The translations under genes were made by a program, and so were the position numbers. Source: Octopus bimaculoides (Eukaryota). Taken from it: a stretch of DNA of 63,922 bases. Shown piece by piece: positions 1 to 63,922 of the stretch; within the stretch, counting starts at the first letter, position 1; each line of letters begins with the position of its first letter. Under the pieces are notes generated by a model that was not told where the DNA came from, searched no databases, and saw nothing but the letters and a program-made list of their open reading frames with translations. The stretch covers positions 37,138,940-37,202,861 of the forward strand of contig NC_068994.1 of assembly GCF_001194135.2 (NCBI RefSeq), in the 5' to 3' direction.

Positions 1-240
1 ATATATATATATATATATATATATACAAACACACACACACATATAGATATGTATATATATACATATATTACTATACATACTCAAATGTATACACGGACAC
101 ACTCACACACACGCACATATGCATATTAATAAACAAATACACATGAGTGTGTGCATGTGCATGTGTGCATGCATGAATGCAAGCACCTGTTTGTATATGA
201 GCGTGTGTGTTTGTGTACGCCTCTGAATAAAGAACAAGCA
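1..240. repeat. (TA)n/(CA)n/(TG)n compound microsatellite
   Basis: Direct dinucleotide runs. Confidence 0.9.
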
Positions 241-853
241 TACAACTAGTTAAATCTGTTTGAAATTAAATTGCTTTTTTTAGAATTAAACACCTAGCAA
301 TTACATTACAGAAAATTCTTCAGAAGTCCAAGTTAATTAATGACAGAATTTTTTTTTTCCAACTTTTCTTTTATATCTTTGGACAAGCATAAATATATTT
401 TCAAAAATCTCAGTAGTTAATACTGCATAAAAATAGTAAATTATTCCACAAAGTGATATTTATATATAAGAATTTAAATATCTTTTAAAGTATAACTTTT
501 TATGTTTGTAGATTATCAAATTACTTTTATTTTAAATAGGTTGACTGTATGTAGCGAATGAACAATTCTATCTATATATGTGAATTTCTCAAGCAGATAA
601 ACTTTGCACTTTATATACAGACTTTTCAATAGGATGACATGCCAACACACAGATCAATAACATACTGCAATGGCACGTATTTCTTAGATATTTCTTAACA
701 GATTGATGCATAACTTTGGACAAGCTTATATAGCCTTATGGGCTAGAGTAACAGAGGGTATTTAGTATAATTTACAAAAGAAACAAAACAGCCGCCTGTG
801 TTATTTTATAAACTGAGTATGCTTAGTTTGTTATGTGATATATATTATACTGT

Positions 854-854
<1 letters not shown>

Positions 855-891
<37 letters not shown>

Positions 892-910
892 TAATAATAA
901 TAATAACAAT
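855..910. repeat. (AAT)n microsatellite
   Basis: Direct trinucleotide run. Confidence 0.9.
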
Positions 911-1386
911 ATCTACTTCTCCCATTAGGAGTACAAAACATAAACAAGCAGGTAAGTAAATAGACTATATTATTCACAATGTTATGATAAAAGAAATTTT
1001 ATAGAAAGAAAATACACATGATTAGTGACTGACAGTACAAAACATAATATTTTACAATTAATGATTGGTAGTGTATTATTAGTATTGTATATATATATAT
1101 ATNNNNNNNNNNNNNNNNNNNNNNNNNNNNNNNNNNNNNNNNNNNNNNNNNNNNNNNNNNNNNNNNNNNNNNNNNNNNNNNNNNNNNNNNNNNNNNNNNN
1201 NNNNNNNNNNNNNNNNNNNNNNNNNNNNNNNNNNNNNNNNNNNNNNNNNNNNNNNNNNNNNNNNNNNNNNNNNNNNNNNNNNNNNNNNNNNNNNNNNNNN
1301 NNNNNNNNNNNNNNNNNNNNNNNNNNTATATATATATATATGAAAGAGAATGAATGGTATAAAAATTAGCAAGAAAAGCTACTCAC

Positions 1387-1599
1387 CAATGCAGATAAAA
1401 TCCTCCAAAGTTTATCGTTAGATGTGATGTGTATCCTGCTGTAGAGTTAGTTCTATCGTTACTACTGCTGATATGTGCTGCCAGTACAGTGTGGCTTGGT
1501 CTGTGTTGTTGTGTGAATATGGGAGAGTGGTCCGCAGCTCTACCAAATAGGGTGTGTATGTAATGTTTGCTGCAGCCAATCATTGGCTGTTTGTGGTTC
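1387..1599 (-). other. Candidate spliced exon (213 nt) of an unidentified gene or lncRNA
   Basis: Minus strand: TTTTATTTCCCTTCCATAG acceptor (AG at 1601-1600) and TG|GTGAGT donor (GT at 1386-1385). Length is divisible by 3 and one frame is open (NHKQPMIGCSK...FGGFYLH). No homology recognised. Confidence 0.35.
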
Positions 1600-1740
1600 C
1601 TATGGAAGGGAAATAAAAACCCTGCCCACCCCTAACTCTCAAAACACACAAGTAGATTAAATGAAGAGTTGATCGAATTCAAATAATATTTGTGAATGTC
1701 TCCATACAAGTTCATGTTTATGAATTTATAGATATGCTAT

Positions 1741-1869
1741 GTGTTTATACACACAAAACTACTGCATGCACACACACACACAGGTTGTACCTGTGAACAT
1801 GTGCTTGTGTTGAGATGTAAATTGTCAGATATAGAAGCTAACAAAAATGTATTAAGGTATACATTTGTT

Positions 1870-1917
<48 letters not shown>

Positions 1918-2523
1918 NNNNNNNNNNNNNNNNNNNNNNNNNNNNNNNNNNNNNNNNNNNNNNNNNNNNNNNNNNNNNNNNNNNNNNNNNNNNNNNNNNN
2001 NNNNNNNNNNNNNNNNNNNNNNNNNNNNNNACACACATACACACATACACACACACACCTGCGCATGCACACATACACACACATACTGACACACACATAT
2101 ATATATATATATAAAGAGAGAGACACCAACATTCATATACACACATGCACAGATATATATATATATACACACACACGCGCACACATACACACACACATGT
2201 ACATACATATATGTATATATACACATAGGCAAGCATATATGCATATACACATATAAATGAATATTTGTTTATATCATAAGTGTATGTCTATCTGTATATA
2301 TGTGTGTGTGTGTGTGTGTGCAATACACAAACACACACACATGTGCATCAATGAATGAATGTGTATATATGAGTGTATACATATATCTCTGTATATATAA
2401 ACAGTGCTTATTTACTTTTGTAACAAATTATATACATAACTTGTGCACACAATAGTGTCAAACATACACACACAAACAATGATTGCTGCACACATGCAAA
2501 CATATACATACATATGTGTGTGT

Positions 2524-2567
<44 letters not shown>

Positions 2568-2670
2568 TTCCCTTCTTTAATGTCTTATACATACATACAT
2601 ACATACATACATATATGTGTGTGTGTGTGTGTATGTATGTACATATGTATATATATATATAAACAGACAC
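1741..2670. repeat. (CA)n/(TA)n/(TG)n/(CATA)n microsatellite field with an assembly gap
   Basis: Direct repeats; N run at 1918-2030. Confidence 0.9.
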
Positions 2671-3360
2671 ACTTTCACACGCAGAAACAGACTGATGGAA
2701 TGGAGGAGGAGGGGTAAGTGGAGGAAAAAAATAGAATGGGAAAATTCAAGATACATATGTACAGTCAATTGATCTAAGTTAATCTTATGCATTAATTGGC
2801 TATTTCATTCTCCACTTGAAATTAGTTTTTTAATAAAAGCTAATTATAAATTACCCTTCAGAGTAAAATCTATTGAATTCTAGATGAAAAAAAAAAGAAG
2901 ACCAAACAACAAATAAAATATCTAAAATAGCTTCAAGAACAAATTATTATTATTACCAGCCTGTTACTTTTAATTCACAGAAAAAGAAACACACACACAT
3001 GCATATATACATACATACATACATACATGATTTAAACTAGAATTTCATTGTAGTCTGCATTTCGACTCATTTTTCTATCCACATGTTTTACAAAGTTTAA
3101 TAACATACAAGATCTGAAATGTTAACCTCTAAAACGATTATACTGATGCATACCAAAAATTAAAGAAAATAACAAAGACATATCTAAAAACAAAAAAACA
3201 AAAACAAAGCAAAACAAAAAGGAAAAAAAAAGCCTCAATCCTATCTTGCCCTTCACCTCAGTATCACATGGGAATTAATGGTCAGCAGACAAAATAAAAG
3301 TTGTTCTCTTTGCATAACTAATATAATTATTGTTGTTGTTATCATCGTCACCATCACCAC

Positions 3361-3570
3361 TGAGGTGGCAAGTGGACAGAATTGTTAATGTGTTGAATGA
3401 AATGCTCAGGTTTCTATTTTTTATGTTCTGACTTTGATTTCTGCTGAGATTAGCCTTGCCTCTCATCCTTTTGGGGTCAATAAAATAAGTACTAGTTGAA
3501 TGCTGGGAAGCAATGTAATTGATTTACTGCTTTCCTAAAATTGCTGGCCTTGTGCTAAAATTTGAAACCA
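3361..3570 (+). mobile_element. SINE family B, degraded
   Basis: Shares the core GCCTCTCATCCTTTTGGGGTCAATAAAATAAGTAC and tail GGCCTTGTGCTAAAATTTGAAAC with other copies in the window. Confidence 0.75.
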
Positions 3571-4469
3571 CCACCATCACCACTACCCCACCACCATTAC
3601 CCTTTCCCTACCACCATCACTCCCCATCATCATCATGATCATTTATTATTATTGCTGTTGCTTTTGTTGTTGTTATTAGTTTTGTTTCAGGTTGGAAATG
3701 TTTAGGAAAATATTTGTAAAGAGAGAGAGGAGAAAGATGAAGATAAAAGAAATATATTTTGAAAAGACCTCAGGGTTATATTTATAAACTTTTGTGAAAA
3801 TAGATATCTTTGAAAGAAATAAAAATTTAGGAATTGCAAACATATTTATTCTTCATATAGTTTCTTTTTTTTTTTTTCTGTACAAATAAATTTTCAGAAA
3901 TTTNNNNNNNNNNNNNNNNNNNNNNNNNNNNNNNNNNNNNNNNNNNNNNNNNNNNNNNNNNNNNNNNNNNNNNNNNNNNNNNNNNNNNNNNNNNNNNNNN
4001 NNNNNNNNNNNNNNNNNNNNNNNNNNNNNNNNNNNNNNNNNNNNNNNNNNNNNNNNNNNNNNNNNNNNNNNNNNNNNNNNNNNNNNNNNNNNNNNNNNNN
4101 NNNNNNNNNNNNNNNNNNNNNNNNNNNNNNNNNNNNNNNNNNNNNNNNNNNNNNNNNNNNNNNNNNNNNNNNNNNNNNNNNNNNNNNNNNNNNNNNNNNN
4201 NNNNNNNNNNNNNNNNNNNNNNNNNNNNNNNNNNNNNNNNNNNNNNNNNNNNNNNNNNNNNNNNNNNNNNNNNNNNNNNNNNNNNNNNNNNNNNNNNNNN
4301 NNNNNNNNNNNNNNNNNNNNNNNNNNNNNNNNNNNNNNNNNNNNNNNNNNNNNNNNNNNNNNNNNNNNNNNNNNNNNNNNNNNNNNNNNNNNNNNNNNNN
4401 NNNNNNNNNNNNNNNNNNNNNNNNNNNNNNNNNNNNNNNNNNNNNNNNNNNNNNNNNNNNNNNNNNNNN

Positions 4470-4524
<55 letters not shown>

Positions 4525-5129
4525 CCATATGGTGTATATTGTATATATATGTACTGTATATACATACACACATATATATGGTTTATTTTGTGTATTTTTT
4601 TTATTACTTTCTTTTAAGCGAGCTTTACTTTCTCAGCATCAAAATAATTAGATCCAAATTGAGGATTGATAAAAAAAAAATAATAAACACCATTCTAGAA
4701 TATTGCATCTTAAAAATCCTTCAAGCACAAACAGAGTCAAAAATAAGCAGTAAATGAACAAAGTGTAAGGCAATGTAGCTTCAAATAGATATAGCATAAC
4801 AGATTGCTACAATAAGGAATGATTGACAGTTTAGAAATAAATATATAAAAACTTTTATTTATAAATTTGAATGATATTCTTTATTTTTTCTTTGTTTGTT
4901 TGTTTCTTCATCTTCCAAGTGATCATATGATAAAGAAAATTATCAGTTATTTTTAATATCGATTTCAGTTCATGTACATCTGAATATGGTTATTTTATTT
5001 GTTGCTGCTGTTTTATGAAAAGAAATGACATTAAAATCAAGATATTTTGATTGTGACATGTATCATAAATGCTATTCCATAGATTTTATTTTGCAGGAGT
5101 TGTTATCGATCTATTATTTGCAGCTTTCC

Positions 5130-5760
5130 CTCTACCCTTTCAAATTTATCCACCGCACTGCTTTTGCTGATATTGTCCGCTAGTTTGTTCTGCATCACCG
5201 CCTTCAGTTTGAACGATTCTTGCAGAACACTTTTACTTGCATGGACTTGGAAAATAATCCCCTCTCCCATTTGCTCTCACGCTAATCTGGTGCCTAATCT
5301 CCTGGAAGAGGCTTGCATTGAGTCTTGAGACATTATTCAGAGTCTAACAGACTCCAATAGCAACTCCCCAGCTGCAGCAGTCAGGCAAAGATGGCAGTTG
5401 GCATATTCTGAAGTGCACAGCTCATCATGAGGTTTAGATTTGATTCCATACAGTTGAACTGCTTCCAAGGAATTTACATTTTTTGCCAGATTTTGTTACC
5501 ATGCTGCTTCTGCATATTCTAAATGTGAATGTATCTAGTTTTAATACAGACCAATTGATATATCTTTCTCTTGGCTGACCACTGCTGGACTCAACCAGCA
5601 GAGCATTTGATTGGCTTTGTTAATGGCGTAAATCCTCTTACCATTTGCCTTAGATCTCTTTCAATCAATACTATGAGGTCTTACCCTATATCACTGTCTT
5701 CTAGTGTCTTCTAATTGATTGCATTGAACACTAAGCTACATTTATTGAAAACTGCCACCT
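5130..5760 (-). mobile_element. CR1/L2-type LINE ORF2 C-terminal remnant
   Basis: Minus-strand translation AINKANQMLCWL..KDISIGLY*N*IHSHLEYAEAAW*QNLAKNVNSLEAVQ and later QNKLADNISKSSAVDKFER. These match the CR1 post-RT motifs (KAN.MLG, RPHLEY..W.P...LE.VQ, WN.LP). Multiple stops. Confidence 0.75.
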
Positions 5761-6737
5761 TCTATCCTGATCAGAAACAGCATGGTTGATTTAAATACCA
5801 CTGCTCCAGTAAAAGCCGTTCTAACTTTAGGTTAGGAAAGTAAATAATAATGCCAATATCTTTGCTATTTCATGTTTTCAATATTATTTTCCCTGATATC
5901 TATTTACATATAGACTTACGCAGATGAGTTAACATTCAAACTGGTTAACCTACTGACCTGAATATTCAGTTCAATATATTCTGAGTTATATATATATATA
6001 TTTCATTTACCATGTTTAGTAATAGAATTCTTTGAAAATTAATATAATTTTCAGGAACATAAATTGAAAGTAGAGTATAAATTAGGTCAAAACACCAATG
6101 TTTTCATTTATTGTCTATAATTTTTTCCTTCTGTGAATTTGGAAAATTTTTTTGAAAGGATTGAGATTTCTATTTCATTTAATCTAAATAGTGTGGATGA
6201 GTTTTAGCTGTAAATAGTGACAGTCAGAAGAAGAACTACAACTAGAGAGAATGTGTAGAAGTTGAGAGATGGCTGCATCAGTGCTAACTTCTGAATAATA
6301 CTAGCAAAGGCTCATACAGTCACTGATAGCGTGTTTGTGTGTGTATTTGATAATGGTAATAATTACCAGCATCTTTGCCGTTGTTTTAATCCCAGATTTT
6401 TCATATTGGCATTAGTTGTGCTTCCAAACTTGTCATTCAGCTTCTGTAGCCTTTTATATTATGCATCCGCTGGTGAACTAAGACAGGGTAAAATACAAAA
6501 ATCAAGATAAATGGTGATGGTCACCATTGGCAGCAATTTGTCAAAAGCAGAGTTTAGTAAATACAAGTGGCTTGAGGGATGAAGAATATACTGATTTGGA
6601 CCCTTGTTGTCCTTCATATGAAATTGCAGAAGCTTTAACAAGGTTCTTGGGGCACAATACATTTAGAATAATAGAGACTTAAAGATAACTTCTGTAGAGC
6701 AGAAAAATGGCATGGTTTTTATATACATTATAGTAAT

Positions 6738-6793
<56 letters not shown>

Positions 6794-7089
6794 TATATAT
6801 TAAGAGATTGAGAGAGAGAGAGAGAGAGAATTCTCATGGGTATATAGAAACCATGGTGTGTGTTTTTCTGCTCAGCAGAAGTTGTATAATACAGATAAAT
6901 TGAATTACTCTCTCTCTTTCTAGTGACTCTAATTTGACAGAGGTATTTCTCTTTAGTAAAAATTAAGCAATAAGATTCTTATTTCTGAGCTTTTCACTTT
7001 TTAGAACAAAATATAGCTCCACTTTTTAAAAAATTCTGTTTATCTTTATTTTTTGCTTCCCATGAAATCAATCAATGATCAATAATATC

Positions 7090-7850
7090 AGCCACTACTT
7101 CTCCATTGCTGAGTTGTATTTTGTATTTCTTAATAAGTTTTAGTTCTTGAATTTTCAATATCCAATTTTGTCAAATCTATCCAAATCCATCCTGCAATTT
7201 TGTTCAATGTCATCCTTGCTTTCTGTTATAGTCTCTTGGAATCCAATCTGTTAGCTTCCATTTGCATATACCATCAAACATCCATTTCAGTGCTTTTATA
7301 AAGTCCAGAATGTCATTTAGTTTTGTTTTCTTTTCTTGAATCAATTTCATTCTTTTCATTGTTCTTCCATACAAAGGTCGTTGGCACTCCGTCACTTACG
7401 ATGTCGAGGGTTCCAGTTGATCCGATCAACTGGAACAGCCTGCTCGTGAAATTAATGTGCAAGTGGCTGAGCACTCCACAGACACGTGTACCCTTAACGC
7501 AGTTCTCGGGGATATTCAGCGTGACACAGTGTGTGACAAGGCTGAACCTTTGAATTACAGGCACAACAGAAACAGGAAGTAAGAGTGAGAGAAAGTTGTG
7601 GTGAAAGAGTACAGCAGGGTTCACCACCATCCCCTGCCAGAGCCTCGTGGAGCTTTAGGTGTTTTCGCTCAATAAACACTCACAACGCCCGGTCTGGGAA
7701 TTGAAACTGTGATCCTATGACCACGAGTCAGCTGCCCTAACCACTGGGCCATTGCGCCTCCCTTCCATACAAAACCCACTCTACTTCTCAATATCTATAA
7801 TTCTTTATAGGTTGACCATGAAGGCAGCAAGTTTGCAAAGTTCTAAGGAT
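7090..7850 (-). mobile_element. RTE-clade LINE 3' remnant, interrupted by a SINE
   Basis: KTKLNDILDFIKALKW...KLTDWIPRDYNRKQG and QQWRSSG* resemble the RTE C-terminus (DI...IK.LKW.WAGH...W.PR..KR..GR). Confidence 0.65.
7376..7761 (-). mobile_element. Full-length tRNA-headed SINE (family D) with 12-bp TSD
   Basis: Head GGAGGCGCAATGGCCCAGTGG (A box) and GTTTCAATTCC (B box). CTTCCATACAAA is duplicated at 7364-7375 and 7762-7773. Confidence 0.9.
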
Positions 7851-8024
7851 GTTGGATAAAACACCATGTGGTAGTTTACCAACTCTGAGTTTAAATCCTG
7901 CTGAAGTTAGCTTTGCTCTTGATTCTATTAGGCTGATAAAAATGTACAAATTCAGGACAGTGGAATGATAGAAGTATAAAAGAGAGGTGGGTCAGATGCT
8001 TTGCAGTATCTGATTCAGTTCTAA

Positions 8025-8240
8025 GGCAGCAAGCTGGCAGAACCATTAGCACACCTGGCAAAATGCTTAGTGAGATTTCATCCATCTTTAGATTCTGAGT
8101 TCAAAGTCTACTGTGGTCGACTTTGCCTTTCATTCTTTCAAGGTCGATAAAATAAGTGCCAGTCGAGCACTGGGATCAATGTAATTGACTTAGCCACTTT
8201 GCTGAACTTACTGGCCTTGTGCCAAAATTTGAAACTAATA
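8025..8240 (+). mobile_element. SINE family B
   Basis: GGCAGCAAGCTGGCAGAA head, GAGTTCAAAG B-box-like motif, GGTCGACTTTGCCTTTCATTCTTTCAAGGTCGATAAAATAAGT core (from memory, resembles the Meta-type SINE central domain). Confidence 0.85.
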
Positions 8241-8330
8241 TCTATTCCAGTTCTTTGTATTCTGCAATGACACTAATACCAAACTATATCCATCCAATTT
8301 AGAAGCCTTTCCCTTGGATAAACAACAGTG

Positions 8331-8404
<74 letters not shown>

Positions 8405-8974
8405 CAGACTTACATGCATGAACAACAGATAGTCTTCCTCCGAAATAAATCATATATAGGCCTGCACGTACATGTACAAATATATGAACAACATTCACTG
8501 ATGGGACTCTATGCAAATTAATCAAACATTTCTGTACTGTAGATACTATTTACTGTGACCAATAGATAGTATCAAAATGAGAAACCAATGGAAACAGTTA
8601 CCTTGATTTGATAGGAAGATCAACTTCATTGCAATGATGACATGACAAGGAACATCATTTTCAAATACTCTGTGAAAGGAAGAGTCTTGCTACAATTCAT
8701 TCATACTATTGTTTTTTTTTTATATGAAATCCGCATGTAATGAATGTTAAATTTCTGAACCTCATTTACCCTGAGTAGATCTTATATAAATATGTTTAGA
8801 ATTTATTCCTACACCTTTCTTTCGTGGCCTTACAGAATATAGTTACAGTTCAGTTGTTTGATTCTATAAAAATAGTTTACTTTAAGAGCTGAAAGAATAT
8901 AATTTAATGCTGTATATATATGAAAGAGCATCCACATCATAGATCAAAAGAAGGTTCTAAATTGATGAAGTAAC

Positions 8975-9190
8975 CTCTTATGGGCTGCTCGACTAGCTAG
9001 AAGCAACAGCTAAATTCTTTAAAACCACACTATCACCTCAATGAAACAACGTTAACCACATTGCATTATATAGTCTTAGATCACTTTTCCTGATCATAAA
9101 ATTGGTCAGAATGGTAATGGCTAGATCACTTCAAATATAGGTCTACTTGATGAGAGCTGACTAGGGGCTGAACAACTATAACAGCAACAA
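8975..9190 (+). mobile_element. SINE-like 3' segment (family E-type)
   Basis: Similar to 55775-55980 (+) and 60345-60420 (-); ends in a CAA-like tail. Confidence 0.5.
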
Positions 9191-9439
9191 TGAGAGTAAG
9201 TCCCTGGCAAAGCATCTATTATACTGGCTAAGTTCTTGCTTGCACCATTTCCTTTTGATTCACTTATTCCTTGTACCTTCAAAATCCAACTAGATTCAAT
9301 ATCATGAAGAGGAAGGATCTTTCCTAGACTCGTTTGACCTTGAAATTCTATGCCAAGATGAAGACAAAAGCAATACCTTTAGCTGTGGCTCAGCATCATA
9401 TTATACAATCTATTTGGTTCTTTTATTTACGTTTTATTT

Positions 9440-9595
9440 ATTTTTATTTCAGTCATTGGACTGTAGCCATACTTGGGCACCACTTTGAAAGGTTTAGTCA
9501 AATCAACCCCAGTATTTATTTTAAATCTGGTACTTATTCTAGTGGTCTCCTTTTGCTAAATTGCGAAGTTACAGGGATGTAAACAAACCAAGACA
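9440..9595 (-). mobile_element. SINE family A, 3' half
   Basis: Reverse complement of the ...CATGGC..CAGTC.AATGACTGAAA tail seen in full copies. Confidence 0.75.
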
Positions 9596-10023
9596 GGTAA
9601 GCTTAAGCACAATAATGTGTAGCATGTTAGTTATGTCTATGCCCCTGCACACAATTTGTTCCTGGCAAATTTCTCCCCCACAACTGATCTTTGTAGCATT
9701 GCCTTCCCTCCACCCATCTTCATCTCTCATTACATTCTCCTCAGCTCTAGTTCCCACTCTCCTTTCACACTCTCATAAACTTACCTTCACTCAATCTGTG
9801 CCTGATGAATCTTCTTCCCCTTTCCCAACTTTTCAACTTGTATGTTAAAGCCTCACAATTATTCCTTTCACCATCACATGACAAAGGCTGGATCCCAACG
9901 GCTAACCTACGCTTCAATGTGAGAAAATACTTCAAGTCCAACAGCTGTTGACTCTCTGAAATTTTATATGAGGACAGCAATATTCTTCCCACACCTGAGA
10001 CAGCAGTGTTGTTGCAGCACACA

Positions 10024-10896
10024 TATGAAGTGGTATCGAAAAGTTCCCAGCTTTAATAAAAATAGCTTATTTAATATCATCTCCTTCCAAATAGTCACCT
10101 TGCACAACAATACACCGGTCCCAGCATTTGAAATCCGTGAGTTGAGGACTTTCTGCAGTTCACTCTTGATTTTGACAACAGTGTTAAAATGGCGACCTTT
10201 GAGCAACATTTTCATCTTGGGGGAAGAGATGGTAGTTTGCACGTACTGAATCTGGCCAAATAGGGTGGGTGCAGTTGTGATACCATGTTGTGTTTGGTGA
10301 GAAGCTTATGAATATGGTGAGACTGGTGACAGGATGCATTGTCATCATGAAAATTCAATTCTTCATGCTTCACAGATCTGGTCATTTTCACCGAATGTCC
10401 TTCCTCAAACACTTCAAAACATCATTGTCTGTCCTCCAGCGATCCTCATGCACAATCTGATGAATTTTCACCATATTTCTGGGGCTGATGCTCATGGCAG
10501 ATCTTCCAGATCGCTCATTGTCTTTCAGAGATGCTCTTCTGCTTTTGAAGTGCCTGTGCCACATGAAACATTGCATACAACCCATTCCCTCATCACTGTA
10601 AGCTTACCAAAGCATGTTCAATGAATCTGTAACAGACTTCCTAGGTTTAATGCAAAATTTCACGTTGGCTCATTGTTTCAACTTCCTGTCTAAGACAAAA
10701 ATCTAGTGTTCACATGATCACAAAAACACAAATTTCACAACTTGTAAAGTAAATGCAACACACAGACCACATGAAGGCCATTTACCACACAACCTCATGA
10801 AGGTCACTGCTAGCTCTCACTATGCATGCAATCATGTGCTGCCATCTGTTGGTATGTTACAAGACTAGTCTGGGAACTTTCTGATTCCACCTTGTA
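10024..10896 (-). mobile_element. Internally deleted mariner transposon
   Basis: Imperfect TIRs TATGAAGTGGTATCGAAAAGTTCCCAG and TACAAGGTGGAATCAGAAAGTTCCCAG with terminal TA. Peptides DNERSGR, HDDNASCH, HPPY and PKMKMLLKGRHF; frameshifted. Confidence 0.9.
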
Positions 10897-11466
10897 GACA
10901 TTCTGAAGACTGCATTTCAACATAATCATCTGAATGACTGACATGAAATAACTCACCAAAGCATAATAACGGCCGTCCTATCTCTCTTTGAGTAAGACTC
11001 AGTCCTCCATCTACATATAGGAAGGTCAGTGAATAAGAACTGACTTAGATGACAATGACCTTCTGCCTTGATGACCCATGTTAGCATAGAAATTGGAAGT
11101 AAAAGGACGGTGATGATAATGATAATAGTGGTGGTGGTGATAATGAATACAAGCATTTCTGCTTCTCAGAGCTGCCTCATCTTGTGCCACCTCAATTCAG
11201 GTGATGGTTTGACCCTTTCAAATATAGACATCCCCACCGCCACTAATAACCACCATTACTGACTTTCCCTTTCCAAAATGTCTTCCTTCTAGAATTCTAT
11301 CATTGCTTATATATTTTTTTAATATATTTATTTATTTACTGTTATTTGTTTATTTTTCCTGACGTCAACAGACTTGCAGTTATTCAAGAGCATATCCCAT
11401 ATGAGTCTCATCTGTCTTTAAAAAAAATGACCTTTCCCTAAGACAAAACTATTTAAAAAGTATAAG

Positions 11467-11910
11467 GGCAGGCATGGCTGTGCAGTAAGAAATTTGCTTC
11501 CTAACCACATGATTCCATGTTCAGCCCCACTGCATGGAACTAGGGTAAGTGTCTGGGCTGACCAAAACCTTGAGAGTGAACTTAGTAGATGGAATCTGAA
11601 AGGAGCTTGTCCTTTATATGTGTGTGTGTATATGATTGTGTGTGTATGATTGTGTGTGTATATGTGTGCATGTGTGTGCATATTGATGTGTCTTTGCTTT
11701 TGTGTTTGTGTTTGTACCCCACCACCTGCCTAACAACTGGCGTTGGTGTGTTTACATCCCATAGCTTGGCAGTTCAGCAAAAGAGGCCAATAAGATAAGT
11801 GTCAGACTTTACAAAAAACAATAATATGTACCAGGGTCGATTTGTTCAACTAAAATTCTTCAAGGTGCCCAAGCATGGCCACAGTCTAATGACTGAAACA
11901 AGTAAAAGAT
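11467..11910 (+). mobile_element. SINE family A, full length
   Basis: tRNA-like head GGCAGGCATGGCTGTG...GTTCAGCCCC, central (TG)n, tail ATGACTGAAACAAGTAAAAGA. Confidence 0.9.
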
Positions 11911-14036
11911 AAAAAATAAAGAAATAAAAAAATATAATAACATGGAACAGTCATTCAAAAATAGAAGACTATTAAATTTCATTATTGATCTCTATTTTAT
12001 GATTATCTATGTATCTGTTGATTTGACCTCTCTGATAAAGATTGAGCTGAAATTGGTTTTACCTTATAAATTGCCAAATTATTATTATTATTATTATAAT
12101 TTTTATATTGACTACTACTACTGCTACTACTACTACTACTACTACTACTAACCACTGAAAGTACATCTCATTGCAAAACTCATATCTGGAAAGGATCTGA
12201 AGTCAACAAAATATCTCATCTGTTAAACTACTTCTTAACTAAGTGTGAAAGTACAATTCTAGAAAATCTATAAAATTCTTGCTAGATTATACGAAACAAT
12301 AAATTCTATCTGCTGGGAGCCACCAACCAGTTTGATATTATTTCGGATACTAATACATCACAAAAGCAACATCACAACTAGAAACTATTCAATATTACTT
12401 TATTCCAATACTTTTATTTCCCATTTATATAATTTTCTTAATTTTCCTTATTTACTTATAGTGTCACTGAAAGTCATCTTGTCATAGTTTGGTCTCTGTT
12501 AACCCTTTCATACCAATCATCTAAGATTGTATCTAGTTTTTAGTCTACAAAACATCTTGTTTTATAGTGTTTATATATTTGAATTGAAAAAAACCTTCCA
12601 ATTTAATCTTTATTGCGCAGGAACTGAGTACTTGGTCCTGTGCATATGCATTTGTGATAGGGGAGCTGAGATGATCAATTTTTGATAATGTGGTACTTTC
12701 CGAAATTTTCCACATTTCATATGATTTAGAGTGCTCATTTTATTTTTACTCGCCAATAGAAAGAAGTTGGGAGAATTGATTTGTGTAGCATTAGCATGCT
12801 ATATCAGCGGTAAAAATCTAACCAGTGCAGTGAAGGTTAATTTTAAGTAAGAAGCTTTTGTTGTGCTATGTTCCAAACATTAGAAACAAAAAGGAAAAAC
12901 TTTGTTCTTTTACTAAATCCTATCAGCTCCTTAATTATTTTCAAAATGAATTGGAAAGTGTAAGCTATGGAGTGAAGAAAAGAATAACTAAGTCTCTGGC
13001 TTGATTTCAATCAATTTTCTGGAACAACTTTAGTCAGGAAAGGCATGAACATCTCTCTGGCTCAATTTCAAACAATATTCTAAAACAATTTCATTCAGGA
13101 ATGGTATGAACATCACACTTTTACACCTTATATCTACATTTACTTCTACCTGTATATTTCTCTGAGTCTTCATGTCAATGTATTATTTATTTATAATCAT
13201 GCATACCTTAAATTCAACCCTTTCAAAGCTGTCTGCTGTTAACATGCTATCGTCTTCTGTTCCTTCCTCTCTCTCTCTTGTTATTGTGCTCATCCCTAAT
13301 GACTATTGATTTATTCTCCAATTTTTTTTTTTTTTTTTTTTTTTTTTGCAAACATCTGGGTGTTAAATATTTTATTCTTGCATGATGGTCATTAGTAATA
13401 ATTGTTGTGGCTGAATGGTCAAAGTGATTGCCTCTTCCAACTAACTTAACCATGCTATCACATTTGTGAACTAGAAAATTGGTTTTGCTGTCATTAATCA
13501 TATTCTATTTCAATCCTTCATCATTGCTTTCTGTACATCTCTTAGCATATTTTGCAATTTAGTGAGCTACTGGAACACCAGTGAAAAACTTCCTCTTCGT
13601 GAAGTGTACTTGGAGAAATTTATTCTGGACAGACTAACCCTCTCCATACTAAAAGAACACAATAATTTATGTACATCTGTTTTCTTACTTTATGCAATGC
13701 CACACTTGTTTAAAGTAATAAATTGCACAGCTTACATGGTTTTAAAACTGGAACTAGAAGCACTAAGAGTTATATCTGGTGATGGACATGGCACAACACT
13801 TAGAATAAATTGTTACACAATTTGTAAGCTTTTATTAGTGTTGTACTAATAATGTATCATCATTATTATTGCCACTGACACCACCACAACCACCACCACC
13901 GTCACCACCACCATCACTATCATCACCATAAATATCACCACCATCAACCACCACACAGCTGCCACTGCCACCAACACAGCCACTATTGCCACCACCACTG
14001 CTACTGCTGCCATATATATGTGTGTGTAATTATACA

Positions 14037-14129
<93 letters not shown>

Positions 14130-14149
14130 CATCGTCATCATCATAATTT

Positions 14150-14282
14150 AATATCCATTGTCCATGCTGGCATGGGTTGGACGGTTTGATCAGGGCTGGT
14201 AAGCTGGAAGGCTGCACCAGACTCCTGTCTTATTTGGCATGGTTTTCTTCAGTTGGATGCCCTTCCTAATGCCAACCACTCT
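14150..14282 (-). mobile_element. SINE family C, 3' part
   Basis: CCATGCTGGCATGGGTTGGACGG...GGATGCCCTTCCTAATGCCAACC next to a (CAT)n tail. Confidence 0.8.
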
Positions 14283-14440
14283 GTCGCAGGATTACTTATT
14301 TTTGCTAACTGAGTGAACTGGAGCAACGTGAAATGAAGTGTTTTGCTCAAGAATACAATGTGTCACCCAATCCAGGAATTGAAACCACAATCTTAGGCTC
14401 ATGAGCCCGGCACTCTAACCACTAAGCTATGTGCCTCCAA
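14283..14440 (-). mobile_element. SINE family E head
   Basis: Reverse complement carries TAGCTTAGTGG (A box), GGTTTCAATTCC (B box) and TTGAGCAAAACACTTCATTTCACG. Confidence 0.8.
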
Positions 14441-15372
14441 GATAAAATAAAGTACCAGTTAAGTACCAGTGTCAATGTAATTGAAAGGCTCTCTCTCTCT
14501 CTCCTCAGAATTGCTGGCATTGAATGCCGCAGTGAACTGGTATTCCATTCTGGAGAAATGTGATATTGGTCACTCTTATGTCATGAAAACTGTGTAACTA
14601 GTTTTATGTGTTCTGTGGCTCAAGAAAAATGAAGTAACAAATAAAATTTTCTATATGAAGACACTGTATGAATATTTTATGGTAGTCAGTAGCAACAAAA
14701 GCGTTAATGTATTCCAATACAACATAGCTACAGGCTGCCCTTTGGCAAAGCATAGTACCCATTTATCTGCCCTACCAGAGATACCATGTAGTCATGAGAG
14801 TGCAGCACGATGGATTATGAAGAGGTAGTGGAAGAGCTCAACTGAGCCAACAGTGCTTCTTATATTGCTGCTGAGCAGAGGAATCCAAAATCAATGGTCA
14901 GGATCATCAAGCTCTATCAAGCAAGTAACTGCAATACATCCATAGTGGCAGTGTCCATGGTTGTGTAATCAGCTAATGAAAGAGTCATTATGACCAAAGC
15001 TGCTAATTCAAATTCATAATAATGGAATTGGATTGTGACAGAAAGTCATGGGAATCTGCAGAAGCAGTGAGAAAAGTAGAAAATTGACAGTACCCTTTGA
15101 GTTCCTGAGAGTCTTTTGGGTCTTTAGAATGTTAGATAGATTACCTCATAATATATGTTCTGACACTCAACACTCAGAGTTCAAATCCCTCCGAAGTCAA
15201 CTTTTCCATCTTTTGAAGTCAATAAAAAGTTAGTCTAAGGCAGTGAACTGGAAGATTAGTAAAAGTTTCTGAAATATGCTTTGCAGTTATTTGCTCTGAG
15301 TTCAAATCCTGCCATAGTTGTAGACAATTTGGGGGGGTCTAGTTCCACCTTCTGGCTCTTTGGATTCCTTAA

Positions 15373-15954
15373 CCCTTCATGGGCCAGCAGGGTCCCTTGG
15401 GACCCTAGCAAATTTTAAAAGTTACATACATCTCATGACTTTTATTGCCAGTAAGATTATGCATGCACATACAAATTTTGAGTTAAAAATTTCCAGTCAT
15501 CTGGATGTTATAGCATAAAATATGGTCATTGGGGTCCACCTGGACCCCATTGGCCTTCTGTGAAATTATATTTTTCCGGTTTTTTTTTTTCAGATATTCT
15601 GATGAGCTATATAAGTCAATTTTCTTTGGATTTGTACTGGTATGAATCGAGTTTTATTTTATATTTAGTGCTATATGTATTGCTTATAAAACTATAAGAA
15701 ATGTTGATTTCTTTCAATAAAGGTTTTTTCAGTCAATAAATTATATTTTAATTCCCCTCTGTTAAACACTAATAATTACAAATATGTACCTATAAAGTGC
15801 TAAGTTTCTTGTTCTGTATCATGCACTCACAAATATAGACAAGATTAAACAGATATTACTTTATGGATAGTGCAGAAATGTGCAAAAATGAAAGGGGATC
15901 CCTTGGGACCCCAATGGCTTTTGTGTAATTTCAACCCTGCTGGATCATGATGGG
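15373..15954. mobile_element. piggyBac-type non-autonomous element (MITE), 582 bp
   Basis: TTAA at 15369-15372 and 15955-15958; TIR CCCTTCATGGGCCAGCAGGGT versus CCCATCATGATCCAGCAGGGT (18/21); no ORF. Confidence 0.85.
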
Positions 15955-16604
15955 TTAAATAAATAAAATGCACTTAGTTGCAAGCATTTGAGCCAAATAA
16001 CTGATTTGAAAATACTCTCCACCCATCTCCTAATAGTTCTTAAGGCCCTTTGAAGGGTACTGTATGTGCACTGCCTTCTCTCTTGTCTGAAAGATAGCAA
16101 GAAATACTGTAATGTTAGCAATATGAAAATTTAACTTTCCTAGTGCAATTAGCCACCACCACCATATGAATTACAAATACAGTCACATTTGATAATACAG
16201 ATCTTTAACAAATTAAATGTAAGGCCTCACATTTTTGAGAAGAGAATAATTAATTGTGATGAACTTAATTTTTGATTAGTTTATAAATTTATAGAATCCA
16301 GAAAGATGAAATGCAAAGTTGACCTTGACAGTGGTCTGCCAATTTTTCTATGACACTTTCTCATACCTTTTCTCTTATAATACAGCAGACATAGTCACCA
16401 GGCTATAAAGGCTAATACTCAGATAATTTTTATTATCCTTGCCAACTTTATCTCTCATCTAGTATCAAAAAATAACAATTGATAAAAATAAGCACAGAAG
16501 TTTTATGTAATAGACTATACATTAGACAGTACAGTGCCCCAGTGTGGGCATAGACCAAAGACTGAAGCCAGTAAAAGAATAATAAAATAAAATAATACAT
16601 GTAA

Positions 16605-16637
<33 letters not shown>

Positions 16638-16900
16638 TACATGCACAAACACACAAACAGTCACACATCCAAATATAACATACATATATCTATATGTATA
16701 TATATGCATGTATATGTATCTATGCCTGTCTCTGTCTCTCTCTGTCTCTGTCTCTGTCTTTGTCTGTCTGTCTGTCTGTCTCTGTCTGCCTATATGTCTG
16801 CCTGTCCGTCTGTCTGTCTCTCTCTCTGTATGTATATATCATCAGTAAATTACAAATCTAAAGGAGAAGCACACTCTAAGTTTTAGAGCAGTAGAGTATT

Positions 16901-17077
16901 TAGATAAAGATAGATATGGCCGGTCTACAGGGTTAGCCTGGATTTCACATCCATAAAGCACTTAGGTTTACAGCTTCAGACACATTGGCCTACCCGCTTA
17001 GGGTCTGAAGAAATGTTGTAAAGCTAAGCACTTTATGGACGCAAAACTCATAGACCAGCCATATCTATCTTTATCTA
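16901..17077. mobile_element. Foldback/MITE-like inverted repeat, 177 bp
   Basis: Arms TAGATAAAGATAGATATGGC(C/T)GGTCTA...TCCATAAAG..CTTAG.TTTACA...CTTCAGAC around a 21-nt loop (16982-17002). Confidence 0.75.
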
Positions 17078-17105
17078 TCTATCTATATATATATATATAC
17101 ATACA

Positions 17106-17146
<41 letters not shown>

Positions 17147-17148
<2 letters not shown>

Positions 17149-17550
17149 TCTTACTCTTACTTGTTTCAGTCATTTGACTGCGGCCATGCTGGAGCACCGC
17201 CTTTAGTCGAACAAATCGACCCCAGGACTTATTCTTTGGAAGCCTAGTACTTATTCTATCGGTCTCTTTTGCCGAACCGCTAAGTTACAGGGACGTAAAC
17301 ACACCAGCATCGGTTGTCAAGCAATGTTGGGGGGACAAACACAGACACACAAACATATACACACACATATATATACATACATATATACGACGGGATTCCC
17401 TCAGCTTCTGCCCACCAAATCCACTCACAAGGCCTTGGTCGGCCCGAGGCTATAGTAGAAGACACTTGCCCAAGGTGCCACGCAGTGGGACTGAACCCAG
17501 AACCATGTGGTTGGTAAGCAAGCTACTTACCACACAGCCACTCCCGCGCC
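17147..17550 (-). mobile_element. SINE family A, well-preserved CpG-rich copy
   Basis: Complete head, central microsatellite and tail; many CpGs retained. Confidence 0.95.
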
Positions 17551-17922
17551 TATATATATATAATATATATATATACATATATAAAACATACATCTGCATT
17601 TTTTCTGCATTTTTCGTGCAGCTGAAGATTGCTCTTCATATTGCATTTAAGGTAATGCTCACATTACTTAAATAAATTGAAGTAGCATGAAACGTGCGTA
17701 CTGCAATCACTTTTGAAATCCGTGTTGCTTATTGTTTGATTTTAAATCACCCATCCTTTTGGGATGCGATATTCGGGTGCCTTCGCATAAAGTACCATAT
17801 TCAAGCCTTGAATCTATATCTAAACCGTCTACACACACATATAGCTATATTTGAACATGTATTGTGCGTGTATACATATATATGTATATAAATACATATA
17901 TGTATATATTGGATATACATAT

Positions 17923-17965
<43 letters not shown>

Positions 17966-18428
17966 TATATATACAATTATATGTGTTTATATATACACAG
18001 AGAGAAAGAGAGAGAGAGAGAGTTATGTGTTTGGCTCTGCATATTAAGATAGTGAAAATAGCTTTACACATCAATTAGAAATGAAAGCTAAAAGAAAATT
18101 CATATTCAGAGAGAAATAGATAGACATTTCTAATATAATGCATTAAGGCTAACTTACTTTAAAAAAAAAAGAAAAGAAAAATTCAAGATTTTGTCCATAA
18201 ATTTATTCAGGGAAGATATCTAATAAAAAGAGAAGCAACGAGAGAACGAAGTGATTTTATTTCAGAAATAGTCAGCAGATAAAGAGCTTTCCATATTTTG
18301 TGAGTTCGGTTGATTAAAGAGAAAAGTAAAAAAAAAAAGTTCTCTAAACAATCTCTTTGTCAATGTGCGCATGTATTTTACTAACACTAGCTTATGCAGA
18401 AATTTGTATACATACCTACCAATGTCTA

Positions 18429-18523
<95 letters not shown>

Positions 18524-19092
18524 TCATACATACTAGATATATGTAGTAGGTGATGAATATATTGGCCTTTAAGCTATAGAAATTTTTTCCTCCCCTTTTT
18601 TTTTTTCTTTTTCCGTCTGTTGAATCTTTTTCCATACCAGGCTGAGAAGTTGGCTGATGAAGTCTTTCAAATGGCGATTTCATTTGAATTTCCATGACAA
18701 TCCTTGGTGAGGTTCTAAAGTCGATTCTTTCTTCTAAATAGATATTACCAGGCCTTCTCTATAGAGAATTGAGAATGTTTTCCTTCATCAATACAAAATA
18801 ATGGACCCATAGAACAAGTACGAATGGCTTTTGTGTATGTAATTGCATGAAATATTTTCCTTCTTTTCATTAGAACACACAGGAAAGAAACCTTATTCAT
18901 TTCTCCATTCTCAGTTGTACAGTGAATATTATACTAAATAAGTATTTCTGATGGCTGCAAGAGGTGTTGTTTGTATATATTACACACGTATATATACATA
19001 TTATGGATTTGTTTGTGTGTGTGCGAAGATACATACATACGTGCATGCATTCAATACATATGTGCGTGTGTGTGTATGTTTGTGTGCTCATA

Positions 19093-19124
<32 letters not shown>

Positions 19125-19359
19125 CGCATACACACACATTTCTCGTTTATTTTGTGTATGTACTATATATAACATATAATGCATATATTATAATAAATAT
19201 TCAATAATTTGTGTAAAATATATTGTATATTAAATGATATTGTTCAAACATATATACAAAACACACAAACATAAATATACATACATACATATATATACAT
19301 ACATACATACATACATATATATATACATGTATAGACATCTGTCGTTTATATTAGATATT

Positions 19360-19403
<44 letters not shown>

Positions 19404-19624
19404 GAAAATACCAATATATTGTATAATGTATAATCTATAAATATATAAATATGTATATATAAACATATAAATATGTATATAAAAATAATATACATATGCA
19501 CATTCCACTCTGTCATTCTATCCACCAGTCTCTCTTTCTTTGTCATTGTCTCTCTTTTTCCTTCTTTCTTTCAGCATCTACCTCCATTTCTCTCTGTCTG
19601 TCTAATTATCTCTCATTATACACA

Positions 19625-19671
<47 letters not shown>

Positions 19672-20500
19672 ATATATATATGTGTTATTTATACTTATGT
19701 TTGTACAAATTACATAAATACATTCACATGTATGGATATGTGTGTGTGTGTCTATATATATATGTGTGTGTGTGTGTGTATGTGTGTATGTATGTATACA
19801 TTTATGTCTGTATGTTTGTATGTATGTATGCACACTCACACACATAAATGTTGATTTGCAAGAAATAGCATTGCTACAGTTTGCAGATTTTATGCAAGAA
19901 GTATTCCATTAAGTTAGGTATTATAAACAGCTAATAATAAAAGTAAATTTTATTTATTTTTACATTTATTTATAAATGAAGAGTAGAGTAAAGTCTAGAA
20001 GTTGTGAATGTGATTTGGACATGGCTCCAAAAGCTAAATGATGTTAGACATTAATATCATAATGCATAATATTATATCACTATTAGGTTGTAATGGTTTG
20101 CATGTGAAGCTGCTGAAAGAAATATTGTTACAATACTGGAATATCTTGTAATATTCTGTGATTAATGCATTGCAATTGTTAACTTAGCCATTCTCACTAT
20201 GCTATTTGTACTATAAAAAGTAACAGTATTGTATTATATGCAAGTTAACAGTATTGTACTGAACAAAGTTATAGTATAGTGATAGACATAAAAATATGAA
20301 GAGAGGAAAGTACTCTGTTTGTTCATGTGTGTATTTTTCTAAGCTAATACCATCATCGTCATCATTGTCATCATTTTATGTCTGCTTTTATACTGGCATG
20401 GGTAGGAAAGATTGACTGGAATTAAAGGGTCACTGGATTATGTCTTCCTCCAAAGTCTCATATACATGTACATTTATAAATGTGTGTGTGTGTGTGTGTG

Positions 20501-20537
<37 letters not shown>

Positions 20538-20544
20538 ATATTTT

Positions 20545-20683
20545 GCAGAACCAACAGAGTGACTCAAGGTCTGAGAGTTTCGTCCATTAGCACTTATCAA
20601 ACTAATTGAAGGGTCCTGTTATTAGTTTGATAAGTGCTGATGCATGAAAACTCTTAGATCTTGAGTCACTCTGTTGCTTCTGC
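20545..20683. mobile_element. Foldback/MITE-like hairpin, about 62-bp arms and 14-nt loop
   Basis: GCAGAA(C/G)CAACAGAGTGACTCAAG...AGCACTTATCAAACTAAT at 20545-20606 is inverted at 20621-20683. Confidence 0.8.
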
Positions 20684-20764
20684 TAAATAGTAATGAAGAT
20701 ATACATAGACTCAATTTGAATTCTACCTTTTTCCTGTTTGTATCACCATATCATCATCGTTATC

Positions 20765-20945
20765 ATTATCGTCATTGTTTAACATCTGCCTTCCATGCTA
20801 GGCATGGGTGAAATGGATTCACAAGATTCGGCCAGGCAGAAGCCTGCACCAAACTTCAGTGACTGTTTGGTAGGATTTTTACAGCTGGATGCTCTTTCTA
20901 ACACCAGCCGCTCAGCAGAATGGATTTAGTGCTTTTTACATGGCA
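20765..20945 (-). mobile_element. SINE family C, 5'-truncated
   Basis: TTTAACATCTGCCTTCCATGCTAG...CTACAGCTGGATGC. Confidence 0.8.
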
Positions 20946-20979
20946 CAAGCACAGAATATATATATATATATATATATAT

Positions 20980-21160
20980 ATGTAAAAGCACCCACTACAC
21001 TCTCTGAGTGGTTGGCGTTAGGAAGGGCATCCAGCTGTAGAAACTCTGCCAAATTAGATTGGAGCCTGGTGTTGCCATCCGGTTTCACCAGTCCTCAGTC
21101 AAATCGTCCAACCCATGCTAGCATGGAAGGCGGACATTAAATGATGATGACGATGATGAT
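20980..21160 (+). mobile_element. SINE family C, 5'-truncated
   Basis: GGTTGGCGTTAGGAAGGGCATCCAGCTGTAG...GCATGGAAGGCGGACATTAAA followed by a (TGA)n tail. Confidence 0.9.
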
Positions 21161-21204
<44 letters not shown>

Positions 21205-21337
21205 TGGATAGATAGATAGATAGATATTCATGTATATAAATATATATANNNNNNNNNNNNNNNNNNNNNNNNNNNNNNNNNNNNNNNNNNNNNNNNNNNN
21301 NNNNNNNNNNNNNNNNNNNNNNNNNNNNNNNNNTATA

Positions 21338-22611
21338 TCAGGTTGAGTAAAAAGTAAGCAACGTTTTGAAACATGAAATTCATGACAATATATTTCAACA
21401 ATGCAGAAATTTTATTCATCAATGTAAGTACCATTACATTCAACACATTTTTGCCATTGAGTTACAAGTTTGTTTATTCTGGTAAAATCTGGTGTTTTGG
21501 AGCTGATGAACTCTTTGAATGCACTTTCAGCATTGGTTTGATTTTTGAACTCCTCCTGCAGGAAAGTGATAGTCAGTAGAAAGTAATAGTCAGTAGAAGA
21601 AAGGTCTTGGGAATAAGCTGGGTGGGGAAGAACTTTGTAGCCAGGTTCCCTCAACTTCTGGAGTGTCATTAGGGAAACATGTGGTCAAGCATTGTCATGA
21701 AGAATGATTGGCCCTCTTCTGTTGACCAGTCTGGGACAGAGGAGCAGCAGTTTGTCATCCATTTTGGCAATTTCATGGCAATATGTTTCTGCAGTAAGGG
21801 TTTTTCTGGGTTTTAAGAAGTTATAGTGGATGAGTCCAGCAGTACATCACCAAACAGTCACCATAACCTTCATTTTATAAAATGCTCAGATTTAGGGAAG
21901 GTTTTCGGTGCTTCATTTTGGTCCAGCCACTGCAAAGAAAGTTTTCCATTATTACACAGAATGCACTTTTCATCGCAAATTACGATACATTCTAGAAATG
22001 GATCGGTCTGGTTACAGAGAAGAAGCGAGAAGCAAATTTCATATCTGCGCATTTTCTGATTTTCATTCAAATCACGTAGTTCCTATTTGTCAAGCTTTTT
22101 TGATTCTCTGATCACATGCAAATGGTTGCAGGTAGTTTTCTGACTAACTTGAAGTTCTTTTGTCAGTTCTCGAGTGGTTTTAGGTGGATCTTTCTTAATG
22201 ATGGTTTTGAATTGACCATCATCGATGACAGATGGGCATCTACTGCACTCATAATCTTCAAGGCTCAGGTTTCCACTGCGAAACTGTTTAACCCATTTTC
22301 GAGCTGACCACTCACAGTCATTTTCTCACCAAATGTTTCGTTGATATCATGAACAGTTTCAGCTGCATTAGGTCCTTTTTGACTGTAAATGATAAAATTG
22401 CTTGAATATCGTGCTTTGACAGTTCCATTTCAGATTATTGTAACAATGGTGAAAAAAATATCAATGTTAATTTATTGATGCATTTGGGCAAGTCTATATC
22501 TGTATTATCAGACAACTGCAAAAGAAATGGTTAAAAAAATTCAAATCTCTGCAAAAATTCAGTACAAGTTCTTTATGGCTCAGAATGTCTCTTACTTTTT
22601 ACTCAACCTGA
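21338..22611 (-). mobile_element. Full-length decayed mariner (Hsmar1/cecropia-like), 1274 bp
   Basis: Perfect TIR TCAGGTTGAGTAAAAAGTAAG at both ends, flanked by TA. Peptides LNENQK..R.EIC, IVICDEK, ILHDNA*PH and LPHPAYSQDLSSTDY give a DD34D-type triad; stops and frameshifts. Confidence 0.95.
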
Positions 22612-22645
22612 TATATATGCATGCATATGTATGTGTGGGTGTGTA

Positions 22646-23020
22646 GGTACAGGCATGGCTGTGTGATAAAGGATCACGTTTTGCAACCATAGGGTGTTGG
22701 GTTCAGTACTTCATGACACTTTAGGCAAGTGTCTTCTACTATAGTCCAGACCAACCAATATCTTGTAAGTGAATTTGGTAGATGGAAACTGTGTGGAAGC
22801 CCATCATGAATGTGTGTATGTATGAATGTATGTGTGTATGTATGTCTCAGTGTTTGCTTACATCTCTGTACCTTTGCAGTTTGGCAGAAGATACTGACAG
22901 AATAAAAATCAGACTTGAAAATGAAGTATTGGGGTTTATTTGTTTGACTAAACACTTCAACTTGATGTTCTAGCATGGCCACAGTCCAATGACTGAAACA
23001 AATAAACAATAAAAGATAAA
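22646..23020 (+). mobile_element. SINE family A
   Basis: Head, central (TG)n and tail as in other copies. Confidence 0.9.
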
Positions 23021-23770
23021 GACACATAAGTATGCATGTATATATTAAGCATCTTCATAAGCATCTTCATATGAAACATAACATATCCTTTGTAATAACA
23101 CAGGAACAAGAAATTTAGTATCTTGATAATTCTAAGACAGTCAACTGTTCAAATGGAGCTGCAAGTTAGCGTCTCATGTATTGTTCTTTTGTTTTCTTAA
23201 CTTAAGTCTGTCAGAAGCTTATTTTGGTACCAAATCAAAAGGAACCATTTTAAATAATTCCGCACTACTTAACATAAATATCACTACAGTGATCATCTGT
23301 AAGCTCACCCAGAAGGAATATGTAGGGTGTGGTTATCATTTGTAAAAGCGTGCATGAATGATATTAAAGCAAGTGTTAGTTATGAGTTCATAAAGAAGAC
23401 AATCTCCCTATGTGAACAATAAGATGTTTGAATCCTCTTAGAGATAAAGTGCATTGGTATATTGGTTTTCTATGTTTTGTGGATGTGTTTGTGTGTGTAC
23501 AATTGTGTGTATATATAACTATCTCTCTCACTCTTTTTCACTCACTCTCATTCACTCACTCTTTCTCACTCACTCTCATTCACTCTTTCTTTCTCTCTCT
23601 CTCTCTCTTTCCTTATATAACTATTCGTTTTCTGTCTATCTATTTCACAAACGCAGACACACATGCATGCACCCATGCACACACTCATATAGATATATGC
23701 ATATGTTATATGCATGTGTATATATATGTGTGTGTGTATATATGTGTGTATGTGTGTGTGTGTGTGTGTG

Positions 23771-23846
<76 letters not shown>

Positions 23847-24163
23847 TATACATGTGTACATGCATACATGTTTATATACATACATGCAGATATTTACTTA
23901 TATACTTACAGTAATAGCATCACATCAAGGAATTCAGCTCTATCAAAACCAAAAAGTGAGACAGAATGATATATATATATATATAATTGAAAATATTTGG
24001 AGTCAACAAGAAGGGAAAACATTTTTCAGTTATCTATTCACACACGAAGCCGAAACGCAAACCTGGAAGTACGTATAATACTACTACTGTATAGTACAGG
24101 GTGAAATCTGAAAGTGGACAAGCCTTATACTGTACTCTACTATGTTCTTAACAGAATATACTA

Positions 24164-24198
<35 letters not shown>

Positions 24199-24201
<3 letters not shown>

Positions 24202-25175
24202 TTCATCATCATCCAAAATGCGCCTCCCCTTCAAAAAAGACTTCATGGTTGGAAAGAGGTGGAAGTCAGATGGTGTGACATTGGGAGAGTAAGGAGGATG
24301 AGAAGGGATTTCATAGTCACAGGAGTGTGCTTTCATCTGGGCAACATGTGAATTGTGAACTGGGGCATCTTGGAGGAGGTGGACTCCTTTCGTCAGCATG
24401 CCATGCCTCTCTGCTTTGACAGTGTCCCACAATTTTTGCAGCAGAGAAGCATAATATGCCCTATTAATTGTGGTGCCCTTTGCCAGAAAATCCATCATCA
24501 CTTCTCTGCACTGGTCCCAAACAATTGTGAGCATTACCTTGCCTGCTGAGAGTTGGACACGAGCCTTCTTTGGAGGTGGTGAGTTATCATACTTTCATTA
24601 CTTTGACTGGACTGTAGTCTCAGTATCACAGTGATGGACTCAAGTTTCATCCTGTGTGATAAGTCTGCTGAAAAAGTCCTCCTCATTTTCTTGGCGCATT
24701 GCCAAAATAGCCTGGGAGCAATTGACTCGTTCCTACTTCTGAAAAGGGGTGAACATCCTAGGAATCCATTGTACATGTGGAAGACAACTTAATGGATTGT
24801 GTCATCATCAATGGTGGAATGTAGTTGTCCAGGAATAGGATTAGTTTCCACCAATGTCCAACCACATTTGAACTGGCGATGCCAGTGCTTGACTACATCA
24901 TATGATGGTGCATTGTTACCATAAACTTCTTTCATCTCATTGAAAGTCTCTTTTGGTGTACGACCTTTCAAGTATAAGAACCTGATCGCTAATCTGCATT
25001 CAACTGCCTCGATTATAACACCTTAGTCCACTTCACCAGCCGTAAAAGTCAAACAAATGCTAGTGGAAAGCTGCAATTTACAATGTGATATATAGAGACA
25101 TATATGATTATACCTGCATAAGTTCCATTTTCTGCCTCAACGGAAGTGGGTTAGGGAAAATCTTTAATGAACACA

Positions 25176-25177
<2 letters not shown>
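24199..25177 (-). mobile_element. Decayed mariner (Himar1/irritans-like), 3' end missing
   Basis: KGRTPKETFNEMKEVYGNNAPSY (HTH region) and VWD...DFLAKGTTINRAYYASLL..HPPYSPNVTPSDFHLFPTMK. One TIR-like end GGTGTGTTCATTAAAGATTTTCCC next to TA; coding stops abruptly at the (TA)n near 24198. Confidence 0.9.
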
Positions 25178-25210
<33 letters not shown>

Positions 25211-25944
25211 TCTCTTATTTTAATTTAATTATCCATAACCAAATTCTCAAAGTTGGTATATTCGATGCGGAAACCTTTTTCTGCGGAGATATTTCCAGAT
25301 TTAGCGCGCAAAAACGAAGACTTTTGAATCTTAGCATAAGTATAATTTAACAGAACTGTGTACACGTGCTCCCCTCGTGGCATACAACTAGTATGCGATT
25401 CTGTAAATTGTACTTATTCAACAGTCTGTACTGATGAGAAACAGATATTTTCGGTAAGAAAATTTTAATTTCGAAACTAGTTTGCAGATAATTGTATTTT
25501 TTTATGTAATTTTCACTTGTCTTGCCCGAATACGTTTTTGTTATATCGCTAAATTTCTTGTGAGAACAATTCGGTCTTAGTAGACACATTACATGTGATC
25601 TTCTAGCACATTAGCAGTCCACCTAGTGGTCTCCTTTATATATATATGTATATATANNNNNNNNNNNNNNNNNNNNNNNNNNNNNNNNNNNNNNNNNNNN
25701 NNNNNNNNNNNNNNNNNNNNNNNNNNNNNNNNNNNNNNNNNNNNNNNNNNNNNNNNNNNNNNNNNNNNNNNNNNNNNNNNNNNNNNNNNNNNNNNNNNNN
25801 NNNNNNNNNNNNNNNNNNNNNNNNNNNNNNNNNNNNNNNNNNNNNNNNNNNNNNNNNNNNNNNNNNNNNNNNNNNNNNNNNNNNNNNNNNNNNNNNNNNN
25901 NNNNNNNNNNNNNNNNNNNNNNNNNNNNNNNNNNNNNNNNNNNN

Positions 25945-25976
<32 letters not shown>

Positions 25977-28081
25977 ATATATTTGAAGGTGGTGCTCCAG
26001 CATGCCCACAGTCTAATGACTGAAACAAGTAAAAGAATAAAAGAAAATATATATATACAGAGAGAGACAGAGGGAGTTCTCAATTTTTGGCTTTCTTGAA
26101 GCATGGTATTGTTCTGACTTACTTGATGTGATGCTTTGTCTGTTATTTATATGCCCTGTGAAATTTGATCAGTTGCATAATGGTGAAAAATGTATATATT
26201 TGGGGCTTCAACATAGAGTATTGTATTTATGATTGGAAACTGATGAGGTGAAATGCACGATTGTATAATGTCTCCACTTGTGTAATTATTTCAGTGTTTT
26301 ACTGAAATGCATGAATGTCCTATAATGCTTTGAATACTAAACCAGTTTTTTTGCTTATTTTGCCCTTTTTCTCACATTTGGCTTGTGCTCCATGCTCTTA
26401 CCTATCCCAAGTTTGGTGACCCACATCTTCACTATACAGGATACCAGAGTTGGTGGAGCCCTCAACTGAGCCTGATTTGGTTACCTGTTGTACACTTTAC
26501 ATATATACATCAGTCTATTTATCTATCAATCGATCTATCTATCCATCTGTCTGTCTGTTTGATGTCTGATGTTTGTCTGTCTATCTATTTATCTAACTGT
26601 TTATCTATCTATCTATTTATCTAACTGTTTATCTATCTATCTATCTATCTATCTAACTGTTTGTTTGCCTGTCTCTATCTATTTATCTATCTATCTATCT
26701 GTCAGTCTGTCTGTCTGTCTGTTTGTCTATACTAACTTGTACTTTAATACACACACACACAGTACTTTTATATATGATTGTGTGAGTGTGTGTGTGCATG
26801 CGTATGTATGTGTGTGTGTGTGTGTGTGTGTGCATGTGTGTGCGTTTATGAAAGTTTTATTCATCACTGAACTCATCTTGACATTCCATACAGCAGAAGG
26901 ATCATGAATCAACAGTTTACATCATATCTATGGCTTTACATGATTTACTTGAAGAATTTTATGGTGGGTGTAAGTAAATGTTTAAGTACCTTGTGGGTAT
27001 TTAGCAACAACACTTTCCATTCTGAGTTCAAATCCCACTGGAGTTGAAGCTGTCTTACATCACTCTGAAGTTGATGAAATAACAGCCAATAATGGAGTCA
27101 CTCAATGTAGTATGGATTCAATTTCATTAAGTGAAGCCATTTCACTCTCCTAGCATAGGCATAGCTTAGCTGTATGGTTAAGAAATTTGCTTTGCAACCA
27201 TAAAGTTTGGGTTTCAATCCCACTGCAAAGCCACCTTTGATTCCTCTTTTACTCAGGTGGACTGTCAAAGACATTCAATGTTTAAAGAATTCCTATTACA
27301 TTTTCATAATCAAATGTTATTAGGTTATATGTTAAAAATATTTTGTGCATATTAGAAGTATGAACAGTTTATTGCACATAAGCTTTAGCAACAAAATTTT
27401 ATATGGATCCCTGCATATGGGTCATATGGACCCTAATTGGGAACCACTAATGATGATGACGATGATGATGATGAAGATAACTATGATGATAATGATTGTG
27501 GTAGTTGCGGTGGGTGGTGGTATTGATGAGGAGCTTGATGGTAATAATGATGGAAAAAAGGCGTTGGTAAAATATGATAATTTGAAACAAATTTTGAGCT
27601 TCATATAAGTTTTACATATTTATCACCACATTGTTTCTAAATTAGACTCAAGATAAAAAAATTGATTGGTGCCTAATTTATCAACTCTGGAGGAATAACA
27701 GGCAAAGTTGATTGTGGCAGAATTTGTACACAGAATGTAATGAGCTACAGCTAAATACTGCAAGGTACAAGCCATTTTATCTCATGTTCTAATGATCCAA
27801 TCAATCTACTATCTTGATTCCCAAATCGGATATGTGGATAATTTAACTGCATAATAGATAAGCCTAACAATTTTTTTTTCTAGCTGAAGCTAGGTGTCTT
27901 TGGATAAATTTAGACAAATGCTTGTTCTTATCTCTTCCACAGACAGAAAGAACGGGATTAATTTGACTTGATCTCGACCCTAGTTGAGTTCATTTTCAGA
28001 AGTCAAACACTTATGGTCAGAATAAGCAGTTGCATGTCCTTTCAATAATGAGTTTCAAGATCTGTAGATGTTGATTTCAGA

Positions 28082-28314
28082 TTAACAATTTAGTTATCAT
28101 ATTTCTGTTGAGATGCACTGTGTTTCTTTCAATTAATTTTAAATATAACAGAGAAATTAGTAAATTGACTTTAGTTATCATTAAACTAGTGTTAGGAACA
28201 TAAATTGTGACTAAGGTTTGGTGACTCAGGTTTGTTTTCAGAACTATTGAAAACAAGACATTTGTACTACAGAGTCTTAGGTACTTTCATGTGGGTTGGT
28301 ATCAAAAGGGTTAA
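28082..28314. mobile_element. Second TTAA-flanked piggyBac-type MITE, degraded
   Basis: Right end ...GGTATCAAAAGGG|TTAA; left end TTAA|CAATTTAGTTATC is a degraded match to its reverse complement. Confidence 0.55.
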
Positions 28315-28384
28315 AGGCAATCTAGACAACACATCCAATCTAAGTTGGATGTGCTAATTATTATTAGTATTATCAACATATGTG

Positions 28385-28630
28385 TAGAGGTGCATGGCAT
28401 AGTGGTTAGAGTGTTGGACTCATAATTGTAAGAATTTGGAATTGGTTTCTAGACCGGGTGATACATTGTGTTATTGAGCAAGACACTTCACTTCATGCTA
28501 TTCCAGTCTACTCAGCTGGTAAAAATGAGTAATACTGCGACGGACCGGCATCCTATCCAATGCGGAATATATATACCAGAGAAACCAGAAACTGTTCCTA
28601 TGCTCCTTATGGGGTAATGTGGACTAGCCA
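28385..28630 (+). mobile_element. SINE family E
   Basis: TGGCATAGTGG A box and TTGAGCAAGACACTTCACTTCATG core; matches 14283-14440. Confidence 0.8.
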
Positions 28631-28705
28631 TTATTATAATGTGTGCGTGTGTGTGTGTGTGTATATATATATGTATGTATATGTGTATATGTGTATATAT
28701 ATATA

Positions 28706-28756
<51 letters not shown>

Positions 28757-29132
28757 NNNNNNNNNNNNNNNNNNNNNNNNNNNNNNNNNNNNNNNNNNNN
28801 NNNNNNNNNNNNNNNNNNNNNNNNNNNNNNNNNNNNNNNNNNNNNNNNNNNNNNNNNNNNNNNNNNNNNNNNNNNNNNNNNNNNNNNNNNNNNNNNNNNN
28901 NNNNNNNNNNNNNNNNNNNNNNNNNNNNNNNNNNNNNNNNNNNNNNNNNNNNAACAGGTCGCGGTCTCAAAGCGACGAAAATATTTTGACAAATTAAATT
29001 TAAATGTTGAAGTGAATCTAACGGATTTTGTGTGTTATTTTAAATGGCTTATAAACACCTTCCACGCTGCAATTGTTTTCGTTCCAGCACACGATCTCAG
29101 ATCAGGTCACTTGCTATGCAAGTGCATCTCCG

Positions 29133-29172
<40 letters not shown>

Positions 29173-29767
29173 TTTAATATTCACTTTTCGATTCTCTCAT
29201 AGGTCGAGCAGAAGTTATAAAGGAAGATTTTCTATGGCGAAATGCCTTCCTTGTGACTAACATTCTCCTGTTTCCAACTAAGATAATATGTCCTCATGAC
29301 TAGACATGTTTTCACTGGAAATTGGCAATGCCAGTTCATATGTTTTCAACATATAACGAGATTATTGGAAAAATAAATTTTAATCTTGCATGATGATGAC
29401 ACTTGCTTATAACCATTACATGATGTCAAGGCAAGGAGACTGTAACACACAGACACACACACATATTTATATGTGTATATGTGTGCGTGCATGCATGCAT
29501 GCATGTATGTGTGTGTGTATGTTGTGTGTGTGTGTTGTGTGTGTGTGCATAATGAGCTTCTTACAGTTTCCATCGAACAAATCTCTTCATAAAGCCTTAG
29601 TTGAAGACACTTGCCAAGGGTGCGACACAGTTGGAATGACTGAAACCAAACTATATAGATAGCTATAGCTATTGATATATGTGTGAATATATGTATAAAC
29701 AGAAATATGTATATGTATTTTTGTATATATATATATATATATTACAACTATATATATATATATATAA

Positions 29768-29819
<52 letters not shown>

Positions 29820-30538
29820 GTATGATCCAGGGATCAAGGTGTAGGAAGAAAGCTTCAAGCAATCCATAGCAAATATAAAAAGACAACTTTCAGGGACAAT
29901 AGTGGTTTATTGGGGCAGAAGGTTGTGGAATTTTTTTCATATTGAAGTACGATAAGCTGAAAAAAGTTTCTTCTATATATCATGGTAGGCAACCAGAGTT
30001 GCTGGGTGTGCAAAAAAGAATACAAGAGTTACTGAATGGAATTGATAAAATCCGGGCTCTATATGCTTCACAGTGAGCAGAACCTCAGAAGTGGTAAATA
30101 TCCAAGTGAGGTGTATACTGCAGGTTACTCTTCAGGCCAAAGGTATCTTGATTGAATGAAATGTTACATTGTCACATGTAGGTACATGTTGATGCCTGGA
30201 AAGTTCAATCAGAATGTGTCCATATATATATATATATATATAAATATGTACATATATATGTATGTATGCATATGTTTACACTCACACAAGCATATTTATA
30301 TTCAAAGTAATTCAATATATAGTTACCTTGAGATACCAATTTCTACATGTCTTGTCATACTAATTATTATTTATACTTATTCACCTTATTCAGATTCTCT
30401 ACTTTTACTCTGACAACTACAGAGGACATTCATATATGCAAATATGCCAAGTAATAATAACCCAACAACTCTTGGCGTATATAAAATATTTATGCATAAA
30501 GATGTGTAAATGTCTATGTGTGTAAAAATATATGCATT

Positions 30539-30917
30539 GGCACAGGCATGGCTGTGAGGTAAGAAGTTGGCATCACAGTCACATAGTTCTGGGTTCAGTC
30601 CCACTACATGGCACTTTGAGTAAGTGTCTTTCACAATAGCCTTGGGCCAACCAAAGCCTTATGAGTGGATTTGGAAATGGAAACTGAAAGAAGCTCATTG
30701 TTTGTATATGTATATATCTATGTGCATGTGTCTTTGTGTCTGTGTTTGCTCCCCACCATTGCTTGATAACTGGTGTTGGTCTGGTGTTCAACAAAAGATA
30801 CTGACAGAATAAGCACCAGCCTATAAAAAATAAACCATGGGGTCAATTTCTTCGACTAAAAGGCACTTTCAGATGGTGCTCCAGCAAGGCTGCAGTCAAA
30901 TGACTGAAACAAGTAAA

Positions 30918-30920
<3 letters not shown>
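30539..30920 (+). mobile_element. SINE family A
   Basis: Head and tail motifs; followed by (TA)n. Confidence 0.9.
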
Positions 30921-30965
<45 letters not shown>

Positions 30966-30970
<5 letters not shown>

Positions 30971-32016
30971 AAAAAGAAATGGAGCAACAATTAACAATTA
31001 GAAGTTGATCATTGGTATTAAAAGGTCATAGTTTGATTGTAGTTCAAGAACATTTACAGCTCTTCCAGTTTGTTATTTCAAAGTAAATTTGCATTTATCT
31101 CGTTCCATTTAACAAACATCATCAGAATGATTTAGAGTTTATCAGAGGAATATAGATAGGAGAAAAAGGAAAATGAAAAGCAAAAGGAAAAATGGAAAAA
31201 AGGGAAAAGTTTGTTAAGTCTTTAGGCTTACATTTTTGTGCCCTTTTAGGTTCCTCGTGTGTGTATGTTTTTACAATTAGATGAACGGAGCAATATGTGG
31301 GGAAAATGCCGAGTTGACCGGTGTGATAGTCAAAGGAGTTATACCTGGTAGTAATATCTGGTGTTAATTGTAATAAATGACACTGTTTGTGACTGCTAGA
31401 TGAGTCCCTATGATTATAAATAATGCCCTTGTTAAAAACTGAGGATACTTTTAAAAAGTTAATGCGATATAATGTATAAATTATATTTTTATCATTTCTT
31501 TTATGTAACCCAAATTTATACATTATATTGCACTAACTTTTTAAAAGCATCCTTAGTTTTGAACAAGGGCATTATTTGTAATCATAAGGATTTATGTAGT
31601 GATCACAAACAGTGTCATTTATTACAATTAACAACACCGGATATTGCTACTGGGTATAACTCCTTTGACTATCATGCCGGTCAACTAATCTTTCTCTCCA
31701 CTTATTGCTCCATTCATCTAATTGAAGAAACATACACACACGAGGAACCTAAAAGGGCACAAAAATGTAAGCCTAAAGATTTAACGAACTTTTTTCCTTT
31801 TTTCCTTTTGTCCTTTTTTCCCTATCTATATTCCTCTGATAAACTCTATATCATTCTGATGATGTTTGTTAAATGGAACAAGATAAATGCAAATTTATTT
31901 TGAAATAACAAACTGAAACAGCTGTAAATGTTCTTGAATTACAATTAAACTATGACCATTTAATACCAATTATCAACTTCTAATTGTTAATTGTTGCTCC
32001 ATTTCTTTTTTTTTAT
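30966..32016. repeat. Long palindrome: about 510-bp inverted arms, 29-nt spacer
   Basis: 30966-31483 is the reverse complement of 31513-32016. ORF-track peptides 31122-31523(-) and 31472-31903(+) are homologous. Confidence 0.95.
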
Positions 32017-32209
32017 CTGAATATATTAAGCCATGGTTTTACCATTTGAATTACAAACTACAGTTAACTTTATAGCAAGGCATATACATAGTGAGGTCAT
32101 ACACCAGTAGTACCTACGGATACAATTATCCCTTAGACGGTTGCATAACCTCTGACTCATAACTTTTCTATACCAATTTTATACACACACACACACATAT
32201 ATATATATA

Positions 32210-32362
32210 GGTGCAGGAGTGGCTGAGTGGTAAGTAGTTTACTTACCAACCACATGGTTCTGGGTTCAGTCCAACTGCATGGCACCTTGGGCAAGTGTCT
32301 CCTACTATAGCTTCGCCTTGTGAGTGGATTTGGTAGATAGAAACTGAAAGAAGCTCATCATG

Positions 32363-32399
<37 letters not shown>

Positions 32400-32612
32400 A
32401 TGTTTGTGTATCTGTATTTGACCCCACTGAACATTGCTTGACCACCAATGCTGGTGTATTTACATCCCCGTAACTTAGCAGTTCAGCAAAAGTGACCGAT
32501 ACAATAAGTACTACACCTACAAAGAATAAGTCCTGGGGTCAATTTGCTTGACTAAAGGCGATGCACCAGCATGGCCGCAGTCAAATGATTGAAACAAGTA
32601 ATAGAATAAAAA
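32210..32612 (+). mobile_element. SINE family A
   Basis: Head, central TA/TG tract, tail. Confidence 0.9.
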
Positions 32613-32632
32613 GGTAAAAGTATATATATATT

Positions 32633-32676
<44 letters not shown>

Positions 32677-32880
32677 AAGAGAAAGAGACAGACAGAAATT
32701 AGGTGAAATCAGGTAAGGGAACAACAAGCAGGTGTAGTAGTTTAACGCTTGGAAAGAATAGAAAAGTTTTAGGCATTTTGTGCCAATGCTCTTCGACAGA
32801 AAGGATTGAGAGGGAAAAAAATGGAGTGAAACTGAAAAAAATGGAGGGAGCAAAAAATGTGTAGGATTGATAATTTAACA

Positions 32881-32923
<43 letters not shown>

Positions 32924-33251
32924 TAAGTGCAGGCATGGCTATGTGGTTTAAGAGTTCACTTCATAAGTTTGAAGTTTCCAGTTCAGTTCTACTGTGTAGT
33001 ACTTTAGGTATGTATTTCTGCCATAGTAACTTAGGCTGGTCAATGGTCAATACCTTGTGAGTAAGATTCATTGACAGAAATTGTGAAGAAGCCTATTATC
33101 ATCATCATCGTCGTCATCATCATCATCATCATCATCATCATTATCATCATCATCACCACTACCACCATCGTCATCATTATCCTTATTTAATACACCATTA
33201 CTTTCAAACACTCAAAACCAATTGCAATATGTTTGCCTTATTAAAACAAAA

Positions 33252-33310
<59 letters not shown>

Positions 33311-33639
33311 AAGCTATTCAATTCTATTCTAACAATTGTATTGCAATGTATTCTGCAATATTTAAAGCATAGAAAAATAAACCATCATTATTTTTTTTTC
33401 CCTAACAATGAAGAGCTAGACTGTCACAGGGAAATTATAGGATGTCTGTAAACTGTGCCTAATCAGTATAAATTAGCAATATTAGAATAATATTTTATAA
33501 TGTCATAACAAATCAATGAATGATTGTGGAAATATTAGAAAATAATTTGGTCGTTTCTTATGAAAGTAAATATTCTTGTAAAATGATATGTTTTGTGAGA
33601 AGAAGTGAGTTGAACAATTCCCAAGATGCTTCAACCCTT

Positions 33640-34700
33640 CTTTATGGTGTTGCTGCTGATGATGATGTTGATGGTGTTTCTAGTGGTGGCGTTGGTTGCA
33701 GTGGTGCTGGTTGTGGTGGTATTGGTTGTAATAGTAGCGGTCACGGTGGTGATGGTGGTTGTGGTGGTGACTGTGCTTGTGGAGGTGGTGACATAGAAAG
33801 CAGTATTAGTGATGACGATGGTAGTAGTAGTGATAGCGATGGTGGTGGTGCAGATTGCGATAGTAGTAATGGTAGTGGTGGAGATTGCAATAATGCTGGT
33901 GATAGTGGTAGTGATGGTCATGGTGATAATAGTAGTAGTGGTAGTGGTAGTAGTAGTAGTAGTAGTAGTAGTAGTTGTAGTAGTGGTGGTGGTGGTGGTG
34001 ATGGTGGCTTTGGTCATAGCAGTGGTCCTGATGGAGATATCCTATGAGTAAGGATGAGGTATCAGGATGGTATCAGGACAATAATGGTGTTTAGGAGATA
34101 GAGATGGTGTTGAGATGGCTGATATGGAGAGGAAGGGAGGGTAGATATTAGTTAGGGCGGTGGTGGTGGTGGTGGGGAGAAGAGGAATGGTATAAATACT
34201 ATCATAGTGGTGAGGAAGAGAGATGGTATTAGGACAATGAGATAAGGGCAGGGGGCAGAGAATGGTAATGGCATGGTGGTGGTGGAAAAGGAGAAAAGAA
34301 ATAGTATTGAGATGGTGATGTGTTATTTAAGAGGGAGGAGATGGTATTGTGACAATATGTGCTGGTGGTAAAAGGCATGAAGAATGGTTCTTGGTGAGGA
34401 GGAGAGAGAAATGGTATTGATATGATGGCAATGTTGATGGGGAGAGGATAACCATGTTGACAAGAAAGAGATGCTGGTAGTGGTGGTGGTGGTGGTGGTG
34501 ATGGTGAAAGGAGCTGGTATTGGGAGGATGGTTGTGGTGAACTTTATCATTGTCAATACTAGTGGTCGAGACTGCAATGCTGTTTAAAGATAGAAGATTG
34601 TTTTACAGATGGTGATGGTGGATGTTGTGGTGATGATGGATGCCGTTGTTGTAGTGGTAATGGTGGTGGTAGTGGCCGTCGTCATCGTCATATCAAATAT
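33640..34700. repeat. Degenerate (GGT/GAT/AGT)n low-complexity tract
   Basis: Trinucleotide periodicity with strong G/T strand skew. Confidence 0.85.
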
Positions 34701-35478
34701 TGGTGTTTATTGTGATGCAGAAAATGATGTTTTTATAGGAGATGTGATTTTTAAGAGAAGTGCTCATTGCAAACTGACCTTTATGTCAACACGGGGAGGA
34801 AAAAAATGTTGTTTTTGCCCAACCCCCTTTTTTTAGATTAAAACCTGGTCATATGAAAAGGACACAAAAATATATTTGTCCCTAGAAGAAAACAGAGGGA
34901 CAAAGACAGCAAAAAATATTTTTTTATAAAAAAAAAGTGGCAGATGCAAGGAAAGTGCACCTTAAAAACTTAAAAGCATCACCATGTTGTTGCTGGTGCT
35001 GTGGTTTGATCTGTCAGAGAAGGTGATTCAATATTAGTACAGCTGTGAGAAATTAAACAGGGCAAAGATGCTTTCTTTGAGCGGCAGTGAAGTGTCATGC
35101 AAGTAAAAAAATTGGCAAATGGCTGAAAATGGCATTACCGGAGCTGAAATGGATTCGCTAATATAGGGTCTTGGATAATCCAAATGGATTTTTTATGGGA
35201 TTCAATCAATAATGTTGAAACCAGTTGTCAGTGCAATACTGCAGATGTGAAAAAAATAAACACTGATAAGATTTGGTAACAATTTATATCAGTTTATATT
35301 TGTTTATATTTATAGCGGTTTATAAAGCAAGCAAGATATCAGCCATTGCTTAATGGAATGGCTGCTTTTGGTCTCTTATGGCTGGAGTTTACTTTTAGTT
35401 TAAGCTATATGTTTTGCTAACTTTTCTAGATTTATTCATTCATTTATTTATTTATTTATTTGTTTGTTTGTTTGTTTG

Positions 35479-36004
35479 TTAAGTTTTGCAGAAGAGAATA
35501 TCACAAAGAAAGGGGACAGGCTGATAGCAATTAGCCACTAAGTGTTAGCAATAACAGCAACAACAACAACAACAACAACAATAACAACAATGATAGCGAT
35601 GACGATGACAATCAAATATTTCGTAACCTTCACTTTATACCTTTGGTCATCAACACAAGCAAAACTGGAAAAATACCAGAGTGATATCTGTGATGGCTTT
35701 GTGACAATAAAACCTTGAAGGGTCACGTATGTGAGAGACTGTTTGATTTTTAGTTTATAATGTAATAACAGCTCAGCTTGCAAGAAAGACCCCAGCACTG
35801 CACATGGTAGGATGGATATTGGCAAAGGGAGAGAAACAAAGTAATAGAACTTAATAGAGGAAATGTATTGGAAAAAGAAAAAAAAAAAAAAAAAAAAANN
35901 NNNNNNNNAAAAAAAAAAAAAAAAAAAAAAAAAAAGGGAAAATACAATATGTGACGATAGAGATAACTGAGTGTATGATGAGTTTGTGATTTAGAAACAG
36001 AAAA
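35479..36004 (-). repeat. Inverted duplication, arm 1 (partner 38641-39087)
   Basis: Near-identical ORF-track peptides MPISILPCAVLGSFLQAELL... on opposite strands; this arm has expanded poly-A and (CAA)n. Confidence 0.9.
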
Positions 36005-36496
36005 TAATAATAGCCTGGCTGTTTGATATGTTTATGATACATAGAAATAGGGGAAGAAAAATATACAAGATATGAAGTAGATTTTTAATGCACAAGTACA
36101 GAGTAAAAAATATTACAGGACTGTTTTTCTTTTTTTCCTGCCTTTTTGGTAGAATAAGAATATAGATTTACTTTAGCTTTGAGGTAGGGTTGAAATAAAT
36201 CAGAACAGTTTGCCTCTCTAATGGAGCTATAGTATAAACATTAACCATAGAATGAATTTAGCTATAAGAAAAGTTTGTTGTATAAAAAAATTCCTTGGTT
36301 TAACTACATCATTGGTTTTGCAGCCAAAAGTGATTAGAAAAAATAATTCCAATGTATAGTTAGATTTCTTTCATAATGAGGCACATAATTTCATAGATAT
36401 CAAATATGAGTGAAACTTAATTAGTATTAATATCTTTGGAATATTTTGAAAATATTTGTTGATAATGTTGAAAACAAAAGTTTGGTGAAAAAAAGG

Positions 36497-37305
36497 AATG
36501 GCTGTGTGGCAAGAAGCTTATTTCCTAACCACATGGTTTTGGGTTCAGTCCCACTGCATGGCACTTTGGGCAAGTGTCTTCCACTTCAGGCCAACAAATC
36601 CTTGTAAGAGGATTTGGTTGACAGAAACTGAAAGAAGCCTGTTGNNNNNNNNNNATATATATATATATATGAAATATAAAATGGGACAAGAACGCAAAAC
36701 ATCCAGACAATTAGGTGATACAAAAGAGAGACAACAAAACATCCAGATAAACGATACAAAGAAAACAAGGACGGTTCATTCAGAGTTTTCTTTCCTCAGT
36801 CGAGTTCCAGATTATCTTTGCAATTTCGGCTGGTTATACTCGAGATTGCTCCAATCTGGCCAGCCGAAACGAAAAACTAAGCTAAGAGCATTAGATTCCT
36901 TGGAAGAAAGCAGCGAATGTATATGAAAACAAGGGCGGGAAGAAAATGGAGAATATTACTCAAATACAAATAACAGGACATAACAATAAGTGTCTTTCAA
37001 CTAAGGATGAATTAAATTAAGCTGGTATGTGTGAAAATAAAGCTTTATGGCAGGGACACAAGATTTCACAGGCACAGAGAGGAATATAGATGTTGCACAG
37101 ATATATGTGTATGTGTGTGTGTATGTATAGATTTATGTATGTTTGTCTTTGTGTCTATGTTTGTTGGTGTGTTTATGTCCCAGTAACATAGCGGTTCAGT
37201 ATAAGAGATCAATAGAATGAGTACCAAACATAAAAAAAAGGTCCTGGGTCTATTTGTTCGACTAAAACCCTTCATGGTGGTGCCCCTGCATGGCTGCAGT
37301 AAGTA
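36497..37305 (+). mobile_element. SINE family A split by an insertion
   Basis: Head at 36497-36644 and tail at about 37085-37305. Confidence 0.8.
36655..37080. mobile_element. Unclassified CpG-retaining insert inside the SINE central tract
   Basis: About 420 bp between collinear SINE halves; AAAACATCCAGA occurs twice. Confidence 0.5.
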
Positions 37306-37903
37306 AAATAAATGGTAAAAATACCATAGTTTAAATTCAGAATCATGTATTTCTGAAAAAATCTAAAGAAGACCAAACTTGATTTTAAGGATCTATTTTT
37401 GATGCCCACGAATCCAGAAATATCTGGGAATATTTAGTGAATTCATTAATGTATCATATTGATAATCATAAATAATGGCTTTGTGGTTTCAGATTAAATT
37501 TGATATGATGTAATATGAAATTTTAACTCCTCTATGATTCACTGCAATTAACCTTACTGTTTTCTTATTATCCAATGTATTTTTTAAAGTTCCATAAATT
37601 AGAATTGGTAATTAATCTCTTTTTCTAGTTATCTTCGCAAAAGTTTTCCTAGATTTTAAATTTAATTTAAAATTCAAAACAAAAATTTACCATTAGCATA
37701 TGGGTAGATCGTTTTCTTGATGTTAATCCATCCACCAAAAGCCTTTAGATGCATTTGAGTTAATTCTACACCTTTCACTTGCTCTACACTCTACCATCAC
37801 TCATAATCTCTCCATTTGATGTGCTTACCTAGTATAGAATTGTCAATCATTTCTTTGTGACTCTTCTAACTTTGATTTTAAGAGAATTTACTTATCATTA
37901 AAT

Positions 37904-38330
37904 GCAGGTTTGGCTGTGAGGTTAAGAAGCCTGTTTTGCAGCCATGTGGTTTTGGGTTCAGTCCCACTACATGGCACCTTGAACAAATGCCTTTTATTAT
38001 AGCCCTGAGCTGACTGATACCTTGTAAGTGAATTTAGTAGACAGAAACTCTGAGAAATCCAGCTGTCTATATATACATACATACATACATACATTCAAAC
38101 ACACACACACATACATATATGTATATATGCGTGTACGTGTGTGTGTGCATCTTCACCACAAGACAACTAGTGTTGGGTTGTTTATGTTGCTGTAACTTAG
38201 CAGTTCAACAAAAGAAAATGATAGAATAAGTACCAGACTTTAAAAAAAGAAGAACTGGAGGTGTTAACTCTTCAAAGCAGTGCCTCAGTATGGCTGTGGT
38301 CCAATGAGTGAAACAAGTAAAAGATGAAAA
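37904..38330 (+). mobile_element. SINE family A, older copy
   Basis: Degraded head and tail motifs. Confidence 0.85.
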
Positions 38331-38640
38331 AATTATAACCAGAGACAGAAAGTTTTAATTTATTCAATCCATTAGATCAAACACCAATTACCATTTCTTG
38401 AGCCTGCAGACTGAAGAACTGCTCATGACTTTCACAAGTTTTCTTGGACTGGCAGATTGATACTGCTAGTGTTTCTCGTGAATGGTTGCATAAAATAAAA
38501 GTGTAGGTAAGAAATTTCAGAAAAACAATGTTCTGAAGTGGAAAGACCAAAGATAGTTGTTGATTGAACCTGGATATTGTGGAGTAAAGAGATGAGTTAT
38601 TTAGAGTTAACTGAATGGTGATATCACAGAACAAGCTAGG

Positions 38641-39087
38641 TTTTCTGTTTCTAAATCACAAACTCTTCATACACTCAGTTTATTTCTATAATCACACATT
38701 GTATTTTTACTTTGCCTTTTTTTCCAACACATTTTCTCTATTAAATTCTATTACTTTGTTTCTCTCCCTTTGCCAATATCCATCCTACCGTGTGCAGTGC
38801 TGGGGTCTTTCTTGCAAGCTGAGCTGTTATTACACTATAAACTAAAAATCAAACAGTCTCTCACATACATGACCCTTCAAGATTTTATTATCACAAAGCC
38901 ATCACAGATATCACTCTGGTATTTTTCCAGTTTTGCTTCTGTTGATGTCCAAAGATTTAAAGTGAAGGCTACAAAATATTTGATTGTCATCATAATTGCC
39001 ATCAATGTTGTTGCTAACTCAGTAACAGAAACCAATTGCTATCAGCTTGTTCCCTTTCTTTATGATATTCTGCTCTGCAAAAATTTA
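38641..39087 (+). repeat. Inverted duplication, arm 2 (partner 35479-36004)
   Basis: Collinear reverse complement of arm 1. Confidence 0.9.
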
Positions 39088-40324
39088 AAAAGAGAAAAAT
39101 GAGAAAGAAAACTCTAGAATAGAGGCCAATACAGTAGTGGTAGAAAAAGTAGAATGACGAGGCAGAGGCTAGAGTGTAATAGCGAATGCCTTCTTACTAA
39201 TCTCTTTAGTTATGGTCTAAGAAGTTGGAGCAGGGGTTCACTGTAATTGTGACTCTCATCTGAAATCTGTAAACAGTTTGTTTTGTTCTTTGTTGGTGAC
39301 AGATGAAATTTTCCCAGCCCTAAACCGGAAAGCCAGTGTTTGTAATGTAGTTTTGATTGCATTGAAAGCATGTGTTTACTAAGAGTTAACCTCTGTGGTA
39401 GTGAGATTTATTATTTTTTATAGCAGTCTTGTGGGTTCTAATTGTTTACTGTTCAATTTATACTTAAGGTGAGAGTGGTGACAATGTTTACTTGATGGTA
39501 ACTCATTATCAATTATGCAAACAAGATAACATTATTTATGGTAAACGAATTGCATATTTAATACAGATTTTATTTCTCAAGATTTCAGAATTAGTTTAAT
39601 AGAATGAATTGGAATTTAATGATGGTTTTTGGTTATGTATATTAATGTAACCTTGAGGAATTACCATAAGCATTGTTACAGTTAGCAGAGAAATTTAATT
39701 AAAAATGCAGACATTAAATTAGTTAACACTGATCATTCAAATAAAGGTGATATGTTGTGAGGAAAATTTGCTTGATTGCTAGCTTGCAGTTTTAAACAAA
39801 AAGGATTAACAGCCTCAATAAAAACATCATGAATGGAAACTAATAATTCCCCCTTAAAAGCATTTTAGAATAAAACAAAAATTTTGAATACACATTAGAA
39901 TAATTAAAAGTAACATCTTATGTAATGATTTAGGAAACATGTCAATTCCATCACAAAAATCACTAGCGTATTAATTGCTATGAAGAAAAACAAATGTTTT
40001 CAACTTGTCATAATAACAGAACATTGTCTGATAACATAGAAGAAAATATAGGAAAAATGTAAAGTTTAGCAACAGCTGTAAATACATTTCAGAGCAGTTT
40101 TACAATAAAACTTGGTGAGATTAAGACACAGAAATTGATATTTTATTTGAATCTGTCCATGGAACAGAGGTAAAGTCATGGCTGCATAGCTAAGGTTATA
40201 GTTGAATAGATATTGTTTTATTTATCCTATTTAGTACATTCAAATATAAATAACTAGCTTTGGTTACTTTATTTGATGCTAATAATAATAATAATGATGA
40301 TAATGCTAATAATCATAATAGTAA

Positions 40325-40520
40325 TGGTTTCAAATTTTGGCACAAGGCCTGCAGTTTTAGAGAATGGGCTAAGTCGATTACACCAACCCCAGCGCTCAAC
40401 TGGTACACATTTTATCGACCCCAAATGGGTGAAAGGTGAAGCTGAACTCAGTGGAATTTGAATCAAAATGAAAAGCTGGAAGAAATGTCACCAAGCATTT
40501 TGTTTGCCAGTTTGCCAACT
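40325..40520 (-). mobile_element. SINE family B
   Basis: GGCACAAGGCCTG...TTTATCGACCCC...GGAATTTGAA next to (AAT)n. Confidence 0.85.
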
Positions 40521-40989
40521 TAATGACAACAACAACAACAATTTATCCTAAAAAATTTATCCTAGCATGAAAGAAAACGGAAAGGACCTGCATAATGTGC
40601 TGTTAATGGAGGTTTAACAACATAAGTGCACGCAAAAATGTGAGTCCAAGAAGTAAAGCTTCCTTCAAGGTAGAGCTAGAAATGCAATTGTCAAGTAGGT
40701 AAGAGGCTTTAAACAGGAGCAATATATTCAAAATTGGTAAAACTAAAAATTGTTGAGGATAAATCAAATTTATTATTGTTACTGAATATGTTAGTGTTAT
40801 TTAATCTCTGAACGGTTTTGCTGCTGTTTGTTTATGTAGTTTGATTTCTTTATCCATCAGTTTCTACTAAGATAGAGACGAGGGTTAAATTAATAATAGA
40901 GAAGCGAAAATAAAACTTTGGAAACAGCATAAATTACGTGGAAACCATGAGCATGCCTTTCAAGGGAGATAATCAGAGAAAGACTTGAA

Positions 40990-41228
40990 AGTCAACATAA
41001 AATCGTAATACTTTATGTAAAATAATGTAAATATAACAAATAATCCAAAATGCTTGTCCGGTACCAGATTGATCCCAAAATCTAATCATTTCGTGCCAGT
41101 CACGAGGTCTAATATTCCTGAAAATTTCATCTCAATCCATCCAGCGGTTCTTAAGATATCTTGTCCATGGACAAACAAACAAACACGACTGAATACAATA
41201 CCTCTGCCTTCACTAAGGTGGAGGTAAT
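40990..41228. mobile_element. Helentron/DINE-1-type non-autonomous element end
   Basis: GAAAATTTCATCTCAATCCATCCAGCGG, (AAAC)n tract and terminal hairpin TACCTCTGCCTT-CACT-AAGGTGGAGGTA (41199-41226). Confidence 0.65.
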
Positions 41229-41266
41229 AATGATGATGATGATACTACTACTACTACTACTACTAC

Positions 41267-41302
<36 letters not shown>

Positions 41303-41319
41303 TAATAATAATAACAATG

Positions 41320-41530
41320 ATAGATTTTTGATCCAGGTTCAAGACCAACAATTTTAAGGGGAGAAGGGTAGTCAATACCATCCATCCCCAGTACTTAACT
41401 GGTACTTACATTATTTATCATTTCCGGTGGAGTGGAAAACAAAGTTGATCTCAACAGAATTTGAACTCAGAACATGAAGAACAGCAACAAATACCATGAA
41501 GCAGTTTGTCTGATACTTTAATAATTATGA
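41320..41530 (-). mobile_element. SINE family B between two (AAT)n tracts
   Basis: Core and head motifs in reverse; (AAT)n on both sides. Confidence 0.75.
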
Positions 41531-41537
41531 CAATCTC

Positions 41538-41584
<47 letters not shown>

Positions 41585-41929
41585 GCATGAGCTATGCTAG
41601 TATTGAGGTACTGTTATGTCTCAAGCTACTGCTATCTAGCACCTTTGGATGATCTCTACTCAACCGCTACACGACAGCTACTCAACAGTCACTCAACTCC
41701 TCTACCATGGCTAGACTACCTCTATTTATATGTCTTGGGCGATCCTACTTCTTCGCTTAGGGGCATCGATTTTGAAGGGAAGGTGAAGTTAATTATATTG
41801 ACCCTAGTATTTGACTGGTATTTCATTTTATTGCGCTCAAGAGGATTAAAGGCAGAGTTGGCATCTCAAAACTGTAGACTGTATAGCCAACAAGTTTAAA
41901 TTGTAGACATGCTATATTATTTCTGTTAG

Positions 41930-42520
41930 CTAGCCTAACAAGTACTCTAAGTATAGTCTGGAAAATCCATTGTAATTGCTCCAAGTTCGTGCTAAGATAA
42001 TCAAGAAGTTCTTTTGTTATCTATCAGACAGCTGGAAACAGCTGTGCAGGTTTTCAAAGCTTTTGTACCCACTTCTTCTCTGGGTTAAGCTCATCATGCA
42101 TCTAAACTACAATTCGAATTCCTAACTAGTAGCAAAGAGTAGGATGTTTCCCTGAAGGTTTCTAGACATAAAAGGAAGTTGGTTCAGCATACCCTGCAGG
42201 ATGCATAAAGAGTTTACTGTTATTTCCATCCAATACCTCTAACTTACCTCCTGGATCCAGAAAGAGCATCTGTACATACATACATATTTCTTTCCAGATA
42301 AGCACTGCCACTTCGCCATTTGATTTCATCAGACCACAAGACAAGTGTGTGTTGTAGACATGAAAAATGGGGCTGAGTACATGTGCGCCTGAAATTCTTG
42401 TTTCTGTAATGGCTGCCACATCTATATCTAGTCATTTGAGATTATTGAGCAATTGACCATGCTTCCAAGGTGAACTGAGACCACGTACATCTACCCATCC
42501 TACTCTGAGTGACACAATGT
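41930..42520 (-). mobile_element. L1/Tx1-type LINE apurinic-like endonuclease remnant
   Basis: SLRVGWVDVRGL..K*LDIDVAAITETR...GEVAVLI...FLDPGGKL and later ILRVLVR, which match the APE motifs (NVRGL, QET, GVA.L, D..GR, LDR.LV). Confidence 0.7.
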
Positions 42521-43139
42521 TTATTGGGGAAACACTAGGGAGATGTTACTCACCTTCATCCTCAAGAATGGTAGGTTGTCTGCGTTCTTTTCCCTGTCGG
42601 TGTCCCTTAAAAGGTTCTTGTAATAATATCTTTTTTTACTGCTTTTCTAAAAATTTCCACGTTCCCTGGGAAATTGTCCAAGAGTGTATGATAAATGTCA
42701 TTTGATGTTTTATTAAAATATGTCGTTATATCTTTTGGGAATGAATTTTAAAAATTCTTACTCTTTACTATTTCATATTTATAATTGATTGTTGTTTTCA
42801 TCTATAATGGTGAAGTTGATGAGAAATAGTTTTTTATTTGCGTGTTTTGTTGTGCTGTTGTTAATATTGTTCTTCCTTTTATTCTTTGTTACTGGGCTTA
42901 TGTGTTGTCCTGTTGTTGTTGTTGTAGAAGTAATATAGCAGGTTTGGTTGTGGTTCTGGTTGTGGTGGTGGTAGTGGTTTTGCAATTTATAGTTAGTGTT
43001 GTTTCAGTGCATGTGTTGGTGGGTGACAATTTTTGAAATTGAAGCACAAGGCATCAAATAAATTGACTGGTATGTTTTTTTTATATATTTTTTTTTACAT
43101 CAGAAAGATGAAAGTCTAAGTGGACCTCTTATAATAGTA

Positions 43140-43360
43140 ATCCTTTCTAAAATAGGTACAAGGCCTGAAAATTTTGGTGGTGGTGGTGGTGGAGTGGGGA
43201 CTAATCGATTACAACTGGCTCTTATTTTATCAACCTCAAGGGTGATGAAGGTCAAGGTCAACCTCAGCAGCATTTGAACTCAGAATGTAGAGAGCCAGAA
43301 GAAATGCCATTAAGCATTTTGTTCGACTTGCTAATGATTCTGCCAGCTTACCACCTTAAT
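43140..43360 (-). mobile_element. SINE family B
   Basis: AATCCTTTCTAAAATAGGTACAAGGCCTGAAA...CTGCCAGCTTACCACCTTAA. Confidence 0.85.
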
Positions 43361-44286
43361 ATCACTTATTATTATCACCTCTTATAATAAGGTGCTATTG
43401 ATAATAATAAAGTGCTATTGATAATATTAAGGACTATTGACATTCAGTGCTAGATAGTAGTTTAAGAAGACAGTTATCAATGTTATTAACTTTCTAATTT
43501 ATATAAAGATCTGCTTTGTAGCCTTATTAACTGTGATTATATGAAAAGTAAAGTAAAATTGATTATCACTGCAGAAAGAAAATCTATCTAAGAAATTGGA
43601 TTAGATTTTGAACAATTAAAATCTAAATGTTAAAGCAATCAGCCAGGAAAACAACAAACTGATGTTGCAAAAGCAGTACTGTCAACCATAAAATCATGCC
43701 CTGACTGGGGCAACATAGACATATGAATAAACTATATATGATGAAATTAAATGATGGTGCAGATATAACTGAATAGATATGGAGTTCAGTTTGTTATTGT
43801 GTAGCCTTAAACTCTATCTCACTCACAACATGGCAGTAACTACAGGTTGATTATTGAGTGAAATTAGTTGACAACAGCTGTACAGAAACCTGCCATTTGT
43901 TCGTTTGTTTGTCTGTTTGTTTGTATGTATGTCATTATTCTATTTTATTTCAAGATTTCTTGCTAATAGAGAAAGAGCTGGTTTCTAACCTAGATCCAAG
44001 GCCCCTTCATTAGAATTTCAACATCAACAACAGGGTATTTTTATATGTATGTATATGCGCAAATTTGTATGTTTTGTTTTATGCATGTCTTCTCATGCAT
44101 ATACTTGCATATCTAGACATGCTCATATATACTTAAATGATAAGCTTCTGGAAAGTTTTACAGATTTTTACAGTTCCAGTAATGGCTTGAATTTGTATTC
44201 TTTGAATCAGCTTTCTCTTTTCTGGTTTTGAGAAGCCCAATTTCTCAAGAATTATATTTAAGTAGTGTGTTATGTATGTATGTATG

Positions 44287-44570
44287 TTCTCCATATAGCA
44301 TCTGCTTAGGAATCCTGCTATCCTTCATTCTAATAAGGTGTCCAGTCCAACTTGTGAATGGAAGGAGACTCCGACAGAAACCAAGGCTGCTATTTAAGGA
44401 CTGTGTCAAGTCCTCATTAAACGTCTGTGATATGCAGGACATTGACTGGGAGAACAATGCCTGTCATTGCCACAGATGGAGGAAGCAGGTTAAGGAGGGG
44501 ATCGACACTTGTGAGAGAGCACGTATCCAGCATGAAGAACTTAAGTGAGCTGCACGAAAGCACACGGCTC
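44287..44570 (+). mobile_element. RTE-clade LINE 3' fragment with a 63-bp inverted 5' segment
   Basis: 44287-44349 on minus reads WTGHLIRMKDSRIPKQMLYGE; 44351 onward on plus reads LVNGRRLRQKPRLLFKDCVK...WRKQVKEG... Confidence 0.85.
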
Positions 44571-44879
44571 GTATAGTGAATGGGGAAAGCTTGGTGATGG
44601 AGTAGTCACCATTGATGAGCTTTTATTTTAAGTGAAACTATACTAGTATGATTATCTCACTTGCTATGGGGCAGTTATTTCCTTTGTCAGTGCATAGACA
44701 TGTGTTTCTTTGTGGTTGTAAGGGATTTTAGCTCTTATTTCTACCGATGTAGGTGCTACCCCACACTGTTAGTCACAATTAGTGACAACTGAATTTTCCT
44801 TCTTGGTTTTATATTGCGTATAGGCACCTTTGTTATTTTATACATGTACACACACACATATATATGCACATATATATAT

Positions 44880-45005
44880 CATCATCATCATCGTTTAACA
44901 TCTGCTTTCCATTCTGGCATGGGTTGGACGGTTTGACTGAGGACTGGCAAGCCAGATGGCTGCACCAGGCTCCAGTCTGATCTGGCAGAGTTTCTACAGC
45001 TGGAT
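44880..45005 (-). mobile_element. SINE family C, 3' part
   Basis: (CAT)n then TTTAACATCTGCTTTCCATTCTGGCATGGGTTGGACGG. Confidence 0.9.
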
Positions 45006-45109
45006 ATATATATGCACACACACACAGAATGTATATGCACAGTATATTTATATCCAATAATAATATTCAAGTAATATCCAGTAATAATATTCAAATACCT
45101 GAGCAGGTA

Positions 45110-45310
45110 TCACCAAGCTTTTGGTAAAATTTGATGCAGATTCTCTGCTCAACCTTCTCTTGTCATTGTCAATGCAGTGATTACATGCTACACACATTCC
45201 TTCAAAGCACTGCTGTAAACAGTGGAAGCGACCTAGAACATTAAAACTTAGTGCACATGCACAGCCAAGTTCAAGGTCATTCTGTACCAAACAGCTTCAC
45301 TCTGCATGTT
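45110..45310 (-). mobile_element. Possible mariner 5' non-coding remnant
   Basis: AAAATTTGATGCAGATTCTCTGCTC recalls mariner 5' regions from memory; no TIR or peptide support. Confidence 0.3.
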
Positions 45311-45442
45311 TTAGCTTCTTTACTATGGCAATAGTCTGGATACTTATTGATCAGACTTTGTACATATATGCCTGTCCTTGTATGTCCCCTCTATGTTTAG
45401 CCTCCTGTGGGCAATAAAGAAATATATGTGTGTGTGTGTATT

Positions 45443-45547
<105 letters not shown>

Positions 45548-45969
45548 ATGCATGTATTAATATGAATGCATGTGTCTATTCATACTGACAAATCTTAGTT
45601 CTAGTGTACCCAATAATGGTATGATTATTGAACTGACTATATTTTCAGTTTTGTAAATCTTTGACATCCTGAATCCCACCACCTACTGCTACTGCTTTGA
45701 TGCCAAGAAAAAAAGAAAACAAAACAGCTGCAGCTCAAAGCTAGACAAAATGTTTCTTCTTTACATGTGGGTAACCTAATTTGCACATTGGTGTCAGTTT
45801 GGCAATATTTAAAAAAAACTATTACTAATATTCCAACCTTGTGTGAAAATATTCATTCAGTTATGAAGTGTGTACATCTGTGTATATGTATGTATATGTA
45901 TGTTTGTGTATGTGGGTATATAGTTAGTGCTATGCATATATGTATATATTTATTTATGCACACACGCAT

Positions 45970-46022
<53 letters not shown>

Positions 46023-46157
46023 ATGTTTCATTCCACATGAATAAATTTGAAACTTGAAGATGCAATAACTAAGATGCCTGTACTGTGTTGCTGAATACTT
46101 GGGGTAAACCCCAAATACCATTTCAGATAAAAACCATATAAGAATTTTTTAAAGTTT

Positions 46158-46200
<43 letters not shown>

Positions 46201-46529
46201 TGTTGTTGTAACTGTTAATGTCATAAGAGTTGTCATCTTCGTTGTGATTCTTATGTCCACTTTTCTATGCAGGTTTGTGTTGGATGTGACATAACAATTT
46301 CTTTTTGTGGGGATTTATATATACAGACAATAAAAAACACATGGGCTATTTTACTTCAACTTTTGCTTTTCATTTTGAAGTGTTTCTTTATTTTACATTC
46401 CTCTTTTTCCTCTCCATCTTTATACATAAAAAAAGACAATGTCTAAAGCATCATAATTATCTCCTGTTTTGCTTACCAATTCTATTATGAATGTATCCTA
46501 TTTTGCGCTTTTTGTTTATACTTTCTCAT

Positions 46530-46579
<50 letters not shown>

Positions 46580-46949
46580 TGTGTGTGCGTGTATGTGAGT
46601 GTAAGTGTGTAAATGGAATATTAGACAAAGACTAAAATAAAACAAATAGTAATTAACTACAGGTACTTAAATGAACTGGTAGATCAAGCTACTGATGAAT
46701 ATAGACAGAAATGCAAAGCAAAAAATACATTAGACTATACTCCTACTAAAATATATATCTATTACACACAAAATGTATTATATAAACCAAATGTATACTG
46801 GGTACAGCACAAATGAACATGTTCAAAAATCTCATAAAATGAAACACAAAATGTGTCACATTAAACCACAAGTACAGCAATCTTTCATAAGAAAGAGCGA
46901 TTGTAAAACATTACATCAAATACCATAAAACAAAGCTAGACTTTGAAAA

Positions 46950-47040
46950 GTGGTTGGCATTAGGAAGAGCATCCAGGTGTAGAGACTATGCCAAGTGGAC
47001 AGCAGAGTCTGGTACAGTCCTGTGGCTTGTCAGCTCCTAT
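46950..47040 (+). mobile_element. SINE family C fragment
   Basis: GGTTGGCATTAGGAAGAGCATCCAG. Confidence 0.7.
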
Positions 47041-47129
47041 ATGTACATGTATGTGTCTGTGTGTGTGCACATGCACATGTTTATGTGTGTGCGTGTGTGT
47101 ATGTGCATGCATGTCCGTGTAAGTAAGTG

Positions 47130-47277
47130 TACTGTATCAGAAGTTTGCTTCCTAACTACATTGTTCTGGGTTCAGTCGCACTGTATGGCACCATAGGCAA
47201 GTGTCTTCTACTATAGGTTGGGCTGCCCAAAGGCTAGTGAGTGGATTTGGTAGATAGAAACTGAAAGCAGCCCATTT

Positions 47278-47334
<57 letters not shown>

Positions 47335-47550
47335 GTGTATCTTTGTGTCTATTTTTGTCATCCACAACTGGTGCTGGTGTGTTTATATGCTCATAACTTA
47401 ACAGTTCACCAAAAGAGGCCAATGGAATAATTATCAGACTTTAAAAAAAATGTACTAGCAGTGATTCATCCAACTAAAATTATTCAAGGCGGTGCCCCAG
47501 TATGTCCACAGTCTAATGACTGAAAGAAATAAATGATAAAGGATAAAAGA
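47130..47550 (+). mobile_element. SINE family A
   Basis: Head remnant, central (TA)n, tail. Confidence 0.85.
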
Positions 47551-47824
47551 TATGTGTGTTTGCATGCATGTGTGTGTGTATGATTATGTGTATGTACACA
47601 TTTATGGTACCAACGAGAGATCAATGCAAGAGGAGTTGAAATGATTTTTATGAATAATAAAATTTCTTGTAAATTTTGTTTTCTGTCTCTATCATTTGGT
47701 ATATATTTATGTATATATATCTATATGCATGTATATATATGTACACACATCCATACATATATATTATAAATATGTATACACGTGATGCATATGTGTGTAT
47801 GTGTAAATAATATGTGTGTGTGTA

Positions 47825-47856
<32 letters not shown>

Positions 47857-49304
47857 AGTGTGTATTTACAGATGTAAATCTATAGTGAAGTATCCTTAGC
47901 TTGGCTTCACTGAAGTAGGGCAAAAACATGCCCAGACTAGTTTAGTTCTTATGAAGAAATGTAAAATTTAAATTAATAATGATCTTGTATATTAATAATG
48001 ATAATAATACAATTAAATATTTGTATACTTTTTAATTTAGTTTCTAAACTCAAGTTCTCTGAGATCCTTGTTTGCTATTGTTCAGTCGCACGGAGTAAGA
48101 TAAGACTGAAGTGTTAAATCTAAGTCGTAACCATCTGTTATATAATGAAGCTCTGGAGATTAGAATATTGTCGAGGAAGTGAAGACAGACTTCGTGCTAG
48201 ACATCTTCATTTATGAAAGCCTTTAATAAAGGACAACGTTTAGTGTTGTACCTTATTATTTTTTATTTTTCATTGGGCAATTTCTTGGCAAGATTTATTC
48301 CATAATCTGCTGTTAAATTTTGAAAAATAAAAAAAATTAAAATCTTATTTTTTACCTTTTCTTTTTTCTAATTATCTTAGGTCTCTTTGCTGGTAAGCCA
48401 TAAAATTATCTTATTTAACCCAAAATGATGAAGCTATATATTTATAATTTTACTTGAAAAAGGGAAAATTGAGTAAAAAAAATTACCAATTTCTAAGTTG
48501 TTATTCCAGATGAAGTGATAGTTTTGTTCCTTTATAGGTAATTAAAAATTATAACTACACATAGACCAAGTAATGAGCTTGTGTAATGTTTTAATTACAA
48601 AGTAGAAAAAGATGTTTTTCTGTACTTTTTGTGTTTTTTGCTTTTTTTTTTGTTTCAATGTATGTGGCGGTGGGAGATTTTTCTTTTTAGTATAAAGAAT
48701 GGTAATCTAAAATCAGTGAAAAAGCAAAAGGAAAAAAAAACAGAAGAAATTAATGAACCAAAATAATGGTTACAGATTTTAATTAAAATTATTGAAAGAT
48801 AAAATTTAAATTGTAAGCTTGGCTTTGCAAAAATGAAATTTGTTTATTTTTTTTATAAAAGAAAATATTTAAAAAAATATACTTTTTAAGATTCATCTTT
48901 GGAAAGGTTTGATGAAACTAATTTTGTTAATCAAGCAACGTCAAAAGCAGCTGCAGGAAACTCTTGAGTATAAAAATAAGTCCATTCCTTGATGTAGGGT
49001 TTTGCTTTTTGTAATTTTGTTCTCTCCAAGCATGTGAAAAGAGAAAAAATGTTAATGATCGAGTCTTAGCCTTAAGACTTTTCAGAAGCTAAAAACCTTT
49101 TTTGAATGAATATAATAATTAATTATTTGTATTATTTAGTATTTCCAGCTTTTTTTTTTTTTTTTTTTTTTTTTTAGTTGTATGAAAAAAAAATATTGAA
49201 TATCATCAAATCTGATGTCCACAAATCCTCCATGCTATATCATGAATACCTTTCTGATATTTATTCTTCCAATTCTAGCATTAGCTATCTGGATTGAAAA
49301 CAAG

Positions 49305-49539
49305 TTTCTCTACATGCCTTTCCAAAAGTATTTCATAATAAAAGCAAACTTTCTTGGTTAGTTTCAATAATTAATTCTTCCAGCAAATTGTCACTCTCCA
49401 CTACCAGGTCATTGCATACATATCATTCTTCATGTTCTTCTCATTGAAGATGTAGGACCTAGTGGTTAGGATATTAAGCTTATGATCATAAGGTTGTGGG
49501 TTCAATTTCTGGACTAGGCAGTGCATTGAGTCCTTGAGC
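49305..49539 (+). repeat. Inverted duplication, arm 1 (partner 50123-50384)
   Basis: TTTCTCTACATGCCTTT...GTATTTCATAAT...CTCCACTACCAGGTCAT...GAAGATG...CCTTGAGC is found inverted downstream; the inner part is a SINE E head. Confidence 0.9.
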
Positions 49540-50122
49540 AAAGCACTTATTTTCACATAGTTTTAGTTTGCCTATCTTTAAGGAGGACCAGGCCAGTACT
49601 GGTATAACTCTTTCTTTTACTCCCTCTATTTTTCCCTCTCTCTCCTTCTCTCTCCAGCTGTCATACCCTAGATGTTCCACTGGGTCACAGTTGAGGGGTT
49701 AAAACAATTAGTGAAAACAGGGTACATGTTACCAAACCATACTTATTCACAGGAGCATTTCTGGGGAGTGGGGTTAAAACAGTGGTCCACCTTGGGGATG
49801 CTTTTATAGAAGCAACACTTTGGGGTTTGCTATATAAGCCTGTATAGGGTGGGTGGGGGACAAAATACTGCTATACATTTTGCCTGTTGCAAACATTTCT
49901 GCCAGCTTGCTTCCTTACATTTGTTGTATATTGGGAGGTCATTATGCCAATACACATACAATACACATGTGCTGATTCTATTTCACATCTTTATTTCTGT
50001 TAGTCAATTGGCTAGCCATTCAATCAATTAATTAATTGGACTGTTTGATTGATCATCTTGTCAATCAGTCAGTTGATTAAGACCATTAGCACACTTACCA
50101 TGTTCAATATAACCTTATAAAA

Positions 50123-50384
50123 GCTCAAGGACTCAATGAACTGTCCAGTCCAGAAACTGAACCCACAACCATATGATCATGAGTTTAACAACTCAACCAC
50201 TAGGTCTTGCATCTTCATGGGAAAGAACATGTAGATTGATAGAAATCTATGACCTGGTAGTGGAGTGTGACCATTTGCAGGAAGAATTAATTATTGAAAT
50301 TAATCAAGAAAGTTTGCTTCTATTATGAAATACTATTATATTATATGAAATACTGTTTGTATTATGAAAAGGCATGTAGAGAAA
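50123..50384 (-). repeat. Inverted duplication, arm 2 (partner 49305-49539)
   Basis: Reverse complement of arm 1 with a small internal tandem duplication near 50325-50370. Confidence 0.9.
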
Positions 50385-51427
50385 AGTTACATCCATATAA
50401 CATTTGAAATGTTTTAATCTATATTGCATCCTAGACAGCGAGCTTCATTCATTCTTAGTTTAAATTAAGCTGCCAGATTAAGGAATCCTACCAATAAAAA
50501 TTAACATCATCTTGAAACTTCTAACAGAAAATCTTTACAATGAATGCATTTAAGGAAGTGATTTAAATAAAACTTATTTTTCCTCAACTGTTGGCTTATA
50601 CAAATACTGTCTCCTCATAATAAGTACAGAAATTTCCTTCTTAGGATGAGGAATTTCCTACTGTTAACATCTTAGAATTAAGTCATATAAACCTTGAACA
50701 ATTCTTTGCATGCGATCGATTTTTAAATTTCAACTATTGACCTCAAGCTGTGGTCAAATTAACTATATTTTAGAGATATTTTCACAAAAGTGTCTTCAGA
50801 AGAACTACTACCAATATCAATAAGGCTGCTTCATATAGCCTACATGGAAAACTATATAACATTTCTGTCTGAATATTTCTCTGGAAATTTTCTTTAAATT
50901 GTCTTTATTTCTTCTCTTCTAGAAAGGTTTAGATTTACATTTTTATCATTCTAAAAATTAAAAATTCTTCGCATATATGAAGACATATACTTCTGATAGA
51001 ACCTCTGTGGATGTGTGTGTGTATGTGTTAAGCATGTATCTTAATGTGTTTGAATTTTAGGGAGGAAATTGAAAAACTGTAAATTTGAATATATGCAAGA
51101 TTAAAAGAGCATTATAAGAGCATGTTGTAGCAATTTTACAGACATGCAGATGTGTGCACAACTGCGTACATTTGTTCATTCATGTATATATCTAAATATA
51201 CTTACATGTATTCATTTATATGAATACATGCATAACATACAAATATATATATATAAATGTGTGCATACATGCATACATTTGTTCATTCATGTATATATCT
51301 AAATATACTTNNNNNNNNNNNNNNNNNNNNNNNNNNNNNNNNNNNNNNNNNNNNNNNNNNNNNNNNNNNNNNNNNNNNNNNNNNNNNNNNNNNNNNNNNN
51401 NNNNNNNNNNNNNNNNNNNNNNNNNNN

Positions 51428-51480
<53 letters not shown>

Positions 51481-52749
51481 CACACACATACATATATATA
51501 TAAATAGATATATATATGTATGTATATGTATATGTCTTCCTTGGACTTTCCTCTGTCTCCTATTACTGAAGAAGAATTTTGCTCACAACATAAGACACCC
51601 TTTCTTTCCTTCCCTGAGCATCTTATTAATACTTTGCATGTACCACGTCCTCACATTGTTGTTTTATTCTATTTTTTGAGGGGTTGCAATTAATTTTATA
51701 TATATATGTATATGATTATTGCAAGTGAGGTTTTGTGAGGAGATAGATTCCTCTTTAAAGGGATGTCAACATCCAAGCGTCCTCTGGCTTTATCTTATAT
51801 ATCAATGAACTTTCTAGAATCCTGTTTATCCATGGTAGTATTAGTGTTTATTATTTATTAGGCACCAGTATTATACACATTTCAGAGTTTCAGTATTTCA
51901 TATAGATTTTCACTTCTTATCAATATATGTGGGTATAGTTATAGTAATATATCATAAAGGAAATGGAAAGTTTGAACACAGCATAATCCATTTATTTTAC
52001 ATTTTGTCAATTATATAAGCCTACAATCATTTCCATATCAATCTCCATTCAAATTACGATTAGAATTGCATTACGAAATAACAAAGGTAGATATTTCTTC
52101 AGGGTGAAAATTGACACATTTGTTTTTACATCCTAATAGACTGAGCGTACTTCAACAGACTAAAATAGTGGCATGCGTTTATTTATGTGTGTATGTTAGC
52201 ATGTATGAAACAAAGAAACCGTTATAGATATATATATACGTATTTTTCATTTATGTGTTTATAAGTAAGTACATCTGTTTATTTCATTTTAATTTATACT
52301 ATTAATTGTGAGAACTTGAATTGATAGTATAATTTTTATTAATTTATTAATTATTTTCTAGGTATGTTAGTTATAATTGTTGGTATCTAGGGTTAATTTT
52401 TATATTTTATTTAATAAATTTAACTACATCTATTTAACCAGGGTATTGTTTTCTATGTATCATGCACATGCATACATAAATAAATGCATACTGCTATTTT
52501 AGTCTGTTGATGAATGCTCAGTCTATTAGGATGTAAAAACAAATGTGTAAATTTTTGCCCTGCATAAATATCTACCTTCATTATTCCATAATGTAATTTT
52601 AATTGTAATTTGAATGAAAATGGATATGGAACTGATCGTAGGCTTATATAATTGACAAAATGTAAATAAATGGATTATGCTGTGTTCAAACTCTCCATTT
52701 TGTGTATGATACACACACACACACGTGTGTGTGTGTGTGTGTATGTGTG

Positions 52750-53068
52750 AAGGCACATGGCTCAGTGGTTAGATCATTAGGCTCATAATCACGAGGTATT
52801 GAGTTCGGTTCCCGGACTGGGCTGTGTGTTGCGTTCTTGAGTAAGACACTTTATTTCACATTGAAATGAGTTGCAAAGTCACTGGCACCAACTTGTATCA
52901 ACTTTTGCCTTTCCATTGGATAATATTGGTGGCATGATGAGGGGTGGGTGGTATGCATGGGCAACTGCCGGTCTTCTCTAAACAACCTTGCTCAGACTTG
53001 TGCTTTGAAGGGTAACTTTCTAGGTCTAATCTCATGGTCATTCATGACTGAAAGGTGTCTTTAACCTA
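52750..53068 (+). mobile_element. tRNA-headed SINE (E-related head, distinct body)
   Basis: TGGCTCAGTGG A box, GAGTTCGGTTCC B box, TTGAGTAAGACACTTTATTTCAC. Confidence 0.8.
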
Positions 53069-53097
53069 TATATATATATATATGTATCATCATCATC

Positions 53098-53540
53098 ATT
53101 TAACGTCTGCTTTCCATGCTAGCATGGGTTGGACGATTTGACTCAGGACTGGTGCACCAGGCTCCAGTGTGATGAGGCAGAGTTTCTACAGCTGGATGCC
53201 CTTCCTAAAGCCAACCACTCTGAGAGTGTAGTGGGTTCTTTTACGTGCCACTGACATGGGAGCCAGTCACGCGATACTGGCAACAGCCACGCTCAAAATG
53301 GTGTTTTTTACATGCTACCTACACATGAGCCAGTCCAGCGGCACTGGCAACGACCTCGCTCAAATAATTTTCTAATGTGCCACCAGCACAAGTGCCAGTA
53401 AGGTGGCGCTGGTAACGATCACACTCAAATGGTGCTATTTATGTGCCACTAGCACGGAAGCCAGACAGCTGCTCTGGCAATGATCATGCTCGGACAGTGC
53501 TGTTAGTGCTCCACTGGCACTGGTGCCAGTCATCGAATAT
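53098..53540 (-). mobile_element. SINE family C with internal degenerate tandem units of about 65 bp
   Basis: Units TTTTA(C/T)(G/A)TGC..C...GCCAG....CTGG(C/T)AA.GA..A.GCTC repeated about 4-5 times. Confidence 0.85.
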
Positions 53541-53910
53541 TGTTCAATTACATATTATATATATATATATATATATAATTTTTTTTCTTTTCTGATGTAT
53601 ACATAGACACAAACACACACACATATATATATATCCAGGAATGTTTGATCATGTATCTGTGTGATGCTACATGTCTACAGATATTCCAATATGTACAGCA
53701 TATACATATTTCACCTCATAGATTGTGATATATGTGTACTTATATAAGCCAATACATACATAAATATGCGAGTAAATAGTTGTGTAAATATGAGTGTATT
53801 TGAAATGGCAAGTGTGTGTGAGAGTGTATATGTTTGCATGTATATGTGTGTGTGAATATATATATAAATACATATATATTCATATATACATACATATATA
53901 TATATAAAAT

Positions 53911-53927
53911 ATATATACATAAATAAA

Positions 53928-53971
<44 letters not shown>

Positions 53972-53976
53972 AATAA

Positions 53977-54031
<55 letters not shown>

Positions 54032-54036
54032 AATAA

Positions 54037-54075
<39 letters not shown>
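53911..54075. repeat. Minisatellite: CATAAATAAATGTGT+(AT)n, three units of about 52-60 bp
   Basis: Lines starting at 53941 and 54001 are identical. Confidence 0.9.
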
Positions 54076-54082
<7 letters not shown>

Positions 54083-55041
54083 TGATGCATATATTTGTGC
54101 ATGAACATTTGTATATGTGTGTAAGTCCATATGTATATGAATATGTGACTTGATTACCTCAGTTTTGCATAAACTTATAATCAGTTGTAACATAATGACT
54201 CTACATGCATACAAACTGGAATGTCAGCTAGTCTTCCATTTTCAATTAACATCCGAAGACTGCAGCTACAATTCAGTCATTAGCACCATTTTCCTGCTAG
54301 CTGAAAGGTGCAAGCTTTGAGCTCGCAGCTAACCAATAATGTACATGCTATATCTATTAGCTTTGATGTTACGACTAGCCAAGGAAATTAACAACTTTGC
54401 TTGAAAAGGTCTTATGGCTCTGCCATATGCAAGATAGGTGGAGGTCTGTTGCATAATATAGGAAAATTATCTCCAAAAGTATATGAAGTTAATGAGAAAG
54501 GTTTGATTCTTCTAGAAACTTCTATCACTTAAAGATAATTCAATAACTTTGCAGCACCTTCTTGCTACTTAGCATTAGTTAGTAACATATTTATTAGTAA
54601 TCCAACATGAAATTATAGATATCTGGTGTCAAATTGTTTTAAATACTTGTCTTTCTCTCTCTCTCTTTCCCCTCTCTCTCCCTCCCTCTTTTTCTCTCTG
54701 CCTTTCTTCAAATCCGACATGAAGTTGAAAAGTATCTCTTGATACAGGCTCATTAAGCCAGACCTTAACTGGATATCCACTGTATTTAAGTGTATAAAAG
54801 TGCTAAACTCCTACCTGCTCAGTCCAACACTAATTTTTTGCAAGGTTAACCCTGCTCAGCTGTCACAAGTTGGATGGACTGAAGTGTTGTGAAATGAAAG
54901 TGCTTTAAGGACATACTGTACTGCCCAGTTTGAGCCTGGAACCCGTGACCTAATGATTGTGAGTCCCACACACTAACCATTAGGCTGTGAATCTTCACAT
55001 ATCTAATACAGGAGAAAAATAATTTTAATCCAGTCAACAAT

Positions 55042-55522
55042 TGTAGGTATGGGTGTTTGGTAAGAAGCTTGCTTCCCAATCACATGGTTCCAGGTTCGGT
55101 CCCACTGCATGGCACCTTGGGTAAGTGTCTTCTGCTATAGGCTTAGCTGACCAAAGTATTGTGAGTGGATTTGGTAGATGGAAACTATATTTGTGTGTGT
55201 GCGTTTATATCTGTGTGTTTGTATATATCTGTGTGTGTGTGTGTGTCTGTGTATCTGTGTGTGTATCTGTGTGTGTGTATCTATGTGTCTGTGTGTGTGT
55301 GTATCTTTGTGCCTATGCTTGTCCCTCACCACTGCTTCACAGCTGGTAGTGGTGTCTTTACGTCCTTGTAACTTAATGGTTTGGCAAAAGGAGACCAATA
55401 GAGTAAGTACCAGGCTTAAAAAGAATAAGTGCTGGGGTTGATTTGTTTGGCTGAAAAGAATCCCTTCAAGGTGGTGCCCCAACATGGCTTCAGTCTAATG
55501 ACTGAAACTAGGAAAAGATAAA
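55042..55522 (+). mobile_element. SINE family A
   Basis: Head, expanded central TG tract, tail. Confidence 0.9.
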
Positions 55523-56479
55523 ACTGCAACAATATCATATTTAATTACTTTTCTTCTGTTGTATCTTCAACATCACTGCATAGCAACAGCAGCCAAAACG
55601 CCTTCAAATTTTATTGTCTTCAGAAACGTAAGCAACATTGGCTGGCATAGACTTACTTATACACAGTTTCAGTAAAAGATGGAGGTGGTCATCATTGAAC
55701 CATCTTTCATCATTGCTGGTTTGGTACTAAATAACAATAACAAAACGTATATAATAGAAAAGCCAATAACAAGGCCCCTATATAGTTGCTTACCTTGCTA
55801 GAAATAGCAACCAAATTGCTCAGAAACCTCTTCCTATTGTCTTAAAAATGTAAGGAAATATTTGATAAAATATTCTTTGATATACTCTGCCTAAGAAAGA
55901 CAGGGTCGTCATGGTTGGGACACCTTTAACCATAGGTCTGCCCAATCAGAGCTTACTTATGTTTAAACAACTCCACAACACTTTATGTTCTGAAATCAAT
56001 ATGTTGTTAATATCATAAATATATAGGTGCAGGTGTGGCAATGTGGTAAGAAGTTTGCTTCACAACCACATGGTTCCAGGTTCAGTCTCTCTGTGTGGTA
56101 CCTTTAACGATTATTTCTTATCTAATATGTTGGCCCCTACTTATTTTGCATGTTGTATATCATAAATTGATGGATTTTTAGAGAAAATATTTTGAAGTAA
56201 TTATAATTGTTAAAACTCTAAACATGGATTTCCATTGAATTATTGAAATTACAATGCTCGCAAAATAAAGTAACACCTTAGATCAATACTTCTCAAAATA
56301 GATGTGTAGAGAGGATGATTTTATATGGGTACTAGCGACAAAAGGTGGTAGATGCATCTGTACAGATTTTTTTAGTCTTTTTCTCCTAGTTAAATATTAA
56401 CTTTTTGAAAAAAATAAAAATTAATGTTGATAAGCTGGTTGTTAGCTATAATCACAATAACTGATTTTGAAATGTGACT

Positions 56480-56825
56480 GTCTGGCAAGACGCTTGCTTC
56501 CCAACCACATGGTCCTGTGTTCAGTCTCACTATGTTGTGCTTTGGACAGGTACTTTCTAGTAAGGTCTTGGGCTGACCAAAGCCTTGTGAGGGGGATTTG
56601 TTGGATCGAAAGTGAATGAAGTCTATTGTATATGCATATGTGTGTCTTTGTGTTTGTGCTTGTCCCCTTTAACTGCTAGACAACTGGTGCTGGGTTTTTT
56701 TACATGGCAGTTTGGCAAAAGACACCAATAGAATAAGCACAAGGTTTGAAATTAAGTACTGGGTTTGATTTGTTTGACTAAACCCTTCAAGGTTATATCC
56801 TAGCATGAAAGAAACAAGTAAAAGA
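56480..56825 (+). mobile_element. SINE family A, degraded
   Basis: GCTTGCTTCCCAACCACATGG head remnant and tail. Confidence 0.8.
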
Positions 56826-58107
56826 GAATTTTTAAAAATTATTACACCTATACTTGCAGTATTCATTTATGGTACCTTGGTGCTGTGGTAAGAAGTCACC
56901 CATGTCAAAACTAGAATCAGAAACTAAATTATTCTGACATGATATTAGAATAGAGCAATTTAAACAGGAAATAGTGTTGAATCACAGCAACGGTGCATTG
57001 ACAAAGTGTTAGTAAAAGAAAAGAGGCAATACTAAGAAGAGTTTGAGAACTGTAGCAGCTCCTGCTTTTTGCATTAAGTAACTGGATTTATTATCTTAGC
57101 CAGCAAAATTTCCTGGCATTATACTTTATTTTAGATTATTGGAGAACCTTTAATGAAGATTTCTTTTGACAGCAGCCAAAATCTCTCCAAGCTGAGGTAA
57201 TTAGAGTTAAGAGCTATTCCTAATGCTAGAGAACAATGCCATTGACAAAATGTAAGCTCATCCTCTGTATGTAGCTAATATCATAGAACTAGCCATGTAT
57301 TAGATATGTTTGTGAGAGTTATTGAAACAAAATGAAAGGAATGGACAAAGAAAAAAATTCATTTACCATATTTATGTCAATTTTAGCTTTAAAACTTGTT
57401 ATGACTTCTGTCTGTCTTCTATCTTAATCACATGAGCTCTTTTGTAAACCAAAACTCAAAATTCAAATATTTGTTCCATGGCTGTTATTTGATTAATTAA
57501 GTTCTAAGCATTGATATTTACTTTATGTTAGTCTTATAGTGGCTTTGAACTTTACCAATATAAGGTGGATATTTATCTAAAGCTAATCCTATCATTTGCT
57601 ACCTGCTTTATTGATCAAGGTTACTGCTAAAACGTGTAAGCAAACACTTCTTTTGCTTCTTATTGTCACTAGTACTACCCATTTTCTAAGCAAAAAACAA
57701 AGAGTTGCTGGGGCAACTACCACTGCCAATACCTCCACCATTGGCCATACAGTGATGATAAGCATTTATGTAGTAATTTGACCTGCTAGAAATTACAACC
57801 AAATCTCTCTTAAGTCACACTACTGTATGTAATAATGATACACTAGACAGTTGAGAACTGGTAGTGTGGCAGTCAATCTTCTGATCAAAATGAAGGAAAC
57901 TCTTTTTCCATTGATTTTTGAAATTGCTGGTGCTCTTTTATGTTGCAACCAACAGATAGTGTAAGCAAAATATCATTTTACAGTGGCAGGGCAGGATTCT
58001 AACTCAGAATTCACAGAGCCGGAACACTTTACAGATGATATTAAAGATAATGATGATGATGGTAGTGGTGGTGATAATGATGATGATGATGTAAAAGTTA
58101 GTTATAT

Positions 58108-58560
58108 TCTCTATTTATTCTTTTATTCTTTTACTTGTTTCAGTCATTTGGCTGTGGCCATGCTTGAGCACCGCCTTAAAAGGTGTTAGTCGGAGAAATC
58201 AACCCTAGGATTTATTCTTTGTAAGCCTAGTAGTTATTCTATCAGTCAATTTTGCCAAATCGCTAAGTTATGGGGACATAAACACACCAGCATTGGTTGT
58301 CAAGTGATGGTGGGGGAGGGACAAACACAGACACACACACAAATATATACATACACACACATACACACACACTCACACACACACACACACACATATATAC
58401 AATGAGCTTCTTCCAGTTTCCATCTACTAAATCCACTCACAAGGCTTAGGTTGACATGAGGCTATAGTAGAAGACACTTGCCCAAGGTGCCACACAGTGG
58501 GACTGAATCCAGAATCATGAGGTTGGGAAGCAAGCTTCTTACCACACAGCCAAGCCTGCG
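58108..58560 (-). mobile_element. SINE family A
   Basis: Full reverse-complement copy. Confidence 0.9.
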
Positions 58561-58619
58561 TCTCTTGTCCAGTTACAAATGTAATACATCATGTGTGACT
58601 CCTTAACAATCCCGTCAAT

Positions 58620-59450
58620 CCACTATCATGTACTGATGCTTTAATTTATTGACCCTGAAAGGAGGAAAGGTAAATATAACCTTAGCAGGATTTGAAATCA
58701 GAGCTCAAAGGGACAGAGAAAACACCGTAAAACATTCAGTCAGACATTCTAATGACTCTGCTAATTTGCCACTTTAACAGTCTTAGATGTATGATAATTT
58801 GGGGTGTTCAAGACTGAGATGTCTTTATCATAGATCTCTTTGATCAGAGGTCATCTGAGGTTAAATAATCTTTCTACTATAGGCACAAGCCCTGAAATTT
58901 GGGGAAGTGGGATAGCCAATCACCTTGACCCCAGTACTTGACTGTTACTTAATTTATTCACTCTGAAAGGATGAAAGGCAAAGTCGACTTTGGCGGAATT
59001 TGAACTCAGAACATAAATACAGATGAAATGTCGTTAAACATCTTGCCTGGCATACCAACGATTCTGTCAGCTCACCACCTTAATAAGGTAGCATCTACTA
59101 TAGGCACAAAGCCTGAAATTTGAGGGTGGGGGATAGTCGATCACATCAACCGCAGTACTTGACTTGCACTTAATTTATCCACCCTCAAAAAGACAAAAGG
59201 CAAAGTTGACATCAGCAGAATTTGAACTCAGAATGTAAAGACGCATGAAATGCCATTAAATAATTTTGTCTGGTGTGCTAACAATTGTCAGCTCACCGCC
59301 TTAATATGGTAGCCTATCCCTTTCAAGTATAGGCACAAGGCCTGAAATTTGTGGGAGAGGATGAAAGGCAAAGTCGACCTCAGCAGAATTTGAGCTCAGA
59401 ACATAAAGATGGACAAAATGCTGCTAAACCTTTTGCCTGGCATACTGGCA
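58620..59450 (-). mobile_element. Array of four SINE family B copies, three of them head-to-tail
   Basis: Units at about 58620-58780, 58868-59085, 59093-59304 and 59318-59450 (last one internally deleted). Confidence 0.9.
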
Positions 59451-60764
59451 TCATTACAGTTCACAAAGGAGCATCTACATCATAGGTTCTCAGTCTTTTT
59501 AACTTTGTATACTTTGTTGGAGATCAAGCAAAATTTACTGTAACACTTCACATGGAAATTTTTTTTTAAATCTGCTTTGAAGCTAAAAAAAATTCTGGAT
59601 TAAAAAATGCAGGTGCAGGCATGAATGTGTGATTAAAATAGTCACTTTGCAATCATGTCATTTCAATTTCAATTCCACTGCAAGGCACCTTAGACAAGTG
59701 TTGTCTACAATAGTCCTTGGGCTGACCAATGTCTTGTGAGTACATTTAATAGACAGAAACTGTGCTTAATCTTGTATACATGTGTGTTTGTATGTATGTG
59801 GGGGGTACGAACCACCCAAGCTATGTCAGCATGGAACATGGACATTAAATGATGATGACGACGACGATGATGATGATGATGTTGATGATGCTGGTGGTGG
59901 TGGTGGTGGTGGTGGTGGTGGTGGTGGTGGTGGTGGTGATGACGACGATGATGTAAAAGTTAGTTATGTTCCCTATTGTCCAGCTACAGATTTTTTAAAC
60001 CTTTTTTTTCCCCCCTTTCTCTGCAAATTAATTTCAAATCTAATTTAGAAGAAACCTTTGAACCATGGAAGTTGAGGTTAGTGAAACAAAGGCAAGTCTG
60101 ATTCATCAAATTACTGAATTATCAGAAAACAAATGCAATTTCTATTTCACAATTATTAGATAGAAAACTTTGAGCTATTGAAACATTTAAACATGTTCTT
60201 TTTTTGTTGTCTATTTTTTTTAATGAAAACTTTGATTTATAAAATTATGAGGTGTATGAGATTTCTTTCATAAGAGTTTATATGAGCTTAGCTTTGTAAA
60301 AGAGGAGGTATGTGAAGAAGATAGAATAAATAGATACAGTAAACTGTTATTATTGTTTGGTTTCAGGTCAACCCTGTCTGAGTAGACCTATGATTAAACA
60401 CGGTTGGGTCATGACCTTCCAATCTTTTTTCTATTGTTGCATCTGGCAGTGAGGCTCCAGCTTGGGAGTTCTGTAGTTTTGAGGAGTGGAGTGAATGATG
60501 TGATCATGGAAAATCAAAAGTGCAAGGTTTACTGGACTGGATATGTTCCTGTAGCAAAGCTCAAAGACAATAGGCAGGCCTTATGCAGTTGCCAAATCAT
60601 ATTGAAGAGATTGGAGGAGACTTCTTTGAAGCCCAAGAAAATGGGAAGGTGACACAGGCAAAAAATTTGGTATGCCCGAATAAAAAAGAAGGGTAAAATT
60701 GAAGGAAGAATGTAAATACATTTCTATCAGCAATATGTAACGTTATTTGGTGAGCCTGTCAAAT

Positions 60765-60955
60765 TGTTAACATGCCAGGTGAAATGCTTAATGGCATTTC
60801 ATGTTTTATGTTCTGAGTTCAAATTCTGCAGAGGTTGACTTTGCTTTTTATCCTTTCAAGATTGATAAAATAAGTACCAGTTGAGCACTGGAACTGATTT
60901 AATCAACTTACACCATCCCCTGAGCTTGCTGGCCTTGTGTCAAAAATGTGAAACC
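60765..60955 (+). mobile_element. SINE family B
   Basis: CTGAGTTCAAATTCTGCAGAGGTTGACTTTGC...GATAAAATAAGTACCAG. Confidence 0.85.
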
Positions 60956-60994
60956 AATGCATCTATATGTATACATACACGCACATATATTTAT

Positions 60995-61211
60995 ATATAT
61001 TCTTTTATTTTTGTATTTGTCTCAGTTATTTAACAGCAGCCATGCTGGAGCACCGCCTTTAGTTGAACAAATCGCCCCCCAGGACTTATTCTTTCTAAGC
61101 CTAGTACTTATTCTATCGGTCTCTTTTGTCAAACTGCTAAGTTATGGGGACGTAATCACACCAACACTGGTTGTCAAGTGATGGTGGGGGGACAAACACA
61201 GACACAGAAAC

Positions 61212-61270
<59 letters not shown>

Positions 61271-61436
61271 GAGATATATACAATAGGCTTCTTTCAGTTT
61301 CCATCTGCCAAATCCATTCACAAGGCTTTGGTAGGCCCGAGGCTATGATAGAAGACACTTGCCCAAGATGCCACATGGTAGGACTGAACCCAGAACCATC
61401 TGGTCGGTAAGCAAGCTACTTACCACACAGCCACTC
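60995..61436 (-). mobile_element. SINE family A
   Basis: Full reverse-complement copy, close to 17147-17550. Confidence 0.9.
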
Positions 61437-62089
61437 TTATATATATTATATGTATATATGTGGGTATTTTGAAAGGGAGCTATTGCTGCTGCTGCCAACG
61501 GTTGCTTCTGGAGTAAGAGAGGAGAGACTTAACTATATATATTATATATACTATGTAGATGTGTATGTGGGCGTGGGTGGGTGTATATGAGACCCATTAT
61601 ATTGGATATATATAAATTGATGATTATTCTACATTCTTTTCTCTTTTAAGATGAAATGGTCAAATTCTATGCCCAGTTATATACACAATTTCTCAATTAT
61701 TACAATGAAAGTTTTGCAAAATGAAGTTTGCATAATTATACATTTTACCACAATAAATACTTCTATTGCAAAATACTTCAGATTTTAAAGAATAATATCA
61801 CTACTGCAAACAAACAAAATTAATTTAAACTGTATCATATTTGCACAGAAATGGCTTGGAAACTCTAAGAGATAATTTGCTTCAAACAGACAATAGAAAA
61901 AACGTACACCATTATAATAACTCACTACCAAGAATAATCACAAATAAGTTTGCTATTCTATGTATTAAATATCAACTATCACCTGCTGAAACTAATCAAT
62001 AGAAAGATTTGTTAAAAAGAGTATTGCATCTTTTAAGTAAACAAGAAAACATAACATAATTACTTGTCTGACAATTACTTACTGCAGTG

Positions 62090-63042
62090 AAGGAGTTTTT
62101 GTGAGGTTGTTATATGACCTGCTAAAAATAGCAGCCAAATCTTGCTTAATGCAGTCTTGACAATGAAAAATTGAAAGCAATTGTTGAACAAAACCCTTGT
62201 CAAAGTGTCAGAAAAATGTCTCAGGCACTTGGTGTCAGTATTGCAATGGTTTCGCGCAATTTGCAGAAGATTGGTAAGGTGAAAAGGTTCAATAAATGGG
62301 TACCGCATGGGCTCAATGAAAATCAAAAACTTAGCCGTTTTGAAGTGTGCTTGATGTTCTTTCTGCGAAACACCAATGATCCTTTTCCTGACTGAATAGT
62401 CACTTGTGATGGAAAATGGATCCTTTATGATAACCATAAGCAATCAGGTCAATGGCTTGACCCAAGCATTTTCCAAAGCCAAAGTTGTATCAACAAAAGA
62501 TTATGGTGACTGCCTGGTGGTCTGCAATTGATGTTGTCCATTACAGCTTTTTGGAAGCCAATCAGAGCATTACAACAGAGGTTTACTGCAATCAGCTTGC
62601 TGAAATGCATGCTCACTTGCAAAAAATGGGACCTGCATTGGTGAATCAGTGTGGCCCAATTCTACTCCATGATAGTGCAAAGCTACATGTTGCAAGAATG
62701 ACAATGCAGAAACTCACAGACATGGCAGATGAGACTTTACCACATCCTCCATATTCTCCTGATCCTTCACCCACTGACTGCCATTTTTTTAGGCATTTAA
62801 ACACGTTTTTAAGTGATAAAACTTTCAGGTCCAAACCAGAGGTGGAATCAGTTTTCAAAGATTTCTTAGCATCAAAGCCAATAAGTTTTTATCAACGAGG
62901 CATAAATAATCTCATTGATTGACAGCAGAGATGCATAGATGTTTATGGCTTGCACTTTGACTAATCAACACATTTCTATTGTTAATTTTTCCAGAATAAA
63001 ATTATGTTTCTGAAATCAGCCATTATTTTCAGAACAACCTAA
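62090..63042 (+). mobile_element. 5'-truncated decayed mariner (Hsmar1/cecropia-like)
   Basis: KWVPHGLNENQK, IVTCDGKWILYDN, LLHDSAK and LPHPPYSPDPSPTD. Right TIR-like end TTATTTTCAGAACAACCTAA|TA. Confidence 0.93.
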
Positions 63043-63165
63043 TAGTAAAATAGAAAATAATGCTAATTTTTGTAAACTTCCACTTTATTTACATTTAAAA
63101 ACATTTTTTCAACTTCTTTTAATTGCAAAGTCTTTGATCAGATCCTCACTATAACACCATGAATG

Positions 63166-63202
63166 TATTCCATCTTGTCTTTCACAAAGACAAGATGGAA
63201 TA
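63166..63202. repeat. Perfect 17-bp inverted repeat with 3-nt loop
   Basis: TATTCCATCTTGTCTTT-CAC-AAAGACAAGATGGAATA. Confidence 0.95.
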
Positions 63203-63309
63203 GATGGAACAAGACTAGAAAGAAGAGGAGACACAAGGAACAGATAGTCACTGAAGAGGTCACAGTATGTGTGACAAAATACCTTGGACAAATAAACTAA
63301 TAATTATAA

Positions 63310-63737
63310 TAATACTTTCTACTATAGGCTCAAGACCTGGAATTTCAGAAGAGGGGCAAGTCAATTATACCAACCCCAGTAATCAGCTGGTTCTTATTTT
63401 GTTGACCATGAAAGGATGAAAAGCAAAGTCAACCATGGTGGAATTTGAACCCAGAACAGGAAGGCAGACGAAATGCTACTAAGCCTTTCACTGGCATGCT
63501 AACAATTCTGCCAGCTTGCCACCTTAATAGTAATAATAATCCTTTCTACTGAAGGCACAAGGCCTGAAATTTGAGGGGACAGGACTAGTCGATTACATCA
63601 ACCCCAGTGTTTCACTGGTACTTAACTTATCGACCCTGAAAGGATAAAAGGCAAAGTCGACCTCGGCAGAATTTGAACTCAGATGGACAAAATACTGCTA
63701 AACAGTTCATCCAGCATGCTAATAATTCTGCCAGCTC

Positions 63738-63740
<3 letters not shown>
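63310..63740 (-). mobile_element. Two tandem SINE family B copies followed by (AAT)n to about 63810
   Basis: Units at about 63310-63526 and 63538-63740 joined by TAATAGTAATAATAAT. Confidence 0.9.
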
Positions 63741-63812
<72 letters not shown>

Positions 63813-63922
63813 TGAAGATCAAATAAATAGTGCATGTGTTTACCAGCAAAATGACCAACTCCAAATATAACAATATCTGTTTCAACACATGATTTCACAC
63901 CTAGAATCTTGCAAAACAAATG

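What the first reader, a model, noticed from the sequence alone, without database searches (positions are those of the whole stretch)
30966..32016. 1.05-kb near-perfect palindrome
Arms of about 510 bp, roughly 85% identical by eye, are separated by only 29 nt. They are unrelated to the SINEs and mariners here, with no transposase or clear TSD. Long closely spaced palindromes are normally unstable, and arm divergence shows this one is old and not an assembly echo. It is either a giant foldback element or a fold-back duplication. If transcribed, it gives about 500 bp of dsRNA, an ideal ADAR/Dicer substrate; extensive A-to-I editing in coleoids is established.
Basis: partly seen in the sequence, partly recalled or inferred. 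Interest (0 to 1): 0.7.

Follow-up and report, generated by a model that had tools for sequence, protein, structure and literature searches.

The report
Old 1-kb inverted duplication in octopus DNA
A real but decayed 1-kb DNA palindrome in repeat-rich, non-coding octopus sequence, most likely made when replication or repair copied about 500 bases backwards next to their source; it is an ordinary structure for this genome and shows no sign of a function.

Summary
The palindrome is real. The arms are 30968-31482 and 31513-32013, 515 and 501 nt, with a 30-nt spacer. Identity is 88% counting gaps and 90% without. The differences are 36 transitions, 13 transversions and three slippage-type indels, so this is evolutionary decay, not an assembly echo.

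It is non-coding. It is unrelated to the SINEs and mariners in the window, and no second copy exists in the window or in about 100 kb of other octopus DNA.

One new detail favours a local origin. The 10-mer CATTTCTTTT flanks the right arm as a direct repeat (31493-31502 and 32000-32009), and it is the reverse complement of 30972-30981 at the outer end of the left arm. That layout fits a template switch or templated repair primed at a pre-existing inverted microhomology, with the left arm as source and the right arm as copy.

A foldback transposon is not excluded, because genome-wide copy number and the orthologous locus were out of reach.

Either strand would fold into a roughly 500-bp hairpin RNA, but nothing here shows transcription, editing or small RNAs. 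Long inverted repeats occur about every 15-20 kb in the octopus DNA sampled.

Interest is low to moderate.

The parts
30968..31482 (+). Left arm, 515 nt. Inferred to be the original (source) sequence.
   Evidence: for the arm. The polarity is inferred from the direct repeat that flanks the other arm.
30972..30981 (+). AAAAGAAATG at the outer end of the left arm. It is the reverse complement of the 10-mer that flanks the right arm, and is the inferred priming microhomology.
   Evidence: 5 occurrences in the window against 0.5 expected, three of them in this structure.
31162..31209 (+). Purine-rich (AAAAGG)n-like microsatellite inside the left arm; its mirror is at 31789-31821. It holds the 10-nt and 7-nt indels between the arms.
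   Evidence: (Tandem Repeats Finder) and the alignment.
31483..31512 (+). 30-nt non-palindromic spacer. 31483-31492 ATATTTTTAT is the inferred original flank of the left arm. 31493-31502 CATTTCTTTT is direct-repeat copy 1. 31503-31512 ATGTAACCCA is inferred filler at the return junction.
   Evidence: No other copy of the filler was found.
31513..32013 (+). Right arm, 501 nt. 31513-31999 is the inferred inverted copy of 30982-31482. 32000-32009 CATTTCTTTT is direct-repeat copy 2. 32010-32013 is a partial match.
   Evidence: 10-nt direct repeat, p = 0.004 against random pairs of 30-mers from the window.
31472..31903 (+). 143-aa ORF running outward from the centre. Its mirror is the 133-aa ORF at 31122-31523 on the minus strand. 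Judged non-coding.
   Evidence: No Pfam match, no homolog, dN/dS 0.58 from 9 synonymous and 22 non-synonymous changes.
30543..30968 (+). Context, not part of the palindrome: an older SINE copy (30543-30920) with a (TA)24 array (30920-30968) that abuts the left arm.
   Evidence: K2P to the SINE consensus is 0.126, against about 0.053 per palindrome arm.
32014..32605 (+). Context: 185 nt of unique right flank (32014-32198, starting TATCTGAATATATT), then (CA)n(TA)n and a second SINE (32213-32605).
   Evidence: K2P to the SINE consensus is 0.093.

Best explanation
This is a genuine, non-coding inverted duplication made in place by a single event, and it has since decayed neutrally.

Inferred starting sequence: SINE-(TA)n, then the left arm, then ATATTTTTAT-CATTTCTTTT-TTTTTATCTG...

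Inferred event: during replication or break repair, a 3' end ending in ...AAAAGAAATG (the complement of CATTTCTTTT) annealed to the inverted 10-nt match at the start of the left arm. It copied about 500 nt of that arm off the wrong strand, then returned with 10 nt of filler.

Inferred product: left arm, ATATTTTTAT, CATTTCTTTT, ATGTAACCCA, inverted copy, CATTTCTTTT, TTTTTATCTG... This is exactly the present layout.

Since then the arms have drifted about 5% each through point substitutions and microsatellite slippage. The divergence and the 30-nt asymmetric centre make cruciform extrusion unlikely, so the structure persists.

It has no demonstrated function. If it lies inside a transcript, that RNA would contain a roughly 500-bp imperfect hairpin, the kind of substrate ADAR hyper-edits.

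Shown: the structure, its decay pattern, the three copies of the 10-mer, and the absence of coding or transposon hallmarks. Inferred: the template-switch mechanism, which arm came first, and neutrality.
For: - The palindrome and its substitution-dominated decay are real. The 10- and 7-nt indels lie in a microsatellite.
- CATTTCTTTT occurs at 31493-31502 and 32000-32009, flanking the right arm as a direct repeat. Its reverse complement lies at 30972-30981, the left arm's outer end.
- That 10-mer occurs 5 times in the window against 0.5 expected.
- A 10-nt direct repeat in those two positions has p = 0.004 against random pairs of 30-mers from the window. None of five other inverted repeats tested shows one apart from a microsatellite match.
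- There is no second copy of the arm in the 64-kb window or in about 100 kb of other octopus DNA.
- Transposon hallmarks are absent: no transposase or any Pfam domain, no long-period subrepeats in the arms, no target-site duplication around the whole element, and no terminal motif shared with the other inverted repeats.
- Both flanking SINEs look about twice as diverged as each arm, so the event happened between elements that were already there.
- Template switching at short pre-existing inverted repeats is an established way of making reverse-complement copies (PMC5453318, PMC8794818, PMC10766183).
Against: - Copy number in the whole genome is unknown. About 164 kb is roughly 0.006% of an octopus-sized genome, so only a family of well over 10,000 copies would have shown up.
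- The 10-mer signature was noticed after the fact. It could instead be a subterminal motif of a transposon.
- The 10-nt filler has no identified template.
- About 500 nt is long for a template-switch copy; the well-documented evolutionary cases are tens of bases.
- The outer 206 nt of the arms are more alike (94%) than the rest (87.5%; p = 0.02), as conserved transposon termini would be. The outer part is also poorer in GC and CpG.
- Transition differences favour G.U pairing on the + strand by 25 to 11. Neutral decay of a local copy does not predict that.
- Multi-copy palindromic repeats do exist in octopus.
Confidence: 0.55

Rival explanations
1. It is a decayed copy of a non-autonomous foldback-type or palindromic DNA transposon, a MITE-like element whose two arms are its terminal inverted repeats. 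It would have inserted at a TA at the 3' edge of the older SINE's (TA)n array.
For: - The outer ends are sharp and symmetrical. TA lies on both sides if the element is read as AGAAAAAG...CTTTTTTTT.
- The outer 206 nt are better conserved between the arms than the inner part.
- Long inverted repeats and palindromic repeats are frequent in octopus DNA, and several are demonstrably multi-copy. One example is the O. sinensis palindrome in L003, which has a copy at window 28953-29165 and is flanked by (TA)n.
- The strand-specific G.U excess would fit arms that co-evolved in a master copy constrained to fold on one strand.
Against: - No second copy was found in about 164 kb; this is weak evidence.
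- There is no similarity to the mariners in the window and no terminal motif shared with the window's other inverted repeats; comparison with known superfamily termini was from memory only.
- The TA..TA flank is uninformative, because the left flank is (TA)24.
- The arms lack the tandem subrepeats of Drosophila FB arms.
- The third copy of the terminal 10-mer, inside the loop and placed as a direct repeat around one arm, would be a coincidence (p about 0.004-0.008).
Confidence: 0.3
2. Whatever its origin, the locus is a functional hairpin-RNA gene transcribed from the + strand, and its pairing is kept by selection. It could serve as an ADAR substrate or sponge, or as a source of endogenous small RNAs.
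For: - 25 of 36 transition differences leave a G.U wobble in the + strand hairpin and only 11 an A.C mismatch (p = 0.029).
- Against a neutral spectrum taken from SINE copies, the counts are 25/11/12 observed and 14.9/14.9/18.3 expected (p = 0.0065). The pattern persists without CpG sites, at 22/8/11.
- The + strand fold is 42 kcal/mol more stable than the - strand fold.
- SINE copies show no strand-biased mutation in the window, so transcription-coupled mutation bias does not explain it.
- Octopus hyper-edits long dsRNA on a massive scale (PMC5625713).
Against: - The test was post hoc, on small numbers.
- A neighbouring inverted repeat shows the opposite sign, and eight other pairs show nothing.
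- The arms have still diverged 10%, with three bulges.
- There is no Rfam match.
- No transcription or small-RNA data could be consulted.
Confidence: 0.07
3. Two independent insertions of the same roughly 500-bp repeat landed tail to tail, 30 nt apart.
For: Inverted pairs of multi-copy repeats occur elsewhere in the window, for example 20756-21163. A 10-nt direct repeat around the right arm could be its target-site duplication.
Against: - No other copy of this repeat was found anywhere in the sample.
- The left arm has no matching duplication.
- The supposed target-site duplication of the right copy would, by chance, be the exact reverse complement of the 10 nt in front of the left copy.
- Both copies would have to begin and end at the same bases.
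Confidence: 0.04
4. It is an assembly or library artefact, such as a chimeric fold-back read or a mis-join.
For: The window is a short-read scaffold with nine N gaps. At least one gap appears to sit inside another palindromic repeat.
Against: - Artefactual fold-backs give identical arms or arms that differ mainly by indels.
- Here there are 49 substitutions with a transition:transversion ratio of 2.8 and only three slippage-type indels.
- The longest exact match between the arms is 52 nt.
- The structure sits within 6.9 kb of gap-free sequence.
Confidence: 0.03

Closest known systems
Template-switch mutations and microhomology-primed inverted duplications (four-point template-switch model; ODIRA-type switching at short interrupted inverted repeats)
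   Same: A reverse-complement copy lies next to its source with a short spacer. The junction sits at a pre-existing short inverted repeat, here 10 nt; the yeast junctions use 2-14 nt (PMC10766183). The result is a new hairpin-forming locus (PMC5453318, PMC8794818, PMC10710096).
   Different: The copy is about 500 nt, far longer than the tens of bases typical of the evolutionary cases. It is a simple interstitial duplication, not an inverted triplication. The two microhomology sites are about 510 nt apart, more than the 40-80 bp preferred in yeast. The mechanism is inferred from the end product only.
Foldback (FB) transposons of Drosophila and palindromic MITEs, such as the roughly 200-bp palindromic Harbinger-derived repeat of Xenopus tropicalis
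   Same: Almost the whole unit consists of two long inverted arms around a short loop. It is non-coding, and it would fold into tight dsRNA without needing a neighbouring inverted copy (PMC5625713 for the frog repeat).
   Different: No second copy, no target-site duplication and no recognisable terminal motif were found. The arms lack the tandem subrepeats of FB arms. At 1.05 kb it is several times larger than typical palindromic MITEs.
Hairpin-RNA (hpRNA) loci that give endogenous siRNAs in Drosophila, and long inverted-repeat ADAR substrates in animals
   Same: The predicted transcript is a long, nearly perfect intramolecular duplex: about 500 bp, 90% paired, with a longest perfect run of 52 bp.
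   Different: Expression, processing, editing and targets are all untested here. Membership of this class is defined by those data, not by the DNA.

Membership tests
Local inverted duplication by template switch or templated repair | A reverse-complement copy lies adjacent to its source | tested here: met
   Arms 30968-31482 and 31513-32013 are 30 nt apart.
Local inverted duplication by template switch or templated repair | Microhomology or a short pre-existing inverted repeat at the switch junction | tested here: met
   AAAAGAAATG lies at 30972-30981. Its complement CATTTCTTTT lies at 31493-31502 and 32000-32009 and flanks the copy (p = 0.004). The finding is post hoc.
Local inverted duplication by template switch or templated repair | Single locus in the genome, and an ortholog or ancestor with only one arm | not testable with these tools
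   No searchable octopus genome was available. Only about 100 kb of other octopus DNA could be fetched, and it holds no copy.
Foldback or palindromic DNA transposon (FB-like, MITE-like) | Long terminal inverted repeats make up most of the element | tested here: met
Foldback or palindromic DNA transposon (FB-like, MITE-like) | Multiple dispersed copies with the same termini | tested here: inconclusive
   No copy was found in the window or in L001-L005. That sample would only detect very high copy numbers.
Foldback or palindromic DNA transposon (FB-like, MITE-like) | Target-site duplication flanking the whole element | tested here: inconclusive
   No direct repeat of 3 nt or more was found. TA..TA is possible, but the left flank is (TA)24.
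Foldback or palindromic DNA transposon (FB-like, MITE-like) | Arms built of tandem subrepeats (FB proper), or termini matching an autonomous partner such as a mariner | tested here: not met
   Tandem Repeats Finder reports only a short (AAAAGG)n tract. There is no similarity to the window's mariner copies.
ADAR hyper-editing substrate or hpRNA locus | Long, nearly perfect intramolecular dsRNA | tested here: met
   Predicted folds are -703.6 kcal/mol for the + strand and -661.6 for the - strand. These are predictions only.
ADAR hyper-editing substrate or hpRNA locus | Transcription, clustered A-to-G mismatches, or 21-23-nt small RNAs from the arms | not testable with these tools
   No RNA data were accessible. 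SINE substitution patterns give no sign of strand-biased, transcription-coupled mutation in the window, which neither proves nor excludes transcription.
Assembly artefact | Arms identical, or differing mainly by sequencing-type errors | tested here: not met
   49 substitutions with a transition:transversion ratio of 2.8, and 3 slippage indels.

The most novel reading that the evidence does not exclude
The palindrome is a strand-specifically expressed long-hairpin RNA locus in an octopus, born de novo by one template-switch event. Selection for pairing in the + strand transcript has since shaped it, giving an excess of G.U-compatible changes. It would be a dedicated ADAR substrate or sponge, or an endogenous small-RNA source, caught at a datable stage.
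Probability: 0.06. Interest if true: 0.6.

Novelty: new member of a known kind. Interest (0 to 1): 0.25.

Why it matters
If the local-origin reading holds, this locus is a clean, datable example of a single replication or repair error creating a roughly 500-bp hairpin-forming locus from ordinary non-coding DNA. The junction signature is still legible. Such events are one proposed source of the long dsRNA that ADAR hyper-edits and that is reported to be unusually abundant in octopus (PMC5625713).

It gives a concrete prediction for comparative genomics across Octopus species. It also gives a defined test locus for hyper-editing and small-RNA mapping.

On present evidence it is one of many such structures and has no demonstrated function.

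Tried and rejected
- **Coding potential.** Two mirror ORFs of 133 and 143 aa run outward from the centre. They have no Pfam match and no homolog in the 5.8-billion-protein collection. They are not on record as called genes. dN/dS is 0.58 from 31 changes. Rejected as chance ORFs duplicated by the palindrome.
- **Known RNA families.** Rfam at E <= 1 matches only microsatellites in the flanks. No tRNA genes were found.
- **Copies elsewhere.**
  - Two exact arm words of 25 and 29 nt were absent from the metagenome and prokaryote-genome collections. The 25-mer was also absent from the viral collection. This was expected, since none of these holds cephalopod genomes.
  - The protein collection contains few octopus transposon ORFs. 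A mariner ORF from the window found only 10 clusters, so its silence on the arm ORF says nothing about copy number.
  - The window's mariner ORFs are not on record as exact products.
  - Five octopus loci fetched through mariner relatives (L001-L005) hold no copy of the arm.
- **Orthologous locus.** I looked for a host exon in the window that could lead to the orthologous locus. I saw only transposon-derived ORFs, so I did not spend the last large protein search.
- **Shared terminal motif.** No motif is shared among the four inverted repeats in the window.
- **Transcription-coupled mutation bias.** Tested as an explanation for the G.U excess using SINE copies polarised on their consensus. No asymmetry was found.
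- **A larger duplication including the SINEs.** Rejected. The two flanking SINEs align at only 68% identity, and the right flank has no match upstream of the left SINE.
- **A template for the 10-nt filler.** None found.
- **Literature.** No paper in the library holds both 'octopus' and 'foldback'.

Full report
**1. The observation**

The repeat finder gives three collinear inverted blocks that together span 30968-31482 and 31513-32013. Gapped BLAST of one arm against the reverse complement of the other gives a single alignment of 454/518 identities, 651 bits, E = 0.

MAFFT gives 449 matches, 36 transitions, 13 transversions and 20 gap columns. That is 90.2% identity over aligned bases and a K2P distance of 0.107. 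The spacer 31483-31512 is 30 nt. The longest exact run shared by the arms is 52 nt.

The 10-nt and 7-nt indels lie in a purine-rich (AAAAGG)n-like tract, 31162-31209 and its mirror 31789-31821. They look like slippage.

The structure sits in 6.9 kb of gap-free sequence between the N runs at 28757-28952 and 35899-35908. A substitution-dominated difference pattern with a transition:transversion ratio of 2.8 is what evolution produces. A fold-back artefact would give identical arms or arms differing mainly by indels.

**2. Context**

The window is AT-rich (GC about 0.25-0.40) and repeat-rich. It holds at least 15 copies of a SINE with a tRNA-like head and several degenerate mariners. The SINE family is shared with Octopus sinensis loci, and the best protein match of a window mariner ORF is 'SETMAR-like [Octopus sinensis]'. 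The source is therefore an octopus or a close relative.

The left arm abuts a (TA)24 array that follows a SINE at 30543-30920. On the right there are 185 nt of unique sequence, then a second SINE at 32213-32605. These two SINEs align at only 68% identity, so they are not part of one larger duplication. Measured against the SINE consensus they are at K2P 0.126 and 0.093, against about 0.053 for each palindrome arm. The palindrome therefore probably arose between elements that were already in place.

**3. What it is not**

- The arms match nothing else in the window by BLASTN or by an nhmmer profile of both arms.
- Two mirror ORFs of 133 and 143 aa run outward from the centre. They have no Pfam domain and no homolog among 5.8 billion proteins, and their dN/dS is 0.58 from 9 synonymous and 22 non-synonymous changes. 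I treat them as a chance ORF that the palindrome duplicated.
- Rfam finds nothing in the arms.
- The arms have no long-period tandem subrepeats.
- Around the whole element there is no direct repeat of 3 nt or more. A TA..TA flank is possible but meaningless next to (TA)24.

**4. How unusual it is**

The same 64 kb holds three more long inverted repeats whose arms are unique in the window:
- 51950-52203 / 52461-52711
- 49305-49539 / 50123-50384
- 35467-36004 / 38641-39099

In about 100 kb of other octopus DNA, fetched through mariner relatives (L001-L005), long inverted repeats and short-spacer palindromes turn up roughly every 15-20 kb, and several are multi-copy. One O. sinensis palindromic repeat has a copy at window 28953-29165, and its other half falls into an assembly gap.

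Porath et al. 2017 (PMC5625713) already reported that octopus has an exceptionally high fraction of loci able to form long, nearly perfect dsRNA (4.4 x 10^-3 of random 50-mers), and over a million hyper-edited sites. Their measure applies no low-complexity filter, so self-complementary (TA)n arrays may contribute to it.

This palindrome is the largest short-spacer one in the roughly 164 kb I could inspect. The class itself is ordinary here.

**5. Origin**

The decisive data were out of reach: copy number in the whole genome, and the orthologous locus in other species. No tool holds a searchable octopus genome. The exact-word scans of the metagenome, prokaryote and viral collections were negative, as expected.

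One internal feature does discriminate. The 10-mer AAAAGAAATG occurs five times in the window against 0.5 expected, and three of those are in this structure:
- 30972-30981 on the + strand, at the left arm's outer end
- 32000-32009 on the - strand, at the right arm's outer end
- 31493-31502 on the - strand, inside the spacer

Read on the + strand, CATTTCTTTT therefore flanks the right arm as a 10-nt direct repeat. It is also the reverse complement of the bases just in front of the copied part of the left arm. A direct repeat of that length in those two 30-nt windows has p = 0.004 against random pairs from the window. It is not seen at five other inverted repeats, apart from one microsatellite match.

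The whole layout is what a single microhomology-primed template switch or templated repair event would leave:
- Before: left arm, ATATTTTTAT, CATTTCTTTT, TTTTTATCTG...
- After: left arm, ATATTTTTAT, CATTTCTTTT, ATGTAACCCA (filler), reverse complement of 30982-31482, CATTTCTTTT, TTTTTATCTG...

Template switching at short pre-existing inverted repeats is a documented source of reverse-complement copies and new hairpins (PMC5453318, PMC8794818, PMC10710096, PMC10766183). On this reading the left arm is the source and the right arm the copy.

The signature was found after the fact. The copy is long for this mechanism, and the filler has no identified template. I put this explanation at about 0.55.

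**6. The main rival**

The main rival is a foldback-type or palindromic non-autonomous transposon, at about 0.3.

In its favour:
- Such repeats are common in this genome.
- The outer ends are sharp.
- The outer 206 nt of the arms are better conserved than the rest (94% against 87.5%, p = 0.02). That part is also poorer in GC and CpG.
- There is a strand-specific excess of G.U-compatible differences (section 7).

Against it:
- The third copy of the terminal 10-mer in the loop would be a coincidence.
- No transposon hallmark was found.

The other rivals:
- Two independent insertions of one repeat would require the target duplication of one copy to be, by chance, the reverse complement of the bases in front of the other.
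- An assembly artefact is contradicted by the substitution spectrum.

**7. An unexplained detail**

Of the 36 transition differences, 25 leave a G.U wobble in the + strand hairpin and 11 an A.C mismatch (p = 0.029). Against a neutral spectrum taken from SINE copies, the observed counts are 25/11/12 and the expected counts 14.9/14.9/18.3 (p = 0.0065). Without CpG sites the counts are 22/8/11. This accounts for the + strand fold being 42 kcal/mol more stable than the - strand fold.

Base composition cannot produce this asymmetry. SINE copies polarised on their consensus show no strand-biased mutation in the window: A>G 0.076 against T>C 0.069, and C>T equal to G>A at 0.132.

However, a neighbouring inverted repeat shows the opposite sign (9:24), one in another locus shows 9:1, and eight show nothing. 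It may be chance, or a trace of selection or history at the RNA level. It is the basis of the low-probability novel reading.

**8. Function**

None is shown. Either strand would fold into a roughly 500-bp imperfect duplex. The central 230 nt also fold strongly as DNA (z = -19). With 10% arm divergence and a 30-nt asymmetric centre the DNA should be stable; that rests on established knowledge, not on a test here.

The claim about ADAR or Dicer substrates depends on transcription, which I could not assess.

**9. Verdict**

This is a real, old, non-coding inverted duplication. It was most likely made in place by a template switch seeded at a 10-nt inverted microhomology. It is a new instance of a known kind, in a genome where such structures are common. 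Interest is low to moderate, and the next steps are clearly defined.

Noticed in passing
window 51950-52711; 49305-50384; 35467-39099: Three further long inverted-repeat structures whose arms are unique in the window. Arms are about 254, 235 and 460-540 nt, at 86-88% identity, with spacers of 257, 583 and about 2,600 nt. The last contains three SINE fragments and has a (TTTA)n(TTTG)n array at its left end.
   Followed up: partly
window 28757-29165 and L003 6190-6640: Window 28953-29165 is 90% identical to the right half of a near-zero-spacer palindromic repeat of O. sinensis that is flanked by (TA)n on both sides. In the window the other half falls into the N gap 28757-28952, so the short-read assembly appears to have broken inside a palindrome.
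   Followed up: partly
window 30968-32013, 35467-39099; L005 18894-20594: In the three longest-armed inverted repeats examined, transition differences between the arms are strand-asymmetric: G.U against A.C counts of 25:11, 9:24 and 9:1. The sign differs between loci, and eight other pairs show no bias. SINE copies show no matching mutational strand bias.
   Followed up: partly
window 31122-31523 (-) and 31472-31903 (+): Two mirror-image ORFs of 133 and 143 aa each start at an ATG in the inner end of the opposite arm and run outward. They have no homologs or domains and are among the longest ORFs outside low-complexity sequence in the window.
   Followed up: yes
window, SINE copies such as 30543-30920, 32213-32605, 17154-17546, 58127-58559: The SINE has a tRNA-like head, an internal (TG/TA)n tract, and a tail of (A/G)TAAAAGA-like units that is often followed by a (TA)n array rather than poly-A. 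(TA)n runs of at least 6 units occur 54 times and make up 2.4% of the window.
   Followed up: partly
L001 12241-12600 / 14448-14807 (ENA ERZ22157276 ctg12001l): 360-nt inverted repeats, 99.7% identical, flank a 647-aa reverse-transcriptase ORF. This is a young retroelement with inverted terminal repeats. A more decayed relative lies at L005 4573-6985.
   Followed up: no
window 9.97-10.6 kb, 21.4-22.3 kb, 24.15-25.0 kb, 62.15-62.9 kb; 42.1-42.7 and 44.2-44.6 kb: Degenerate mariner transposase remnants, and ORFs that look by eye like LINE endonuclease and tail fragments. I saw no convincing host exon anywhere in the window.
   Followed up: partly
window 33520-34050: A G-rich triplet low-complexity tract that gives long ORFs on both strands and a local GC skew of 0.43.
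   Followed up: no
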